64,000 bases of DNA from Myxococcota bacterium (GTDB lineage Bacteria; Myxococcota_A; UBA9042; PHBI01; JAWLBL01): assembly GCA_041687695.1 (NCBI GenBank), contig JAWLBL010000009.1, forward strand, positions 43,634 to 107,633, read 5' to 3'. Positions within the stretch are counted from its first letter, which is position 1; each line of letters starts with the position of its first letter. Shown here piece by piece: positions 1-64,000 of the stretch. Below the pieces are notes generated by a model that saw nothing but the letters and a program-made list of their open reading frames with translations, did not search any database and was not told the origin of the DNA. Both the position numbers and the translations under genes were made by a program.

Positions 1-291
1 ATGCCGGCGCTATGGACCACGCGGGTGCAGGGGAGGCGCGACGATCGCACAGCGCAGGCAAGGCCTGCGCGGTCCATAGCCGCCTGCGGCGGCGGAACGG
101 CACACCAGGCCCCGAGCCGGGTCGCCGAGGCGTTCGCGCCGGCCGCGCCGGCGCTGTCGTTCGCGCCGCAGGCGCTATGGAGCGCGCCGGCCATGCCGGC
201 GCTATGGACCACGCGGGTGCAGGGGAGGCGCGACGATCGCACAGCGCAGGCAAGGCCTGCGCGGTCCATAGCCGCCTGCGGCGGCGGAACG
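1..291. repeat. Duplicated 99-bp hairpin-rich (REP/MITE-like) element, copies at 1-99 and 193-291
   Basis: The two copies are identical; each has the inverted pair GCTATGGACC...GGTCCATAGC and an internal GCGCAGGC-AAG-GCCTGCGC hairpin. The first copy may extend beyond the window edge. Confidence 0.85.
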
Positions 292-320
292 CAGGCTCGG
301 AACCTTACGCCGCTCCCTTC

Positions 321-925
321 GCGAACGCCTCCCGGTGGGTTCGAACCGACGCCGCCCGCTGCGCGAACGCCTCCCGGTGGGTTCGAACCGACGCCGCCCG
401 CTGCGCGAACGCCTCCCGGTGGGTTCGAACCGACGCCGCCCGCTGCGCGAAGCGCCGCGGCTTGGTTGGAACCGACCCGACCGGCTGCGGCGAGCACATC
501 GCGGTGGTTCGAACCACCGCGAGGCCTTCGTGGCAGCGCCCGAAGGGGTTCGAACCACCGCGAGGCCTTCGTGGCAGCGCCCGAAGTGGTTCGAACCACC
601 GCGATGCCTTCGCGGCAGCGCCCGAAGTGGTTCGAACCACCGCGATGCCTTCGCGGCAGCGCCCGAAGGGGTTCGAACCACCGCGAGGCCTTCGTGGCAG
701 CGCCCGAAGTGGTTCGAACCACCGCGAGGCCTTCGCGGCAGCGTCCGAAGTGGTTCGAACCACCGCGAGGCCTTCGCGGCAGCGTCCGAAGTGGTTCGAA
801 CCACCGCGAGGCCTTCGTGGCAGCGCCCGAAGGGGTTCGAACCACCGCGAGGCCTTCGCGGCAGCGTCCGAAGTGGTTCGAACCACCGCGAGGCCTTCGC
901 TGCGGCGCCCGAAGGGGTGCGAACC
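321..925. repeat. Tandem array: three 42-bp units, one degenerate unit, then ten 41-bp units, all built on the palindrome GGTTCGAACC
   Basis: Cores at 338, 380, 422, 464 (GGTTGGAACC), 506, 547, 588, 629, 670, 711, 752, 793, 834, 875 and 916 (GGTGCGAACC). The 41-bp consensus is GGTTCGAACCACCGCGAKGCCTTCGYGGCAGCGYCCGAAGK; there are no unique spacers. Confidence 0.95.
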
Positions 926-928
926 GCC

Positions 929-2146
929 TCAGTCCTTGCGCCCCACCTCCTCGGCCAGGGCGATGAGCTTCTTGGGCTGGATGACGCCCTTGAAGGGGTA
1001 GACCGCCGGCTCGTCCAGGGTGGTGTCGCGCTCGTCGACGTTCATGCGGGTGGCGACGGCGACGATGAGGTTGCCCGGGCCGTGTTTGCGGACCAGGGCC
1101 AGCTTGTCCTTGAAGCCCTGCAGCCGCCAGAACCACACGATCTCGAGCAGCGCCACCCGGCCGTCGCGGTGGTGCAGGGTGTAGTCGGGCACCAGCACGC
1201 CGCGGCCCTTCAGGTCGACGATGCGGGTGCCGCGCCGCAGCTGCCAGAGCGTGTCCAGCGCGCCGAAGGTCGCCCGCAGGTGCTTCTCTTCGTCGCTCTC
1301 CCAGGTCCCCAGATCCGGCGCCTCGCTGGCCAGGCCGTCCTCGGAGGACACGACGAAGCTCGCCTCGCGCTTCTGGTCGCCCCAGGCGACCTCGGCCTCG
1401 AGCCGCCAGCGCTCGGCGTGCGCCAGCGACGGCAGGACCAGCGCCATCTGCAGCCCGTAGCGCTGCGTCTGCCGGAACAGGCTGAGCGGCCCGTCCAGCG
1501 TCAGCCGCACCCCGCCTTCGGTCCGCTCGGCCCGGTGCATCAGCCGGTGGAACTTGATGATGCGGAACAGCTGCCGCACCCGCTTGGGGTCGGCGCCCTC
1601 CAGGGTCACCACCGCCTGCCGCGCCCGCAGCAGCACCGCCTGGGCCAGCGCCAGGTTGTAGCGCTCCAGCAGCGTCCGCGCCGGGGGCAGGTCGACCTCG
1701 ACCAGCCGCTGCTCGGCCTTGAGGTCGGCGTACAGCGCGTCTTCGACCGCCTGGACCGTCAGCCCCAGCTCGGCCGCCGCCGCCGCCAACGCCGCGCCCC
1801 GGTCGTGCAGCCCCGCCACCCCGGGCGGCCCCACCGGCCACAACGCCCCGGCGTGCCGGAACACCACCGCCCGCACCTCGCTGGGCGGCCGCGGCGCCAC
1901 CGTCTCGACCCGCGCCCGGTCCATCAGCAGCTTGGCGAGCCCCCGCTGGCGCAGGTAGTCGGTCGAGTCGCCGATGAGGTCGGCGATCGCCTCCTCGAGC
2001 GCGCCGATGGGCTGGCCCACATGCGCCCGGAACGCCTCCATCAGCGCCTCGGCCTCGGCCTGCAGGCGCTCGTCGCCCGCGTCGACGTAGCGCGGCACGA
2101 CCACGCCCTTCTTGACCGACGCTCGGACCAGGTCAGCGGTAAGCAC
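929..2146 (-). CDS. DUF790 family protein (Bax1-like predicted endonuclease)
   Basis: MLTADLV start, LYADL, LLERYNLALAQAVL, LDGPLSLF..T.RYG and C-terminal VPDY..LEIVWFW are typical of DUF790; overlaps the 3' end of the XPB-like gene. Confidence 0.85.
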   Translation of the reverse strand: MLTADLVRASVKKGVVVPRYVDAGDERLQAEAEALMEAFRAHVGQPIGALEEAIADLIGDSTDYLRQRGLAKLLMDRARVETVAPRPPSEVRAVVFRHAGALWPVGPPGVAGLHDRGAALAAAAAELGLTVQAVEDALYADLKAEQRLVEVDLPPARTLLERYNLALAQAVLLRARQAVVTLEGADPKRVRQLFRIIKFHRLMHRAERTEGGVRLTLDGPLSLFRQTQRYGLQMALVLPSLAHAERWRLEAEVAWGDQKREASFVVSSEDGLASEAPDLGTWESDEEKHLRATFGALDTLWQLRRGTRIVDLKGRGVLVPDYTLHHRDGRVALLEIVWFWRLQGFKDKLALVRKHGPGNLIVAVATRMNVDERDTTLDEPAVYPFKGVIQPKKLIALAEEVGRKD

Positions 2147-3533
2147 CGTGCTCTCGCCTCCGCTGGCTCATGTGCTCCTCGCCGGTGTCGGCCGTCACCA
2201 CCTCGTACAGCACCGCCTCCTTGCCCTCCTGCCGCCGCAGGATGCGCCCCAGCCGCTGCACGTGCTCGCGCACGCTCGACGTCCCCGACAGCACCACGCC
2301 CACGTTGGCCGACGGCAGGTCGACCCCCTCGTTGAGCACCCGCGAGGTCACCACCGCCCGCAGCGCCCCCTCGTTGAAGGCCTTGAGGATGGCCTGCCGC
2401 TCGTCCGCCGGCGTCTGGTGGGTGATGGCCGGCATCAGGTGCCGCCGGCTGATGGCGTGCACCGAGTCGTTGTCGGCCGTGAACACGATGACCTGGTCGC
2501 TCCGGTGCTGCTTGAGCAGGCTGGCCAGCAGCTCGAGCTTGCCCTCGGAGGCCAGCGCGATGCGCTTCTGCTCGCGCCAGGCCCGCCACGCGCTGCGCCC
2601 TCGCCGCGACTGGCTGGACTTCATCAGAAAGCGCCCCCACCCGTCCGGCGCCGACATGCGGATGCCCTCGCTGACGATGAAGGCCCGGTACTCCTGCCGC
2701 GCCGCGTCGTGGGCCGCCCGCTCGTCGGGCGTCAGCTCGACCCGCAGCCGCACGACCTCGTACTCGGCCAGGTACAGCCCCGCCAGATCCTGGATGTCGC
2801 GCCGGTACACCGTCGGCCCGATGAGCGTGTCCAGCAGCGCGTGCGACCCGTCCGGCCGCTCGGGCGTCGCGGTCAGCCCCAGCCGGAAGGGCGCGATGGC
2901 CCCCTCGGCGCCCTGGGCGTAGCTGGGCCCGGGCAGGTGGTGGCACTCGTCGTAGACGATGAGGCCGAAGCGCGCCCCCAGCCGCTCCATGTGGATGTAG
3001 GCCGAGTCGTAGGTGGTCGCCGTCAGCGGCTTGACATCGTACAGCCCGCCGCCCAGGCCACCGACCCGCTCGGCCCCGAAGGCGCTCTCGAGCAGGTTCA
3101 TCCACTGGGTCATCAGATCGATGGTGGGCGCGACCACCAGGGTCGACCGCTCTGTGGTCGCGATGGCCATCTCGGCGACGTAGCTCTTGCCGGCCCCGGT
3201 GGGCAGCACGACCACCCCGCGCCGCCCCGCCCGCCGCCAGGCCTCCAGCGCCTCCCGCTGGTGCGGGTAGGGGTCTCGGAGGCGCCGCGGCGTCAGCGCC
3301 AGCTCCTCGTAGCCGCGCGCCCGGTCCTCGACCCGGAAGCCCGCCCGGGTCAGGTGGGTCAGCGCCCGCCGATAGGCGATGGCCGGCGCCCGCGGCCGCC
3401 CGCCCGCCCGCGCGTCGGCCACGAAGTCGGGCGGCAGCTCGTCGTCGGCCAGCGGGGTGTCTGCCTCTATGACCAGGGTCCCCTGGTCGAACGACAGCGC
3501 CACCGCGCGCTTGTCCGCCTGCCCCTCGCTCAC
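2133..3533 (-). CDS. XPB/Rad25/Ssl2-like superfamily II DNA helicase
   Basis: LPTGAGKS (Walker A), DECHHL, GLTATPER, LNEGVD, QRLGRILR. GTG start at 3533 overlaps the upstream TGA. Confidence 0.9.
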   Translation of the reverse strand: MSEGQADKRAVALSFDQGTLVIEADTPLADDELPPDFVADARAGGRPRAPAIAYRRALTHLTRAGFRVEDRARGYEELALTPRRLRDPYPHQREALEAWRRAGRRGVVVLPTGAGKSYVAEMAIATTERSTLVVAPTIDLMTQWMNLLESAFGAERVGGLGGGLYDVKPLTATTYDSAYIHMERLGARFGLIVYDECHHLPGPSYAQGAEGAIAPFRLGLTATPERPDGSHALLDTLIGPTVYRRDIQDLAGLYLAEYEVVRLRVELTPDERAAHDAARQEYRAFIVSEGIRMSAPDGWGRFLMKSSQSRRGRSAWRAWREQKRIALASEGKLELLASLLKQHRSDQVIVFTADNDSVHAISRRHLMPAITHQTPADERQAILKAFNEGALRAVVTSRVLNEGVDLPSANVGVVLSGTSSVREHVQRLGRILRRQEGKEAVLYEVVTADTGEEHMSQRRREHGAYR

Positions 3534-5704
3534 GTCGCCTCGACCAACACCAGCGTGTCCTTGCGCGCGTCGACCTGCGCCACCTTCAGCCGCAGCGTCT
3601 GCCCGGCCCGCGGCCGCCCGCGTCCGCCGCCCCCCGCCCGCGCCAGCTGCTGTGGCGTCTGCAGCGCCAGCGCCCCGATCTCGACCAGGACCCGCCCACG
3701 TCCGAGCTCTCGCAGCACCACCCCGTCCAGCACCGCCTCGGGGTTCTGCTCGAGCCAACGCAGCGCCCAATACCTGCGCGAGTCCTGCTCGACCCGCCGC
3801 AGCACGCCGGCCTGCTTGTCCACGTCGCTGAACAGGGTCAGCAGCTGCCCGTCGCTCATCGCCGGGCGCCCGGTCCGCACCACCGCCTTGAGCTGGTAGT
3901 GCATCAGCAGGTCCTGGTAGCGCCGGATGGGGCTGGTCACCTGCGTGTAGGCGTCGACCCCCAGCGAGTAGTGGCCCGCCGGCCGGGTCGTCAGCCCCGA
4001 CGGCTTGAGGGTCCGCAAGAGGCTCACCTGCTCCGCCGGCCCCAGCGAGGCGGCGTCCACCTTGGGCAGCGGCACGTCCGGCGCCGGCTGGACCCGATAG
4101 ACGCAGGGCAGGCCACGCTCGCGGCAGTACCCGCCGGTCGCCGCGCACACGGCGACCATCATCTCGCTGACCAGGCGCCGCCCGGGCCCGTTCGGGTCGC
4201 CCCGGACGATGTCGACCGTCCCGTCGGGGGCGATCTCGAAGACGATCTCGCTGCGCTGGAACGACAGCGAGCCGTTGCGGGTCCGGTGCTGCCGGTGCAG
4301 ATCCATCATGGCCGCGCCGCGCCGCACCAGCGACGCCACCTCGTCCGGCAGCCCGGAGGCGCCCGCCGGCCCCGCCAGCACCGCGTCGGCCTGGTCGTAG
4401 GTGACGCGCCGGTCGACCCGGCACAGCGCCTCTCGGATCTCCAGGAAGCCCAGCCGCCCGTCGGACAGCACCTCGGCCGTGAAGCACAGCGCCGGCCGGA
4501 CCTCGCCCTCCTGCAGGCTGCAGGCGCCCTCGGCCAGCACGGCCGGCATCATCGGGACCTTGCCCTCGGGCAGGTACAGCGTCGACGCGCGGCGCTGCGC
4601 CTCGGCGTCCACCTGGCTGCCGCGCGGGACGATGGCCGCCACGTCCGCGACGAAGACGTGCAGCAGGTTGCCCTCGACGGCGAAGGCGTCGTCCACCTCG
4701 GTGGTCGCGGCGTCGTCGACCGCGATGGTGAGCAGCCCCGTCATGTCGGCCGGCGCCCGCTGGCTGGGCAGGCCAACGCCTTCGCGGCGGCTTTGCGCGC
4801 GTCGCGCCAGCTCCTCGGCCTCGGCCAGCACCTCGGCGGGGAAGGCCATCGGCACGCCGGCCCGCCGCACGAACAGGTTGTCGTCGCGCGACAGCTCGCC
4901 CAGCGTGACCAGCAGGTCGAAGGCCACCGGCCCCGGGTCGGCCTTTGCGGGCCGGCGCTCGAGCCGCTCGAGCAGCGCCAGCGCCTGGGGCGAGCGCGCC
5001 CCCTCGGCGCCGAAGGTCGCCAGATCGATCAGCGCCTCGATCCCGTCGCGCGCCGCCGCCTCGACCGCCTCGGGCGGACCCTCGGGGGCCTCGCCTTCCC
5101 CCAAGCGATTCCGCAGCGCCGCCGTCGCCCAGGCCAGCCGCTGCTCGCGCTCGGCCTCCTCGCGCGCCGCCCGCTCGGCGGCCTCGACGGCCTCGGGCGA
5201 GGCGACCTGCACCTGTCCGCGCTTGACCTTGAAGCGGCTGGGGTCGCGGAAGATGGCCAGCACCACCGCGTCGACCTGCTCGCCGTCGGTCCCACCGACC
5301 GCCAGCTGGGCCAGGCGGGTCGGCTCGACCGTCTCGACCGTCTCGACCGTCTGCGCCGCGCCGCCCGCGTCGCCCGCGCCGCCCGCGCCGGCCACGGCGC
5401 CCGCCTGCTGCGAAGCCGTCAGCCGCCGCCAGGCCTCGTGCAGGTCGACCGCGTCGGCGCCCGCCTGCACCTTGGCCCAGTAGGTCCTCAGCGCCGCCAC
5501 GTCGTCGACCCGGTGCTGGCCCATCCAATAGAAGCGCTCGGCCGCCAGCGACCGCTCGCCCCCGTCGAGCCCCAACGCCGTCACCCGCCGCCCGCTGACG
5601 CCGCGCGCCATCACCGGCGTCAGCTGCCCCGCGTGCGCCAGGTACATGACCTGCCCGCGCTCGACCGGCCCGTCCGGTCCCAAGTCCCACGAAGCCTCGC
5701 TCAC
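3530..5704 (-). CDS. rnb: RNB-domain exoribonuclease (RNase II/R family)
   Basis: IAVDDAATTEVDDAF catalytic motif, RASTLYLP, LVSEMM, HYSLGVDAYTQVTSPIRRYQDL and a C-terminal S1-like region. GTG start at 5704 overlaps the recD2 stop. Confidence 0.88.
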   Translation of the reverse strand: MSEASWDLGPDGPVERGQVMYLAHAGQLTPVMARGVSGRRVTALGLDGGERSLAAERFYWMGQHRVDDVAALRTYWAKVQAGADAVDLHEAWRRLTASQQAGAVAGAGGAGDAGGAAQTVETVETVEPTRLAQLAVGGTDGEQVDAVVLAIFRDPSRFKVKRGQVQVASPEAVEAAERAAREEAEREQRLAWATAALRNRLGEGEAPEGPPEAVEAAARDGIEALIDLATFGAEGARSPQALALLERLERRPAKADPGPVAFDLLVTLGELSRDDNLFVRRAGVPMAFPAEVLAEAEELARRAQSRREGVGLPSQRAPADMTGLLTIAVDDAATTEVDDAFAVEGNLLHVFVADVAAIVPRGSQVDAEAQRRASTLYLPEGKVPMMPAVLAEGACSLQEGEVRPALCFTAEVLSDGRLGFLEIREALCRVDRRVTYDQADAVLAGPAGASGLPDEVASLVRRGAAMMDLHRQHRTRNGSLSFQRSEIVFEIAPDGTVDIVRGDPNGPGRRLVSEMMVAVCAATGGYCRERGLPCVYRVQPAPDVPLPKVDAASLGPAEQVSLLRTLKPSGLTTRPAGHYSLGVDAYTQVTSPIRRYQDLLMHYQLKAVVRTGRPAMSDGQLLTLFSDVDKQAGVLRRVEQDSRRYWALRWLEQNPEAVLDGVVLRELGRGRVLVEIGALALQTPQQLARAGGGGRGRPRAGQTLRLKVAQVDARKDTLVLVEAT

Positions 5705-7899
5705 GCCCGGGTCAGCTCCTTCTGCGCCGCCTTCAGCCGCTCGGCGAGCAGGGTGTTGCGCCGCGCGACCTCGCTGCGCGCGACGGCGATGTGCATGGCC
5801 TTGGCGGTCCCGACCAGGACGACCAGGCGCTTGCCGCGGGTGACGCCGGTGTACATCAGGTTGCGCTGCAGCATCTTGAAGTGCTGCGTGCTGACCGGCA
5901 TGACCACGGCAGGGTACTCGCTGCCCTGCGACTTGTGGACCGAAACGGCGTAGGCCAGCACCAGATCGTCGAGCTGGCGCCGCTCGTAGCGCACCTCTCG
6001 GCCGTCGATGGCCACGCCCAGCCCGTCGTCGTCGACCCGGCAGACCCGCCCCATGTCGCCGTTGAAGACGCCCCGCTCGTAGTCGTTGCGGATCTGCATG
6101 ACCTTGTCGCCCAGCCGGTAGGTCGTCCCGCCCACCGTCACCTCGGGCGTCTCGGCGCCGGCGGGGTTGAGCAGCGCCTGCAGGCGCAGGTTCAGGTGGT
6201 CGACGCCGATGGGGCCGCCGCGCATCGGCGCCAGGACCTGCACGTCGGCGATGGGGTCGAGGCCGAAGCTCTTGGCCAGGCGGCGGGCGACGACCTCCTC
6301 GATGGTGGCGAGGATGTCCTCGGGGCTCTCGCGGGCGATGAAGTAGAAGTCCTGCAGCGGCGTGCCCGCGCCGGTGGGCTCGGGGACCTCGCCGTGGTTG
6401 ATGCGGTGGGCGCTGTCGACGATGGCCGAGCCCCGGCCCTGCCGGAAGATCTCGGTCAGGCGCGCCACCGGGACCGAGCCGCCGCGGATGAGGTCGGTGA
6501 AGGGCGCGCCCGGCCCGACCGGCGGCAGCTGGTCGACGTCGCCCACCAGCACGAGGCGCGCGCCGACGGGGATGGCGCGGACCAGCGCGTGAAACAGCGG
6601 CAGGTCCAGCATCGAGGCCTCGTCGATGATGACCAGCTCGGCGTCGAGCGGGTCCTCCTCGTGGCGCTGGAAGCCCCCCTCGTGGGGCGCGAACTCGAGC
6701 AGGCGGTGGATGGTCTTGGCCTCGAGCCCGGTCGACTCGGTCATGCGCTTGGCGGCGCGGCCGGTCGGCGCCGCCAGGGCCACCTTGTCGGCGGGCAGGC
6801 CGAAGGCCTCGAGCAGCGTGCGGATGATGGTGGTCTTGCCGGTGCCGGGGCCGCCGGTGACGATGGCCGTCCGGTAGCCCAGGGCCAGCTTCACGGCCGC
6901 GGTCTGGCCGCGCGCGAGATCGATGCCCAGCCGGGCGGCGGCCTGCGCGACGCGCGCCTCGGGGTCGCCGTCCAGGGGCGCCGCGCCGCCGTCGCCCACC
7001 AGCACCGCCAGGTGGCGGGCCACGCCCAGCTCGGCCTCGTGCAGGCCGCGCAGGTAGACGAGGTCGTCGTTGGGGTCGCCGTCGGTCAGGACGTTCGCCT
7101 CGACGACCACGCGCCCGGCCATGACCAGCTGGGTGATGGCGCCGTCGACGTCGGCGTCCTGGCCGCCCAGCAGGTGGCGCGTCGCCTCGGTCAGCGCCGA
7201 GCGGGGCAAGAAGCAGTGCCCCTCGGAGCGGGCCTCGAGCAGCACGTGGTAGGCGCCCGCCCGCGCCCGCGCCGGGTGGTCGCCGGCGATGCCCAGGCCC
7301 CGCGCCACCTGGTCGGCCTTGTGGAAGCCGACGCCGTGGACGTCCTCGGCCAGCCGGTAGGGGTTGGTGCGCACCCGGGTGACCGTGTCGTCGCCGTAGC
7401 ACTTGAAGATCTTGTTGGCGAGGCCCGGCGGGATCTGCAGGCCGTGCAGGAAGATGAGCGCCTCCTGCCCGCCGCGCCGCTCTTGCAGGGCCTGGGTGAT
7501 GCGCTCGATCTGCTTGGGTCCGAGGCGCGGCACGTCCTCGAGGCGGGCCGGCTCGCGCATGATGATGTCGAGCGTCGCCGGGCCGAAGCGCTCGACCAGC
7601 CGCTCGGCGGTCTTGGGGCCGATGCCGGGGATGTGCTCCTTCAAGTACTGCTTGAGCCCGTCGGCGGTGGCGGGGATGAGCTCGGTGAAGCGCTCGCCGC
7701 GGAACTGGCGGCCGAAGCGGGGATCGTCGACCCAGTCGCCGTCGAGGCGCACGCGCATGCCCTCTTGCAGCCCCGGCATGGTGCCGACGACGACCACCGG
7801 GCGCACGGCGCCGTCGGCCCGAACCTGCGCGACGGTCCAATGGGTCTCGTCGTTGACGAACCGGATGCGGTCGACCGTCCCTTCCAGCCGCTCTGGCAT
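5701..7899 (-). CDS. recD2: ATP-dependent RecD2-like DNA helicase
   Basis: N-terminal OB/HhH region (IPGIGPKTAE, NPYRL), GGPGTGKT, APTGRAAKR, DEASM, GDVDQLPPV, AVSVHKSQGSEY, YTGVTRGK. ATG at 7899 preferred over 7977. Confidence 0.93.
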   Translation of the reverse strand: MPERLEGTVDRIRFVNDETHWTVAQVRADGAVRPVVVVGTMPGLQEGMRVRLDGDWVDDPRFGRQFRGERFTELIPATADGLKQYLKEHIPGIGPKTAERLVERFGPATLDIIMREPARLEDVPRLGPKQIERITQALQERRGGQEALIFLHGLQIPPGLANKIFKCYGDDTVTRVRTNPYRLAEDVHGVGFHKADQVARGLGIAGDHPARARAGAYHVLLEARSEGHCFLPRSALTEATRHLLGGQDADVDGAITQLVMAGRVVVEANVLTDGDPNDDLVYLRGLHEAELGVARHLAVLVGDGGAAPLDGDPEARVAQAAARLGIDLARGQTAAVKLALGYRTAIVTGGPGTGKTTIIRTLLEAFGLPADKVALAAPTGRAAKRMTESTGLEAKTIHRLLEFAPHEGGFQRHEEDPLDAELVIIDEASMLDLPLFHALVRAIPVGARLVLVGDVDQLPPVGPGAPFTDLIRGGSVPVARLTEIFRQGRGSAIVDSAHRINHGEVPEPTGAGTPLQDFYFIARESPEDILATIEEVVARRLAKSFGLDPIADVQVLAPMRGGPIGVDHLNLRLQALLNPAGAETPEVTVGGTTYRLGDKVMQIRNDYERGVFNGDMGRVCRVDDDGLGVAIDGREVRYERRQLDDLVLAYAVSVHKSQGSEYPAVVMPVSTQHFKMLQRNLMYTGVTRGKRLVVLVGTAKAMHIAVARSEVARRNTLLAERLKAAQKELTRA

Positions 7900-8135
7900 G
7901 GGCGGTACCATCGCACTTGGGGGCAGCGCTCGCAAGGGCGCGCTGGCTTGGCTCGCGATGGGGATCGTGGCGGTCACGGGGCTCCTGCCGGGGGGCGGTC
8001 ACGGGGGCGTCGGGTGGGCCCCTTTAATACAGTCGGGACTTCGGCCCGTTTCGTTGCGCGAAATCGTCACCGCCGTCTCGAAAGGGTCGTCGGGCCGCCG
8101 GCGAGCGGGGCGGAAGGCCGCGCGGTGGCTGCGCG

Positions 8136-8165
8136 TTGACACCCGCGCGATGGCGCCGACATAAT
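8136..8165 (+). promoter_or_regulatory. Sigma70-type promoter
   Basis: TTGACA (8136-8141), 18 nt, CATAAT (8160-8165), upstream of the 8197 ORF. Confidence 0.65.
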
Positions 8166-8196
8166 CCCGGCGCCTCGAGGCCCCTGGGGAGCGAAC

Positions 8197-9321
8197 GTGA
8201 ATTTGCGCATGAAATCCGAGCACTTGCGAGCCCACCTGCGCGGCGCCGGCCTGGGCCTGGCCCTGCTGGGCGCGTCGGCGATCGTCAGCGGCTGCGCCCA
8301 GTGCGGCAGCGGTGAGGCCGCAGAAGAGGCCGCCGAGGAGGCCGCCGAGGGCGCCAAGCAGGCCTCCAAGAAGGCCGCCGCGGCGAGCAAGGCGACCGAG
8401 GAGGCCGAGCCGGCCGCGGACGAGGCCGAGGACGAGGGCGAGGCGGACGAGGCGGGGACCGACGAGGCGGACGGTAAGCCCGCTGAGGCGGCCGAGGCCG
8501 ACGAGGGCGCCGTAGAGGCGAGGAAGCCAGCGGACCGGGAGGCAAAGGCCGCGGCCGAGCCCGAGGACCCGCAGGCGGCGCGCGAGCGGCGGCTGGCCGA
8601 GCTGAAGGCGCGCACCGAAGAGCGGCGCCAGGAGCGCCTCGCGCGCTTGAGGGGCAACGCGGCGGGCGGGCCTGGAGCGGGCGCCGAGGCTTCCAGGGCC
8701 GACGTGCCGCCGGCCGTCGCGTCCGGTGACGTGCCGGGCGCCGAGCCGGCCGCCGAGGTGTCCGGGGCCGGAGAGGCCGCGATCCCGGCCGGGGAGACGC
8801 CTCCCACCGCGCAGACCGGCGCCGCCTCGGCGCGCCCGGCCACCCCGACGCCGCCGACGCCCCCCACGACCTCCGTCGTGCAGCCGCCCGTGGCCCCGCC
8901 GGCGCCGCGCGGCCTCGATCTCGAGAAGTACCTGACCATCAACGACGTGCGGACCCTGACGGGCGAGCGCACGCTGGCGCCCCTGGGGACCCTGGTCGGC
9001 ATCGCCTCGAGCGACCACTACAACTCGTCGTACTTCGCGCCGCCCGCCCGCGCCAACTTCGGCGTGTCGCTGCAGGTCTGGAGCGAGAAGACCCGCCGGG
9101 ACGTCAACGAGCGCTTCCGCAAGATGCGCCGCGACTACCCGAACGCCGAGGACACCAGCGCCGTCACGGCCAAGGGGTTCTTCGCGTACTGGAACGACAT
9201 CATGATGTTGACCTTCATGCACTTCGACAAGCGCATCATCGTCACGGTGTCGTGCAGCCAGGCCATCTGCACCCCCGAGGAGCTGTTCAAGCTGGCGACG
9301 ACGGTCAAGGACCGGCTGTAG
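8197..9321 (+). CDS. Hypothetical exported/lipoprotein with Ala/Glu/Pro-rich linker and C-terminal globular domain
   Basis: Hydrophobic N-terminus ending IVSGC, low-complexity middle and GC3-rich C-terminal ~130 aa. Start may be ATG 8209. Confidence 0.75.
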   Translation: MNLRMKSEHLRAHLRGAGLGLALLGASAIVSGCAQCGSGEAAEEAAEEAAEGAKQASKKAAAASKATEEAEPAADEAEDEGEADEAGTDEADGKPAEAAEADEGAVEARKPADREAKAAAEPEDPQAARERRLAELKARTEERRQERLARLRGNAAGGPGAGAEASRADVPPAVASGDVPGAEPAAEVSGAGEAAIPAGETPPTAQTGAASARPATPTPPTPPTTSVVQPPVAPPAPRGLDLEKYLTINDVRTLTGERTLAPLGTLVGIASSDHYNSSYFAPPARANFGVSLQVWSEKTRRDVNERFRKMRRDYPNAEDTSAVTAKGFFAYWNDIMMLTFMHFDKRIIVTVSCSQAICTPEELFKLATTVKDRL

Positions 9322-9460
9322 CCGCCCGCAGCGATCTGGACCGCCCGACGGCGTACCCCTCGCGCGGCTGTAAGGCCCCGGCAGGGGTCGGTATTTGACA
9401 ACCGCGACGCGCTTGCCCGAAGCTGCGGCCTGCCTTCGGTCCCGCGAGAGAGGTGCGCGC

Positions 9461-11668
9461 GTGAGCAAGTCGTCCGTGCTGGTCATCGACACCGACGCCA
9501 AGACCCGGCAGCTGGTGGAGAAGGAGGTCGACCAGTCGCGTTGCGACGTGATCGTCGCCCACGACGTCAAGCTGGGCTTCGACGAGGTGCGCCGCCGGCG
9601 CCCCGCGCTCATCGTCGTCAACGCGGACCTGCCCAAGGGCTGGCGCCTGTGCACCGAGCTCAAGAAGAGCCCGCGCTACGCGCCCATCCCGCTGCTGCTC
9701 GTCAGCGAGAAGGCGACGTCCGAGGTCTTCGCGCAGCACCAGCGCTTGCCGACGCGCGCGGACGTCTACCTGTCCAAGCCGCTCGACTTCAAGTTCGGCC
9801 TGTCGATCGAGCAGTACCTCGACTACCAGGCGTTCGAGGCGGACGAGGACGAGACCATGCTGCTCGATCCCGAGTCGGCGCTGGTCGAGGAGGTCGAGTT
9901 CGAGCTGGGCGACTTCGAGCTGCTCGACGAGCCGTCGCCGCCGCCCACGGCCGGCCGGGACGCGGACGGGCTGCGCGCGCGGGTGACCGAGCTGGAGCGG
10001 CAGCTCCAGGCGCAGCTCGAGAGCGAGGAGGCGCGGCTGCGCGAGCAGGCCCAGGCGGGCTTCAAGCGGCTGAGCGAGCTCGAGAAGGAGCGGGACGCGG
10101 CGCGGGGCGAGCTGCGCGAGGCGCAGGCCGAGCTGGACGTGCTGCGGGCGCAGCTCGAGACGGTCGACGAGGAGCGCGGCGAGGCGGCGGAGCTGGGCGA
10201 CAAGCTGATGGCGGCCGAGCGTGAGACGGCGCGGCTGAAGGTGCGCGTCGAGGAGCTGGAGGCCGCGTCGACCAAGCTGGAGCAGGCGCGGGGCGAGGAG
10301 GCGCGGGAGCTCGAGGCGGCGCGGCAGCGGCTCGAGGCGCTGGAGATCGAGCTGGAGGCGACGGCGGAGCGGGCGCGGGTCGGCGAGGAGGCGCAGATCC
10401 GGGCCGAGGCGGCCGAGAAGGCGCTGGCCGAGGCGCGCGAGAAGGCGGCCGAGGCGGCGCGGGAGGCGGAGGCGGCGCGCGAGCTGGCGGACAACGCCGA
10501 CCAGGCGCGGGTGATGGCGGACCAGGCGACCGAGCAGGCCGAGGCCAAGGCGGCCGAGGCGCAGGCGGCGCGTGAGGAGGCCGCGAGCCGGGCGAGCGAG
10601 GCCGAGGCGGCGCGCGAGGAGCTGGCGGGTGAGCTGGCCGAGCAGACGCGGCTGCGCGAGGAGGCCGAGGCGCGGGCCGAGGAGGCCGGGCGGGCGGCGG
10701 ACGCGAGCCGGGCCGAGGCGCAGGCGGCGAGCGAGCGGGCCGAGCAGGCCGAGGCGCAGGCGGTGGCGGCGGAGGCGCAGCGGCTCGAGGCGGTGGCGCA
10801 GGCCGAGGCGGCGGCCGAGGCGCAGCAGGCGGCCGAGGCGCGGGCCGAGGGGGCGGTCGAGGCGCAGCAGGTCGCCGAGGCGCGGGCGACGGAGGCCGAG
10901 CAGGCGCGCGAGGCGGCGGTCGCGGAGGCGGAGGCCAAGGCCGCGCAGGCGGCCGAGTCGGTGGCGGCGGCCGAGCAGGCGCGCGACGCCGCCCAGGCGA
11001 ACGCCCAGGCGAGCGAGGAGGAGCTGGCGCACCTGCGCGAGCGCCTGGCGACGGTCGAGGACGAGCGCGACCAGGCGCGCGAGGTCATCGCCAAGCTCGA
11101 GGCCGAGGTGCGCAAGGCCAACGACCACGAGCTGGCGATGGCGCAGCACCTGGATGAGGTGCGCGAGCGCTATCAGGCCGTGCGCGAGCAGGTCAAGGTG
11201 AGCGATCTCGGGCTGCGCGAGGCGGTGGCGCAGTACCAGCTGCGCGAGCAGGCGCTGCTCGGGCTCGACGCCGACCACCGCTCGGTGCATCAGTCGACCT
11301 CCGACGCGCTCATCCGCATGGCCGAGGCGCTGCGGGACCTGGCGCTGCGGGCCGAGCAGACGATCCCGACGCCGCCCGACACCAAGAAGCTGCCCGAGTC
11401 GCCCAAGGGCGTCCCGGCGCCGCCGCAGATCCCGGATCTGCCTGGCCCGCCCGAGCGCCACGCCGGCCCGGCGCCCGCCGCAGACGCCCAGCCCGCGCCG
11501 GTCGCCCTGCCGCCCGCAGCGCCGACCGCGGTGCCGCCGCTCGAGGGCGAGGAGGAGCTGGACCTCGACCTCATCGACGAGCTGGACTCGCTCGAGGAGG
11601 AGGACGACGACGGCTCTCGCACCAGCGAGATGCCGCCCGTCCCGCCACCGGCCAGCGTCGAGAAGTAG
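9461..11668 (+). CDS. frzS: FrzS-like pseudo-receiver + long coiled-coil protein
   Basis: Receiver fold with Asn at the phospho-Asp position (LIVVNADL); FAQHQRLPTRADVYLSKPLD resembles the recalled M. xanthus FrzS segment FAQHRKLKAHADEYVAKPVD; followed by >400 aa of E/A/R coiled coil. GTG start after GAGAGG. Confidence 0.7.
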   Translation: MSKSSVLVIDTDAKTRQLVEKEVDQSRCDVIVAHDVKLGFDEVRRRRPALIVVNADLPKGWRLCTELKKSPRYAPIPLLLVSEKATSEVFAQHQRLPTRADVYLSKPLDFKFGLSIEQYLDYQAFEADEDETMLLDPESALVEEVEFELGDFELLDEPSPPPTAGRDADGLRARVTELERQLQAQLESEEARLREQAQAGFKRLSELEKERDAARGELREAQAELDVLRAQLETVDEERGEAAELGDKLMAAERETARLKVRVEELEAASTKLEQARGEEARELEAARQRLEALEIELEATAERARVGEEAQIRAEAAEKALAEAREKAAEAAREAEAARELADNADQARVMADQATEQAEAKAAEAQAAREEAASRASEAEAAREELAGELAEQTRLREEAEARAEEAGRAADASRAEAQAASERAEQAEAQAVAAEAQRLEAVAQAEAAAEAQQAAEARAEGAVEAQQVAEARATEAEQAREAAVAEAEAKAAQAAESVAAAEQARDAAQANAQASEEELAHLRERLATVEDERDQAREVIAKLEAEVRKANDHELAMAQHLDEVRERYQAVREQVKVSDLGLREAVAQYQLREQALLGLDADHRSVHQSTSDALIRMAEALRDLALRAEQTIPTPPDTKKLPESPKGVPAPPQIPDLPGPPERHAGPAPAADAQPAPVALPPAAPTAVPPLEGEEELDLDLIDELDSLEEEDDDGSRTSEMPPVPPPASVEK

Positions 11669-11728
11669 GCGCCCCGCGCTCGGGCCGCGGCCGCTACCGA
11701 GGCGGCGCCGCCGCGGCCTCGCGCGGGG

Positions 11729-12952
11729 TCAGCGGCCGGTCTTGTTCAGGATCTGCTTGGCGAAGCGCGCGACGAAGGCGGGCACGTCCTTGGCGCGCGC
11801 CAGGTTCTGCACGTCGCGGTGGCGCAGGCTGCGCAGGAAGGTCATCGCCTGCGCCGGCGGGCACTTGGGGTTCTTCACCAGCGACAGGCGCACGTTGTAG
11901 TTCTTCGTCCACTCGCGCGTGCGGGCGATGAGGCGGACGATGTCCTCGCCGATGGCCTTGTTCATGGCGAAGGTCGCGATCTCTTTTTCGGTGATGCGCG
12001 GGCTGCGCAGCACGGCCATCGCCACCACGCGCTTGGGATCGCGGACCAGCAGGCTGCGGACGCCGGCGTCGCCCATCATGGCGAGGCGCACCTTCTGGGC
12101 GACCGACATCTCGCCGATGAGCGCCCACAGGGCCTGCTTCTTCTGGTCGTCGGGCAGCTCGCCCGCCTCGCCAGCCCCGGTGCCCTCGCGGAGCAGGTTC
12201 TCGAGGAGGCCCTCGTCGATGCCTTCCTTGTCGGGTTCTTCGTCCGCGTCGACGGCGTCCTTGTCGGCCTGCTCGGCCTCGAGCTCGAGCTCCTCCAGGC
12301 CCTCTTCGTCGACCTCGGGCTCTTCCAGCTCGGCCTGCTCGGCCGGCGTCGGGCCCCGGACCTGGGCCAGCATCTTCTTGTGGTCGGGGAAGAAGGCCTC
12401 GGCCATCGAGCGGAAGCCGACCACGCCCGAGGTGTCGACGCCCGAGCGCAAGGCCGTCTCGATGACCGGCGCGAGCAGCGGGGTCGGGGTCGCCGGGTTG
12501 GCGATGAGGGCCTCGATGATCTTGGGCTCTTCGATGTAGCGCCGCTGGTTCTGCGCGATGGTCTGCAGGATCTCGCCACGCAGCCCCCGGGCCATCCAGC
12601 GGACGGTCTCGTTGTAGGTCGCGGGGTTACGGACCAGCTGCCCGAGGATGGCGCCGTCCTCGTGGAAGACGTGGGCGAACACGTCGAGCACGGCCGGCGG
12701 CAGGGCCGAGGCGGTCAGCTCCTTGATGACGCCGGGCGGCAGGCCGCGCAGCGACTCGGTCGCGGCCTGGGCGATCTCGGCGTTGGGGTCGCGCACCAGC
12801 ACGCCCAACATGACGCCCAGCTTGTCGGGCGGCAGCGGCAGGAGCGCCTTGGCGATGGCGCTCTTGATCTTCTCGGGGCCCTCCGGACCGACGCGCGGCC
12901 GGATGTCTTCGGGGATGGCCTCGACGGGGATCGCCTGACCGGAGATGAACAT
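11729..12952 (-). CDS. Conserved deltaproteobacterial hypothetical protein (helical-repeat, LRV/HEAT-like)
   Basis: ATG 12952 with GAGG RBS; C-terminal motif MSVAQKVRLAMMGD..RSLLVRDP..V..AVL.SP..T..E...A..K...LVKNPKCP. Confidence 0.75.
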   Translation of the reverse strand: MFISGQAIPVEAIPEDIRPRVGPEGPEKIKSAIAKALLPLPPDKLGVMLGVLVRDPNAEIAQAATESLRGLPPGVIKELTASALPPAVLDVFAHVFHEDGAILGQLVRNPATYNETVRWMARGLRGEILQTIAQNQRRYIEEPKIIEALIANPATPTPLLAPVIETALRSGVDTSGVVGFRSMAEAFFPDHKKMLAQVRGPTPAEQAELEEPEVDEEGLEELELEAEQADKDAVDADEEPDKEGIDEGLLENLLREGTGAGEAGELPDDQKKQALWALIGEMSVAQKVRLAMMGDAGVRSLLVRDPKRVVAMAVLRSPRITEKEIATFAMNKAIGEDIVRLIARTREWTKNYNVRLSLVKNPKCPPAQAMTFLRSLRHRDVQNLARAKDVPAFVARFAKQILNKTGR

Positions 12953-13032
12953 GCAACCTCGCTTGCACCCTGGACTTCGGGCGCATGCTAGCGCCTGTGC
13001 ATGCAGCCGTACAGGGCCGGCCAGGTCGCAGG

Positions 13033-13836
13033 TCAGGCCGGCTGGGCCTCGAGGTGCCGCCGGTAGATGAGGCGCAGCCCGTCGAGGGTCAGGAAGGACT
13101 CGACCACCTCGATGTGGCGCGACTCGGGCGCGATGAGGTTGGCGAGTCCGCCCGTGGCCACGACCTTCATGGGCCGCTCGGGCCAGTCGGCCAGGATGCG
13201 GTCGACCACGCCGTCGACCAGTCCGATGTAGCCGTAGAAGATGCCCGACTGCATGCTGGCGACGGTGCCCTTGCCGACGGCGCTGGCCGGCTTGACGATC
13301 TCCACCCGGGGCAGCTTGGCGGCGTGCTGGAACAGGGCGTCCAGGCTGATGCGCAGGCCGGGCGCGATGACGCCGCCCTCGTAGGCGCCGGCCGCGCTGA
13401 CGACGTCGAAGGTGGTCGCCGTGCCCAGGTCGACCACGATGCAGGCGCACCGGTAGCGCGACCAGGCCGCGACCGCGTTGACGATGCGGTCGGCGCCCAC
13501 CTCGAGCGGGTTGTCGATGTGGATGGGCATGCCGGTGTCGAGATCCGGCCCGACGAAGAGCGGCTCGACGTTGAAGTAGCGCTGGCAGGCGCGGCGCGTG
13601 GCGTGGACCATCGGCGGCACGACCGAGGCGCACACGGCGGCCGAGATGGTCGCCGGATCGATGCCGCGGGCCGACAGCAGGCTGAGGTACAGCACGCCCA
13701 GCTCGTCGGTCGTGGCCAGGCGGTTGGTGCCGATGCGCCAGTGGTCGATGAGCTCGTCGCCGTCGTACAGGCCGATGACCGTGTTGGTGTTGCCGACGTC
13801 GATGACCAGCAGCAGGCCGCCAGGACTAGCGCTCAC
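13033..13836 (-). CDS. coaX: Type III pantothenate kinase
   Basis: LLLVIDVGNTN, ASVVP, VGADRIVN, VVDLGTATTFD, GGVIAPG, VVATGG. Confidence 0.95.
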   Translation of the reverse strand: MSASPGGLLLVIDVGNTNTVIGLYDGDELIDHWRIGTNRLATTDELGVLYLSLLSARGIDPATISAAVCASVVPPMVHATRRACQRYFNVEPLFVGPDLDTGMPIHIDNPLEVGADRIVNAVAAWSRYRCACIVVDLGTATTFDVVSAAGAYEGGVIAPGLRISLDALFQHAAKLPRVEIVKPASAVGKGTVASMQSGIFYGYIGLVDGVVDRILADWPERPMKVVATGGLANLIAPESRHIEVVESFLTLDGLRLIYRRHLEAQPA

Positions 13837-14588
13837 GCGGGCTCCTCGGGGGTGATCTCGCCGGCGCGCACCGTCGTCGGGGCGGCGGCGCCGTCGGCCA
13901 GGACCAGCAGGCCGCCGTCGTGGGCGACGCCCTGCACGACGCCCGCGACCACGCCGTCGGCGGGGTCGACGAAGCGGACGCGCTGTCCCCGCTGGGCGAA
14001 CCAGCGCTGGTAGGCCGCCAGGTCGGGCGCGCCGGTGGCCTCGAAGCCGGCCAGCTTCTGACGCAGGCGGGCGGCGACGCGCAGGGCGACGTCCTCGGGA
14101 TCGAAGGCCTGTCCCGCCTCGACGTCCAGGCTGGTCGCGATGGGCCGCAGCGCGTCGGGCAGGTCGGCCGGTCGCAGCGCCACGTTGACGCCGACGCCCA
14201 CGATGGCGACGGCCTGGCCGTGCGGCGCGTCGGTGACCAGCTCGGTCAGGACGCCGGCGACCTTGCGGCCCCCCAGCTGCACGTCGTTGGGCCACTTCAG
14301 CGCGGGCTCGAGGCCCAGGTCGGCGATCACGTCGGCGATGGCGGTCCCGGCGTCCAGGGTCAGCCCGGCCAGCGCCTCGGGGCGGTGCCGCGACTGATGC
14401 ACGTAGGACAGAAAGACGTTGCCCTCGGGCGAGAACCAGTGGCGCCCCAGCCGCCCGCGCCCGCCGGTCTGCCGACGCGCCAGGACCACGGTGCCGTCGG
14501 GCGCGCCCTGCCCCACCAGCCGACGCGCCTCGTCGTTGGTCGAGGCCAGCTCGTCGTAGCGGTGGACCGGGCCGAGCGTGGCGCTCAC
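13833..14588 (-). CDS. birA: Biotin--[acetyl-CoA-carboxylase] ligase (no N-terminal HTH)
   Basis: STND, QTGGRGRLGRHWFSP, KWPND, KVAGVL, VGVGVNV. Confidence 0.93.
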   Translation of the reverse strand: MSATLGPVHRYDELASTNDEARRLVGQGAPDGTVVLARRQTGGRGRLGRHWFSPEGNVFLSYVHQSRHRPEALAGLTLDAGTAIADVIADLGLEPALKWPNDVQLGGRKVAGVLTELVTDAPHGQAVAIVGVGVNVALRPADLPDALRPIATSLDVEAGQAFDPEDVALRVAARLRQKLAGFEATGAPDLAAYQRWFAQRGQRVRFVDPADGVVAGVVQGVAHDGGLLVLADGAAAPTTVRAGEITPEEPA

Positions 14589-15427
14589 GCCAGGATCTCG
14601 AGCGAGAGATCCGCCGCCGGCGCCGAGTGGGTCAGGGCCCCGACGCTGAGGAAGTCCACGCCGGTCTCGGCGACCTCGCGCAGGCGCGCCAGGGTCAGGT
14701 TGCCGCTGGCCTCGAGCAGCACCGGGCGGCCCGAGGCGCGCACGCGGCGGACGGCGTCGGCCATCATCGCGGTCGACATGTTGTCGAGCAGGATGATGTC
14801 GGCCCCGGCGGCGACGGCCTCGTCGACCTGCTGCAGGGTCGTGGCCTCGACCTCGATCTTGAGCAGGTGAGGCGCGCGCTCGCGGGCGCGGGTGACGGCG
14901 GCGGTGAGCGACCCGCAGGCGGCGATGTGGTTGTCCTTGATGAGGACGCCCGAGTCGAGGCCGAAGCGGTGGTTGGCCCCGCCGCCGGCGGCGACGGCGG
15001 CCTTCTGCATCAGGCGCATGCCGGGGGTGGTCTTGCGGGTGTCGGTCACGCGCGCGCCGGTGCCGGCGACGGCGTCGACGTACTGGCGGGTCACCGTGGC
15101 GGTGCCGCACAGCCGCTGCAGGATGTTGAGCGCGGTGCGTTCGCCGGCCAGCAGCGAGCGCGTGGGGCCGTCGAGCTCGGCGACGCGGGTGCCGGGCGCG
15201 ACCTGGGCGCCCTCGGCGGCCAGCGCCGTGACGGTGACGGCCGGGTCGAGCAGCGCGAAGACGCGGGAGAAGAAGGGCAGGCCGGCCAGGACGAGGGGCG
15301 CCTTGGCGACCACCTCGGCGCGCCCGTGGGCGTCGGCCGGGATGGTGGCGAGCGTCGTCTGGTCGCCGGTGCCGAGGTCCTCGTCGAGGGCGAGGCGGAT
15401 GAGGGCGTCGACTTGGGTGCTGATCAC
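14585..15427 (-). CDS. nadC: Nicotinate-nucleotide pyrophosphorylase (quinolinate phosphoribosyltransferase)
   Basis: ALDEDL, ERTALN, TDTRKTTPG, HRFGL, LIKDNH, LLDNM, EASGN, SVGALTHS. Start is GTG 15427 or TTG 15442. Confidence 0.95.
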   Translation of the reverse strand: MISTQVDALIRLALDEDLGTGDQTTLATIPADAHGRAEVVAKAPLVLAGLPFFSRVFALLDPAVTVTALAAEGAQVAPGTRVAELDGPTRSLLAGERTALNILQRLCGTATVTRQYVDAVAGTGARVTDTRKTTPGMRLMQKAAVAAGGGANHRFGLDSGVLIKDNHIAACGSLTAAVTRARERAPHLLKIEVEATTLQQVDEAVAAGADIILLDNMSTAMMADAVRRVRASGRPVLLEASGNLTLARLREVAETGVDFLSVGALTHSAPAADLSLEILA

Positions 15428-15555
15428 GGCCGGGTCATACAACGCCGGGCCGCGCCGGGCAAGGCGGCGCGCGTGTGTGGCGGTACAACCGCCGGTTGTG
15501 GACCTGGCGCCAGCGACCGGTTGACAAGGGACGGCCAGCGCGATCCTATCTCGGC

Positions 15556-16869
15556 ATGACGGCCAAGAACTTCATCCTCGACACCAACGTGCTCCTCCAC
15601 GACCCGCAGGCCATCTTCGGGTTCGGGGACAACACGGTGTGCATCCCCATCGTGGTCATCGAGGAGGTGGACACCTTCAAGAAGGACGCCACCGAGCTCG
15701 GCCGCAACGCGCGCGAGGTCACGCGCCAGATCGACGCCATGCGCCAGACCGGCAGCCTGACCGACGGCGTCGCCATGCCCAGCGGCGGCAAGCTGCGCGT
15801 CGTGCTGACCAACCGCGATCTGCCGCGCGGCCACCGCATCAGCCACCAGGCCGACAACCGCATCATCGCGACCGCGCTCTTCATCAAGGAGACCGAGCCC
15901 GACAAGCCGGCCATCTTCGTCACCCTCGACACCAACCTGCGCATCCGGGCCAACGCCCTGGGCCTGCACGCCGAGGACTACGACCCCGAGGCCATCACCC
16001 TCGACGAGCTCTACCCGGGCGTCACCGGCGTCGAGATGCCCCCCGGCTCGGTCTCGGCCCTGTTCGAGGCCGGCTGGCTGCCCCTGCCCGAGCCGGAGGG
16101 CAACGAGAAGTACTACGAGAACGAGTACGTGATGGTCGCCGACGGGCGCGCCACCGCCCTCGGCCGCATCGTGCTGTCGCAGCAGCGCATCGAGCTGACG
16201 ACCCGCTTCAAGGACGCCATCTTCGGCATCAAGCCCCGAAACCGCGAGCAGCACTTCGCCCTCGACGCCTGCCTGCGCGACGACATCAAGCTCGTCACCC
16301 TCATCGGCAAGGCGGGCACGGGCAAGACGCTGATGGCGCTGGCGGCCGGCCTCCACCGCGTCACCGAGGAGGGCAGCTACCAGAAGCTGCTGGTCTCGCG
16401 CCCCATCTTCCCCATGGGCCGCGACATCGGCTACCTGCCCGGCGCCGTCGACGAGAAGCTGCGCCCCTGGATGCAGCCCATCCACGACAACGTCGAGTAC
16501 CTGATGGGGCTGACACCGAAGAAGTCGGCCTCGCGCGGCGCCCAGGAGCTCATCGGCAAGGGCGTGTTGGAGATCGAGCCGCTGACCTACATCCGCGGGC
16601 GCTCGATTCCGCAGCAGTACATGATCGTCGACGAGGCGCAGAACCTGACGCCGCACGAGATCAAGACCATCCTGACCCGCGCCGGCGAGGGCACCAAGGT
16701 CGTGCTGACCGGGGACCCGCAGCAGATCGACAACCCGTACGTGGACTCGGTCTCGAACGGGCTGACCTACATCGTGCAGCGGTTCAAGGGGCAGCCCATC
16801 GCGGCGACGGTGACGCTGAGCAAGGGCGAGCGGAGCCCGCTGGCGGAGCTGGCGGCGAACCTGCTGTAG
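15556..16869 (+). CDS. phoH: PIN-PhoH (PhoH2/YlaK-like) ATPase
   Basis: N-terminal PIN (ILDTNVLLHDP, DNRI), then GKAGTGKT, IGYLPG, YIRGRS, DEAQN, TGDPQQID. Confidence 0.92.
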   Translation: MTAKNFILDTNVLLHDPQAIFGFGDNTVCIPIVVIEEVDTFKKDATELGRNAREVTRQIDAMRQTGSLTDGVAMPSGGKLRVVLTNRDLPRGHRISHQADNRIIATALFIKETEPDKPAIFVTLDTNLRIRANALGLHAEDYDPEAITLDELYPGVTGVEMPPGSVSALFEAGWLPLPEPEGNEKYYENEYVMVADGRATALGRIVLSQQRIELTTRFKDAIFGIKPRNREQHFALDACLRDDIKLVTLIGKAGTGKTLMALAAGLHRVTEEGSYQKLLVSRPIFPMGRDIGYLPGAVDEKLRPWMQPIHDNVEYLMGLTPKKSASRGAQELIGKGVLEIEPLTYIRGRSIPQQYMIVDEAQNLTPHEIKTILTRAGEGTKVVLTGDPQQIDNPYVDSVSNGLTYIVQRFKGQPIAATVTLSKGERSPLAELAANLL

Positions 16870-16892
16870 CGGAGAGCTTGGGAGGCTGGCGG

Positions 16893-17373
16893 GCCCGCGC
16901 GAGCGCGGGCGATCCGACGAGCCCGCGCGAGCGCGGGCGCTCCAACGACTCTGACCGCCGGCCCTGGGATCGCCGGCTTCCAGCCGGCCCGGGAGGGTCG
17001 CGATCCCGTGCGCCGCGAGCGGCGCGATCCGACGAGCCCGCGCGAGCGCGGGCGATCCTGCAGCCTGCGACCTCCGCCCTGGGATCGCCGCGTTCCAGGC
17101 CATGGCGTATCGATGCTGGCGGAGGCGGCTCGGAGTGCTCCGGCTTGCCGGAGCCCCGGCCCCGGCGGCTTGCCGCCGGGATCTGGCCGCCACACCCGGC
17201 GCAGCAAGCTGCGCCGAATCAGGGCTCCAGCAAGCTGGAGCACTCCGGTAAGGCTCGTGCGACAGCCGCTTGCCGTCGGCCCGGGAGGGTCGCGGACCCG
17301 TGCGCCGCGAGCGGAGCGATCCGACGAGCCCGCGCGAGCGCGGGCGATCCGACGAGCCCGCGCGAGCGCGGGC
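16893..17373. repeat. REP/BIME-like cluster of GCCCGCGC-GA-GCGCGGGC hairpins
   Basis: Five copies (16893, 16921, 17036, 17328, 17356), four preceded by GATCCGACGA; ~74-bp near-identical direct repeat at ~16985-17058 and ~17277-17350; lies between convergent genes. Confidence 0.85.
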
Positions 17374-17397
17374 ACTCCGAGAGGCGGAAGAGGGACG

Positions 17398-18654
17398 TCA
17401 GTCCTCGTCCTCGGGGTCGCAGGGGTCGCCCATGCAGACGCCCATGGCGCGCGCGGCGGCGACCAGCGGGTCGCGGTCGACGTCGACGAAGTGGCTCTCG
17501 AGCGCCGCCGCCAGGGGCACCGCCGCCGGGCCGCCGTGGCGCCAGGCCGACATCGCCCCGAACTCGCCCCGCGCCGCCATGTCCACGGCGAAGCTGCCGC
17601 AAGCGCTGGCGATGATGCGGTCCTCGGCCAGCGGGGTGCCGCCACGCTGGACGTGGCCCAGCACGACGACGCGCACCTCGGGGGCCTCGTCGGGCCACTC
17701 GCCCCGCGCCCGGGTCGCCTCGGCCTCGCGCTTGCTGAAGGCCTCGAGCTCGCGCCGCAGGCGCTCGCCGGCCCCGCCCAGCACGGGCAAGCCGGCCGGG
17801 TGCTCGCGGGTCTCGGCCACCGCGTGCTCGCCGCCGATGGGCTTGGCGCCCTCGCTGATGACCACCAGGCTGAACTTGCGGTGCTTGCTGAAGCGGTCGT
17901 TGACGCGCCGCCACACCGCCTCGGCGTCGTAGGGGCGCTCGGGCAGCAGGATGGCGTGGGCGCCGCCCGCGACGCCTGCGTGCAGCGCGATCCAGCCGGC
18001 GTAGCGGCCCATCACCTCGAGCACCAGCACCCGGTCGTGGCTGTCCGCCGTCGTGCGCAGCCGGTCGAGCGCGTCGCAGGCGACCTGGACGGCCGTCTTG
18101 AAGCCGAAGGTCGCCTCGGTCGCCGCCAGATCGAAGTCGATGGTCTTGGGGACGCCGACCACCGGCACCTTGTGCTGCTCGAAGAAGGCCCGCGCCATCC
18201 CCAGCGTGCCGTCGCCGCCGATGCACAGCAGGCCTGCCAGGTTCAGCTCGCGCATGGTCCGCACGGCCTCGGCCGAGCGGTCGCGGGTGACGATCTGGCC
18301 GGCCTCGTCGCGGACCGGGAAGCCACGCTCGTCGCGCACGATCATCTGGAAGGGGTTGCCGCGGTTGGCGGTGCCCAAGACCGTGCCGCCCTGGGTCAGG
18401 ATGCCCTGGACGTAGTCCTCGGTCAGCGTCACCCAGCCGGGCTCACCCTCGCGCGGGCCGCCGAACAGGCCGTTGAAGCCGTCGACGAAGCCGACGACCT
18501 CCATGCCGTACTTACGGATGGCGGTCAGCGTGGCCCCGCGGATGGCCGCGTTGAGCCCCGGGGAGTCGCCGCCGCCGGTCAGGATGCCCAGGCGCTTGCC
18601 CTGCAGGCCGCCGCCCTTGTGGCAGCGGCTCGGTCCGTCGGTCAGCAGGCCCAT
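17398..18654 (-). CDS. pfkA: 6-phosphofructokinase (PfkA family)
   Basis: TGGGDSPGLN, GGTVLGT, IGGDG, PKTID, EVMGR, LGHVQRGG. The true start may be slightly downstream. Confidence 0.92.
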   Translation of the reverse strand: MGLLTDGPSRCHKGGGLQGKRLGILTGGGDSPGLNAAIRGATLTAIRKYGMEVVGFVDGFNGLFGGPREGEPGWVTLTEDYVQGILTQGGTVLGTANRGNPFQMIVRDERGFPVRDEAGQIVTRDRSAEAVRTMRELNLAGLLCIGGDGTLGMARAFFEQHKVPVVGVPKTIDFDLAATEATFGFKTAVQVACDALDRLRTTADSHDRVLVLEVMGRYAGWIALHAGVAGGAHAILLPERPYDAEAVWRRVNDRFSKHRKFSLVVISEGAKPIGGEHAVAETREHPAGLPVLGGAGERLRRELEAFSKREAEATRARGEWPDEAPEVRVVVLGHVQRGGTPLAEDRIIASACGSFAVDMAARGEFGAMSAWRHGGPAAVPLAAALESHFVDVDRDPLVAAARAMGVCMGDPCDPEDED

Positions 18655-18657
18655 CGG

Positions 18658-19983
18658 CTAGAACTTGCCCATCAGCGACACGGTCAGCCCGTACAGCATC
18701 GTGTTGGCGGTGCGGAAGCGGGTCCCGATCGCGTCGTAGTTCTCGTTGTAGACCGGGCTGAACTCGTTCTCGCCGTTCGAGTTGACCGGCTCGACCTGGT
18801 TGCGGCCGTCCAGATCCTTGCCGGCGTCGGCCGCGGTCAGGAAGTGCGGCGTCTCGTAGCCGACGGTGAAGCGCGTGGTCAGCTCGAGGTGCTTGATCAT
18901 CTGGTAGCGCAGGCCGAACCAGCCGGTGAACGTGGCGTAGTTCTCGACGTCGGTGATGCCGTCGCTCTTGCGGCGCCGGCCGGTCGCCGGGTCGATGTCG
19001 CCGCGCGTGAAGGTCGTGAGATCACACGGCTCGCTGGTGTCGCGCGGGTCGCACTTGCTGGTCCCGAGGGCCTCGAAGAGATCGGTGTACTCGCGGCCCT
19101 CGAACTTGAAGCGGACGCTGCCGCCCAGGTCGAAGACGAAGGTCCGCTCGTCCCCGTGGTCCTCGAAGGGGATGATCTCGCTGCCCAGGGTGATGCCCAG
19201 CTCATGCCCGGGGCCCACCAGGGTCTGGGTCTTGCCGTAGTCGTCGAACAGGCTCTTGGCCGTGGGGATGTTCAGCTTGCCCGCGACCTTGAAGTAGGGC
19301 TGCAGGTAATCCGTGAAGCGCGACGACACGGCCGAGGAGATCTCGACCGCGAACACGCCCTCGCCGACCGCGGTGTTGTCGGCCTCCTTGACGCTGGCGA
19401 AGGGCAGCGTCAGATCGAGGCCGATGGCCCACGTCGGGCGCGTGAAGTCGCGCGTCCAGCTCATCGGGGCGAAGCGCACGCCGACGATGGGGTCCGCCAG
19501 GCCCGTCCGCTTTTCGCCCGTGAAGGGCAGGTTGAACAGGCTGGGCCGGTCCTCGGGGTCGACCGTCGAGTTGCCGGGGTAGACGCCGTCGGCGAAGCCC
19601 AGGGTCGTCCGGTCCGACAGGACCAGCGGCAGGCGCGCGTGCAGCTGCGCGTAGCGCCAGAAGGCCAGGGTCGCGTCGACGTTGAGCCGGTGGATGACGC
19701 GCTCGGTCGTCAGCTCGTCGACGTCGATGATGGTGCTGCCGTCCGGGCACAGGCCGCCCACCTGGCTGTCGTGCGACAGGCACCGGAACTCGCGCCGGAT
19801 GTCGCCGCCGCGGTGCAGCATGTCCCAGCCGACCTTCAGACCGAAGTCGAGGCCGGCGTCCGCCGAGCGGGCGAACGGGTCCAGGATGTCGGTCATCTCG
19901 GAGGCGAGCGCCGGCGCGGTGGTGACCGCTCCGAGTCCCAGGGCCGTCGCGCCCGCCAGCGTACGAAGCAACAGGTTCCGCAT
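18658..19983 (-). CDS. Exported protein, probable outer-membrane beta-barrel
   Basis: Sec signal (MRNLLLRTLAG...PALA), alternating amphipathic strands, C-terminal Phe (YGLTVSLMGKF). Confidence 0.65.
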   Translation of the reverse strand: MRNLLLRTLAGATALGLGAVTTAPALASEMTDILDPFARSADAGLDFGLKVGWDMLHRGGDIRREFRCLSHDSQVGGLCPDGSTIIDVDELTTERVIHRLNVDATLAFWRYAQLHARLPLVLSDRTTLGFADGVYPGNSTVDPEDRPSLFNLPFTGEKRTGLADPIVGVRFAPMSWTRDFTRPTWAIGLDLTLPFASVKEADNTAVGEGVFAVEISSAVSSRFTDYLQPYFKVAGKLNIPTAKSLFDDYGKTQTLVGPGHELGITLGSEIIPFEDHGDERTFVFDLGGSVRFKFEGREYTDLFEALGTSKCDPRDTSEPCDLTTFTRGDIDPATGRRRKSDGITDVENYATFTGWFGLRYQMIKHLELTTRFTVGYETPHFLTAADAGKDLDGRNQVEPVNSNGENEFSPVYNENYDAIGTRFRTANTMLYGLTVSLMGKF

Positions 19984-19991
19984 GTCCAGCC

Positions 19992-21424
<1,433 letters not shown>

Positions 21425-21428
<4 letters not shown>

Positions 21429-22849
21429 GCCTTCTCCACCTGTTGCTCGCCCGAACCGTCCCCGGCGTCGACGGGCGCCTCGAACCCGTGACGGTCGGTC
21501 GTCCGCACCACGGTGGCCTCGAGCGCGCCGCGATGCAAGATCACCTGGACCCCCTGCCCCGCCTGCACGTCACCCGACCGCCGCACCACGCGGCCGTCCG
21601 CGGTGCGCACGATAGCATAGCCGCGCTCGAGGCTGGCCGTGGGGCTGAGGTGCCCGAGGGCGCGCGTCAGCTGCGACAGGTGCCGCCGGTGGCGGTCGAG
21701 GTGCGCGCGGCCGCACCGCTCGAGCCGGTGCTGCAGGGCGCCCAGCGACGCGCGCGCCGCCCGCAGACGCACGCGAGGGTGCAGGTTGTGAAGGCGCCCG
21801 CTGGCGGCGGCGCAGCGCTCGCGGGCGCGGCCCACGCGGCGACGCATCGAGGCGTCGAGGCGCTGGACCTGGTCGTCGAGGCGCTGCTGCTGTTCGGCCA
21901 CCAGCCGACGCGGGTCGCCCAGGCGCAGGCGCTCGGCCCGCAGCGCCAGGCGCGCCTGGGCGAGCTGGCGCCGCATCGAGCGATCGAGGCGCTGCGTGTC
22001 GCGGCCCAGCGCGCGGACGAGGTCGTCGAAGGAGGGCACGACGCACTCGCCGGCGGCGGTCGGGGTCGGGGCGCGGCGATCGGCGACCAGATCGCTCAGC
22101 AGGGTGTCGGTCTCGTGGCCGACGGCGCTGACGACCGGCTTGGGGCAGGCGGCGATGGCGCGGGCGACGCGCTCGTCGTTGAAGGCCCACAGGTCTTCCA
22201 GGCTGCCGCCGCCGCGGCCGACGATGATGACGTCGACCTCGGGGTGGGCGGCCAGGCGCTCGAGGCCGCGGACCACGCTGGCGGCGGCGCCGTCGCCCTG
22301 GACCTGGCAGGGGTAGAGGAGCACCCGGGCCGGAAAGCGCCGATGGATGGTCGTCAGGATGTCCTGGATGGCGGCGCCGGTGGCGGCCGTGACGACGCCG
22401 ACCCGCCGCGGCAGGAACGGCAGGGGCCGCTTGCGCTCCTCGGACAGCAGGCCCTCGGCGGCCAGGCGCTGCTTGAGCTGCTCGAGCTGGGCCAGGAGCG
22501 ACCCCAGGCCGGCCTCGGCGACCCGCCGCACGACCAGCTGGTACTTGCCGTGGGGCGGGTAGACCTGCACGTCGCCCCAGGCGGTGATCTGCATCCCGTC
22601 GCGCAGCCGCACCGGCAGGCGCTGCGCCGTCGAGCGCCAGACGACACACGGCAGCTGGGCGCGGGCGTCCTTGAGCGTGAAGTACATGTGGCCCGACGAG
22701 GCCGGCCGCGCGCTGATGACCTCGCCCGTCACCGCCACGTTCGAGAAGGTGCCCTCGAGCGTGGCCTTGATGCCGAAGGTCAGCTCGGAGACGCTGACCG
22801 CCTCGTCGCGCGCGTGCAGTCCAGACGACGGCGCCGACGGCTCATGCAT
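21425..22849 (-). CDS. xseA: Exodeoxyribonuclease VII large subunit
   Basis: SGHMYFTLKD, GAAIQDI, GRGGGSLEDLWAFNDE, SAVGHETD, APTPTAA, LERGYA. ATG at 22849. Confidence 0.95.
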
Positions 22850-23022
22850 CGCTGCACGACCCGACCCGCAGAGCCTGAGGCCGTCCCGAACCCGTTCGCA
22901 CTGGCTAGTCCCTAATCGACGGAAACCTCGTCGGTTCTGCCCCAGCCGCGCCCCGCTGTCAACGCGCCCCGGCGGGCGGCGTTGGGCGGCCTTGACGCGG
23001 CGCGGCGTGGGTGCTAGAGGCC

Positions 23023-23178
23023 CCGCACGACGTTGCAGGAAGCCGGTGAGAGACCGGCGCTGCCCCCGCAACTGTGACCGGCGACGAGCCCGACGATGCA
23101 CCCACTAGCGCCCACGAAGGGAGGCTGGGAAGGGGTCGGGCGAGGGAGACCCGGGAGCCAGGATATTGCGACGTCGCG
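23023..23178 (+). promoter_or_regulatory. Cobalamin (B12) riboswitch
   Basis: AGGAAGCCGGTGAGAGACCGGC (23037-58), CTGCCCCCGCAACTGT (23060-75), CCACTAG, GGGAAGG and B12-box GAGCCAGGA (23155-63); closing helix GACGTTGCA/TGCGACGTC. Confidence 0.9.
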
Positions 23179-23312
23179 CAAACGGCACAGGACGCTTCGG
23201 GCGGAAGCGGATGTGGCCAGGTTCGCTGTGGATGTCCGCTGTGGATTCCACCCCCCGAGCCGGCTACCTTCGTCTCGAGCCCGACCCGGCACGACACGAC
23301 GAGGAGCTCGGG

Positions 23313-24701
23313 ATGAGGAACATGCGGAAGGCGGCGGCCCGGTGGGGGCTGGTGGTGCTGACGGGCGGAGCGCTGGCGATCGGGGCCTGCGGGGGCGACG
23401 GCGGCGGCTCGCAGCAGCCGGTGTCGGACGCGGACGTCGGCGAGACGACCGACGACGTGGGCAAGGACGCCGGCGCAGACCTGGTCGAGGGCGACGAGGG
23501 GCCGCAGCCCGACGTGGACGAGGAGGTCGGCGAGCCGGACGTCGTCGAGGACGCGTCCCAGGAGATCATGGAGCCCGACGTCGACGCGGTCGGCGACGAG
23601 GGCGGCGGCGAGGACGTCGAGGACGACGGCGTCGACGTGCCGACCGAGCCGTGCGGCGGCCCGTGCGACGAGGGCTTCGCCTGCGTCGACGACGTGTGCA
23701 TTCCCGAGTGCGGCGACGACGCCGAGGCGCTGCGGGCGGCGCTGTCGCCCCAGTGGCGCATCCTGGACGCGCACTGCCAGACGACCCTGGGCAGCCTGGC
23801 CTACCGGGTGCTGCCCTTCGGCCGGGTGCTCGAGCTGGTCGCCACCGAGGACGAGTCCTCGACGCGGCTCACCCTGAACGAGTGGAACCTGGGGACCGGG
23901 CCCAACGAGGTCACGGTGCTGGCCGAGCACGTGGTCCCCGGCAAGATGAGCGCCTGGGAGGTCTTCCCGGGCTACTACGTCGCGACCGACCCGGACGGCA
24001 CCGTCGCCTTCTTCGGCTACACGCTGGCCGACTTCAGCGGCGCCATCGTGCGCGTGGACCTGTCGACCTCGCCTGCGCCGACCTCGACCTTCAGCGCGCC
24101 GGGCAACTACGACGTCGCCGTGCTCGACGCCTCGACCATCCTGGTCAACGGCATCGGGGCCGTCGACAACGACGCCGGCCAGGGCGTCTACCGCGTGCAG
24201 TGGACCGACGGGGTCGCGTCCGCCACGCAGGTGGTCACGGGCCTGGGCTTCGCCAGCGGCGGCCTGGCCGTCGACGGCGATCTGATGATCGCGGGCGGCT
24301 TCGCCGACCCGTGGCCCGACTGCGACAACCCCGGCCAGGACAGCGACATCGCCGGCGGCAAGGTCTTCGCCATGAGCCTGTCGACCGTGCTCGAGGGCGC
24401 GGGCGTCGAGGCGCCGGTGGACGCCTGGTGCGCGACCAGCGAGCTCGCCGTGCCGGGGGACTTCCGCCTCGGGTTCAACGGGCAGCTCCTCGCCAAGGAC
24501 CTGTGGGCCGACCCGCCGGTGTACCTGACCGGCTTCGCGGTCGGGGTGACCGACGACGGCTACGGGATCACGGGCAGCGAGCCGCTGTCCCTGGACGCGA
24601 CCTACAAGGACGCGCGCCGGGTCTCCGGGACCACGCAGATGCTGCTGACGACCGAGAACGCCTTCATCGTGGTGGCGCCGGTCCTCGATCCCGCGCCCTG
24701 A
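23313..24701 (+). CDS. Riboswitch-controlled lipoprotein: acidic linker, Cys-rich module, beta-propeller-like domain
   Basis: Lipobox AIGAC after an AGGAG RBS; D/E-rich linker; PCGGPCDEGFACVDDVCIPEC; beta-rich C-terminus. Confidence 0.7.
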   Translation: MRNMRKAAARWGLVVLTGGALAIGACGGDGGGSQQPVSDADVGETTDDVGKDAGADLVEGDEGPQPDVDEEVGEPDVVEDASQEIMEPDVDAVGDEGGGEDVEDDGVDVPTEPCGGPCDEGFACVDDVCIPECGDDAEALRAALSPQWRILDAHCQTTLGSLAYRVLPFGRVLELVATEDESSTRLTLNEWNLGTGPNEVTVLAEHVVPGKMSAWEVFPGYYVATDPDGTVAFFGYTLADFSGAIVRVDLSTSPAPTSTFSAPGNYDVAVLDASTILVNGIGAVDNDAGQGVYRVQWTDGVASATQVVTGLGFASGGLAVDGDLMIAGGFADPWPDCDNPGQDSDIAGGKVFAMSLSTVLEGAGVEAPVDAWCATSELAVPGDFRLGFNGQLLAKDLWADPPVYLTGFAVGVTDDGYGITGSEPLSLDATYKDARRVSGTTQMLLTTENAFIVVAPVLDPAP

Positions 24702-24704
24702 TCG

Positions 24705-25544
24705 ATGAAACAGCTCACGTGGCGCCGCCCCGGGCTCGTCCCGGGCGCGGCGTGCGTCGCCGTGTGCCTGCTGGCCTGCGAAGAGCAGCCCAGGCCGACG
24801 GCTGACGCCTTCGCGGACGCCGCGATCGACGCCAGCGACGACCTGTCGCGGCTCGACGCGGACGAGGACGCCGAAGGCCCGGCCCTGCTGCCGGCCGCCG
24901 CGGCGGATCTCGTGGTGCACGCCCCCCACGCCACCGGCGCGGGGTTCCTGAACGCCGACCTCGCCGTCAACGGCGTGCGGGGCGGCGGCGAGACGAGCGG
25001 CAGCCTGGACGTGTTCTCGCTGCGGCTCGAAGCCGGCATGAACGACACGCTGGTGCTCGGCTGGTCGGATCGGCGCGTCGTCGACACGCCCGGCGTCGAC
25101 CTGGTCATCTTCGAGAACGCCTTCCGCACCAGCGGTGGCAAGGTGTTCATGGATCTGGCCGTGGTCGAGGTGTCGGCCGACGGCGAGAGCTGGGTCGCCT
25201 TCCCCCACGACTACCAGGCCGAAGACGAGACCAAGTACAAGGCGGACCCCGCGCTGTGGGTCGGCTTCGCCGGGCGGACGCCGGTCCTGCTGCACGCCGA
25301 GGACAACCCGGTCGACCCGTTCGACGCCAAGGCGGCGGGCGGCGACGGCTTCGATCTGGCCGACCTGCCGGGCGAGGCCGGAGAGGTCATCCGCGCGCAG
25401 GGCGTGCGCTTCGTCCGCATCGCCTCGGCGGCGGCGCGCGTCAACCCGGACACCGGGGCGAAGTTCCCGCGGGACGGCGCCTCGGACGGGCCCGACATCG
25501 ACGGCGTCTGGGCGCGCGCCCTGGTCGCCGACCCGGCGCCATGA
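24705..25544 (+). CDS. Cell-surface lipoprotein (LIC_13355-like), putative cobalamin-binding
   Basis: Lipobox LLAC; DLVIFENAF, VEVSADG..W..FP, GGDGFDLADL, RFVRI, DIDGV motifs resemble surface proteins recalled from B12-uptake loci. Confidence 0.65.
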   Translation: MKQLTWRRPGLVPGAACVAVCLLACEEQPRPTADAFADAAIDASDDLSRLDADEDAEGPALLPAAAADLVVHAPHATGAGFLNADLAVNGVRGGGETSGSLDVFSLRLEAGMNDTLVLGWSDRRVVDTPGVDLVIFENAFRTSGGKVFMDLAVVEVSADGESWVAFPHDYQAEDETKYKADPALWVGFAGRTPVLLHAEDNPVDPFDAKAAGGDGFDLADLPGEAGEVIRAQGVRFVRIASAAARVNPDTGAKFPRDGASDGPDIDGVWARALVADPAP

Positions 25545-26722
25545 AGCTCCGGGCCGCCCTGACAGCGCTGGCCCTGGCGGCCTGCGAGACCCCGCCCAGC
25601 CCCAAGAGCGCCGGCACCGGCGACCCCGGCGCCACGGGCCTGGCCGTGGTCTGCACCGACTACACCTCGACCTCGGTCGCGCTGGTCTCGGGCGACGCAC
25701 GCCGGACTCTGGCGCCGCTGCTGGTGCACTCGGGCAGCGTGTCGCCGCGCATCCAGACCGCGCTGGGGGGCGACGTCGACGTGCCGACCTCGCCACCGCC
25801 ACCCGGGACCGTGCTGCTCATCGACCGCTTCCCCAACGCGGTGCTGACCTTCGTCGAGCAGGCGACCGGGCGGGTGACGCGCCAGCTCAACGTGGGGTCG
25901 GCCTTTGGGGCCAACCCGCGCGACGCGCTGGTGCTGGCGGACGGGCGCGTGCTGGTCACGCGCTACGACGCCAACCCGCGGCCGGTGGATCCGCGGGGGT
26001 TCGACGGCGGCGACGACCTGATGGTGGTCGGAGAGGACGGTGCCTTCACGCAGCGCTTTGCGCTCACGGGCCCCGACGGGACGCCGGCGCGGCCCGACCG
26101 GCTGCTGCGGGTGGGGGACCTGGCCTGGGTCAGCCTGAACCGGGTGTCGGCCGACTTCGAGACCTACTACGAGGGGCGGCTGGCGCGGGTCGCGCTGGGG
26201 GGAGAGGGCTTGGAGCGCCTGCCGGACGTGCCGCTGGCGGGGACGGCGAACTGCGGGCCGCTGGCGCCCGCGGGCGACGGCCTGGCAGTGGCCTGCGGCG
26301 GGGCCTTCGACCGCGACGGCTGGAAGTACGAGGCTGCGACGGCGGCGCTGGTCGTCCTGGACGCGGCGGGCGGCGAGGTCGCGCGGCTGTCCGGGGCGGA
26401 CCCGCGGGTCGGGCGCGGCTTCGGGCGGGCGGTGGCGGTGGACGGCGCGGGGCGGGTGTACGGGACCGTCTATGGGGACCTGGGCGGCCAGGCCGACCGC
26501 GTGGTGCGGTGGGACCCGGCGGCGGACGCGATCGAGACGGTGTTCGTGGCGTCGGCGGCCTTCGTGCTCGACGGCCTCGTCGCGGCGGACGACGGGGTGG
26601 TGGTCGCCGCCGAGGCCGACCCGCAAGCGCCGCGCCTGTGCCGGCTGGAGGCCGAGGGGCCCCGGTGTCTGGACGCGTGCGCGGCGACCGGGCTGCCGCC
26701 GCGCACGCTGGGGCGCTTCTGA
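25541..26722 (+). CDS. Beta-propeller (YncE/BtuG-like) lipoprotein
   Basis: Lipobox LAAC; ATGA overlap with the upstream gene; TDYTS, IDRF, ANPRD and repeated beta-blade-like segments. Confidence 0.65.
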   Translation: MKLRAALTALALAACETPPSPKSAGTGDPGATGLAVVCTDYTSTSVALVSGDARRTLAPLLVHSGSVSPRIQTALGGDVDVPTSPPPPGTVLLIDRFPNAVLTFVEQATGRVTRQLNVGSAFGANPRDALVLADGRVLVTRYDANPRPVDPRGFDGGDDLMVVGEDGAFTQRFALTGPDGTPARPDRLLRVGDLAWVSLNRVSADFETYYEGRLARVALGGEGLERLPDVPLAGTANCGPLAPAGDGLAVACGGAFDRDGWKYEAATAALVVLDAAGGEVARLSGADPRVGRGFGRAVAVDGAGRVYGTVYGDLGGQADRVVRWDPAADAIETVFVASAAFVLDGLVAADDGVVVAAEADPQAPRLCRLEAEGPRCLDACAATGLPPRTLGRF

Positions 26723-26738
26723 GGAGGTCCGTGGCGGC

Positions 26739-27932
26739 TCAGTCGAGCTTGCGGACGAACTCGGCGAAGCGGCCGACGCCCTTGTCGATGTCGTCCATCG
26801 AGCAGGCGTAGCTGAGGCGGACGAAGCCGGGAGCGCCGAAGGGCTCGCCGGGGACGACCGCCACCAGGGCGTGCTCGAGGAGCAGCTCGGCGAGGCGCAG
26901 GTCCGTGCCGATGGCCTGGCCCTGGAACGTGCGGCCCAGCAGCGGCCGGACGTCCGGGAAGGCGTAGAAGGCGCCGCCGGGCAGCTGGCAGGTCACGCCG
27001 GGGATGGCGTTCAGCAGCTCGGTGATGCGGCGGCGGCGCGCGTCATAGGCGGCCTTCCATTCGTCGAGGAAGCCGTGGTCGCCGGTGATCGCGGCGATGG
27101 CGCCGTGCTGGGCGAACGTGACCGTGTTCGAGGTCGACTGGCCCTGCAGGGTCGCCATCTTGTTGATGAGCGCGGGCTGGGCGGCGGTGAAGCCGATGCG
27201 CCAGCCGGTCATGGCGTAGGTCTTGGAGGCGCCGTGGACGATGATGATGCGCTCGCGCAGGTCGGGGCGCTCGATGAGGATGTTGGCGAAGGGGCCCTCG
27301 TCGTAGCGCAGGAAGCTGTAGATGTCGTCGGTGATGACCCACAGGTCGTGCTCTTCGACGACCTGGGCGACCTCTCGGATGTTCTCGGCGGTGAGCACTG
27401 CGCCCGTGGGGTTGTTCGGGCTGTTGAGGACCAGGCCCACGGTGCGCGGCGTGATGGCGGCGCGCAGGGCGGCGATGTCGATCTTGAAGCCCTCTTCCGG
27501 GATGGTCGGGACGATGACCGGCTTGCCCTCGGCCAGCTTGACCTGGTCGGGGTAGCTGACCCAGTAGGGCGCCGGGATGATGACCTCGTCGCCGGGGTCG
27601 ACCAGGACCTGGAAGGCGTTGTAGAGCGAGTGCTTGCCGCCCGAGGAGACCAGGATCTGCTCGCGCTTGAAGGGCTGGCCGTAGATCTGCTCGAACTGCT
27701 TGGCGACGGCGTCGCGCAGGGCCGGCAGGCCGTGGACGGCCGAGTAGCCGGTGGCGCCGTTCTCGGCGGCCTTGCACATGGCGCTGGTGATGTGCGGCGG
27801 CGTCGGGAAGTCCGGCTCGCCGGCGCCGAAGCTGACGACGTCGTGGCCGGCGGCCTTGAGCTGCGCGGCCTGGTTGGTCACGGCCAGGGTGGCGGACGGG
27901 ACGACCTGTTGGATGCGGTGCGCGAACTTCAT
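26739..27932 (-). CDS. aspC: PLP-dependent aminotransferase class I/II (aspartate aminotransferase-like)
   Basis: AGEPDFPTP, PYWVSY, NSPNNPTG, DDIY, SKTYAMTGWRIG, RLSYA. Confidence 0.9.
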   Translation of the reverse strand: MKFAHRIQQVVPSATLAVTNQAAQLKAAGHDVVSFGAGEPDFPTPPHITSAMCKAAENGATGYSAVHGLPALRDAVAKQFEQIYGQPFKREQILVSSGGKHSLYNAFQVLVDPGDEVIIPAPYWVSYPDQVKLAEGKPVIVPTIPEEGFKIDIAALRAAITPRTVGLVLNSPNNPTGAVLTAENIREVAQVVEEHDLWVITDDIYSFLRYDEGPFANILIERPDLRERIIIVHGASKTYAMTGWRIGFTAAQPALINKMATLQGQSTSNTVTFAQHGAIAAITGDHGFLDEWKAAYDARRRRITELLNAIPGVTCQLPGGAFYAFPDVRPLLGRTFQGQAIGTDLRLAELLLEHALVAVVPGEPFGAPGFVRLSYACSMDDIDKGVGRFAEFVRKLD

Positions 27933-27961
27933 CGGGGGCGCGTGCTCCGGGTGGGCGGGGT

Positions 27962-28450
27962 TCAGGGCGCGGCGTAGCGGGCGCGAAGCGCGGCGTTGAC
28001 GTGCGGGGGGACGAGGGCGCCGACGTCGCCGCCGAGGGAGGCGACCTCCTTGACCAGCGACGACGAGACGTACGAGCCGACCGGCTCGGTCGACAGGAAG
28101 ACCGTCTCGAGGTCGGGGACCAGGTGGCGGTTCATCTGGCTCATCTGCAGCTCGTACTCGAAGTCGCTGGGCGCCCGCAGGCCGCGCAGGATGGCCTGCG
28201 CGCCCCGCTGGCGGGCGTAGCTCGCCAGCAGGCCCTCGAGGCTGTCGAAGTCGACCCGCGGGTCGCCGTCGAAGCACACGCGCAGCATCTCGATGCGCTC
28301 CTCGACGGTGAACAGGGGCTTTTTGCGGACGTTGATGGTCACCGCGACGATGACGCGATCGAACAGCCGCAGCCCCCGGCGGATGATGTCGAGGTGCCCC
28401 AGGGTCGGCGGATCGAATGACCCGGGGCAGATGGCGAGCGTCTCGGGCAT
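27962..28450 (-). CDS. coaD: Phosphopantetheine adenylyltransferase
   Basis: PGSFDPPTLGHLDI, RGLR..SDFEYE, SSSLVKE. Confidence 0.97.
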   Translation of the reverse strand: MPETLAICPGSFDPPTLGHLDIIRRGLRLFDRVIVAVTINVRKKPLFTVEERIEMLRVCFDGDPRVDFDSLEGLLASYARQRGAQAILRGLRAPSDFEYELQMSQMNRHLVPDLETVFLSTEPVGSYVSSSLVKEVASLGGDVGALVPPHVNAALRARYAAP

Positions 28451-28504
28451 GACCGGCGTCCTCCCGGACCGTCGTGTACACCAACGGCCCGCCGGTGGCC
28501 AGCG

Positions 28505-29065
28505 CTACCGGGGCGCCTCGCTCAACACCAGGGCCGTGTCGCCATAGCGCCGCCGGTCGACCACCGTCAGCCCGGCCGCCGCCCACGCGGCGTCGTCGCC
28601 CTCGCCTCCCGCGCGCTCCTCGGAGACGACCAGCGCCCCCGGCGCGAGCAGCCCGCGCGCGACCAGGCGCCCCGCCGTCGCCAGCCCCAGCCCCTTGTCC
28701 CAGGGCGGGTCCATGAAGACCAGCTCCCACGGCTCGCCGGCCTGGACCGCCTCGAGCGCGCCTGGCAGCTTGCCTCCGTGCAGGGTGACCAGCGCGCCGA
28801 CCCCCAGCGCCGCGACGTTGCCCTCGAGGACGCGGCGCGCGTCGCGGCCCGCCTCGAAGAAGTCGACCCGCGCCGCCCCGCGGCTGAGCGCCTCGAGCCC
28901 GAGCGCGCCCGTGCCGGCGAACAGATCCGCCACCCGGACCCCCTCGACGGCGTCACCCAGGATGCTGAAGAGGGCCTCGCGCACCCGGTCGGTGGTCGGC
29001 CGGGTGTCCAGGCCCCGCGGCGCCTTCAGCGCGCGGCCGCCGAAGCGCCCCGAGATGATCCGCAC
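28505..29065 (-). CDS. rsmD: 16S rRNA (guanine966-N2)-methyltransferase
   Basis: MRIISG..GGR, RPTTDRVREALF, DLFAGTGALGLEALSRGA, DPPW. Confidence 0.95.
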   Translation of the reverse strand: MRIISGRFGGRALKAPRGLDTRPTTDRVREALFSILGDAVEGVRVADLFAGTGALGLEALSRGAARVDFFEAGRDARRVLEGNVAALGVGALVTLHGGKLPGALEAVQAGEPWELVFMDPPWDKGLGLATAGRLVARGLLAPGALVVSEERAGGEGDDAAWAAAGLTVVDRRRYGDTALVLSEAPR

Positions 29066-29084
29066 GTGCCCGCTCGCCGCCGGC

Positions 29085-30143
29085 TCAGCGGGCCAGGTCG
29101 GAGCCGCGGTGCAGCGCGTGGAACAGCACCGTCACCACCGCCTCCCCGCCCAGCGCGAGATCCACGTCCCAGCGGCCGAAGCTGCACACGGTCCCCTCGA
29201 CCGCGTGCCCGTCGCGCAGCATCAGCTTGACGGGCGTGCCCGCCTCGAGCCGGTCGAGCAGGGCCTCGTCGGCGGGGCGCACGCGCTCCTTGCGATCGGT
29301 GGTGCCGCCGAGCCCTTCGGCGACGATGGCCTCGTCCTGGGTCGAGGCCGCGCGGGCCGCCTCGAGATCGTGGGCCGCGGCCATCAGCTTGACGTCGTGC
29401 TTGAGCAGCGTCTCGAGCGCCGCGCCGCCGTCGGGCTGGAAGTCGAAGTCGTAGATGCGCGCGTTCACGACGCGCCCGGTGACCCAGCCGCGGCCGAAGA
29501 CGCTCATCGCGACGTGCGCGCGGTCGACCTCGGCGCGCTTGGTCGCGTCCATGTCCAGCGGGTGCTTGCGGCTGCGGCGGATGCGCGTGACCAGCTGCGC
29601 GCGCTCCTTGGACAGGTGCCCCGAGGCGACCTGGCCGGCGAGCGAGCGCTCGAGCCCCTCGTGGCGCACCAGGCGCTCGAAGCGGTCCTTGCGCATCAGC
29701 GTCTTGAGCACCTCGTTGAGCGTCGCCTTGCCCTGCAGGATGCGGTGCGCGTGGGCCAGCGGGATGCCCTTCTCGGCGGCGAGCGCCTGCGCCTTGGCGC
29801 GACGCTCCAGCTTTTCGGGATCGTTGGCGCCGAGCTTGCGCGCCGGTCGCGCCTTGGGCGGCCCACCCGCAGGTCGGGGGCCGCGTCCCGGCGGTCCGCC
29901 GCGCCCGGCGCCGCGCGGGGGCAGGCCTCGCCGCTCGAACCGCTCGCCACCGCGACCTCCGCCACCTTCGCGCCGCCCGGGCTGACCGCCCTCGGAACGG
30001 CCGCCGGCCGCGTCGGCGCGCGGCGCGCTGGGGGCCGGCTCCTCACGGCGCGGGGGCTCGCGGCGCTGCGGCGCGTCCGGCCGGGCGCCGCCGCCCACGA
30101 TCTTACGGCGAGGCGGCGTGCTCTTGCTGTCCTGGTCGTTCAC
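29085..30143 (-). CDS. Hypothetical protein with RG-rich disordered N-terminus and two tandem Hfq/Sm-like domains
   Basis: GTG start 5 nt after GGAGG; the C-terminal DEALLDRLEAGTPVKLMLRDGHAVEGTVCSFGRWDVDL...VLFHAL aligns by eye to Hfq Sm1/Sm2; a second, more divergent copy ends LLKHDV. Confidence 0.65.
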   Translation of the reverse strand: MNDQDSKSTPPRRKIVGGGARPDAPQRREPPRREEPAPSAPRADAAGGRSEGGQPGRREGGGGRGGERFERRGLPPRGAGRGGPPGRGPRPAGGPPKARPARKLGANDPEKLERRAKAQALAAEKGIPLAHAHRILQGKATLNEVLKTLMRKDRFERLVRHEGLERSLAGQVASGHLSKERAQLVTRIRRSRKHPLDMDATKRAEVDRAHVAMSVFGRGWVTGRVVNARIYDFDFQPDGGAALETLLKHDVKLMAAAHDLEAARAASTQDEAIVAEGLGGTTDRKERVRPADEALLDRLEAGTPVKLMLRDGHAVEGTVCSFGRWDVDLALGGEAVVTVLFHALHRGSDLAR

Positions 30144-30155
30144 GGCCACCTCCGT

Positions 30156-30518
30156 CTACTCGCGGGCCCGGCGCGACGCGCACTCGGGGCACGGGCACTG
30201 ATCGCGCAGGTAGGAGAACGAGTAGATGCCCTCTTTGTGCCCGTCGCCCCAGGTGAAGGCGATGGCGTAGTGTCCGATGGGCTCGACCCGCTCGATGTGG
30301 ATCTGTCGGGGCGCGCCCTGGACCTGGCGGGCCGACAGGATGTTGAACGCCTTGGGTGGCCCGCCGTGGGTGCCCTTGCAGTCGGCGCAGGGGCAGATCT
30401 TGCGCAGCAGAGCCGGCGTGAACTGGGAGACGTGGCCGTCGGTCCAGGCGATGCGCGCCTCTCCCGCCTCGGTCCAGCCCATGTCGTCGGGTCGGATGTC
30501 CTCGAAGTCCTCTCGCAC
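30156..30518 (-). CDS. DUF971 (gamma-butyrobetaine hydroxylase N-terminal-like) Zn-binding protein
   Basis: IAWTDGH, LR..CPCADC, IGHYAI.F.WGDGH..GIYSFSYLR. Confidence 0.88.
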   Translation of the reverse strand: MREDFEDIRPDDMGWTEAGEARIAWTDGHVSQFTPALLRKICPCADCKGTHGGPPKAFNILSARQVQGAPRQIHIERVEPIGHYAIAFTWGDGHKEGIYSFSYLRDQCPCPECASRRARE

Positions 30519-30760
30519 GCGCTTCGCCTCTCGTCAGCGGCCGGTTGATAGCACGCGGCGCCCGCCAATGCACCGTTCCACGCGCCAGCGGCGGCCTCGC
30601 CCCGCCACGCCCGCGGACGCGGCGCCGGGGGCCCGCATCGCCCCGGACTTTGCCCCGGAACGATCCATTGGTCATGCTTGTTTCCACTCCACCCGACAGA
30701 ACTCGCGCTGTCATGGCCGGTGGCCTCGTCCCGCGCCGCGTGCAGCCCTCGGCGTTGAAA

Positions 30761-30789
30761 CTTGATTCCCCCCGGACGGTGCCCCATTT
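30761..30789 (+). promoter_or_regulatory. Sigma32/RpoH-like heat-shock promoter for lon
   Basis: CTTGAT (30761-66), 15 nt, CCCCATTT (30782-89); matches CTTGAA-N13-15-CCCCATnT with one mismatch. Confidence 0.6.
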
Positions 30790-30866
30790 GTCCAAGCTGC
30801 GCCCGCAGCCGGCATGGTTGGCGGCTCGTGTGGTGCGCACCGCCCTTCATCTGTGGAGAAACCTGC

Positions 30867-33323
<2,457 letters not shown>

Positions 33324-33362
33324 CGCGCCGCTCGGCGCCGCCCGAGTGGCTGATGACCAGAT

Positions 33363-33405
33363 GACGAAGCCCGCGGGATCATCCCCCGCGGGCTTCGTCC
33401 GTTTC
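33363..33405 (+). terminator. Hairpin terminator between convergent lon and eno
   Basis: Perfect 15-bp stem GACGAAGCCCGCGGG/CCCGCGGGCTTCGTC with 7-nt loop, followed by CGTTT. Confidence 0.7.
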
Positions 33406-33433
33406 GAGGGGCCGGAGGACGCCCGGCCGTGCC

Positions 33434-34711
<1,278 letters not shown>

Positions 34712-34887
34712 CTACCTCCGGAGGGGCGGGCGTTGATGGCAGGAACGTGAAAGGGGTCGCAGCCTCTGTAATGGTGGCCTCGTTGGAGGTCAACGGTTTG
34801 ACACCACGGGGCCCCGAGCCCGATGATCCGCCTCCCGTCCGCGTGGCCCGGGGGGGCGCGCGGCCCCACAGGCAAGGAACGAACGAC

Positions 34888-35337
34888 ATGAAGCGATGGA
34901 CCCTGGCCCTCGGCGCGCTGCTGGCCCTGTCCCTCTCGGCGACGGCGTGCGGCGGCAAGAAGGAGGCGACGCCCCAAGCGGACGCGGCCTCCCAGCAGCC
35001 CGGGACGACGCCTCCGGCGACGGCGGACGCCGGCGAGACGCCCGAGGCCCCCGCCGCGCAGCCGGACGCTGGCGCGGCCCCGGCGCCCGAGGCCCCCGCC
35101 CCCGACGCGCAGACGGGGCAGGTGGCACCGCCCGTGCACGACAAGGCGACGATGCAGCGGGCCTACGTCGAGATCTACTGCGCGCAGCGCAAGGGCGAGG
35201 CGCAGGCCCTGCTCGACCTGTACGCCAAGTACGGCTTCACCGACCCCGCGGCCTGGACCAAGGCCTGGACCGAGCACGCGAAGGACGCGGCCTGGGTCGC
35301 GCAGATCACGTCCGAGGCCATCAGCGCCTGCCCCTGA
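34888..35337 (+). CDS. Hypothetical lipoprotein
   Basis: ATG after AAGGA; lipobox ATAC; Pro/Ala linker; small helical C-terminal domain with two Cys. Confidence 0.75.
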   Translation: MKRWTLALGALLALSLSATACGGKKEATPQADAASQQPGTTPPATADAGETPEAPAAQPDAGAAPAPEAPAPDAQTGQVAPPVHDKATMQRAYVEIYCAQRKGEAQALLDLYAKYGFTDPAAWTKAWTEHAKDAAWVAQITSEAISACP

Positions 35338-35585
35338 GCGCCCACGGGCGCGCGACGCGAGCGGCTCGCTCAGCGCGCTCGGACGCCGCTCGCGCGTTCG
35401 GGCGCGCTCCGAGGCCCTCGCCCCCTCCAGACCCAGCGGCTCGCCGGCCTGACCCGAATCGGCGGCGGGCCCCGGCTCGAACGTCCCGTCAGACGTTCTC
35501 CGCGACGCCGGCCTTCGAGGCCGCTGACAAGCATGTCATAGCTTGACAGAGGGACTTGGAAGAGGGGCTTGGAAGAGGGGCTTCG

Positions 35586-35721
35586 AAAAGGGTGCGGCGT
35601 GTGAGCCGGGGAGACTCACACGCCGCGGGGGGAAGAGGGCTCTGAACGGACAGGGGAACCCGTAGAGCCTTCAGGAGGGGAAGAAGGAGGATTTGGGGAT
35701 AGGACAATTACCACACGCACC
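35586..35721 (-). ncRNA. Putative sigma-54-dependent small RNA with Pxr-like architecture
   Basis: Downstream of a consensus sigma-54 promoter; C/U-rich 5' region; stem-loop 35635-35672 (loop UUCCCCUG); UUCCCCCC linker; 12-bp perfect terminator stem 35594-35626 with UCCCC loop, then ACCCUUUU. Confidence 0.75.
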
Positions 35722-35732
35722 CCAGAGTATCT

Positions 35733-35747
35733 GCAACGTGCGTGCCA
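35733..35747 (-). promoter_or_regulatory. Sigma-54 (-24/-12) promoter
   Basis: Minus strand reads TGGCACG-CACG-TTGC, an exact match to TGGCACG-N4-TTGC. Confidence 0.85.
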
Positions 35748-35792
35748 ACCTCGCTCCCCGCGCCGAGACTGCCTCCGCCGCCCTCCTGGGGC

Positions 35793-35919
35793 GACTCAAA
35801 ATGAAACAGAACGCGCGTTGAATTCCCTTCGGGTCCCCCGAACGGGGGGGAGGGGCTCGGGAGCCGCCGAAAATGGCGGGCTGTCGAGGTGCCACCCATC
35901 CTAGTCTCACATTGAAACA
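35793..35919. promoter_or_regulatory. Candidate enhancer (bEBP) sites G(A/T)CTCA-N3-TGAAACA x2
   Basis: GACTCA-AAA-TGAAACA (35793-808) and GTCTCA-CAT-TGAAACA (35904-919); extra TGAAACA at 35934-40. Confidence 0.5.
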
Positions 35920-35955
35920 TCGCAAGCCCATTGTGAAACACACCCGGAACACGAG

Positions 35956-36783
35956 GTGTCCGTCGTGAGAAACGTCGCCGTCGTCCAGCTCTGCTCGACC
36001 CAGGACATCGAGGCGAACCTGAAGGAGATCGGCCGATACGTCCGCGAGGCGGCGGCGGCGGGCGCCGAGCTGGTCGCGCTGCCCGAGAACTGCGTCTTTC
36101 TGCGCACCGAGGCCGGGACCCAGGCGCCGGTGCAGCCGCTCGAGGGCGAGCTGATGGGCCGCCTGCGCGCCCTGGCCGAGGAGGCGGGCACCTGGCTGCT
36201 GGTCGGCAGCTTCCCCGAGCGGTCACCCGACCCGCGTCGCTACTACAACACGAGCGTCGTCATCGACGGGACGACCCGCGGGGCGCCCATCGTGGCCACC
36301 TACCGCAAGCTCCATCTGTTCGACATCGACATCCCGGGGAGCGAGAGCCAGCGCGAGTCCGACAGCATCATGGCCGGCGACCAGATCGTGTGCGCGGACG
36401 TGGCCGGCATGCGGACCGGGCTGAGCATCTGCTACGATCTGCGCTTCCCGCGCCTGTACTCGGCGCTGGTGGACGCGGGCGCCCAGGTCATCACCGTCCC
36501 GGCGGCCTTCACCGAATACACGGGCAAAGATCACTGGCTGGTGCTGCTGCGGGCCCGCGCCATCGAGACGCAGACCTTCGTGGTGGCGCCCGGCCAGTTC
36601 GGCTGGCACGGCGGCAAGCGGCGCAGCTACGGCAAGAGCGCCATCATCGATCCGTGGGGCATCCCGCTGGCGATGGCGCCCGACCGCACCGGCTGGGTGA
36701 TGGCGCGGCTGGACTTCGAGCACATGGAGTCGGTGCGTCGCTCGCTGCCCTGCGCGCAGCACCGCAGCCCCGTCGTCCGGTGA
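35956..36783 (+). CDS. Carbon-nitrogen hydrolase (Nit1/deaminated-glutathione amidase-like)
   Basis: LPE, YRKLHLFD, ICYDLRFP (E-K-C triad), PAAFT..TG..HW..LLRARAIETQ. Confidence 0.92.
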   Translation: MSVVRNVAVVQLCSTQDIEANLKEIGRYVREAAAAGAELVALPENCVFLRTEAGTQAPVQPLEGELMGRLRALAEEAGTWLLVGSFPERSPDPRRYYNTSVVIDGTTRGAPIVATYRKLHLFDIDIPGSESQRESDSIMAGDQIVCADVAGMRTGLSICYDLRFPRLYSALVDAGAQVITVPAAFTEYTGKDHWLVLLRARAIETQTFVVAPGQFGWHGGKRRSYGKSAIIDPWGIPLAMAPDRTGWVMARLDFEHMESVRRSLPCAQHRSPVVR

Positions 36784-36867
36784 GCCTGACGTGGTGGCGT
36801 GCGGCGCGGCGAGCGGCTATCTTGGCGGCGGCCCGAACGCGGGGCCGAGACACCTCGAGAGGATTCG

Positions 36868-37683
36868 ATGAAGCTCCGTCGCCTGCTGCTGCCCGCCGCC
36901 GTCACCTGCGCCCTGCTCGCCTCGGGGTGCGAGCGCAAGCCCAACGTCATCATCGTCAACGAGGACGAGGTCAAGGAGGCCGAGTCGCCGCCGCCGGGGC
37001 GCAGCGAGGAGGAGCTGCGGGCCGAGTACGAGGCGCGCATCAAGGCGCGCGAGAACCAGCCCGAGCCGGAGCTGGACCCGAACGACCCGCGCGAGAAGTT
37101 CGAGCTGGTCTGGAAGGTCGGGCAGAGCCGCATCGACTCCATCTATTCGGAGCGGGCCGAGATGCTCGGGCTGCTCAGCCGCATCAAGCTCGACGATCCC
37201 AAGGAGAAGGCCACGGTCGAGCCGCTCGTGAAGAAGCTGACCGAGTTCGGCATCGGCCGCGAGCCGGCGTCGATGGAGAAGGCGGCCGCCGAGCTCTGCA
37301 AGGTCATCGAGGAGGTGCGGGGGCCCGCCGAGGCGCTCATCGGCGCCGGCGAGACGGAGCTCAAGCGCATCAACGACGAGACGGCCGCGCTCGACGCCAA
37401 GGCCGAGAGCGGCGGGACCGTCTACCAGCGCCAGTGGGACAAGATCGACAAGGAGCGGACGCGCTGGTCGGCGCCCGTGAAGGCCGGCAAGCAGATGCTG
37501 CTGGTCATCAAGTCGATCCTCGAGGAGGGCTATGTGCTGGCGGACCTGGGGCCGCGCCGCGCGCAAATCGCCCTGCGCGACTGCCTGGGGCCGATGGTCG
37601 ACAAGCCGTTCACGCTGGACCTGACCCAAGACCAGCTGGTCGAGACGGTCGGGCGCGCCAAGTGGTACCGAGACCTTCCCTAG
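36868..37683 (+). CDS. Hypothetical alpha-helical lipoprotein
   Basis: ATG after GAGG; lipobox LASGC; strong GC3 bias. Confidence 0.75.
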   Translation: MKLRRLLLPAAVTCALLASGCERKPNVIIVNEDEVKEAESPPPGRSEEELRAEYEARIKARENQPEPELDPNDPREKFELVWKVGQSRIDSIYSERAEMLGLLSRIKLDDPKEKATVEPLVKKLTEFGIGREPASMEKAAAELCKVIEEVRGPAEALIGAGETELKRINDETAALDAKAESGGTVYQRQWDKIDKERTRWSAPVKAGKQMLLVIKSILEEGYVLADLGPRRAQIALRDCLGPMVDKPFTLDLTQDQLVETVGRAKWYRDLP

Positions 37684-37731
37684 CCGGCGCCGGGCAGAGT
37701 AGACAGGGGGCTCCCAACCCGGAGCCACCCG

Positions 37732-39807
37732 ATGCCCAACCGCCTCGCGAGCGAGACGTCGCCCTACCTGCTGCAGCACCAGGACAACCCGGTCGACTGG
37801 TGGCCGTGGTGTGACGAGGCGATCGCATTGGCGCGGGCCGAGGACAAGCCCATCCTGCTGTCCATCGGCTACTCGGCCTGTCACTGGTGCCACGTCATGG
37901 CCCACGAGTCCTTCGAGGACGCCTCCATCGCGGGCTTGATGAACGAGGCCTTCGTCAACGTGAAGGTGGACCGCGAGGAGCGGCCGGACCTCGATCAGAT
38001 CTACCAGACGGCCGTTCAGGCGCTACGCGACGGCCACGGCGGCTGGCCGCTGACGGTCTTCCTCACGCCCGAGCTGACGCCGTTCTGGGGCGGGACCTAC
38101 TTCCCCAACGTCCCGCGCTACGGGATGCCCTCGTTCCCGCAGGTGCTGGGGTCCATCCGCGAGGCGTGGCAGCACCACCGGGACGACCTGCTGGCGGACG
38201 GGCAGGCGCTGACCCGCATCGTGGCGCAGGCGACGCGTCCACCCGAGGCGACCGGCCAGGTGCCCGACCTGGGCCAGCTGCACGGCCTGGCGCGGCGCAT
38301 GCTCGGCGCCATCGACGGCGCCCACGGCGGCTTCGGCGAGCGCCCCAAGTTCCCGAACGCGTCGAACCTGTCGTTCATGCTGCGCGTGGGCGTCGCGTGT
38401 GAGGACGCCGACCTCGAGCGGGCCGTGGCGTTGACGCTCGACCGCATGGCCGCGGGCGGCCTGTACGACCACCTGGGCGGCGGCTTCCACCGCTACAGCG
38501 TCGACGAGCGGTGGCTGGTGCCCCACTTCGAGAAGATGCTCTACGACAACGCGGCGCTGGTCGGCCTGTACGCCGAGGGCTGGCAGGCGCTGGGGCACGA
38601 CCGCTGGGCGCAGGTCGTGGCCGAGACCGTGGGGTACGTGGTGCGCGAGATGCAGGCGCCGCAGGGCGGCCTGTATGCCACGCAGGACGCGGACAGCGAG
38701 GGCGAGGAGGGGCGCTTCTTCGTCTGGAGCCGGGACGAGGTCACGCGGGTCCTCGAGGCGGCCGGCCTCGGCGAGCGGGTGGCCGGCCTGTTCGAGGCGG
38801 TCTACGACGTCACGCCGGCGGGCAACTTCGAGGGACACAACATCCTGCACCTCGAGCGCTCGGTGGCCCACGCGGCGGCCGACGCGGGCTTCCCGGCGGT
38901 CGAGGCCGAGGAGCTGCTGGCGCGCGCGCGGCAGGCCCTGTTCGAGGCGAGAGAGCAGCGCGTGAAGCCGGGGCGGGACGAGAAGATCCTGACGGCGTGG
39001 AACGGCCTTATGATCGGCGCCATGGCCCGGGCGGCCCTGGCCTTCGACCGCGACGACTGGCGCGAGGCCGCCCGCCGGGCGGGGCGGTTCGCCGTCGACA
39101 CCCTCAGCGAGGCGAGCGGCGCCTGCCACCGCTTCTGGAAGGACGGACGGCTGGGCACCGACGGGGACCTCGACGACCACGCCTTCCTGGCGGACGGCCT
39201 GGTCCGCCTGTACGAGGCGACCGGAGAGTCCGAGTGGCTCGAGCGCGCCGAACGCATCGCCGAACGCATGATCGCCACGTTCCACGACGCGACCAACGAC
39301 GCCTGGTTCTTCACGCCACCGGCGCGCGCGCACGTCGTGGCCCGGCTCCACTCGAGCTACGACGGGTCGACGCCGTCGGGGGCCTCGGTGGCGACGCAGG
39401 TGCTGCTGCGCCTGGGCGTGCTGTGTGGCAACGAGACCTGGCGGGCCATGGCCGAGCGCACCCTGGCCCGCTACGCGCCGACCTTCAACCGCAACCCACT
39501 GGGGTTCGGCCACATGCTGGGGGCCGCCCTGCTGCACGCCCGCCCGCCGCGCGAGCTGGTGGTCGCGGGGACGGCGGACACGCGGCGGCCGCTGGTCCGC
39601 GTGGCGGGGCGCGCCTTCGCGCCCGACCTGATCCTGGTCCAGCTGACGGCGACCGGCGACGGCGCCCCCTCGCTGGCCCCGGGGCTGACCGCGGGCCGGC
39701 GCCTGACCAGCGCGGCGTCGTGCGCCTGGCTGTGCGAGGCCTACACGTGCCGGACGCCGACCGAGGACCCCGAGGTGCTCGCGATGCAGCTGGACGTGCG
39801 CCCCTGA
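37732..39807 (+). CDS. Thioredoxin-domain protein, YyaL/SPATA20 (DUF255) family
   Basis: [69 protein letters not shown]. Confidence 0.95.
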
Positions 39808-39828
39808 CCGCCCGCTCGGGTCAGCGGT

Positions 39829-40035
39829 CTAGCGAGCCAGCCGCCACGCCAGGATCAGCACCGCGACGGCCAGGAACGACCACAGGAGCACGGTGACGAA
39901 GGTCACCTCGCGCTTGCCGCCCGGGCGACGCCGCTGCCCCATGGCGCCGCGGAAGCCCGAGCGCATGCTCATCATCGTGCCGCCGGAGCTGGGCGCCGGG
40001 CGCCGCTTGGGCGCGGTCTTAGCCTTGCGTGCCAT
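39829..40035 (-). CDS. Small basic protein with C-terminal transmembrane helix (68 aa)
   Basis: K/R-rich N-terminus and one hydrophobic helix; start overlaps the ferredoxin 3' end after GAGT/GAAG-rich sequence. Confidence 0.6.
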   Translation of the reverse strand: MARKAKTAPKRRPAPSSGGTMMSMRSGFRGAMGQRRRPGGKREVTFVTVLLWSFLAVAVLILAWRLAR

Positions 40036-40393
40036 CGTCTTCGGACTCCTCGAGCCGGAGGAGCTTGTCTTCGACGACGCGGCCGCCGACGACGTGCTCC
40101 TCGAAGATGCGATCGACGTCCTCGAGCGTCACCCGACCATACCAGGTGCCCTCGGGGTAGATGACGACCGTCACGCCCTGTTCGCAGTAGTCCAGGCAGC
40201 CCGCCTCGTTGGCGCGGACGCGGCCCTTGAGGCCGTGGATGCCCACGAGGGCCTTGAAGCGGTCGCGCACCTCGGAGCCGCCTCGCCGCTTGCAGCTGCC
40301 GCGGGGGTGGCCCTCGCGGCGCTCGTTCACGCAGACGAAGACGTGGCGCTCGTAGCCGGGTTCGCGCTGGGCCAAGGGGGCCTCTTCGGGCAT
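40019..40393 (-). CDS. Thioredoxin-like [2Fe-2S] ferredoxin
   Basis: HVFVC.N.R..GHPRGSC, GCLDYCEQG.TVVIYPEGTWY. Confidence 0.92.
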   Translation of the reverse strand: MPEEAPLAQREPGYERHVFVCVNERREGHPRGSCKRRGGSEVRDRFKALVGIHGLKGRVRANEAGCLDYCEQGVTVVIYPEGTWYGRVTLEDVDRIFEEHVVGGRVVEDKLLRLEESEDDGTQG

Positions 40394-43095
40394 CAGGGAG
40401 GGGTGCAGGCCTGGCTGGCGCCGCGGCGGCAGGCCTCGGCGAGGGCGGCGTTCATCTCGTCGATGCGTTGCATCCTCTGGAGCAGCGCGGCCGCCGTCAA
40501 CAGTGGTGCCGGATCGTCCGGCGTCAGGCGCGCCACGCGGCGGAAGGTCTCGACCGCGGCGGCGGCCTCGCCGAGCTCGACCTGGGCGCGGCCGAGGTTC
40601 TGCAGGCTCGGCAGGTGGTCGGGACGCCGCGCCAACGTCGCCTGGAAGGCCCGAGCGGCGCCGCGCCAGTCACCCGCCTCGACGGCCAGCTGGCCGAGTT
40701 CGAACGGCGGCTCCCAGCCGGGGCTGCCCGCGGCCGCCCGCTCGAGCGCCGCGACGGCCGCCTGGCGCTGTCCAGCGCGCGCGAGCAGGCGCCCCAGCAG
40801 GAACTGCACCTCGGCGTCACCGGGGCTCGCCGCGGCCGCCGCCTGGTACGCCGCGATGGCCTCGCGGGACCGCCCGGCGCGCTCGAGCGCCACGGCCCGG
40901 TTGCGCAGCACCGTCGCGGTGGCCTGCCCGTCCATCCGCGCGACCTCGTCGAACAGATCCGCCGCCTGGGAGAAGCGCCCCGCGCGAAACGCCGCGTCGG
41001 CCTGCGCCAGCAGCGTCCCCGCCTCGCCGCCCGGGGCGCCGTCGAGCAGCGCCAGGGCCTCGGCCGGCCGGCCCTCGGCGGTCGCCACGCGCGCCAGACC
41101 CGCCCGCGCCGCCTCCAGATCGGGCGCCTGGGCCAGCGCCGCCTCGTACAGCGGCCGCGCGCCGGCCCGATCGCCGCGCCGCTCGAGCAGCGTCGCCAGC
41201 GCGACCAGCGCCTCGGGGTCGTCCTCGCCCAGCGCCGTCGCCCGGGTCAGGGCGGCCTCGGCCTCGCGCTCCTCGCCGCGGGCCAGGTGGCTGACGGCCA
41301 GGCGGCGGAGCAGCTCGGCCGACTCGGCGCCCCGCGCGAAGGCCTCTTTCAGCGGGACGAGGGCCTCGTCGTGACGGCCGGCCTCGGCGAGCAAGCGGCC
41401 CGCCTGCTCGTGCCCACGCGTGGCGCGGAGATCCTGCGCGTCCAGAGCCAGCCACGACGCCACCGCGTCGTCCACGCGACCCTGTCGCTCGAGCGCCTCG
41501 GCCAGCACGCCGTGCAGCTCGGGGTCGAGCCCGTCGCGCAGCCCCAGCGCGTCACGCGCGTGCGCCTCGGCGAGGGCCCACTGCCCCAGCTTCATCGCGG
41601 CCCGCGCCTTGTCGAGCGCCGCCTCGGCCGGGTCGTCGGGCCGCGGCGGCGCCGGCGTGGGGTCTCCCTCGCGCTCGCCCGCCAACCGTGCGTGCCCACC
41701 GGGCTCGCGATCCACCAGGGCCGTCCGCTCGGGCGCAGGGGCCGCCGGCAGGTCGGCCGCGCGGGGTGGCTCGCGCAGCACCGCCCAGGCCGCGCCCCCG
41801 AGCCCGACCAGGAGCAGCGCGACCAGCACCCAGGCGGCCCGCTCGGGCGAGGCACGCTCGGGGCGCGTCGGCGCCGCCTTCGCGTCCGCCAGGATGTCCT
41901 TGATCGGGCTCGGCCGCGGGGCCGGCGCGACCATGCTCTCGGTGTTGCGGCGGACGGAGCGCGCGGGACGCTCGGCCGCGTTGCCCCCGTCGCGCGCCGG
42001 GGGCGCCGCCCGCGGAGGGCCGGCCAGGGTCGCGGTCGCGCCGCGCGTCCCCTCGAGCTGCTTGCGGGGCGCGCCCATCCGGGCGGTCTGACGCTTGAGG
42101 CTGGGCTTGTCGACCGGCGCGGCGGCTCGCTCCGCCTCGGGGCCGTCGTCGGACAGGAGCGGCCGCGCGCCCGCCGCGGCCAGCGGGTCGTCGCTGAACA
42201 GGTGGGCCTGTCGACGGAAGGCGTCGCGCAGCGCCTCGCGCACGTCCGACAGGCCGTCGCGGGCCAGCAGGTAGCGCAGCTGCTCGAGCACGACCGACAT
42301 CGACTCGGGCCGCTGCGACGGCTGGGGCGCCAGCATGTCCTGGACCAGCGCCCGCAGGCCAGGCGGCAGGTGGCCGACGACGCGACCGGGGTCGGGCACG
42401 GCGGCGCCGGGGCGGGTCAGGGCGCGGACGTCGGCCTCGGTCGCAAAGGGGAGCTGTCCGGTCAGCATCTCGAAGGCCAGCACGCCGAGCGAGAAGACGT
42501 CGCTGCGCGCGTCCTGCTCCTTCATGGCCAGGGCCTCGGGCGACAGGTAGATGCGCTGGTCGGCGACGCTGCCGATGCCCTCGAAGGCGGCGACGCCGGT
42601 GCGGACGAGCACCTGCAGGGACAAGCCGATCTCGGCCAGCAGGACGCGCCCGCGCAGCTGCAGCAGCACCGCGGCGGGACGCAGGTGCCCGTGGACCAGC
42701 CCGCGCTGGTGCACGAGCGACAGGGTCGCCGCGATTTCGTGCACGATCATCGCCGCGTGGGTCCACGGCAGCCGCTGCGAGGCGTCGATCAGCCGGCGGA
42801 CCGGGATGGCGCCCTCGACGACCTCGGTGACGTACCAGGCCTCGTCCGCGTGCAGCGGGGCCTGGTCGATGGGGATCTGCACGGCGACGTGCCGCAGCTG
42901 CGACCAGCGCTGCACCTCGTCCACGAAGGCCTTGAACAGGACCTCGCCGCTCTGCGCCGTCCGCGCGAGGCGCGGCAACAGACGCACCTCGACGCGGCGG
43001 TTGAGCTGCGTGTCCCAAGCCGTCCACACGTCGCAAGAAGGCCCGCTCGCCTTCAGCTCGACCAGCCGATACGGGCCCAGGAGCCGCTCTGCCAT
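40393..43095 (-). CDS. Ser/Thr protein kinase-like (probable pseudokinase) - TM - TPR protein
   Basis: Hanks-type fold (YLSPE, DARSDVFSLGVLAFEMLTG) with degenerate VEVR / HGHLRPAAV / AEIG motifs; one TM; ~10 TPR-like repeats. Confidence 0.85.
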   Translation of the reverse strand: MAERLLGPYRLVELKASGPSCDVWTAWDTQLNRRVEVRLLPRLARTAQSGEVLFKAFVDEVQRWSQLRHVAVQIPIDQAPLHADEAWYVTEVVEGAIPVRRLIDASQRLPWTHAAMIVHEIAATLSLVHQRGLVHGHLRPAAVLLQLRGRVLLAEIGLSLQVLVRTGVAAFEGIGSVADQRIYLSPEALAMKEQDARSDVFSLGVLAFEMLTGQLPFATEADVRALTRPGAAVPDPGRVVGHLPPGLRALVQDMLAPQPSQRPESMSVVLEQLRYLLARDGLSDVREALRDAFRRQAHLFSDDPLAAAGARPLLSDDGPEAERAAAPVDKPSLKRQTARMGAPRKQLEGTRGATATLAGPPRAAPPARDGGNAAERPARSVRRNTESMVAPAPRPSPIKDILADAKAAPTRPERASPERAAWVLVALLLVGLGGAAWAVLREPPRAADLPAAPAPERTALVDREPGGHARLAGEREGDPTPAPPRPDDPAEAALDKARAAMKLGQWALAEAHARDALGLRDGLDPELHGVLAEALERQGRVDDAVASWLALDAQDLRATRGHEQAGRLLAEAGRHDEALVPLKEAFARGAESAELLRRLAVSHLARGEEREAEAALTRATALGEDDPEALVALATLLERRGDRAGARPLYEAALAQAPDLEAARAGLARVATAEGRPAEALALLDGAPGGEAGTLLAQADAAFRAGRFSQAADLFDEVARMDGQATATVLRNRAVALERAGRSREAIAAYQAAAAASPGDAEVQFLLGRLLARAGQRQAAVAALERAAAGSPGWEPPFELGQLAVEAGDWRGAARAFQATLARRPDHLPSLQNLGRAQVELGEAAAAVETFRRVARLTPDDPAPLLTAAALLQRMQRIDEMNAALAEACRRGASQACTPP

Positions 43096-43162
43096 CGTCC
43101 TCCGCTCGCGCCGGGGCCCCTGCCGCGTTGACTTGCCCCGTAGTCGCCGTAGGTTACGCGCG

Positions 43163-43438
43163 ATGAACGGTTTTCGCCACGTCCGGTGGCCGCAGAACGC
43201 GCCGGGCCGGTTCTACGTCGACGAGCAGTGCATCGACTGCGACGTCTGCCGCGACATCGCCCCGGCCCTGTTCCGACGCGACGACCGGGACGCCCACTCG
43301 TTCGTGGCCAGGCAGCCCGCGACGGCCGACGAGCGGCGGGTCGCCGAGGAGGCCAGGGACGAGTGCCCGGTCGGGGCGATCGGCGACGACGGCGACGCGC
43401 TCGAGGAGCCCCCTGTCGGTCAGCCGGCCCGTCATTGA
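43163..43438 (+). CDS. Single-cluster [4Fe-4S]/[3Fe-4S] ferredoxin
   Basis: NAPGRFYVDEQCIDCDVC..AP...CPVGAIG. Confidence 0.9.
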   Translation: MNGFRHVRWPQNAPGRFYVDEQCIDCDVCRDIAPALFRRDDRDAHSFVARQPATADERRVAEEARDECPVGAIGDDGDALEEPPVGQPARH

Positions 43439-43470
43439 TCGGCCCGGTCGGGGGGCCGTAAGATGGCGAG

Positions 43471-45420
43471 GTGAACGTCGACCTGCCATTCCTCGAGCGC
43501 GGCGACGGCACGCGCGTGCCGCTGCAGGCCGCGTCTCGCCAGGGGCTGTCCGCCCTGCTCGGGGACGCCGACGCGCGCGGCTTTCTGGTCGCGCACGGGC
43601 TGACGGTCGAGGTCGGCGCCTCGGGGGTGCGCGCGCAGGCCGCGCTGCTGCACGACGCGCTGGTGCGGGCGGCCGGGTCGCTGCCCTCGGCGCCCGAGTC
43701 GGTGCGGCGTCACCCCGTGCTGCGCGCCATGACGGCCGAGGCGCTCATCGCCCTCGCGACCAGCGTGCGCGACGAAGGCGACGGCGGCGCCGATCTGGTC
43801 ATCCCGCTCGCCAGCAAGGCCGGCCCGTCGCTGCGCGCCCTGCCCCGCCCGCCAGCGCCCGCCGAGGTGCTGATGGCCATGCGCAGCGTGGCGCCCGAGG
43901 ACGCGCCCATCCTGCTGTCGACCCTCGAGGCGATGATCGACGCCGACGGCGGCCGCGCGCTCCCGGCGGCCACCCTGAAGCGCACGCTCATCCCACTGCT
44001 CGCCGTCGAAGAGACCTGCGGCCTGGCCGCCCGCGTGTTGGGCCGCGCCGGCGTCACCGAGGCCGCCCCGCCGATGCGCGCCGCCCTGGCCCGGACCGCC
44101 TCGCTCGACAACCGGCTGGCGCTGCTGGGTGGTTTGATGCGCCTGGGCCAGCGAGCCCTGGCGCTGCGCACGCTGAGGTCCATCCTCGCGCACGGTGGCC
44201 ACGAGGCGCGGCGAGGGGCCATCGGCCTGCTCACCGAGGTCGCCGCCGCCGAGGACGCCGTCGCGCTCCATGACATGCTGCTCCTGACGACGGGCGCCGA
44301 GCGCGTGAGCCTGGCCGCCGTCCTGTACCGCCTGGGCGACCCGCGGGCCTACAAGGTCCTGGCCACGGGCCTCGAGCAGCTGGGCCCCGAGTCGGACGCC
44401 GCGACCGCCGAGGGGCTCCTGCGCGCCATGGCCCGCCTGCGCTCCCGACGCTTCGGCCCGCTGCTGGCGGCCTACGCCCGGCGCGAGACGCGCCCGTGGT
44501 TCGCGGCGCGGGCCCGCAGCATCCTGGCCGAGCTCGAGGCCACGGGCAGCGACGAGCCGACGCCCGAGGCCCTGCTCGAGCGCGCCGAGGACGCCTACTT
44601 CGGCGGTCGCCCCGCGGAGGCCGCCAAGCTGCTCCAGGAGCTCATCACGCTCGATCAGGGCCACGCGCGCGGCCTGTACCTGTACGCCAACTGCCTCAAG
44701 GACGAGCAGCGGCTCGGCGAGGCGCTGGCGGCCTGCGACCGGGCGCTGCTGTCCGACGCGACCCACTGGCGCGCCCACCGCCTGCGCGGATCGCTCCTGT
44801 GGGATCTGGGCCGCCACGACGAGGCCCTCGACGCCTACGATCGCGCCCTGACCCTGCACCCGGTCGACCCCTACACCTGGTACTACAAGGGCTACGTGCT
44901 CTACCGCCTGCGCCGCGACGGCGAGGCCCTGCCCTGCCTCGACCGCGCGCTCAGCCTCAAGGGCGACTCGCCCTACATCCACAACCAGAAGGCGTTCTGC
45001 CTCGAGCGCCTCGGCCGCCACGCCGAGGCCGCGCGCTGCTACCGAAAGAGCCTGCAGCTCAAGCCCGACGACCCGGTCATCCGCGACTACCTGGGCCAGG
45101 CGCTGCAGGCCAGCGGCCGCCTCGACGAGGCGCTGGCCGCCTACGAGGCGGCGCTCCGCGTCGCGCCAGAGCGCGCCGAGACCCTGTACCACCGCGCCGA
45201 CGTCCTGTACGACCTCGAGCGCTGGGACGAGGCCGCGGCCGCCTTCTCGGCCTACCTCGCGCTGCGCGAGGACAGCTACAACGCCTGGTTCAACCGGGGC
45301 CTGTGCCTGCGCTTCCTCGGCCGCTACCTCGACGCGGCGCAGTGTTTCCGCCGGGCCCTGTCGCTGCGCCCCGACAGCGTCAACGCCCGGCGGCACCTGG
45401 CCTGGTGCCTGCAACGCTGA
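43471..45420 (+). CDS. HEAT-like + tetratricopeptide repeat protein
   Basis: C-terminal ~8 canonical TPRs (W..KG..L..L.R..EAL..DRAL); helical N-terminal half. Confidence 0.85.
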   Translation: MNVDLPFLERGDGTRVPLQAASRQGLSALLGDADARGFLVAHGLTVEVGASGVRAQAALLHDALVRAAGSLPSAPESVRRHPVLRAMTAEALIALATSVRDEGDGGADLVIPLASKAGPSLRALPRPPAPAEVLMAMRSVAPEDAPILLSTLEAMIDADGGRALPAATLKRTLIPLLAVEETCGLAARVLGRAGVTEAAPPMRAALARTASLDNRLALLGGLMRLGQRALALRTLRSILAHGGHEARRGAIGLLTEVAAAEDAVALHDMLLLTTGAERVSLAAVLYRLGDPRAYKVLATGLEQLGPESDAATAEGLLRAMARLRSRRFGPLLAAYARRETRPWFAARARSILAELEATGSDEPTPEALLERAEDAYFGGRPAEAAKLLQELITLDQGHARGLYLYANCLKDEQRLGEALAACDRALLSDATHWRAHRLRGSLLWDLGRHDEALDAYDRALTLHPVDPYTWYYKGYVLYRLRRDGEALPCLDRALSLKGDSPYIHNQKAFCLERLGRHAEAARCYRKSLQLKPDDPVIRDYLGQALQASGRLDEALAAYEAALRVAPERAETLYHRADVLYDLERWDEAAAAFSAYLALREDSYNAWFNRGLCLRFLGRYLDAAQCFRRALSLRPDSVNARRHLAWCLQR

Positions 45421-45525
45421 CGGCCCACCTGGTGCCCGCGGGACGCCCGGTCGCACGGGACGCCCCGTTGTGCGATCCGAATCAGGTGCTATCGTGGGCA
45501 CCGAAGCGGGTCACCGAGGCACTTC

Positions 45526-46959
45526 ATGTCGATTCCCGAGTTCACCAGGACCAAGATCGTCGCGACGCTGGGTCCGGCGACCATCTCCACCGAGATGCTG
45601 CGAGCCCTCATCGACGAGGGCGTGGACGTGTTCCGGCTCAACATGAGCCACATGGACCACGACACGGCGCGCGACCTCATCGCGCGCATACGCAGGCTGG
45701 ACCATCGCTGCGGCATCCTGGTCGACCTGCAGGGCCCCAAGATGCGGCTCACGGACGTGGTCGAGCCGTTCCCGGTCCACAACGGCGACGCGATCGTCGT
45801 CAGGGCCGGCGAGGAGACCGGGTCGCGCGAGGCCATCTACGTGCCGGTCCCCGAGCTCATCGCCAAGCTCGAGCCCGGCCACCATCTGCTCATCGACGAC
45901 GGGCTGCTGCGCTTCAAGGTCGTCGAGCGACGCGGCGAGGGCGAGATCCTCGCGACGGTCGTCTCGGGCGGCGTCGTGCGCAGCAGGAAGGGCGTCGCGG
46001 CGCCCGAGGCGCGCTTCACCCCCGAGCAGTACATCGACGAGGGGGACCTCGCCGACATCCGCTTCGCCGCCCGCAAGCAGGTCGACTTCATCGCCGCCTC
46101 CTTCGTCAGCCGGGCCGCCGACGTGCGCGCGGTGCGCGAGGCGATGGGCGACGAGGCGCACCAGATCGGCATCGTGGCCAAGATCGAGAGCCGCGTCGGC
46201 ATCGACAACATCCAGGAGATCATCGACGAGGCCGACGGCATCATGATCGCCCGCGGCGACCTGGGCGTCGAGATCCCCGCCGAGGAGGTCCCGCTGGTCC
46301 AAAAGCGGGTCATCAAGCTCTGCAAGGGCGCCGCCAAGCCGGTCATCGTGGCGACCCAGATGCTCGAGAGCATGGTCAACCACCCGATCGCCTCGCGCGC
46401 CGAGACGTCGGACGTGGCCAACGCCATCCTAGACGGCACCGACGCCGTGATGCTGTCGGCCGAGACCTCGGTCGGCCGCTACCCGGTCGAGGCGGTCAAG
46501 ACCATCGTGCGCATCTCGCACCACGTCGAGACCGAGGCGCCCCTGTTCCAGGAGGAGCTGTTCAACCGCCCCTCGAGCAACACGGTCGAGTTCGTCTGCA
46601 AGTCGGCCGCCCGCGTGGCCGAGGAGCTCAACGTCAAGGCCATCGTCGGCCTGACCTCCTCGGGCTTCACCGCGCGCAACATGGCCGCCTTCCGGCCGCG
46701 CGTGCCCATCTTCGCCACCACGCCGTCCGACCGCGTCGTGCGGCGCCTCAACATCTGCTACGGCGTCTACTGCATCCAGGCCGAGCACATCGGCCGCTAC
46801 GACGTGATGCTCTACCACTCGCTGCGCAAGCTGTGCGCCAAGGGCCTGCTGACCTCCGACGACACCATCGCGGTCATCGGCGGCATCCCGGTCGGCAAGT
46901 CGGGCTCGACGAACCTGCTGCAGGTCGGCACGGTCGGCGAGCTGATGGAGATCGACTGA
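45526..46959 (+). CDS. pyk: Pyruvate kinase
   Basis: TKIVATLGPA, RLNMSH, DLQGPK, AKIE, MIARGDLGVE, ATQMLESM, DGTDAVMLS. Confidence 0.97.
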   Translation: MSIPEFTRTKIVATLGPATISTEMLRALIDEGVDVFRLNMSHMDHDTARDLIARIRRLDHRCGILVDLQGPKMRLTDVVEPFPVHNGDAIVVRAGEETGSREAIYVPVPELIAKLEPGHHLLIDDGLLRFKVVERRGEGEILATVVSGGVVRSRKGVAAPEARFTPEQYIDEGDLADIRFAARKQVDFIAASFVSRAADVRAVREAMGDEAHQIGIVAKIESRVGIDNIQEIIDEADGIMIARGDLGVEIPAEEVPLVQKRVIKLCKGAAKPVIVATQMLESMVNHPIASRAETSDVANAILDGTDAVMLSAETSVGRYPVEAVKTIVRISHHVETEAPLFQEELFNRPSSNTVEFVCKSAARVAEELNVKAIVGLTSSGFTARNMAAFRPRVPIFATTPSDRVVRRLNICYGVYCIQAEHIGRYDVMLYHSLRKLCAKGLLTSDDTIAVIGGIPVGKSGSTNLLQVGTVGELMEID

Positions 46960-46982
46960 GGGGCGGTCACCCGCGTCGACGT

Positions 46983-47066
46983 TGCCGGGAGCGGGACTCG
47001 AACCCGCACGCCCTGACGGGCAAGGGATTTTAAGTCCCCTGCGTCTACCGATTCCGCCATCCCGGC
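46983..47066 (-). tRNA. tRNA-Leu (anticodon UAA), CCA not encoded
   Basis: GCCGGGA acceptor stem, TGGCGGAATCGGTAGACGC D-arm, GGGGA-CTTAAAA-TCCCT anticodon arm, long variable arm, GGTTCGAGTCC T-arm. Confidence 0.97.
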
Positions 47067-47153
47067 CCAGCCCGGCCCTCGTGGGCCGCGGCGCCTAAGC
47101 TGCCCCAAGCGGGGCCGCCGGGCAAGCGCGTCGGGTGCCCGCGCCGCGCGTCG

Positions 47154-48953
47154 TCACGGCCGCGCGACGATGACCACCAGGCCGTCGCCGCCGGGCTTGG
47201 ACTCGGGGCTGCCCAGCACGCCGGCCGCGCCACCGGCGCCGTGCCCCGGCACGTAGTGGGGTTCGCCGGCGCCGCCGGGCTGCTGGCCCTGACCCGCCGC
47301 CCAGGACGCGCCCACCAGCGCCGGAGACAGCCAACCGCTGCCGCCCCCGCCGCCGCCCCCGCCGCCGCTCGAGCTGCAGCTGCCGCTGCCGCCGCCGAAC
47401 CAGCCCCCGCCGCCGCCGCCCGCGCCGCCGTACTGCTCGCCGGGCCCCGAGCCGCCCAGCAGCGCCTGCCCCGCCTGGCCCGGCGTGCTGGCGATGAAGG
47501 TGCCGCCCGCGCCGCCCGCGACCTGCGTGCCGGGCTGCCCGCCGCCGCCGCCGTTGTCGCTGCCGCCGGCCGCCCCGCTGCCGCCTCCGCCTGCCCCGCC
47601 GCTGGCCGCCACCGAGCTGTTGCCGCCGCCGCCCCCGCCGCCCCCCGCGACGAGCACGAAGTCACCGTGCTGCACGAGCGCGCTGTACCCGCCCCCGCCG
47701 CCGCCCGCGCCGTTGCCGCCCGCGCCCCCGGCCGGCCCACCCGCGCCGCCGCCGTTGAGTCCGCCCTGCCCGAAGGCCGCGCCCGACCCACCAGCGCCCC
47801 CCGCGCCGCCGACGACGACCGTGAACGAGTCTCCCGGCTGCACGGCCAGGCTGACCTTGGCGAAGCCACCGGCGCCCCCGTGGCCGCCGTTGAAGCGAGC
47901 GCCGCCGCCACCACCGCCCCAGACGTACACGTCGATGAACGGGCACGCGCCGTCGACCACGAACGTGGTCCCCGCGCTCGGCGTCGCGAAGGCCGTCACC
48001 TGCTCCTGGCAGCCGCACTGGCCGCTTACGCAGGACGCCCCGCCGCCGCAGTCGCCGTCGCTCAGGCACTCGACGCAGGCGCCGTCGCCCGCGCACAGCG
48101 GCGCCTCGAGCGGGCACGTCCCGCACGATCCGCCGCAGCCGTCGCCTCCGCACTGCTTGCCCGCGCAGTCTGGCGCGCAGGCCGAGCACGCGTTGCCCAC
48201 GCACCCGCTGTCGCACTTCAGCGCCACGGACTGCGGCGCGCCGCACGCGTCGAACTGCCACAGGTCCCCCTGATGGCACGCGATGGTCGGCAGCCCGCCG
48301 CACACGCACACGCCCGCCTGGCAGACCTGACCGGCGCCCTCGCACGTCCCGCAGCTGCCCCCGCACCCGTCGTCGCCGCACTGCTTGCCGCCGCACGCGG
48401 GCGCGCAGCTCAGGCACTGCCCATCGGCGCAGCCCATGTCCTTGCAGCCCGCGGCCAGCAGGCTCTGGTTGCCGCACGAGTCGATCCAGTAGACGTCCCC
48501 CCCGATGCAGGCCGTCTGGTCCTTCGGGTCGCACACGCACGCCCCATCCACGCAGGCCTGGCCAAGCACCTGACACTTGCCGCACGTCCCGCCGCACCCG
48601 TCGTCGCCGCAGACCCGGTCCTCGCAGTCCGGGACGCACACGGCGTCGGACGCTGGCCCCGGGTCTTCGGCCCACGCGTCGTCGGTCGCCTTGGTGTCGC
48701 CCAGCCCCCCGTCGGCGGCGCCCGTCACGACGCACAGGCCGTTCCAGCAGGCCTGGCCGAAGCCGCAGGGCGCGCCGGTCAGCGGCTCGCCGTGCTGGCC
48801 GCACAGGATGGGGGTGTCGCCCTCGCAGCGGGGCGTGCAGGCCCCGATGGCGTCCGCCGATCCGCCCTCGGCGGCGTCGCTGCAGGCGACGACCATCAGC
48901 GTCAGCACCGACCACGCCGCCCAGCGCACCACGCTCAGCCCCGCTTCCCGCAT
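47154..48953 (-). CDS. Lipoprotein with myxococcal Cys-rich repeats and C-terminal glycine-rich (ALK/LTK-like) domain
   Basis: Lipobox VVAC; three C.P.C....CG.DGCGG.CG.C repeats; VYVWGGGGGG..GGAGGF...VVVGG..VLVAGGGGG..GGDGLVVI. Confidence 0.8.
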   Translation of the reverse strand: MREAGLSVVRWAAWSVLTLMVVACSDAAEGGSADAIGACTPRCEGDTPILCGQHGEPLTGAPCGFGQACWNGLCVVTGAADGGLGDTKATDDAWAEDPGPASDAVCVPDCEDRVCGDDGCGGTCGKCQVLGQACVDGACVCDPKDQTACIGGDVYWIDSCGNQSLLAAGCKDMGCADGQCLSCAPACGGKQCGDDGCGGSCGTCEGAGQVCQAGVCVCGGLPTIACHQGDLWQFDACGAPQSVALKCDSGCVGNACSACAPDCAGKQCGGDGCGGSCGTCPLEAPLCAGDGACVECLSDGDCGGGASCVSGQCGCQEQVTAFATPSAGTTFVVDGACPFIDVYVWGGGGGGARFNGGHGGAGGFAKVSLAVQPGDSFTVVVGGAGGAGGSGAAFGQGGLNGGGAGGPAGGAGGNGAGGGGGGYSALVQHGDFVLVAGGGGGGGGNSSVAASGGAGGGGSGAAGGSDNGGGGGQPGTQVAGGAGGTFIASTPGQAGQALLGGSGPGEQYGGAGGGGGGWFGGGSGSCSSSGGGGGGGGGSGWLSPALVGASWAAGQGQQPGGAGEPHYVPGHGAGGAAGVLGSPESKPGGDGLVVIVARP

Positions 48954-49221
48954 GATCGCCCCCAACGCCCGACGCAGGCGCGAGTATGACGAGGGTCGGC
49001 CCCGCCAAGCAACCCCACCCCGGCGCACGTGCCCGGCAGCGAGCGCCCCGTTCGTCGCGGTCCGAACCGCGTGTTGATCGAGCGTTGACCCGACCGCGCT
49101 CGCGCGAGAGGCTCCGCCGCGCCGCGGGCCGTCGCCCGCGCCGAAAGCGAGCGCTCCGCTGGTCCCCGACCCTCGATGGCCCCCCTCCGACGACGCGCCC
49201 CCGCCCTCCGACCCGGCGCGG

Positions 49222-50583
49222 ATGCGGGCGTTGGTCCTCCGGCACGGCCGGCAGGCGACAGCCTGGCAGGTCCTCGAGCCCGGCTATCGCTACTGGTTCG
49301 ACGGCGACGATGCAGCCGTGGCCTACGTCGACACCGGCGGCGCCTGGGTCGCGGCCGGTGAGCCCTTCGCCCCGCCCGAGCGCCTGGGCGAGGTGGCCCG
49401 AGCCTTCGCGCGCGACGCCGCCCAGGTCGGTCGGCGGGTCAGCTGGTTCGCCACCGGCGCCGACCTCGCCGGGTCGGGCGCGGTGGACACCCTGCGCGTC
49501 GGCGAGCAGCCCAGCTGGCGTCCGGCCGACTGGGCTCAGACCCTGCGCGGCGCCCGGAGCCTGCGCGAGCAGCTGCGTCGGGCGCGCGCCAAGGGCGTGG
49601 CCGTCCGGGCCGTCGACCCAAGCGCCGTCGCCGATCCGGGCCATCCGCTGCGCGCCCGCATGGACGCGCTGTCCCGACGTTGGCTCGCCTCGCGCGCCAT
49701 GGCGCCGATGGGCTTCATGGTCCAGGTGGACCCGCTGGCGCAGGCCGGCGACCGCCGTCTGCTGGTCGCCGAGTTGGACGGCGCCTTGGTCGGGCTGCTC
49801 AGCGCGCTCCCGGTCCCGGGCCGCGGCGGCTGGTTCGTCGAGCACCTGCTGCGGTCGCCCGACGCCCCGAACGGCACCACCGAGGCCCTGTTCGACGCGC
49901 TGCAGCGCGCGCTCGCCGAGGCCGACGTGCCCTACCTGACCCTTGGGCTGGCGCCGCTGTCGGGCGACGTCGGCCCATGGCTGGGTCGCGCCCGACGCTG
50001 GGGACGGTCGCTATACGACTTCGACGGGGTGCGCGCCTTCAAGGCCAAGCTGCGGCCCTGCGCCTGGGAGCCCATCGACGTCGCCTTCCCTCGCGGCCGC
50101 AGCCCGCTGGGGGCGATCTTCGACGTCCTGATGGCCTTCGCCGGCGGCCGCCCGCTGCGCTTCGCGCTGGCGACCCTGCTGCGAGGTCCCGCCCTGGTCT
50201 GGTGGGCGCTGGCCCTGCTGCTGGTGCCGTGGACGCTGCTGTTGGCGATCGCCGATACCGAGGTCTTCTTCCCGGCGCCCTGGGTGAAGTGGGCCTGGGT
50301 CGTCTTCGATGTCGGCCTGGCCGTGGCGCTCGCCTCCCTGGCACGCCGGTGGCGACGCGGGCTGGCTGGGCTCCTCGCGGCGCTCGTGACCCTGGACGCG
50401 GGGCTGACCTGGGCGCAGGCCGCGCTGTGGAACCTGCCCCGGGCCGCGGGCGAGCCGCTCCACGCGGCCGCGGCGGTCGTCGCCTGCCTGGCGCCGGCGG
50501 CGGCGGCGGTGGTCCTGTGGAGCGCCTGGAGGCACCGGGCGGGGCCGCGACGACCCGAGCGCCGGCGGCCGCGGAGCGCCTGA
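49222..50583 (+). CDS. DUF2156 (LPG synthase C-terminal) aminoacyl-transferase domain protein with C-terminal TM helices
   Basis: AGEP, LREQLRRA, RSPDAPNGTTEAL, TLGLAPL, YDFDGVRAFKAKLRP.WEP; four hydrophobic helices at the C-terminus. Confidence 0.8.
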   Translation: MRALVLRHGRQATAWQVLEPGYRYWFDGDDAAVAYVDTGGAWVAAGEPFAPPERLGEVARAFARDAAQVGRRVSWFATGADLAGSGAVDTLRVGEQPSWRPADWAQTLRGARSLREQLRRARAKGVAVRAVDPSAVADPGHPLRARMDALSRRWLASRAMAPMGFMVQVDPLAQAGDRRLLVAELDGALVGLLSALPVPGRGGWFVEHLLRSPDAPNGTTEALFDALQRALAEADVPYLTLGLAPLSGDVGPWLGRARRWGRSLYDFDGVRAFKAKLRPCAWEPIDVAFPRGRSPLGAIFDVLMAFAGGRPLRFALATLLRGPALVWWALALLLVPWTLLLAIADTEVFFPAPWVKWAWVVFDVGLAVALASLARRWRRGLAGLLAALVTLDAGLTWAQAALWNLPRAAGEPLHAAAAVVACLAPAAAAVVLWSAWRHRAGPRRPERRRPRSA

Positions 50584-50604
50584 GGGCGCGCGCGTTACGA
50601 GGTG

Positions 50605-50690
50605 CGAGGCCCACCCTCCGCGCGCGGAGGGCGGCGGCGAGTGGGCCTCGTGGGGGTCGCAGGGGCGCGAGACGCTCGCGAGCGTCTCGC
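50605..50690. repeat. Nested palindromic element between convergent genes
   Basis: CGAGGCCCAC...GTGGGCCTCG enclosing a perfect 18-bp palindrome (50614-31), plus a perfect 24-bp palindrome GCGAGACGCTCGCGAGCGTCTCGC (50667-90). Confidence 0.7.
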
Positions 50691-50701
50691 AGGCGGGGCG
50701 C

Positions 50702-52447
50702 TCAGTGCACGACGCGGGAGCCGCCGAGCGTGCGCCAGGTCTCGGGCGAGCTGGTGGTGAGCCGGAAGTCGGTGCTGCCGGTCGAATACCCACCCTGGAC
50801 CATGTCGCCGCCTTCGCAGAGGAAGCGCTCGAGGACGTTCTTGCGGTGCGGCAGGAAGAGCTCGTGCATGGGCTTGGAGAGCCGGAACTTGCCGTTTTCG
50901 GGCGCGATCTCGTTGATGTGCACGAAGCCGAAGTCCTCGCCGCCCTTGTCGGGCCAGGTGATGCCTTGGCCCAGGTCGGCGTTCTGGACGTTGTGGTGGC
51001 AGCCGGCGCAGGAGAGCACGTCGGCGCGGTTGATGATCTGTGCGGGGGTCAGGGGGATGTCCAGCTCGGTCAGGCGCCCCTGGATGGCGTCGAGGAATTC
51101 CGTCGGGACGTCACCTGCGTGGCCCACGTAGCAGGCGTCGGCGGGAAGCGGGAACGGCCCGCCGGGCACGCACGACAGCGGCTCCGTGGACTGGCCGGCG
51201 TTGTACTTGTCGTCGATCGCGCTGAAGAACAGGTTCGGATCGGCGAGGGCCAGGCGGGGGATGTCGTCGAGGAAGTCGTCCGTGTCGCCGGGGGTCGCCG
51301 CCGGATCGAGGCCCTGGAACGCCCGGTAGTGCGGGATGTCCGAGGTGGCGAAGAGGCCGCCGAAGGGGTTGGTCTTGACGGTGACCTGCTTGATCCCGAG
51401 CTTGCAGGAGGGCTTGTGCCACCACTTGCTGGGCTCGTCGCAGGTGCGGGTCAGCTGGAACTCGCGCAGCTGCCAGTTCTGGAACTGGCCCAGCTCGGCG
51501 AGTCCGGCCGCGGCCATGAACTGGTTGGTGCGGATCTGACCGCCCTTGGGGCCGAAGTTGTCGGCGTGCAGGACCGGGCCGTAGCCGGGCAGTCCGATGA
51601 AGTAGAAGCCCTCGAGCAGCAGGCGCCGCGCATGGGGGTTGTTGATGCGCGACAGGTTGGTCCAGAACTTCACGACGGGCAGGCAGGCGTTGACGCCGCA
51701 CTCGGGGTAGGGGTTGGGGAGGGCGGCCTCGAAGATGAGGAGGTTGCGGTCGAGGCCGTTCGTCTGGCCCGAGCGCTTGGCGAACACGATGCGGTACTCG
51801 CCGCAGTGCGAGCCGTCGGCCGGGGCGAGGTCGAAGCGGTTGGTCAGGGCGATGGGGATGTAGCCGTCCGGGTTGGGGACGACGGCGCCGGTGTCGTCGA
51901 TGATGGTCTCGGCGTAGGGATCGGTGTCGACGAGCGTGCCCTCGGCGCGGGGGCAGTCGAAGCCATAGCCGTTGAAGGTCGCGACGCCGTCGGTCATCGT
52001 GTCGTCGCATCGGGACTGGTCGGGGTGCAGCGCGCGGCTCGCGTCGTTCTGCGTGTCCCACCAGCGCTCGTAGAGTTCGTAGGTGCTGATGGACCGGTCG
52101 CCGCTCGTCTTGACGATGCGCTCCATCACGTTCTCGAACGTGAAATTGCGCAGGATCTCGATGTCGCTGATCGCGAGCGAGCGATAGGGATCCACGTCGG
52201 GGATCTTGTCGCAGCGAGGGGTCGGTCGTGGACAGTACTTCGTCGGGATCTTGGCGTCCTCGGCCTCGCCTTCCAACTGCGCCAGGGCGGCCATCGAGCT
52301 CTCTGTGCTCGCGGGCGGCCCCGCTGTGTCGTCGTTGGCGCAGGCCAGCATGGCGCCGCTCGACCCCACGATGAGGCCCAGCATGACGGGCCATCTCCAC
52401 AGCGGACGCACCGCTGCAGAGCGCCCACCTCGGTGGTGCGTCTGCAT
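50702..52447 (-). CDS. Secreted/lipoprotein with C-terminal CxxCH heme-binding motif
   Basis: ATG after AAGGAG; lipobox-like MLAC; GEYRIVF, QIRTNQF, WQLREF and SCAGCH motifs. Confidence 0.75.
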   Translation of the reverse strand: MQTHHRGGRSAAVRPLWRWPVMLGLIVGSSGAMLACANDDTAGPPASTESSMAALAQLEGEAEDAKIPTKYCPRPTPRCDKIPDVDPYRSLAISDIEILRNFTFENVMERIVKTSGDRSISTYELYERWWDTQNDASRALHPDQSRCDDTMTDGVATFNGYGFDCPRAEGTLVDTDPYAETIIDDTGAVVPNPDGYIPIALTNRFDLAPADGSHCGEYRIVFAKRSGQTNGLDRNLLIFEAALPNPYPECGVNACLPVVKFWTNLSRINNPHARRLLLEGFYFIGLPGYGPVLHADNFGPKGGQIRTNQFMAAAGLAELGQFQNWQLREFQLTRTCDEPSKWWHKPSCKLGIKQVTVKTNPFGGLFATSDIPHYRAFQGLDPAATPGDTDDFLDDIPRLALADPNLFFSAIDDKYNAGQSTEPLSCVPGGPFPLPADACYVGHAGDVPTEFLDAIQGRLTELDIPLTPAQIINRADVLSCAGCHHNVQNADLGQGITWPDKGGEDFGFVHINEIAPENGKFRLSKPMHELFLPHRKNVLERFLCEGGDMVQGGYSTGSTDFRLTTSSPETWRTLGGSRVVH

Positions 52448-52830
52448 GGCTGACTCCTTTGGGGCCGATCGAGGGTGACCGGCCCGCCAGACGCGCCGGC
52501 TATGGCGCGCCCGCAACCGCAACCTGAGCACACCGGGACCCGATTCAATACGACGAGCGGGGGCTCTCGGCCATGTCCAATCATTGCAGCCACTTGCGCC
52601 AGAATACACCAATTCCCATGTATTCTCATGCACTTACACCCAAGTCAACGCACCTCGGAATGCAAGCGCCGCACCCGCCGACGGCGAAAATGGCACACCG
52701 AATCCAGCACTTGGGCCAGCGGCGCTCGGAAGGATCCCGGTTCGCGTTTTTTTTCGCCGGCTACAGGGTCCAGGTCACCCGCCTGGCGACCGGCTCCGGG
52801 CCGGGTGCTATCCTCGCGCCCGAGGCCCCT

Positions 52831-53223
52831 ATGACCGACCGAGACCAGGACCTGGGCCAGCACGACGACGACGACGCGTTCATCTTCGCGGCCCTGCGCT
52901 TCGACGGCTACGCGTTCCGGGACGCGACCGGCTTCGACGACCACGCCGCGTTCGAGCGGGCGCGAGACGAGGGGCCGGACGGCCTCACGCTCGAGCAGCG
53001 CTTCGCGCTGTTGTTCCTGTTGCAGCGCTACCTCTACAAGTGGGGCGGCGAGCGGCTGTCGCGGAGCGGCCCCGAGTGGCGGCTGTTCAGACGGCTGTTC
53101 GTCGAGCTGGCGCCCCAGGATGCGCCTGAACGCTATCGCGTCGACGACTACGACCGGCGGTGGCGCGAGCTGCCCGAGGCCCGCCGGGCCGCGGCCGTCG
53201 AACGCGCCAGTCGAGCCATCTGA
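52831..53223 (+). CDS. Hypothetical protein (130 aa)
   Basis: ATG after GAGG; GC3-biased; ALRFDGY, FLLQRYLYKWGGE look like family-type motifs. Confidence 0.7.
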   Translation: MTDRDQDLGQHDDDDAFIFAALRFDGYAFRDATGFDDHAAFERARDEGPDGLTLEQRFALLFLLQRYLYKWGGERLSRSGPEWRLFRRLFVELAPQDAPERYRVDDYDRRWRELPEARRAAAVERASRAI

Positions 53224-53401
53224 CGAGGTGGCCGTGGTCCCCGGCGCGATCCTCACGAGGTCGGCCGCGGACCAGCGTGGCCGCCCATGCGCGGGCCAAG
53301 GCAACGCCAGACCCCGCCGGTGGGGCTTCGATCCCACACCTGCGGGCGTCGCCCGGCGGGCGCGGGCCGCGTCCTCGGCCGGATACGAGGCCGCGGGTCG
53401 C

Positions 53402-53416
53402 TGGCACGATCTTTGA
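53402..53416 (+). promoter_or_regulatory. Possible sigma-54 promoter
   Basis: TGGCACG-ATCT-TTGA: perfect -24 box, one mismatch at -12, ~90 bp upstream of ATG 53506. Confidence 0.45.
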
Positions 53417-53505
53417 TCCCTGCACGGGACGCGGGGCCGAGCCAGCGGTTGACGGTCGGTCGCGGAGGTGACGGAGCCCCGCCCAGCGCATCAGGGAGAG
53501 TCGAG

Positions 53506-54159
53506 ATGAAGAGCACACACGGGGAGAGCCGCGCGGGGCGTCTCGCGCTCGAGCGCGCGCGTCGGGCCATGGGCGAGCTGCTGGCCTGGGGGCCGCGAGG
53601 CTGCGTCGAGATCGTGCGCGCGGTCGCGTCGGTGGACGAGGAGGCCGGCCGCCAGGCGCTGCTCGAGCGGCTCGAGGCGGGCCCGCGGGACGCGGTGACG
53701 GTCGAGACGCTGCTCGAGGCGATGGTCGCGGCGGACATCGCGCCCATGGAGGCGCGGCTACGTCGACTGGCGGTGGACGAGACGCGGTCCTTGCGGGTGC
53801 GGGGCCTGGCGTTCGAGGCCTGGGCGCGCTGGGGCGATGCGGTCGCGCTCATCCGGGGGATGTTGCGCGCGGGCCCGGTCGACGCCACGAGCGACTGGCT
53901 CATCGCCTACCTGGCGGGCGCCATGGTGCGCGCGGGGGCCCCCGAGACGGCCGCGCGCCTGGCGCTGCTGCTGGCGATGACGGGGCGGTCGGCGCAGATG
54001 CTGGACCTGATGGAGCACGTCCGGCGCGACGTCGGGGCGGCGGCCACGGACGCCTACGCCGCCTTGCTGGAGCTGCCAGCCCTGAGCTGGGCTCGCCCGC
54101 GCTGGCTGGCGATCATCGACGCCGAGGCGTGGGACGCGCCGCTGTCGTCGGCCGCGTGA
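53506..54159 (+). CDS. Hypothetical helical protein
   Basis: ATG after GGGAGAG; GC3-biased frame; no recognisable motif. Confidence 0.55.
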   Translation: MKSTHGESRAGRLALERARRAMGELLAWGPRGCVEIVRAVASVDEEAGRQALLERLEAGPRDAVTVETLLEAMVAADIAPMEARLRRLAVDETRSLRVRGLAFEAWARWGDAVALIRGMLRAGPVDATSDWLIAYLAGAMVRAGAPETAARLALLLAMTGRSAQMLDLMEHVRRDVGAAATDAYAALLELPALSWARPRWLAIIDAEAWDAPLSSAA

Positions 54160-54212
54160 GGACGCGGGCGCGGCGCCGTGATGCACGCGGCGCCGCGTCC
54201 CCCGCGCGCGGG

Positions 54213-55685
54213 TCAGTCGAGCAGGTTGGCCCGGGCGTCCGCCTCGGGGTCGCCATCGTTGGCCCGGGCGCGCACGTCGAAGTACAGCTCGAGCATCAGA
54301 CAGACGGCGTAGGCGCCGAAGACGGCCGAGAGCACCGCGCCCACCAGCGGGGTGAGGATGACCCCGACGAAGGGCACGAGCCCGACCACGATGCCCAGCA
54401 CGATGCTGAGCACGGCGAAGCCGGCGCCGGCCGTCACCGCGATGAGGAACAGCCGCTTGGCGTCCTGCTTGAACAGGAAGAGGCTGCGCCGGTTCAGGGC
54501 CAGATTGCGTCGCCCCTCGACGAAGTAGACCGGCAGGGCGAAGGCCATCAGGAACATGCCGGGCACCAGGACGGCGATGAAGCCGACCAGCCCGACCACG
54601 CCCGCCAGCAAGAGGCTGACCAGGAACGGCACGGGCTGCTTGGTCATGTGCTTGACGGCGTCGATGGCGCTCAGGGGCGCGCCCAGCTCGCGGCGCAGGA
54701 AGTACAGATAGACGGCGCCGGTCGCGAACAGGTTGGCGACGCTGGCGACGAGCCCGATGAGCGAGACGATGCCCAACAGCGAGTTCACGTAGAAGGCCAG
54801 GATGTTGAGCACGGCCATCAGCCCGCTGATGGCGAGCAGCGGGAGCGTCGACTCCTTGATGGTCGGGAAGAAGCCGCTCCAGGCGGACACGAGCGGCGCC
54901 TTGACGTCGTCGAAGGAGACCGGCGGCGACTGCTTCCAGCCCTTGAAGAGGTCGAGCGCGCCATGGACGGCGCCGAGGATGAGGCCCTTGAAGGCGACGG
55001 GGAACGCGGCGTCGTCGAGCGAGGCCAGCTCGTCGTGGGCGGTCGGGCCGCTCGGACGGGGCTCGGGGCGGCTCGCCTGGGGCGCCTGGGGCGCCGGATC
55101 GGGGTGGCTCGCCTGGGGCGCCGGCTCCGGGCGGCTCGCCTGGGGCGCCGGCTCGGGTCGGCTCGCCTGCGGCGCCGGTTCGGGCGCGCGGGGCGCCGGC
55201 TGGGCGGGCGGCGGCTCGTAGACGGGCGCGGCGGCCGCGGGCGCGGCGCTGGCGCCAGCGAGGGCCGGCTGGCGTGCGGCGACGGGAGCGGGCCGGGCGC
55301 TCTGGGCGGCGGCCGACTCGCCCATCAACGCCGCGATCTGATCGGCGTTGAGCATCGAGGTCTTGTCCGAGTCGACCGGCGCCGGCCGCTCGATGGCCTG
55401 GACCTGCAAGCGGCAGTCGCCGAGACAGAGGACGCTGCCGACTTCCATCGGGAGCGGCGCCCCGATGCGTTGACCGTCGGGCGTGTACGAGCCGTTGCTC
55501 GAGCCCACGTCGACGAACAGCAGGGTGCCGGCCTCGAAGCGCAGCTCGCCGTGACGCGTCGAGACGGTCGGGTCGTCGAGCGTGATGTCGGCGTTGCGGC
55601 GGCCGATGGTCGTCACCGGGGCCGCGAAGGCGCGCGTGGTCGTGGTCCGATCGCGGAGCGTGATGTGGAGCGTGTAGGAGGCCAT
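54213..55685 (-). CDS. FHA-domain protein with Pro/Ala linker and multi-pass membrane domain
   Basis: IGR, VSTRH, DVGSSNGS FHA motifs; 27-bp repeats encoding PEPAPQASR; several TM helices. Confidence 0.85.
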   Translation of the reverse strand: MASYTLHITLRDRTTTTRAFAAPVTTIGRRNADITLDDPTVSTRHGELRFEAGTLLFVDVGSSNGSYTPDGQRIGAPLPMEVGSVLCLGDCRLQVQAIERPAPVDSDKTSMLNADQIAALMGESAAAQSARPAPVAARQPALAGASAAPAAAAPVYEPPPAQPAPRAPEPAPQASRPEPAPQASRPEPAPQASHPDPAPQAPQASRPEPRPSGPTAHDELASLDDAAFPVAFKGLILGAVHGALDLFKGWKQSPPVSFDDVKAPLVSAWSGFFPTIKESTLPLLAISGLMAVLNILAFYVNSLLGIVSLIGLVASVANLFATGAVYLYFLRRELGAPLSAIDAVKHMTKQPVPFLVSLLLAGVVGLVGFIAVLVPGMFLMAFALPVYFVEGRRNLALNRRSLFLFKQDAKRLFLIAVTAGAGFAVLSIVLGIVVGLVPFVGVILTPLVGAVLSAVFGAYAVCLMLELYFDVRARANDGDPEADARANLLD

Positions 55686-55860
55686 GGGACGTCACCTGAT
55701 CGTGCGTGGCGTGCGGCGCGGCGCGGCCGGCGAGGGCGCCGACCGGTTCCGCGCGCGGACCATAGCGGGGTCCGCGCCCGTCGGGTAGTCCCGCGCGCGA
55801 TGTGAAGGCGTCGCGCGGGCCTCGAGCACGGCGCGCGAGGGCGCCGCCCGACGCGCGCGA

Positions 55861-56070
55861 TCAGCCGCGCCCGAGGCCCAGCAGGCGCGCGATGAGGCCG
55901 CGCGGCCGGTCGTCGCACAGGGCCGGCGCGCGCGCGAGGCCGTAGCGACGCATCAGGGCGTCCTCGACGCGTCGGACGCTGTGCGGGTCGGCGGGATCGT
56001 AGGCCAGCAGATCGAGCTCGATCCCCTCGTCGTCCTCGGGGAACGGCGGCGTGGCGTGGAGCGTGTGCAT
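55861..56070 (-). CDS. Small hypothetical protein (69 aa)
   Basis: ATG 56070; GC3-biased; fills the gap between the FHA and DUF3105 genes. Confidence 0.45.
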   Translation of the reverse strand: MHTLHATPPFPEDDEGIELDLLAYDPADPHSVRRVEDALMRRYGLARAPALCDDRPRGLIARLLGLGRG

Positions 56071-56233
56071 GAGGACAGCGTGAGCGACCTTCGTGTCAGT
56101 CGCGTGAAGCGCCGGCAACACTCGGGCGACGTGCGGCGCGCGGGCCGATGACGGATGCGGCGCGGGCCGAGGTGGATTGCTGCGGCGAAACCGGGCATGG
56201 TGCGCGCGCGACCCGTGCGTGGAGTGGGACGAG

Positions 56234-57202
56234 ATGCGAGTGATCCGGACGAAGTGGCGAGCCAGCTTGGTGGGGTGGACGTGCGCGCTGGCCCTCGGGG
56301 CCTGTGACGTCGCGAAGTTGCCGGCCGGCTCGGGAGACACCGGACCTCGCGCCGACGTCGACGCCGGAGCCGACTCGGGGCAGGACGAGCAGGACGGCCA
56401 GGACGATCTGGGCGACGCCGAGCCGGGGCCGGACGCGGTCGGGGACACGCTCGCGGACGCGGACTCCCTGCAAGGGGACGACACGATCGACGAGGACGCG
56501 GGCGACGAGGACGCGGGCGACGGGGACGCGGGCGACGGGGACTCGGGCGACGGCGATGCGGGCGACCTGGACTCGGGCGACGACGACTCGGGTGACCTGG
56601 ACTCGGGCGACGTCGCGGACGTCCCCGACACCTCCGACGACGACGCGGGCCCCGACGCCGCCGAGGACGCCACGCCCTCCAACCCCGATCTCGTCGACTT
56701 CGCGTGCTCCGACGCCAGCTGGACGCCCGGCCCGTGCGTCGCCGGCGTCGCGACCCACGTCCCGGCGACCCTGCCCGGCAGCCACATCGCGTTCCCGCAG
56801 CCCATCGAGTACACCGACCATCCGCCCTCCAGCGGACCCCACCGCGGGCATTGGGCCGTTTGGGGCGAGTACGACTTCCTGCCCCCGCAGAACTGGGTCC
56901 ACAACCTCGAGCACGGCGGCGTCGCCTTCCTCTACCACCCGTGCGCCCCGGCGGCGGTGGTCGACTACCTGCGCGCCCTCGCCCAGACGCGTCCGGCCGA
57001 CGACGGCGGCCCCTTCCGCTGGGTGCTGACGCCGTATCCCGACCTCCCCAGCGCGATCGCGGTCGTCGCCTGGGAGCACACCTACACCGCCGAGTGCGTG
57101 TCGGCCCCCGAGATCTCCGCCTTCATCGACGCCAACTACCGCCAAGCTCCCGAGGACATCGCCACCGACGGCTCCTACTCGCTGGGCTGGCTCGGCAAGT
57201 AG
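56234..57202 (+). CDS. DUF3105 domain lipoprotein with acidic repeat linker
   Basis: Lipobox LGAC; PPSSGPH, WVHNLEHGGV..LY, LTPYP, AW motifs. Confidence 0.85.
   Translation: MRVIRTKWRASLVGWTCALALGACDVAKLPAGSGDTGPRADVDAGADSGQDEQDGQDDLGDAEPGPDAVGDTLADADSLQGDDTIDEDAGDEDAGDGDAGDGDSGDGDAGDLDSGDDDSGDLDSGDVADVPDTSDDDAGPDAAEDATPSNPDLVDFACSDASWTPGPCVAGVATHVPATLPGSHIAFPQPIEYTDHPPSSGPHRGHWAVWGEYDFLPPQNWVHNLEHGGVAFLYHPCAPAAVVDYLRALAQTRPADDGGPFRWVLTPYPDLPSAIAVVAWEHTYTAECVSAPEISAFIDANYRQAPEDIATDGSYSLGWLGK
56489..56608 (+). repeat. Eight 15-bp in-frame repeats encoding D-x-D-(A/S)-G
   Basis: DEDAG DEDAG DGDAG DGDSG DGDAG DLDSG DDDSG DLDSG. Confidence 0.9.
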
Positions 57203-57256
57203 GCTTCACCCTCCCCGCGAGGCGCTTAGGGTGTCCGGGCCGCGTCCCCCCCCTAG

Positions 57257-57420
57257 GAGGCTGTAGTGAATAATGGGATTCGTCGGATCCGAGCCGAGGT
57301 CGGAGCAGATCCGGTTCCGAGGGACCGAGGTGAACCGGGCGGTTCGCCGCAGCGTCTCTCGGGGCCGGAGCTGCCCGAGATCGGCCGGAGCCGGCGAATC
57401 AGCTTATTCACTACAGCCTC
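57257..57420. mobile_element. MITE (non-autonomous IS derivative), ~164 bp
   Basis: Perfect inverted repeat TAGGAGGCTGTAGTGAATAA (57254-73) / TTATTCACTACAGCCTCCTA (57404-23), AT-rich relative to its surroundings; flanks CTAG / CTAA; no internal transposase. Confidence 0.8.
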
Positions 57421-57441
57421 CTAACCCCCCGAGGCCTAGCC

Positions 57442-57819
57442 ATGAACGCCCCCTCCCGCCGCGTCGCCCCGCGCCTGGCCGCGCTCGCCTTCCTCGCGTT
57501 CGCCGCCTGCAGCGGAGGCGCCGAGGCCGGCTACGCCCCGCTGCCCTCCGAAGGCTCGCCGGTCCCCGGCCCCTCGATCCTGCAGTTCACGTCCAGCGTC
57601 GACGCCAGCCACAGCCACCGCGTCACCCTGAGCGCCTCCGAGCTCGCGAGCCCGCCGGTCGGCGGCATCGCCCGCCAGACCACCCGCACCTTCGGCCACT
57701 TCCACCGCGTCAGCCTGACCGAGGTCGAGCTCCGCGCCATCCACTCCGGCCGCACCGTCGTCAAGGAGACCACCTCCAGCGACGGACACAGCCACCGCTT
57801 CACCTTCCGCATCCGCTGA
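57442..57819 (+). CDS. Small lipoprotein with three H-x-H motifs (putative metal-binding)
   Basis: Lipobox FAAC; SHSHRV, GHFHRV and GHSHRF repeats. Confidence 0.75.
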   Translation: MNAPSRRVAPRLAALAFLAFAACSGGAEAGYAPLPSEGSPVPGPSILQFTSSVDASHSHRVTLSASELASPPVGGIARQTTRTFGHFHRVSLTEVELRAIHSGRTVVKETTSSDGHSHRFTFRIR

Positions 57820-57937
57820 CGCCTCCGAGGGCGCTCGCGGACCGGCGCTCGAAGCCCATGTTCTGGATGCCTCCCTGCGCTCGGACTAGCCTCCGCAGTG
57901 TGGCCGCCCCGCGGCCTGAGGAGGTTGGTTCGTCACC

Positions 57938-59101
57938 ATGGGTCCGGTCGCGCTCGCTGAGCTGCTCGGTCGCGCTCGAGAGATCGCGCGCGACGTCGTC
58001 TCCCCCCTCGCCGCCGCGGTGGATCACGAGGCCCGCTGGCCGACCGAGGCGATCCGCGCGCTCCTCGACGCGGGGCTGGGGGGGCTCGTCATCCCGGCCC
58101 GCTACGGCGGGGACGGACACGGCCTCGAGGCCCTCGCCGCCGTCTGCGAGATCCTGGGGCGCGCCTGCGCCTCCACCGCGCTCTGCTTCGGCATGCACTC
58201 GGTCGCCGCCGCGTGCCTGTCCGCCAAGCCGACGCGCCATCAGGTCGAGGCCTACCTCGAACCGATCGCCCGGGGCCGCCACCTGACGACCCTGGCCCTC
58301 AGCGAACCTGGCAGCGGCGCCCACTTCTACTTCCCCGAGACCCGCCTCGAACACGTCGCCCCCGGCACCCTGCGCGTCCACGGCACCAAGTCCTTCGTCA
58401 CCAACGGCGGCCACGCCGACTCGTACGTCATCTCGCTGGTCGCGGGCGATCCCGACGCCCCACCCGGCCACTTCTCGATGCTGGTGGTCCCCCGCGACGC
58501 CCCGGGGGTCGGCCATGGCCCCGAGTGGCGCGGCCTCGGCGTGCGCGGCAACTCGGCGCGGACCGTCACCTTCGAGGGGGTCGGCGTCACCGAGGCCGAC
58601 CTGCTGGGCGCCGAGGGCGACCAGATCTGGTACGTGTTCTCCATCGTGGCGCCCTACTTCCTGATGGCGATGGCCGGGACCTACCTCGGCGTCGCCGCCG
58701 CGGCCCTGGACGAGACCCGCGAGCGCCTGACCGATCGCCGCTACAGCCACAGCGGCGCCAGCCTGTCGGAGGCCAGCGTCCTCCAGCACCGCTTTGGCAC
58801 CCTCTGGGCGATGGGCGCCCGCTCCCGCGCCCTCGTGGCCGAAGCGGCGCGCGCGGGCGATCGCGGCGACCCCGAGGCGCTCGCCCTGCTCTGCGCGGCC
58901 AAGGCCGACGTGGCCGACTGCGCCGTGGCGGTGACCAACGAGGCCATGACACTGGGCGGGGGCCGCGCTTATCGTGAACACAGCGCCATGCATCGCCACC
59001 TGCGCGACGCGCGCGCGGCGCACGTCATGGCCCCGACGACCGATCTGCTCCGCGTCTGGACCGGACGCGCGCTGCTCGACCAACCGCTGCTCGCCGACTG
59101 A
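57938..59101 (+). CDS. Acyl-CoA dehydrogenase-superfamily flavoprotein
   Basis: GLGGL.IP.RYGG.G, LALSEPGSG, GTKSFVTNG, GLGVRGN, LGGG.AY, RDARA. Confidence 0.88.
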   Translation: MGPVALAELLGRAREIARDVVSPLAAAVDHEARWPTEAIRALLDAGLGGLVIPARYGGDGHGLEALAAVCEILGRACASTALCFGMHSVAAACLSAKPTRHQVEAYLEPIARGRHLTTLALSEPGSGAHFYFPETRLEHVAPGTLRVHGTKSFVTNGGHADSYVISLVAGDPDAPPGHFSMLVVPRDAPGVGHGPEWRGLGVRGNSARTVTFEGVGVTEADLLGAEGDQIWYVFSIVAPYFLMAMAGTYLGVAAAALDETRERLTDRRYSHSGASLSEASVLQHRFGTLWAMGARSRALVAEAARAGDRGDPEALALLCAAKADVADCAVAVTNEAMTLGGGRAYREHSAMHRHLRDARAAHVMAPTTDLLRVWTGRALLDQPLLAD

Positions 59102-59103
59102 GG

Positions 59104-60687
59104 ATGCCCGCCGCCACCGTCCTCGCCGTGGGGCTCGAGCCGTCCCACCTCGCCACCCTGTCGGAGGCGCTCAGCGCCGACGCCGATCTGCGCCTCGAGC
59201 CGGCGCGGGACCCGAGTGACGCCGCCAGTCGTCTGGACGGCCTGGCCCCGGCCCTGGGCGCGCTCGTCCTCGAGCCCCACGCGCTCGCGGACCTCACGCT
59301 GCTCCAGCGCGCTCGCGACGTGGCCCCACACGTCGAGACGCTGGTCGTCGTGCGCGACGACGAGCTGGCCCGCTGGCGCGACGCCTTGCGGACCTCGCCT
59401 CGCATCGGCCCCTACGTCGCCTGCCTGCCATGGCGCGACGCGACCAGCGCGGCCGCCGTCTCCCAGGCGGTGGGCCGCACGCGCCAGCGGCTGCGGCACC
59501 AGCGCGAGCTCGCGATCGCGAACGCCCGCCTGCCGGCGGTCCCCACCGTGGTCGCGGATCCCGAGCTCTCCGTGGCGCTGCGTCGCAGTGAGGAGCGCTT
59601 CCGGCTGCTCGTCGACGGCGTGCGCGACCATGCCATCATCATGGTCGGCGTGGACGGCCGCATCGAGAGCTGGAACCCCGGCGCTCAGCGCATCCACGGC
59701 TTCACCGCGGCCGAGGTCGTCGGGCGCGCCGCGGGGCGCCTCTTCTGGTCCCAGGACCCGGAGGACGACCCGCTCGAGCCCCAGCTCGCCCTCAGCCGCG
59801 TGGCCGGCCGGGCCGAGTTCCAGGCCCAGGGCCTGCGCCGGGACGGCTCGCGCTTCGTCGCGCACGTGGTCGTCAGCGCCCTGACCGAAGCGCACACCGA
59901 CCGTGGCTTCGCCCTGGTCGAGCGCGACGTCACCGACCGCGTCGAGGCCGATCTCAAGCGCGAGGCCCTGGTCGAGGAGCTGGCCGAGGCCCTGCGCGCC
60001 CGCGACTTGTTCCTGTCCATCGCCTCGCACGAGCTGAACACGCCGCTGACCGGCCTCATCCTCAAGCTCCAGGGCCTGCTCCGCCGCTGGCGGCGCGCTC
60101 CGGGATCGATGTCGGCGCAGGCCGTCATCGATCGCGTGGCCTCGATGGAGACCCACGCCTTTCGCCTGTCGCACCTGGTCCGCGAGCTGCTGGACGTGAC
60201 CCGCATCGCCACCGGCGGGCTCGAGCTGTCGTCCGACGACGTGGACCTGGTTCAGCTCGTCCGCGACGTCGCCTCCCGGTTCGAGGCCCAGGCCGAGAGC
60301 GCGCAGGTGACCATGATGTTGCCCGACGGGCCGCCCGTGTGGATCCGCTGTGACGCGCTCCGGCTCGAACAGGTCGTCACCAACCTGATCTCGAACGCCC
60401 TGCGCCACGCCCCGGGCAGCCCCGTCGCCCTCACGGTCGACGTGGACGGCGCGGTCGCGCGGCTGACGGTCCGGGACGAGGGGCCCGGGATCCCTGCGGG
60501 CACCGAGGAGCGGATCTTCGAGCGCTTCGAGCGCCTCGAGAGCAGCGCGGACAAGGGCGGCCTCGGCCTCGGGCTGTGGCTGAGCCGCAAGCTGGTCGAG
60601 GCCTGCGGCGGACGCATCCGAGCACGCGCCGACGTGCCGTCCGGAGCCTGCTTCGTCGTGGAGTTGCCGCGCTCGCCGTCGGCCTGA
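59104..60687 (+). CDS. PAS-domain sensor histidine kinase
   Basis: PAS (WNPGAQRI.G, RRDGSRF), FLSIASHELNTPLT H-box, NLISNA, DEGPGI, GLGLGL. Confidence 0.92.
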   Translation: MPAATVLAVGLEPSHLATLSEALSADADLRLEPARDPSDAASRLDGLAPALGALVLEPHALADLTLLQRARDVAPHVETLVVVRDDELARWRDALRTSPRIGPYVACLPWRDATSAAAVSQAVGRTRQRLRHQRELAIANARLPAVPTVVADPELSVALRRSEERFRLLVDGVRDHAIIMVGVDGRIESWNPGAQRIHGFTAAEVVGRAAGRLFWSQDPEDDPLEPQLALSRVAGRAEFQAQGLRRDGSRFVAHVVVSALTEAHTDRGFALVERDVTDRVEADLKREALVEELAEALRARDLFLSIASHELNTPLTGLILKLQGLLRRWRRAPGSMSAQAVIDRVASMETHAFRLSHLVRELLDVTRIATGGLELSSDDVDLVQLVRDVASRFEAQAESAQVTMMLPDGPPVWIRCDALRLEQVVTNLISNALRHAPGSPVALTVDVDGAVARLTVRDEGPGIPAGTEERIFERFERLESSADKGGLGLGLWLSRKLVEACGGRIRARADVPSGACFVVELPRSPSA

Positions 60688-61077
60688 CGCGCCGCGACGC
60701 GGGTCGACCCGGGGCGAGGGGGCCGGTCGCGGAGGAAGGACACGTCGACGCCCCCGCGGTGCGACCGCGTCACGACGCGCGCGTCACGACGCCCGGAGTC
60801 GCGCTCGATCACAAGTGGTCCTAGCGGGTTACGGCCACGTCCGGGGGCCGACCCGCCATGACGCGGGACCCGGTTTCGGGGACTTGCGCGTCACGCCGGC
60901 CAGGTCATGGCCGCCGCCGAATCCCCTGCTAATCTGGGCCCACTTCGACGACGCTCCCGATCACCCACGATGACGCCGCGCGTCATTCTGGCCGACAATG
61001 ACGCACTTGCGTCATGCGTCACATTCGCAACCCGGCCACCCGCCCCCTGGGCGGACGGCGTAGCCTTCGAAAGGACG

Positions 61078-61116
61078 ACGCCCCGCTGCCGGTCGGAACA
61101 TCGGCGAGCGGGGCGT
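61078..61116 (-). terminator. Hairpin terminator downstream of the 69-aa Cys protein gene
   Basis: ACGCCCCGCT...AGCGGGGCGT stem, followed by CGTCCTTT on the minus strand. Confidence 0.55.
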
Positions 61117-61150
61117 GTTGATGAGGTCGGCTAACGGAAGGAGGCGGGAT

Positions 61151-61360
61151 CTAGCTGTTCGCGTACTCGATGCGAGCCTTGAGGCCCTGAGAGCACTTGA
61201 AGCACGGCGAATGCCTGACGTTCAGCGAGTTGGCGTTGACGTAGTCGTCGATGCACTCCGGGACGCGGACCTCACGATTGAGGAACTTGCAAAAGAAGGC
61301 TTCGGCGACTTTCTTCTTCGCGACAGGCGTAGGGGCCATCAGGACCATCCTCTTCTTCAT
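61151..61360 (-). CDS. Small basic four-cysteine protein (69 aa)
   Basis: C-x11-C-x16-CxxC; own promoter (TTGACA-18-TACGGT at 61498-61469) and downstream hairpin. Confidence 0.7.
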   Translation of the reverse strand: MKKRMVLMAPTPVAKKKVAEAFFCKFLNREVRVPECIDDYVNANSLNVRHSPCFKCSQGLKARIEYANS

Positions 61361-61681
61361 GTGACGATCGCGGCGTCAGCCGACGGAGTGACGGCTCCGT
61401 CTGCGTGTGGGGCTGGCCACCGCGCGTTGCTCCCGAACAGCCAGGTTCCGAGGCCGGCTGCGAATCGTACCGTAGGGTTTGGCCGGAAAGGGTGTCAAGC
61501 ATAAAGGCTGGGAATTCACTGCAGAATCCGGAATAGCGCGGAACCGTTTGGTGTTACGGGGCCGGCGCGCTGCAGGCACGCCTCCCGAGGGAGATCTTCC
61601 CCACGTTTTTCGTGCCACGCGGGCGTGACGCTCGCGTGGCTTTCTTCGGGCCCGCGCGGCCTTGTGGTAGGTTCTGCGCCC

Positions 61682-63391
61682 ATGTCGCTCGTTCGCGTCA
61701 CGGCCGTGGTCCTCGCGCTCCCCCTGGCGTTGTCGCTGGGCGTGGCCACGCCCGCCCTGGGCCAGCCCACGCCGCCCCCCGACACGGCCCCATCGGCCAC
61801 GCGCCTGCCGCCGGCGCCCACGCGCGCCGAGGCCAAGCGGCTGCTCGCCTCGCCCAAAGGCTCGACCAGCCTCGGCGGCACCAGCGGCGGCAAGCTGCTC
61901 GCGGGCGTCGAGATCCCGCTGAAGGGGAAGGGCTGGGCGTTCTTCGAGCACATCGCCGAGCGCAAGACGAACTACGGCACCAAGGAACTGGCCGCGCTGC
62001 TCGAGCGGGTGGCCGCCCGGGTGGTCGACGCCTACCCCGGCTCGGTCATCGGCTGCGGCAACTTCAACTTCCAGGAGGGGGGCAAGATCCCCTGGAGCGT
62101 GTCGCACCAGGCCGGGCGCGACGCCGATCTCGGCATGTTCGCGGTCGACGCGCGCGGCAAGCCCGTGAACCTGCGCAACTTCGTCGCCTTCGGCCCCGAC
62201 GGGACCGCGCGCGCGCACGGCAAGACCGTCACCTTCGACGACGCGCGCAACCTGGCGCTCGTGCGTGCCCTGCTCGAAGACACCGAGGCGCCCGTCCAGT
62301 GGATCTTCGTCGCCGATTGGCTCAAGGGGCGCCTCGTCGAACGCGCCCGCCTGGACGGCGCCTCGCCCGAGCTCCTGCGCCGCCTCGACGAGACGCTCAA
62401 GCAGCCGAGCGACTCGAACCCGCACGCCGACCACTTCCACGTCCGCATCTACTGCTCGGTCGAAGATCGCCTGCACGGCTGCCTCAACTGGGGGCCCGTC
62501 CGCGACTGGGTCGACGCGGGCGACGCGGCCTTCCTGGCGCACGTCGAGGCGCTGGTCGGCGTCATGCGCATGGACGACGCGGCCCTGCGCCTGGCCGCGG
62601 TCGACAAGCTCACCACCCTGCGCGCCAAGGAGGCGCTCTTCCCGCTGGTCGGGGCGCTCGAGGATCCGAACGCCAAGGTGCGACGCGCCGCGCTGCGCGC
62701 CGTGCGCACCCTCGAGGACCCGGCCGCCATCCCGGGCCTGCTCGCCAGCCTCTCGAAGGCCACCGACCCCGCCTGGGCCGGCGCCCTCTTCGAGACGCTC
62801 TATCACCTCAACACCCCGTCGACCGTCGCCATCGCCCTCGGCCTGCTCGAGCGCCCCGAGGCCTACCTCAGCGAGTCGCTTCGAAAGCGCCCGCTCCACG
62901 ACCTCGAGCGCACGGCCGCCCGCATCTTCGGCCGCCTGGGACGCAAGGACGTCATCCCGGCGTTGCTCGGGCTGCTCGACTCGCCCGACGCCAAGGTGCG
63001 CCTCGCCGCCCACGACGCCCTCCGGCAGGCCACCAACCAGCCCATCGACGGCCCCATCGCCGGCAAGAGCGCCGCGCGCCGCCGCAAGGTCGTAGCCGCG
63101 TGGCGCAAGTTCTGGGAGGCGCACAAGGACGACAGCTGGCACCAGTGGATGCGGCTGGGCTTCGAGGCCCGCGGGCTGAGGTTCGACGGCAAGATGATGT
63201 CGTCCGGCTCGGTCCCCCTGCTCATCGACGCCATCGCCCACAAGGACACGGTGGCGGCCCGCAACGCCCTGCGCGTGCTCGGCGATCTGACCGGGCACCT
63301 GGTGGACTTCCGCTGGCGCACCCAACGCAACCACGTCCGCCACTGGAAGAGCTGGTGGGCCGAGAACAAGGCCCGGTTCGTCAAGCCGTGA
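61682..63391 (+). CDS. Penicillin-insensitive murein endopeptidase (MepA-like) fused to HEAT repeats
   Basis: Signal peptide; YGT.EL, SHQAGRDAD and HADHFHVR Zn-ligand motifs; C-terminal HEAT repeats. Confidence 0.85.
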   Translation: MSLVRVTAVVLALPLALSLGVATPALGQPTPPPDTAPSATRLPPAPTRAEAKRLLASPKGSTSLGGTSGGKLLAGVEIPLKGKGWAFFEHIAERKTNYGTKELAALLERVAARVVDAYPGSVIGCGNFNFQEGGKIPWSVSHQAGRDADLGMFAVDARGKPVNLRNFVAFGPDGTARAHGKTVTFDDARNLALVRALLEDTEAPVQWIFVADWLKGRLVERARLDGASPELLRRLDETLKQPSDSNPHADHFHVRIYCSVEDRLHGCLNWGPVRDWVDAGDAAFLAHVEALVGVMRMDDAALRLAAVDKLTTLRAKEALFPLVGALEDPNAKVRRAALRAVRTLEDPAAIPGLLASLSKATDPAWAGALFETLYHLNTPSTVAIALGLLERPEAYLSESLRKRPLHDLERTAARIFGRLGRKDVIPALLGLLDSPDAKVRLAAHDALRQATNQPIDGPIAGKSAARRRKVVAAWRKFWEAHKDDSWHQWMRLGFEARGLRFDGKMMSSGSVPLLIDAIAHKDTVAARNALRVLGDLTGHLVDFRWRTQRNHVRHWKSWWAENKARFVKP

Positions 63392-63996
63392 TCGCCCCGG
63401 CCCCCACCGCGGCCCCTCGCGTGCTCGTCACGGGGTTCGGATCCTTCCGCGACGTCACGGACAACCCCTCGGGCGGCGCGGCGCGGCTGCTGGACGGGCG
63501 CGTCGTCGCCGGCTTGCCCGTCGTCGGGCGCGAGCTGCGCGTGACCTACGCCGAGGTGGCCCGCGCGATCCCGGCCCTCGTCGCCGAGCTGCGTCCGGTG
63601 ATGGTCATCTCGACCGGCGTGGGCCGCGGTGACGCCGTCGCCATCGAGCGCGTCGCCCGCAACCGCGTCGGATCGGCCGAGGCCGACGTCGACGGCGTGG
63701 CCCCGTTCGGCCTGTCCCTGTCCGACGGCGCGCCGGACGAGCGCCGCTGCGCCTGGGACGCCGACGCCCTCGCGATGGCGCTCGACACGCCGGCCCAGCG
63801 CGTGGTCACTTCCCCCGACGCGGGCGGCTACGTCTGCAACGCGGCCTTCTGGCACCTCACCAGCTGCCTCCCCGCCGGCGCGCTCGGCGGCTTCGTCCAC
63901 CTGCCGCCCGCACGCGACGGGCGCACCGCGGACGGCTACGCGGCCGTGCTCGAGCGCCTCATCGCCCACCTCGCCCCACAGGTCCTGCCCCGTTGA
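63388..63996 (+). CDS. pcp: Pyroglutamyl-peptidase I (C15)
   Basis: VLVTGFGSF, NPS, IERVA.N, DAGGYVCN, FVHLP (Glu-Cys-His triad); GTGA overlap with the upstream gene. Confidence 0.88.
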   Translation: MIAPAPTAAPRVLVTGFGSFRDVTDNPSGGAARLLDGRVVAGLPVVGRELRVTYAEVARAIPALVAELRPVMVISTGVGRGDAVAIERVARNRVGSAEADVDGVAPFGLSLSDGAPDERRCAWDADALAMALDTPAQRVVTSPDAGGYVCNAAFWHLTSCLPAGALGGFVHLPPARDGRTADGYAAVLERLIAHLAPQVLPR

Positions 63997-64000
63997 ACTC

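Follow-up and report, generated by a model that had tools for sequence, protein, structure and literature searches.

A predicted lipoprotein gene of no Pfam family (34888..35337, plus strand) and a divergent gene for a nitrilase-family carbon-nitrogen hydrolase (35965..36783, plus strand; PF00795, E 1.8e-58) border a gene-free gap in the window, which is the whole stretch of 64,000 nucleotides analysed here. The preliminary description of this DNA had noticed a sigma-54 promoter on the minus strand that points into the gap, and this promoter is indeed present, with the -24/-12 sequence TGGCACG-CACG-TTGC (35747-35733), and is kept in all members of the family found. The gap had also been placed correctly between the two genes, to which we add the correction that the lipoprotein gene lies on the plus strand and is convergent. 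Since it converges on the RNA, the RNA is not the 5' leader of a downstream gene. Across the genome the strict sigma-54 consensus has 35 sites, against 1 for the reversed control. We use type A as the name for the predicted small RNA (sRNA) at 35586..35721 (minus strand) together with its homologues, and G000 for the genome of this DNA. The RNA would be about 136 nt long, with both ends placed by prediction, and has homologues in 15 of the 18 genomes of the order. We take its +1 to lie at about 35721, from the usual spacing rule for the -12 element.

The only nearly invariant block of our alignment (A3) is the 5' motif GCGUGUGGU (35710..35718). It is followed by an unpaired, C/U-rich leader (35673..35704) with six UCC motifs that resemble anti-Shine-Dalgarno (anti-SD) sequence and are the presumed seeds, as judged from pyrimidine and UCCU counts; the leader contains the words UCCUCCUUC (35691-35683) and CCCUCCU (35679-35673). 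Next come a middle stem-loop with the loop UUCCCCUG (35638..35669), the position of which is kept among members while its sequence is variable, a pyrimidine linker CUCUUCCCCCC (35627..35637), a 14-bp 3' hairpin with a UCCCC loop and a covarying stem (35594..35626), which may be a terminator or a nuclease barrier, and an ACCC-UUUU tail with a weak U tract (35586..35593). The leader, its anti-SD-like words, the UUCCCC-loop stem-loop, the linker and the UCCCC-loop hairpin had all been described before, and all are in the sequence. The 3' hairpin had been called a GC-rich terminator with a U tail; the hairpin stands, but as a terminator it is weak, having only 4 U at 4 nt from the stem, and a terminator scan makes no call at it. 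After the tail lie three imperfect 13-nt copies, AAGCCCCUCUUCC / AAGUCCCUCUGUC (35545..35583, minus strand). They were seen in G000 alone, the other members printed being without them, and it is possible that they form a read-through extension with more UCC motifs. The minus-strand fold has a z-score of -5.25, with 0 of 200 shuffles as good, and the plus-strand fold one of -2.42. A CsrB-like reading of the plus strand was rejected, as no plus-strand promoter was found, the fold is weaker and there is no CsrA.

Upstream of the promoter there are two palindromes with the consensus TGTCTCA-N3-TGAGACA, both missed in the preliminary description, which we predict to be sites of a sigma-54 activator. 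One is distal (35903..35919) and the other proximal (35792..35808), about 60 bp upstream of the -24 box. With up to two mismatches allowed, GTCTCA-N3-TGAGAC has 36 sites in the 240 bp upstream of 19 members versus 0.125 in shuffles. The sites cluster at about 57-71 and 154-183 bp upstream, and 13 of the 19 members have one at 57-71 bp. Because the consensus had been read off the same sequences, we trained a matrix without G000, using 31 sites from other members only and also excluding the closest homologue. When the 7.97-Mb genome was scanned with this leave-out matrix, the distal and the proximal palindrome ranked second and third. For sigma-54 activators, the enhancer-binding proteins (EBPs), TGT-N11-ACA is an established class of motif (PMC4641369). 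The literature that we searched, outside which most subscription papers lie, holds no account of the type A RNA or its enhancer motif.

Conservation of the transcription unit and the RNA

The order comprises 18 genomes and the class 107, which is probably too few for it to be Myxococcales, the home of Pxr. A pattern made of the promoter and GWGTGG matched in 16 of the 18 genomes of the order, with 2 control matches; the 23 matches read comprise 14 type A units, 5 units of a sibling RNA, called type B here, and 4 unrelated stretches. Together with a flipped copy in G001, this brings type A to 15 of 18 genomes. Twelve of these 15 genome members are at the nitrilase locus (11 plus the flipped G001 copy), and G006, G013 and G017 carry a shorter version elsewhere. 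Type A was not detected in three genomes: G007 and G008, which are 67% and 90% complete and in which the search for the nitrilase gene failed too, and G016, where the nitrilase gene directly adjoins enolase. Among 28 metagenome matches there were 5 type A units (one flipped), 1 type B unit and 22 unrelated stretches. A viral scan gave 9 near-identical matches, all of them unrelated coding sequence, and a pattern that proved too loose gave at least 119 stretches in named genomes, almost all due to chance.

Of the 17 type A loci tested, 16 have the nitrilase gene and 13 a homologue of the lipoprotein gene. G001 and L206 have the type A unit in flipped orientation between the same flanking genes. 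The convergent neighbour can differ, being an aminotransferase gene in G014 and enolase in L214. The flips, the moves and the changed convergent neighbours indicate that type A is an independent transcription unit. They also bear on a role in cis, in which the unit would modulate the nitrilase promoter, or terminate or antagonise the lipoprotein transcript, with the RNA as a by-product. Such a role would fit with the overlap between the enhancer sites and the region upstream of the nitrilase gene, and with the 12 of 15 genome members found at this locus. We nevertheless regard it as quite unlikely, as the unit is flipped in two cases, has moved away in three genomes and faces varied convergent genes, while the enriched motifs and the covarying stem speak for selection that acts on the RNA itself.

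That the region instead encodes a small peptide is hardly credible. The preliminary description had named translation of a 72-amino-acid open reading frame (ORF) as evidence that would speak against an sRNA. The ORF exists (35707-35489, TTG start), but it has no SD sequence, begins 14 nt downstream of the predicted +1 and runs through the hairpin. It is not conserved: the closest homologue has 32 amino acids in the same frame, and the 19 members have no ORF in common. Based on the flips, the convergent neighbours, the unconserved ORF and the promoter of its own, type A is predicted to be an independent non-coding unit.

In each of 14 genome members that were checked, the distance from TTGC to the 5' motif (GCGUGUGG) is 13-16 nt. 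In the 16 full-length members the leader has a pyrimidine fraction of 0.62-0.89, versus 0.29-0.71 at 33 other sigma-54 promoters, and the first 50 nt are largely unpaired (mean unpaired probability, 0.41-0.86). Word counts were made in the leaders of 13 of the 19 members, picked as least redundant. Compared to dinucleotide shuffles, UCC was found 59 versus 41.9 times, UCCU 33 versus 15.2 times and UCCUU 17 versus 4.7 times (0 of 500 shuffles in each case), although these and the other conservation counts against shuffles overstate the significance because the members are kin. UCU and CCC are depleted in type A leaders, and the enriched words are the exact complements of the SD core. The sequence of the leader, the number of motifs (3-7) and their spacing vary between members.

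A 3' stem of at least 11 bp is present in 16 of 19 members versus 4 of 33 control promoters. The covariation test, carried out on 16 stems with a structure set by the analyst, showed two-sided changes at 6 of 10 pairs, with 20 cells versus 6.5 in shuffled data (0 of 500) and 1-8 in slid controls. At least 4 U within 12 nt after the stem are found in only 11 of 20 members, so the 3' end of type A is uncertain. The sequence of the middle UUCCCC stem-loop is not conserved and varies freely. RNAalifold found only 3 common pairs over the whole type A alignment. A covariance model from related genomes, as proposed earlier, could be built (R1), with only 3 base pairs. On the 107 class genomes, R1 returned 11 training members and one false coding hit (G007, L303). 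It recovers the held-out G001 at E 0.035 and matches neither the sibling RNA nor any of 13 units of other families that are described below. A general helix closing the 5' and 3' ends of type A is not supported, with a mean rank of 9.15 of 20 for the own partner; a closing helix was seen in G011 and in some members without a U tail.

The preliminary description had proposed, as one of two options, a new family of sRNAs with C-rich loops. The existence of a new C/U-rich, anti-SD-type family is well supported by conservation, synteny, the enhancer sites, covariation and the unconserved ORF; the sequence of the UUCCCC stem-loop is unconserved. Absence of conservation and covariation in relatives had been named as a reason to give up the idea, and both were found: 15 of 18 genomes have a homologue, and the 3' stem covaries. 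We estimate at roughly nine in ten the probability that the predicted type A unit is a real sigma-54 sRNA gene. It is very probably an undescribed sRNA family of this uncultured Myxococcota order.

The sibling RNA, the enhancer regulon and candidate activators

Type B is also predicted to be a sigma-54 sRNA. It lies at G000:C19:21446-21590 (minus strand, promoter at 21590) and is found at L050 and L283 as well. A search with the seed AGUUCCUCCU(G/C)AUG gave one match each in 15 of the 18 genomes of the order. One of the 15 is a chance match in coding sequence; the other 14 follow a sigma-54 promoter and lie beside a LysM-murein endopeptidase or a PutB-like gene, which leaves 13 relatives when G000 itself is subtracted, and G001 has a variant. 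The near-invariant seed CAUGAGUUCCUCCU(G/C)AUG complements a perfect SD plus AUG. In its fold, a first stem that varies is followed by a small hairpin, the loop of which is UUCCUC, and by a terminator that covaries and carries a U tail. The palindrome upstream, read by eye as TGACA-N5-TGTC, is different from that of type A. What the two RNAs have in common is limited to the 5' start and a word resembling CCUCCUGAUG, found in a few type A members. For target finding, type B is a better candidate than type A. As a target of its seed, ssb was tried and rejected; the 14-nt match falls in a copy of ssb that has phage-like genes nearby, and 17 other ssb starts do not have it.

The pattern of enhancer plus promoter was found in 10 of 401 genomes of the phylum, all in this class, and in 0 of 323 outside it. 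With one mismatch allowed, it matched in 23 of the 107 class genomes, at 27 sites with 1 control match. These sites belong to 7 type A units, 13 sRNA-like units (defined by a hairpin and a run of pyrimidines or of U in the absence of an SD-ATG) and 5 mRNAs, and 2 are unclear. The sRNA-like units fall into the families f10, f12, f14 and f16 (L353, L362-L367, L369, L373, L375, L354, L360 and L361) and have no Rfam match. In these units UCC (27 versus 29.3) and UCCU (5 versus 7.0) are not enriched, and CCCCA occurs 9 versus 4.0 times (5 of 500). As R1 misses them and UCC is unenriched, homology to type A finds no support. The f10 units are about 230 nt long and have a 5'-3' closing helix, with a compensatory change in the f10 pair.

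At 4 of 4 loci an activator gene directly follows the f12 sRNA-like units. This activator groups, at modest support (87/64), with that encoded at G000:C17:44714-46144, where a PAS histidine kinase gene and an NtrC-type activator gene are divergent (G000:C17:42533-46144 for the pair). Activators of the C17 type had matches in 5 of 5 genomes tested, the match in f10 being weak. The C17 activator is the closest match to the gene next to the f12 units and the best candidate activator. The window itself encodes an NtrC-type response regulator downstream of xseA (19992-21428, minus strand), with an identity of 71-79% within the order and of about 60% in much of the phylum; it may resemble M. xanthus HsfA. 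It is located 11-14 kb from type A in 3 of 5 genomes tested. At E 1e-140 it was found in 0 of 22 f10 and 0 of 13 f12 genomes. As the enhancer is carried by some members of these families, this makes it the weaker candidate.

Several other regions have some of these features. L060 (G036:C473:116-241), in another order, has a sigma-54 promoter, a GCGUGUGUGG start, two hairpins, a U run and no enhancer palindrome, and is possibly an sRNA. At L376 (G029:C304), a sigma-54-like promoter with three enhancer sites precedes a region of several hairpins, which is not C/U-rich and in which the word CAGCAGUAUCGU is repeated. Clusters of weaker palindromes that resemble the enhancer are present at G000:C13:120522-120773 and G000:C9:230189-230237; neither cluster has a consensus sigma-54 promoter in its vicinity, and they may be regulon members or repression sites. 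The consensus sigma-54 promoters at G000:C49:322 and G000:C20:68655 (both minus strand) have no obvious SD-ATG within 85 nt and may start non-coding transcripts. Four weak matches at G000:C18:16253-16795 have a spacing of 174 bp, which suggests a tandem repeat array. In the window, at 9461-12952, genes for a receiver-domain coiled-coil protein and a neighbour lie beside coaX/birA/nadC-like genes, a locus that may resemble frzS-sgmO of M. xanthus.

Comparison with Pxr and other small RNAs

The other option in the preliminary description was a divergent relative of Pxr. In the parts of the Pxr literature available, Pxr (RF01812) is like type A in its phylum, its sigma-54 promoter with an upstream enhancer region and its length of about 110-135 nt (PMC5684412, PMC5568312, PMC10217877, PMC11928866), and also in its C-rich tract, a host without Hfq and a predicted action on mRNAs. 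Pxr has three stem-loops, SL1-SL3, and its C-rich tract is the loop of the conserved SL1, whereas type A has an unpaired, sequence-fluid leader and a conserved 5' GCGUGUGG. The Pxr gene directly follows pxrR/pxrK (PMC5684412, PMC5568312), whereas type A lies beside nitrilase, lipoprotein or enolase genes, with the nearest activator gene 14 kb away. The search that had been suggested, with the Pxr model and all other Rfam models, gave no Pxr match at E<=10 and no other Rfam match at this locus or in 20 member loci. In G000 the best Pxr score was 23.6 bits, for an unrelated GC hairpin elsewhere, and the gathering score of Pxr is 80 bits. A Pxr-bearing genome was sought as a positive control, with counts of 0/151, 0/5 and, by pattern, 0/401 that say nothing on the range of Pxr. 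The idea of a divergent Pxr relative is not supported, there being no Rfam Pxr match, a different fold and no adjacent activator gene. Type A shares the control logic of Pxr, yet it is not a Pxr member.

A much deeper relationship, in which type A and Pxr would have a common ancestor and a PxrR-type activator, is also improbable. Apart from the sigma-54 promoter, the size and the C-rich tract, it would draw on the short members in G006, G013 and G017, which begin with GGUGGUUCCUCCC, one letter off GGUGGUUCCCCCC of the Rfam Pxr consensus; this 13-nt resemblance is the only sequence link to Pxr. The three stem-loops of the sibling RNA, with a UUCCUC loop, point in the same direction. However, the 20 member loci without a Pxr match at E<=10 include these three, and their C-rich tract is paired in a stem and not in a loop. 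There is no pxrR-like gene upstream of type A, and no Rfam match was found beside 20 orthologues of the window activator. Moreover, the C-terminal part of the C17 activator has only 22 close relatives, none of them named from Myxococcaceae.

Sibling sRNAs under the control of sigma-54 and an enhancer-binding protein are known from Qrr1-5, with LuxO, and from CrcZ/CrcY, with CbrB, and CrcZ is the model of a sponge RNA. Both systems need Hfq. They differ from the present RNAs in that G000 is without Hfq, that there is no Rfam match and that the siblings type A and type B have different enhancer motifs.

Regarding the mode of action, the best model for type A, by analogy, may be RsaE and LhrC. 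As far as the accessible text of the sources goes, RsaE and the other UCCC-motif sRNAs of Staphylococcus (PMC2790875) and LhrC of Listeria, which is under two-component control (PMC4132741), have redundant, unpaired UCC(C) or CU-rich sites and act independently of Hfq. Several unpaired SD-complementary motifs, as in this class, are present in type A. RsaE and LhrC belong to another phylum and show no sequence or Rfam match, their motifs are in conserved loops whereas those of type A are in a long leader, and type A is under sigma-54/enhancer control. Cuckoo RNAs of the Alphaproteobacteria also repeat C-rich anti-SD motifs and have variable stems; in the portion of PMC4615179 available they form 2-4 adjacent hairpins with CCUCCUCCC in each loop, whereas the type A motifs are neither in hairpin loops nor invariant. 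The hairpin/CCUCCUCCC layout is absent from the folds and sequences of type A, and there is no Rfam match. Closer to home, M. xanthus has MXnc1 and another candidate sRNA, compared here by description only; both are intergenic and are reported to pair, without Hfq, near the SD of mrpC, pilA and other mRNAs (bioRxiv 10.1101/2025.09.11.675593).

Ribosome-binding sites or a protein as the possible target

In our preferred reading, a two-component signal would activate an NtrC-type enhancer-binding protein, for which G000:C17:44714-46144 is the candidate. This activator would bind the TGTCTCA-N3-TGAGACA sites and open the sigma-54 promoter; sites and promoter are supported by conservation, and the binding is presumed. 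The stand-alone, trans-acting RNA would then expose a single-stranded leader of 35-45 nt with redundant UCC/UCCU seeds, and the strong hairpin, as folding and covariation suggest, would set or protect its 3' end. The seeds may pair with the AGGA/GGAG SD regions of several mRNAs and block loading of the 30S subunit without Hfq. We hold with moderate confidence that type A acts in this way, by SD pairing and an Hfq-independent, multi-seed block of ribosome-binding sites. There are precedents, in the parts of the sources available. In RsaE and LhrC, redundant UCC(U)-type seeds cover SD sequences without Hfq (PMC2790875, PMC4132741), and Pxr and MXnc1 of M. xanthus were mapped by proximity ligation near the SD regions of mRNAs, also without Hfq (bioRxiv 10.1101/2025.09.11.675593).

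Several observations argue against SD pairing. Type A has no invariant seed, unlike most base-pairing sRNAs and the sibling RNA, and the 13 units of other families under the same enhancer show no enrichment of UCC or UCCU. Target prediction, another suggestion of the preliminary description, did not single out a partner: three genome-wide pairing screens, which covered a single genome as a whole, gave no standout target. For ftsA and ftsZ there was no pairing advantage within the own genome, with a mean rank of 7.3 of 15 in 15 genomes and 7.0 of 15 in 6 genomes. Matches of 12 nt to dksA-like and rplJ genes (names judged by eye) are at chance level.

The main rival is a protein-titrating RNA with the logic of CsrB or CrcZ, in which the UCC(U/C) repeats would sequester a pyrimidine-binding regulator of the RRM or KhpA/B type when the sigma-54 activator is on. 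The 99% complete genome encodes no Hfq and no CsrA, and has 5 RRM proteins and 1 KH_KhpA-B match. A sponge would fit with a motif number of 3-7 and free spacing next to a conserved promoter, enhancer and 5' end, with the C/U tails after the stem in many members and the extra copies in G000, and also with the failure of the pairing screens and the ftsA/ftsZ tests to give a target. The enriched words, however, are exactly the SD complements, and redundant CU-rich sites are also the means by which LhrC pairs with its target, according to the available part of PMC4132741. We consider a sponge unlikely, although it is the first alternative to SD pairing. A sponge of the Csr/Rsm or Crc type was rejected, as the transcribed strand has UCC and not GGA, and neither CsrA nor Hfq is present. 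More speculative still is a class-wide module in these Hfq- and CsrA-less Myxococcota, in which a C17-type activator would drive a sequence-fluid, pyrimidine-rich sponge RNA for a C/U-binding RRM/KH protein in at least 5 lineages. If true, the module would add a global post-transcriptional switch of a new type, comparable with Csr/Rsm and Crc and recognising the opposite word, UCC.

Whichever of these modes applies, very few regulatory RNAs have been characterised in the Myxococcota, and Pxr has been described as a recent invention of one suborder. In the uncultured branch studied here there are two other predicted sigma-54 sRNAs, and their enhancer motifs differ. They are regulators of a known kind; this family is new. 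Where covariance models fail, the layout of enhancer and promoter can serve as a search key, and this one layout leads to 13 more sRNA-like genes, spread over four further families within the class. The phylum thus seems to make repeated use of one design, in which C/U-rich sRNAs that do not depend on Hfq are controlled by sigma-54 and an enhancer.
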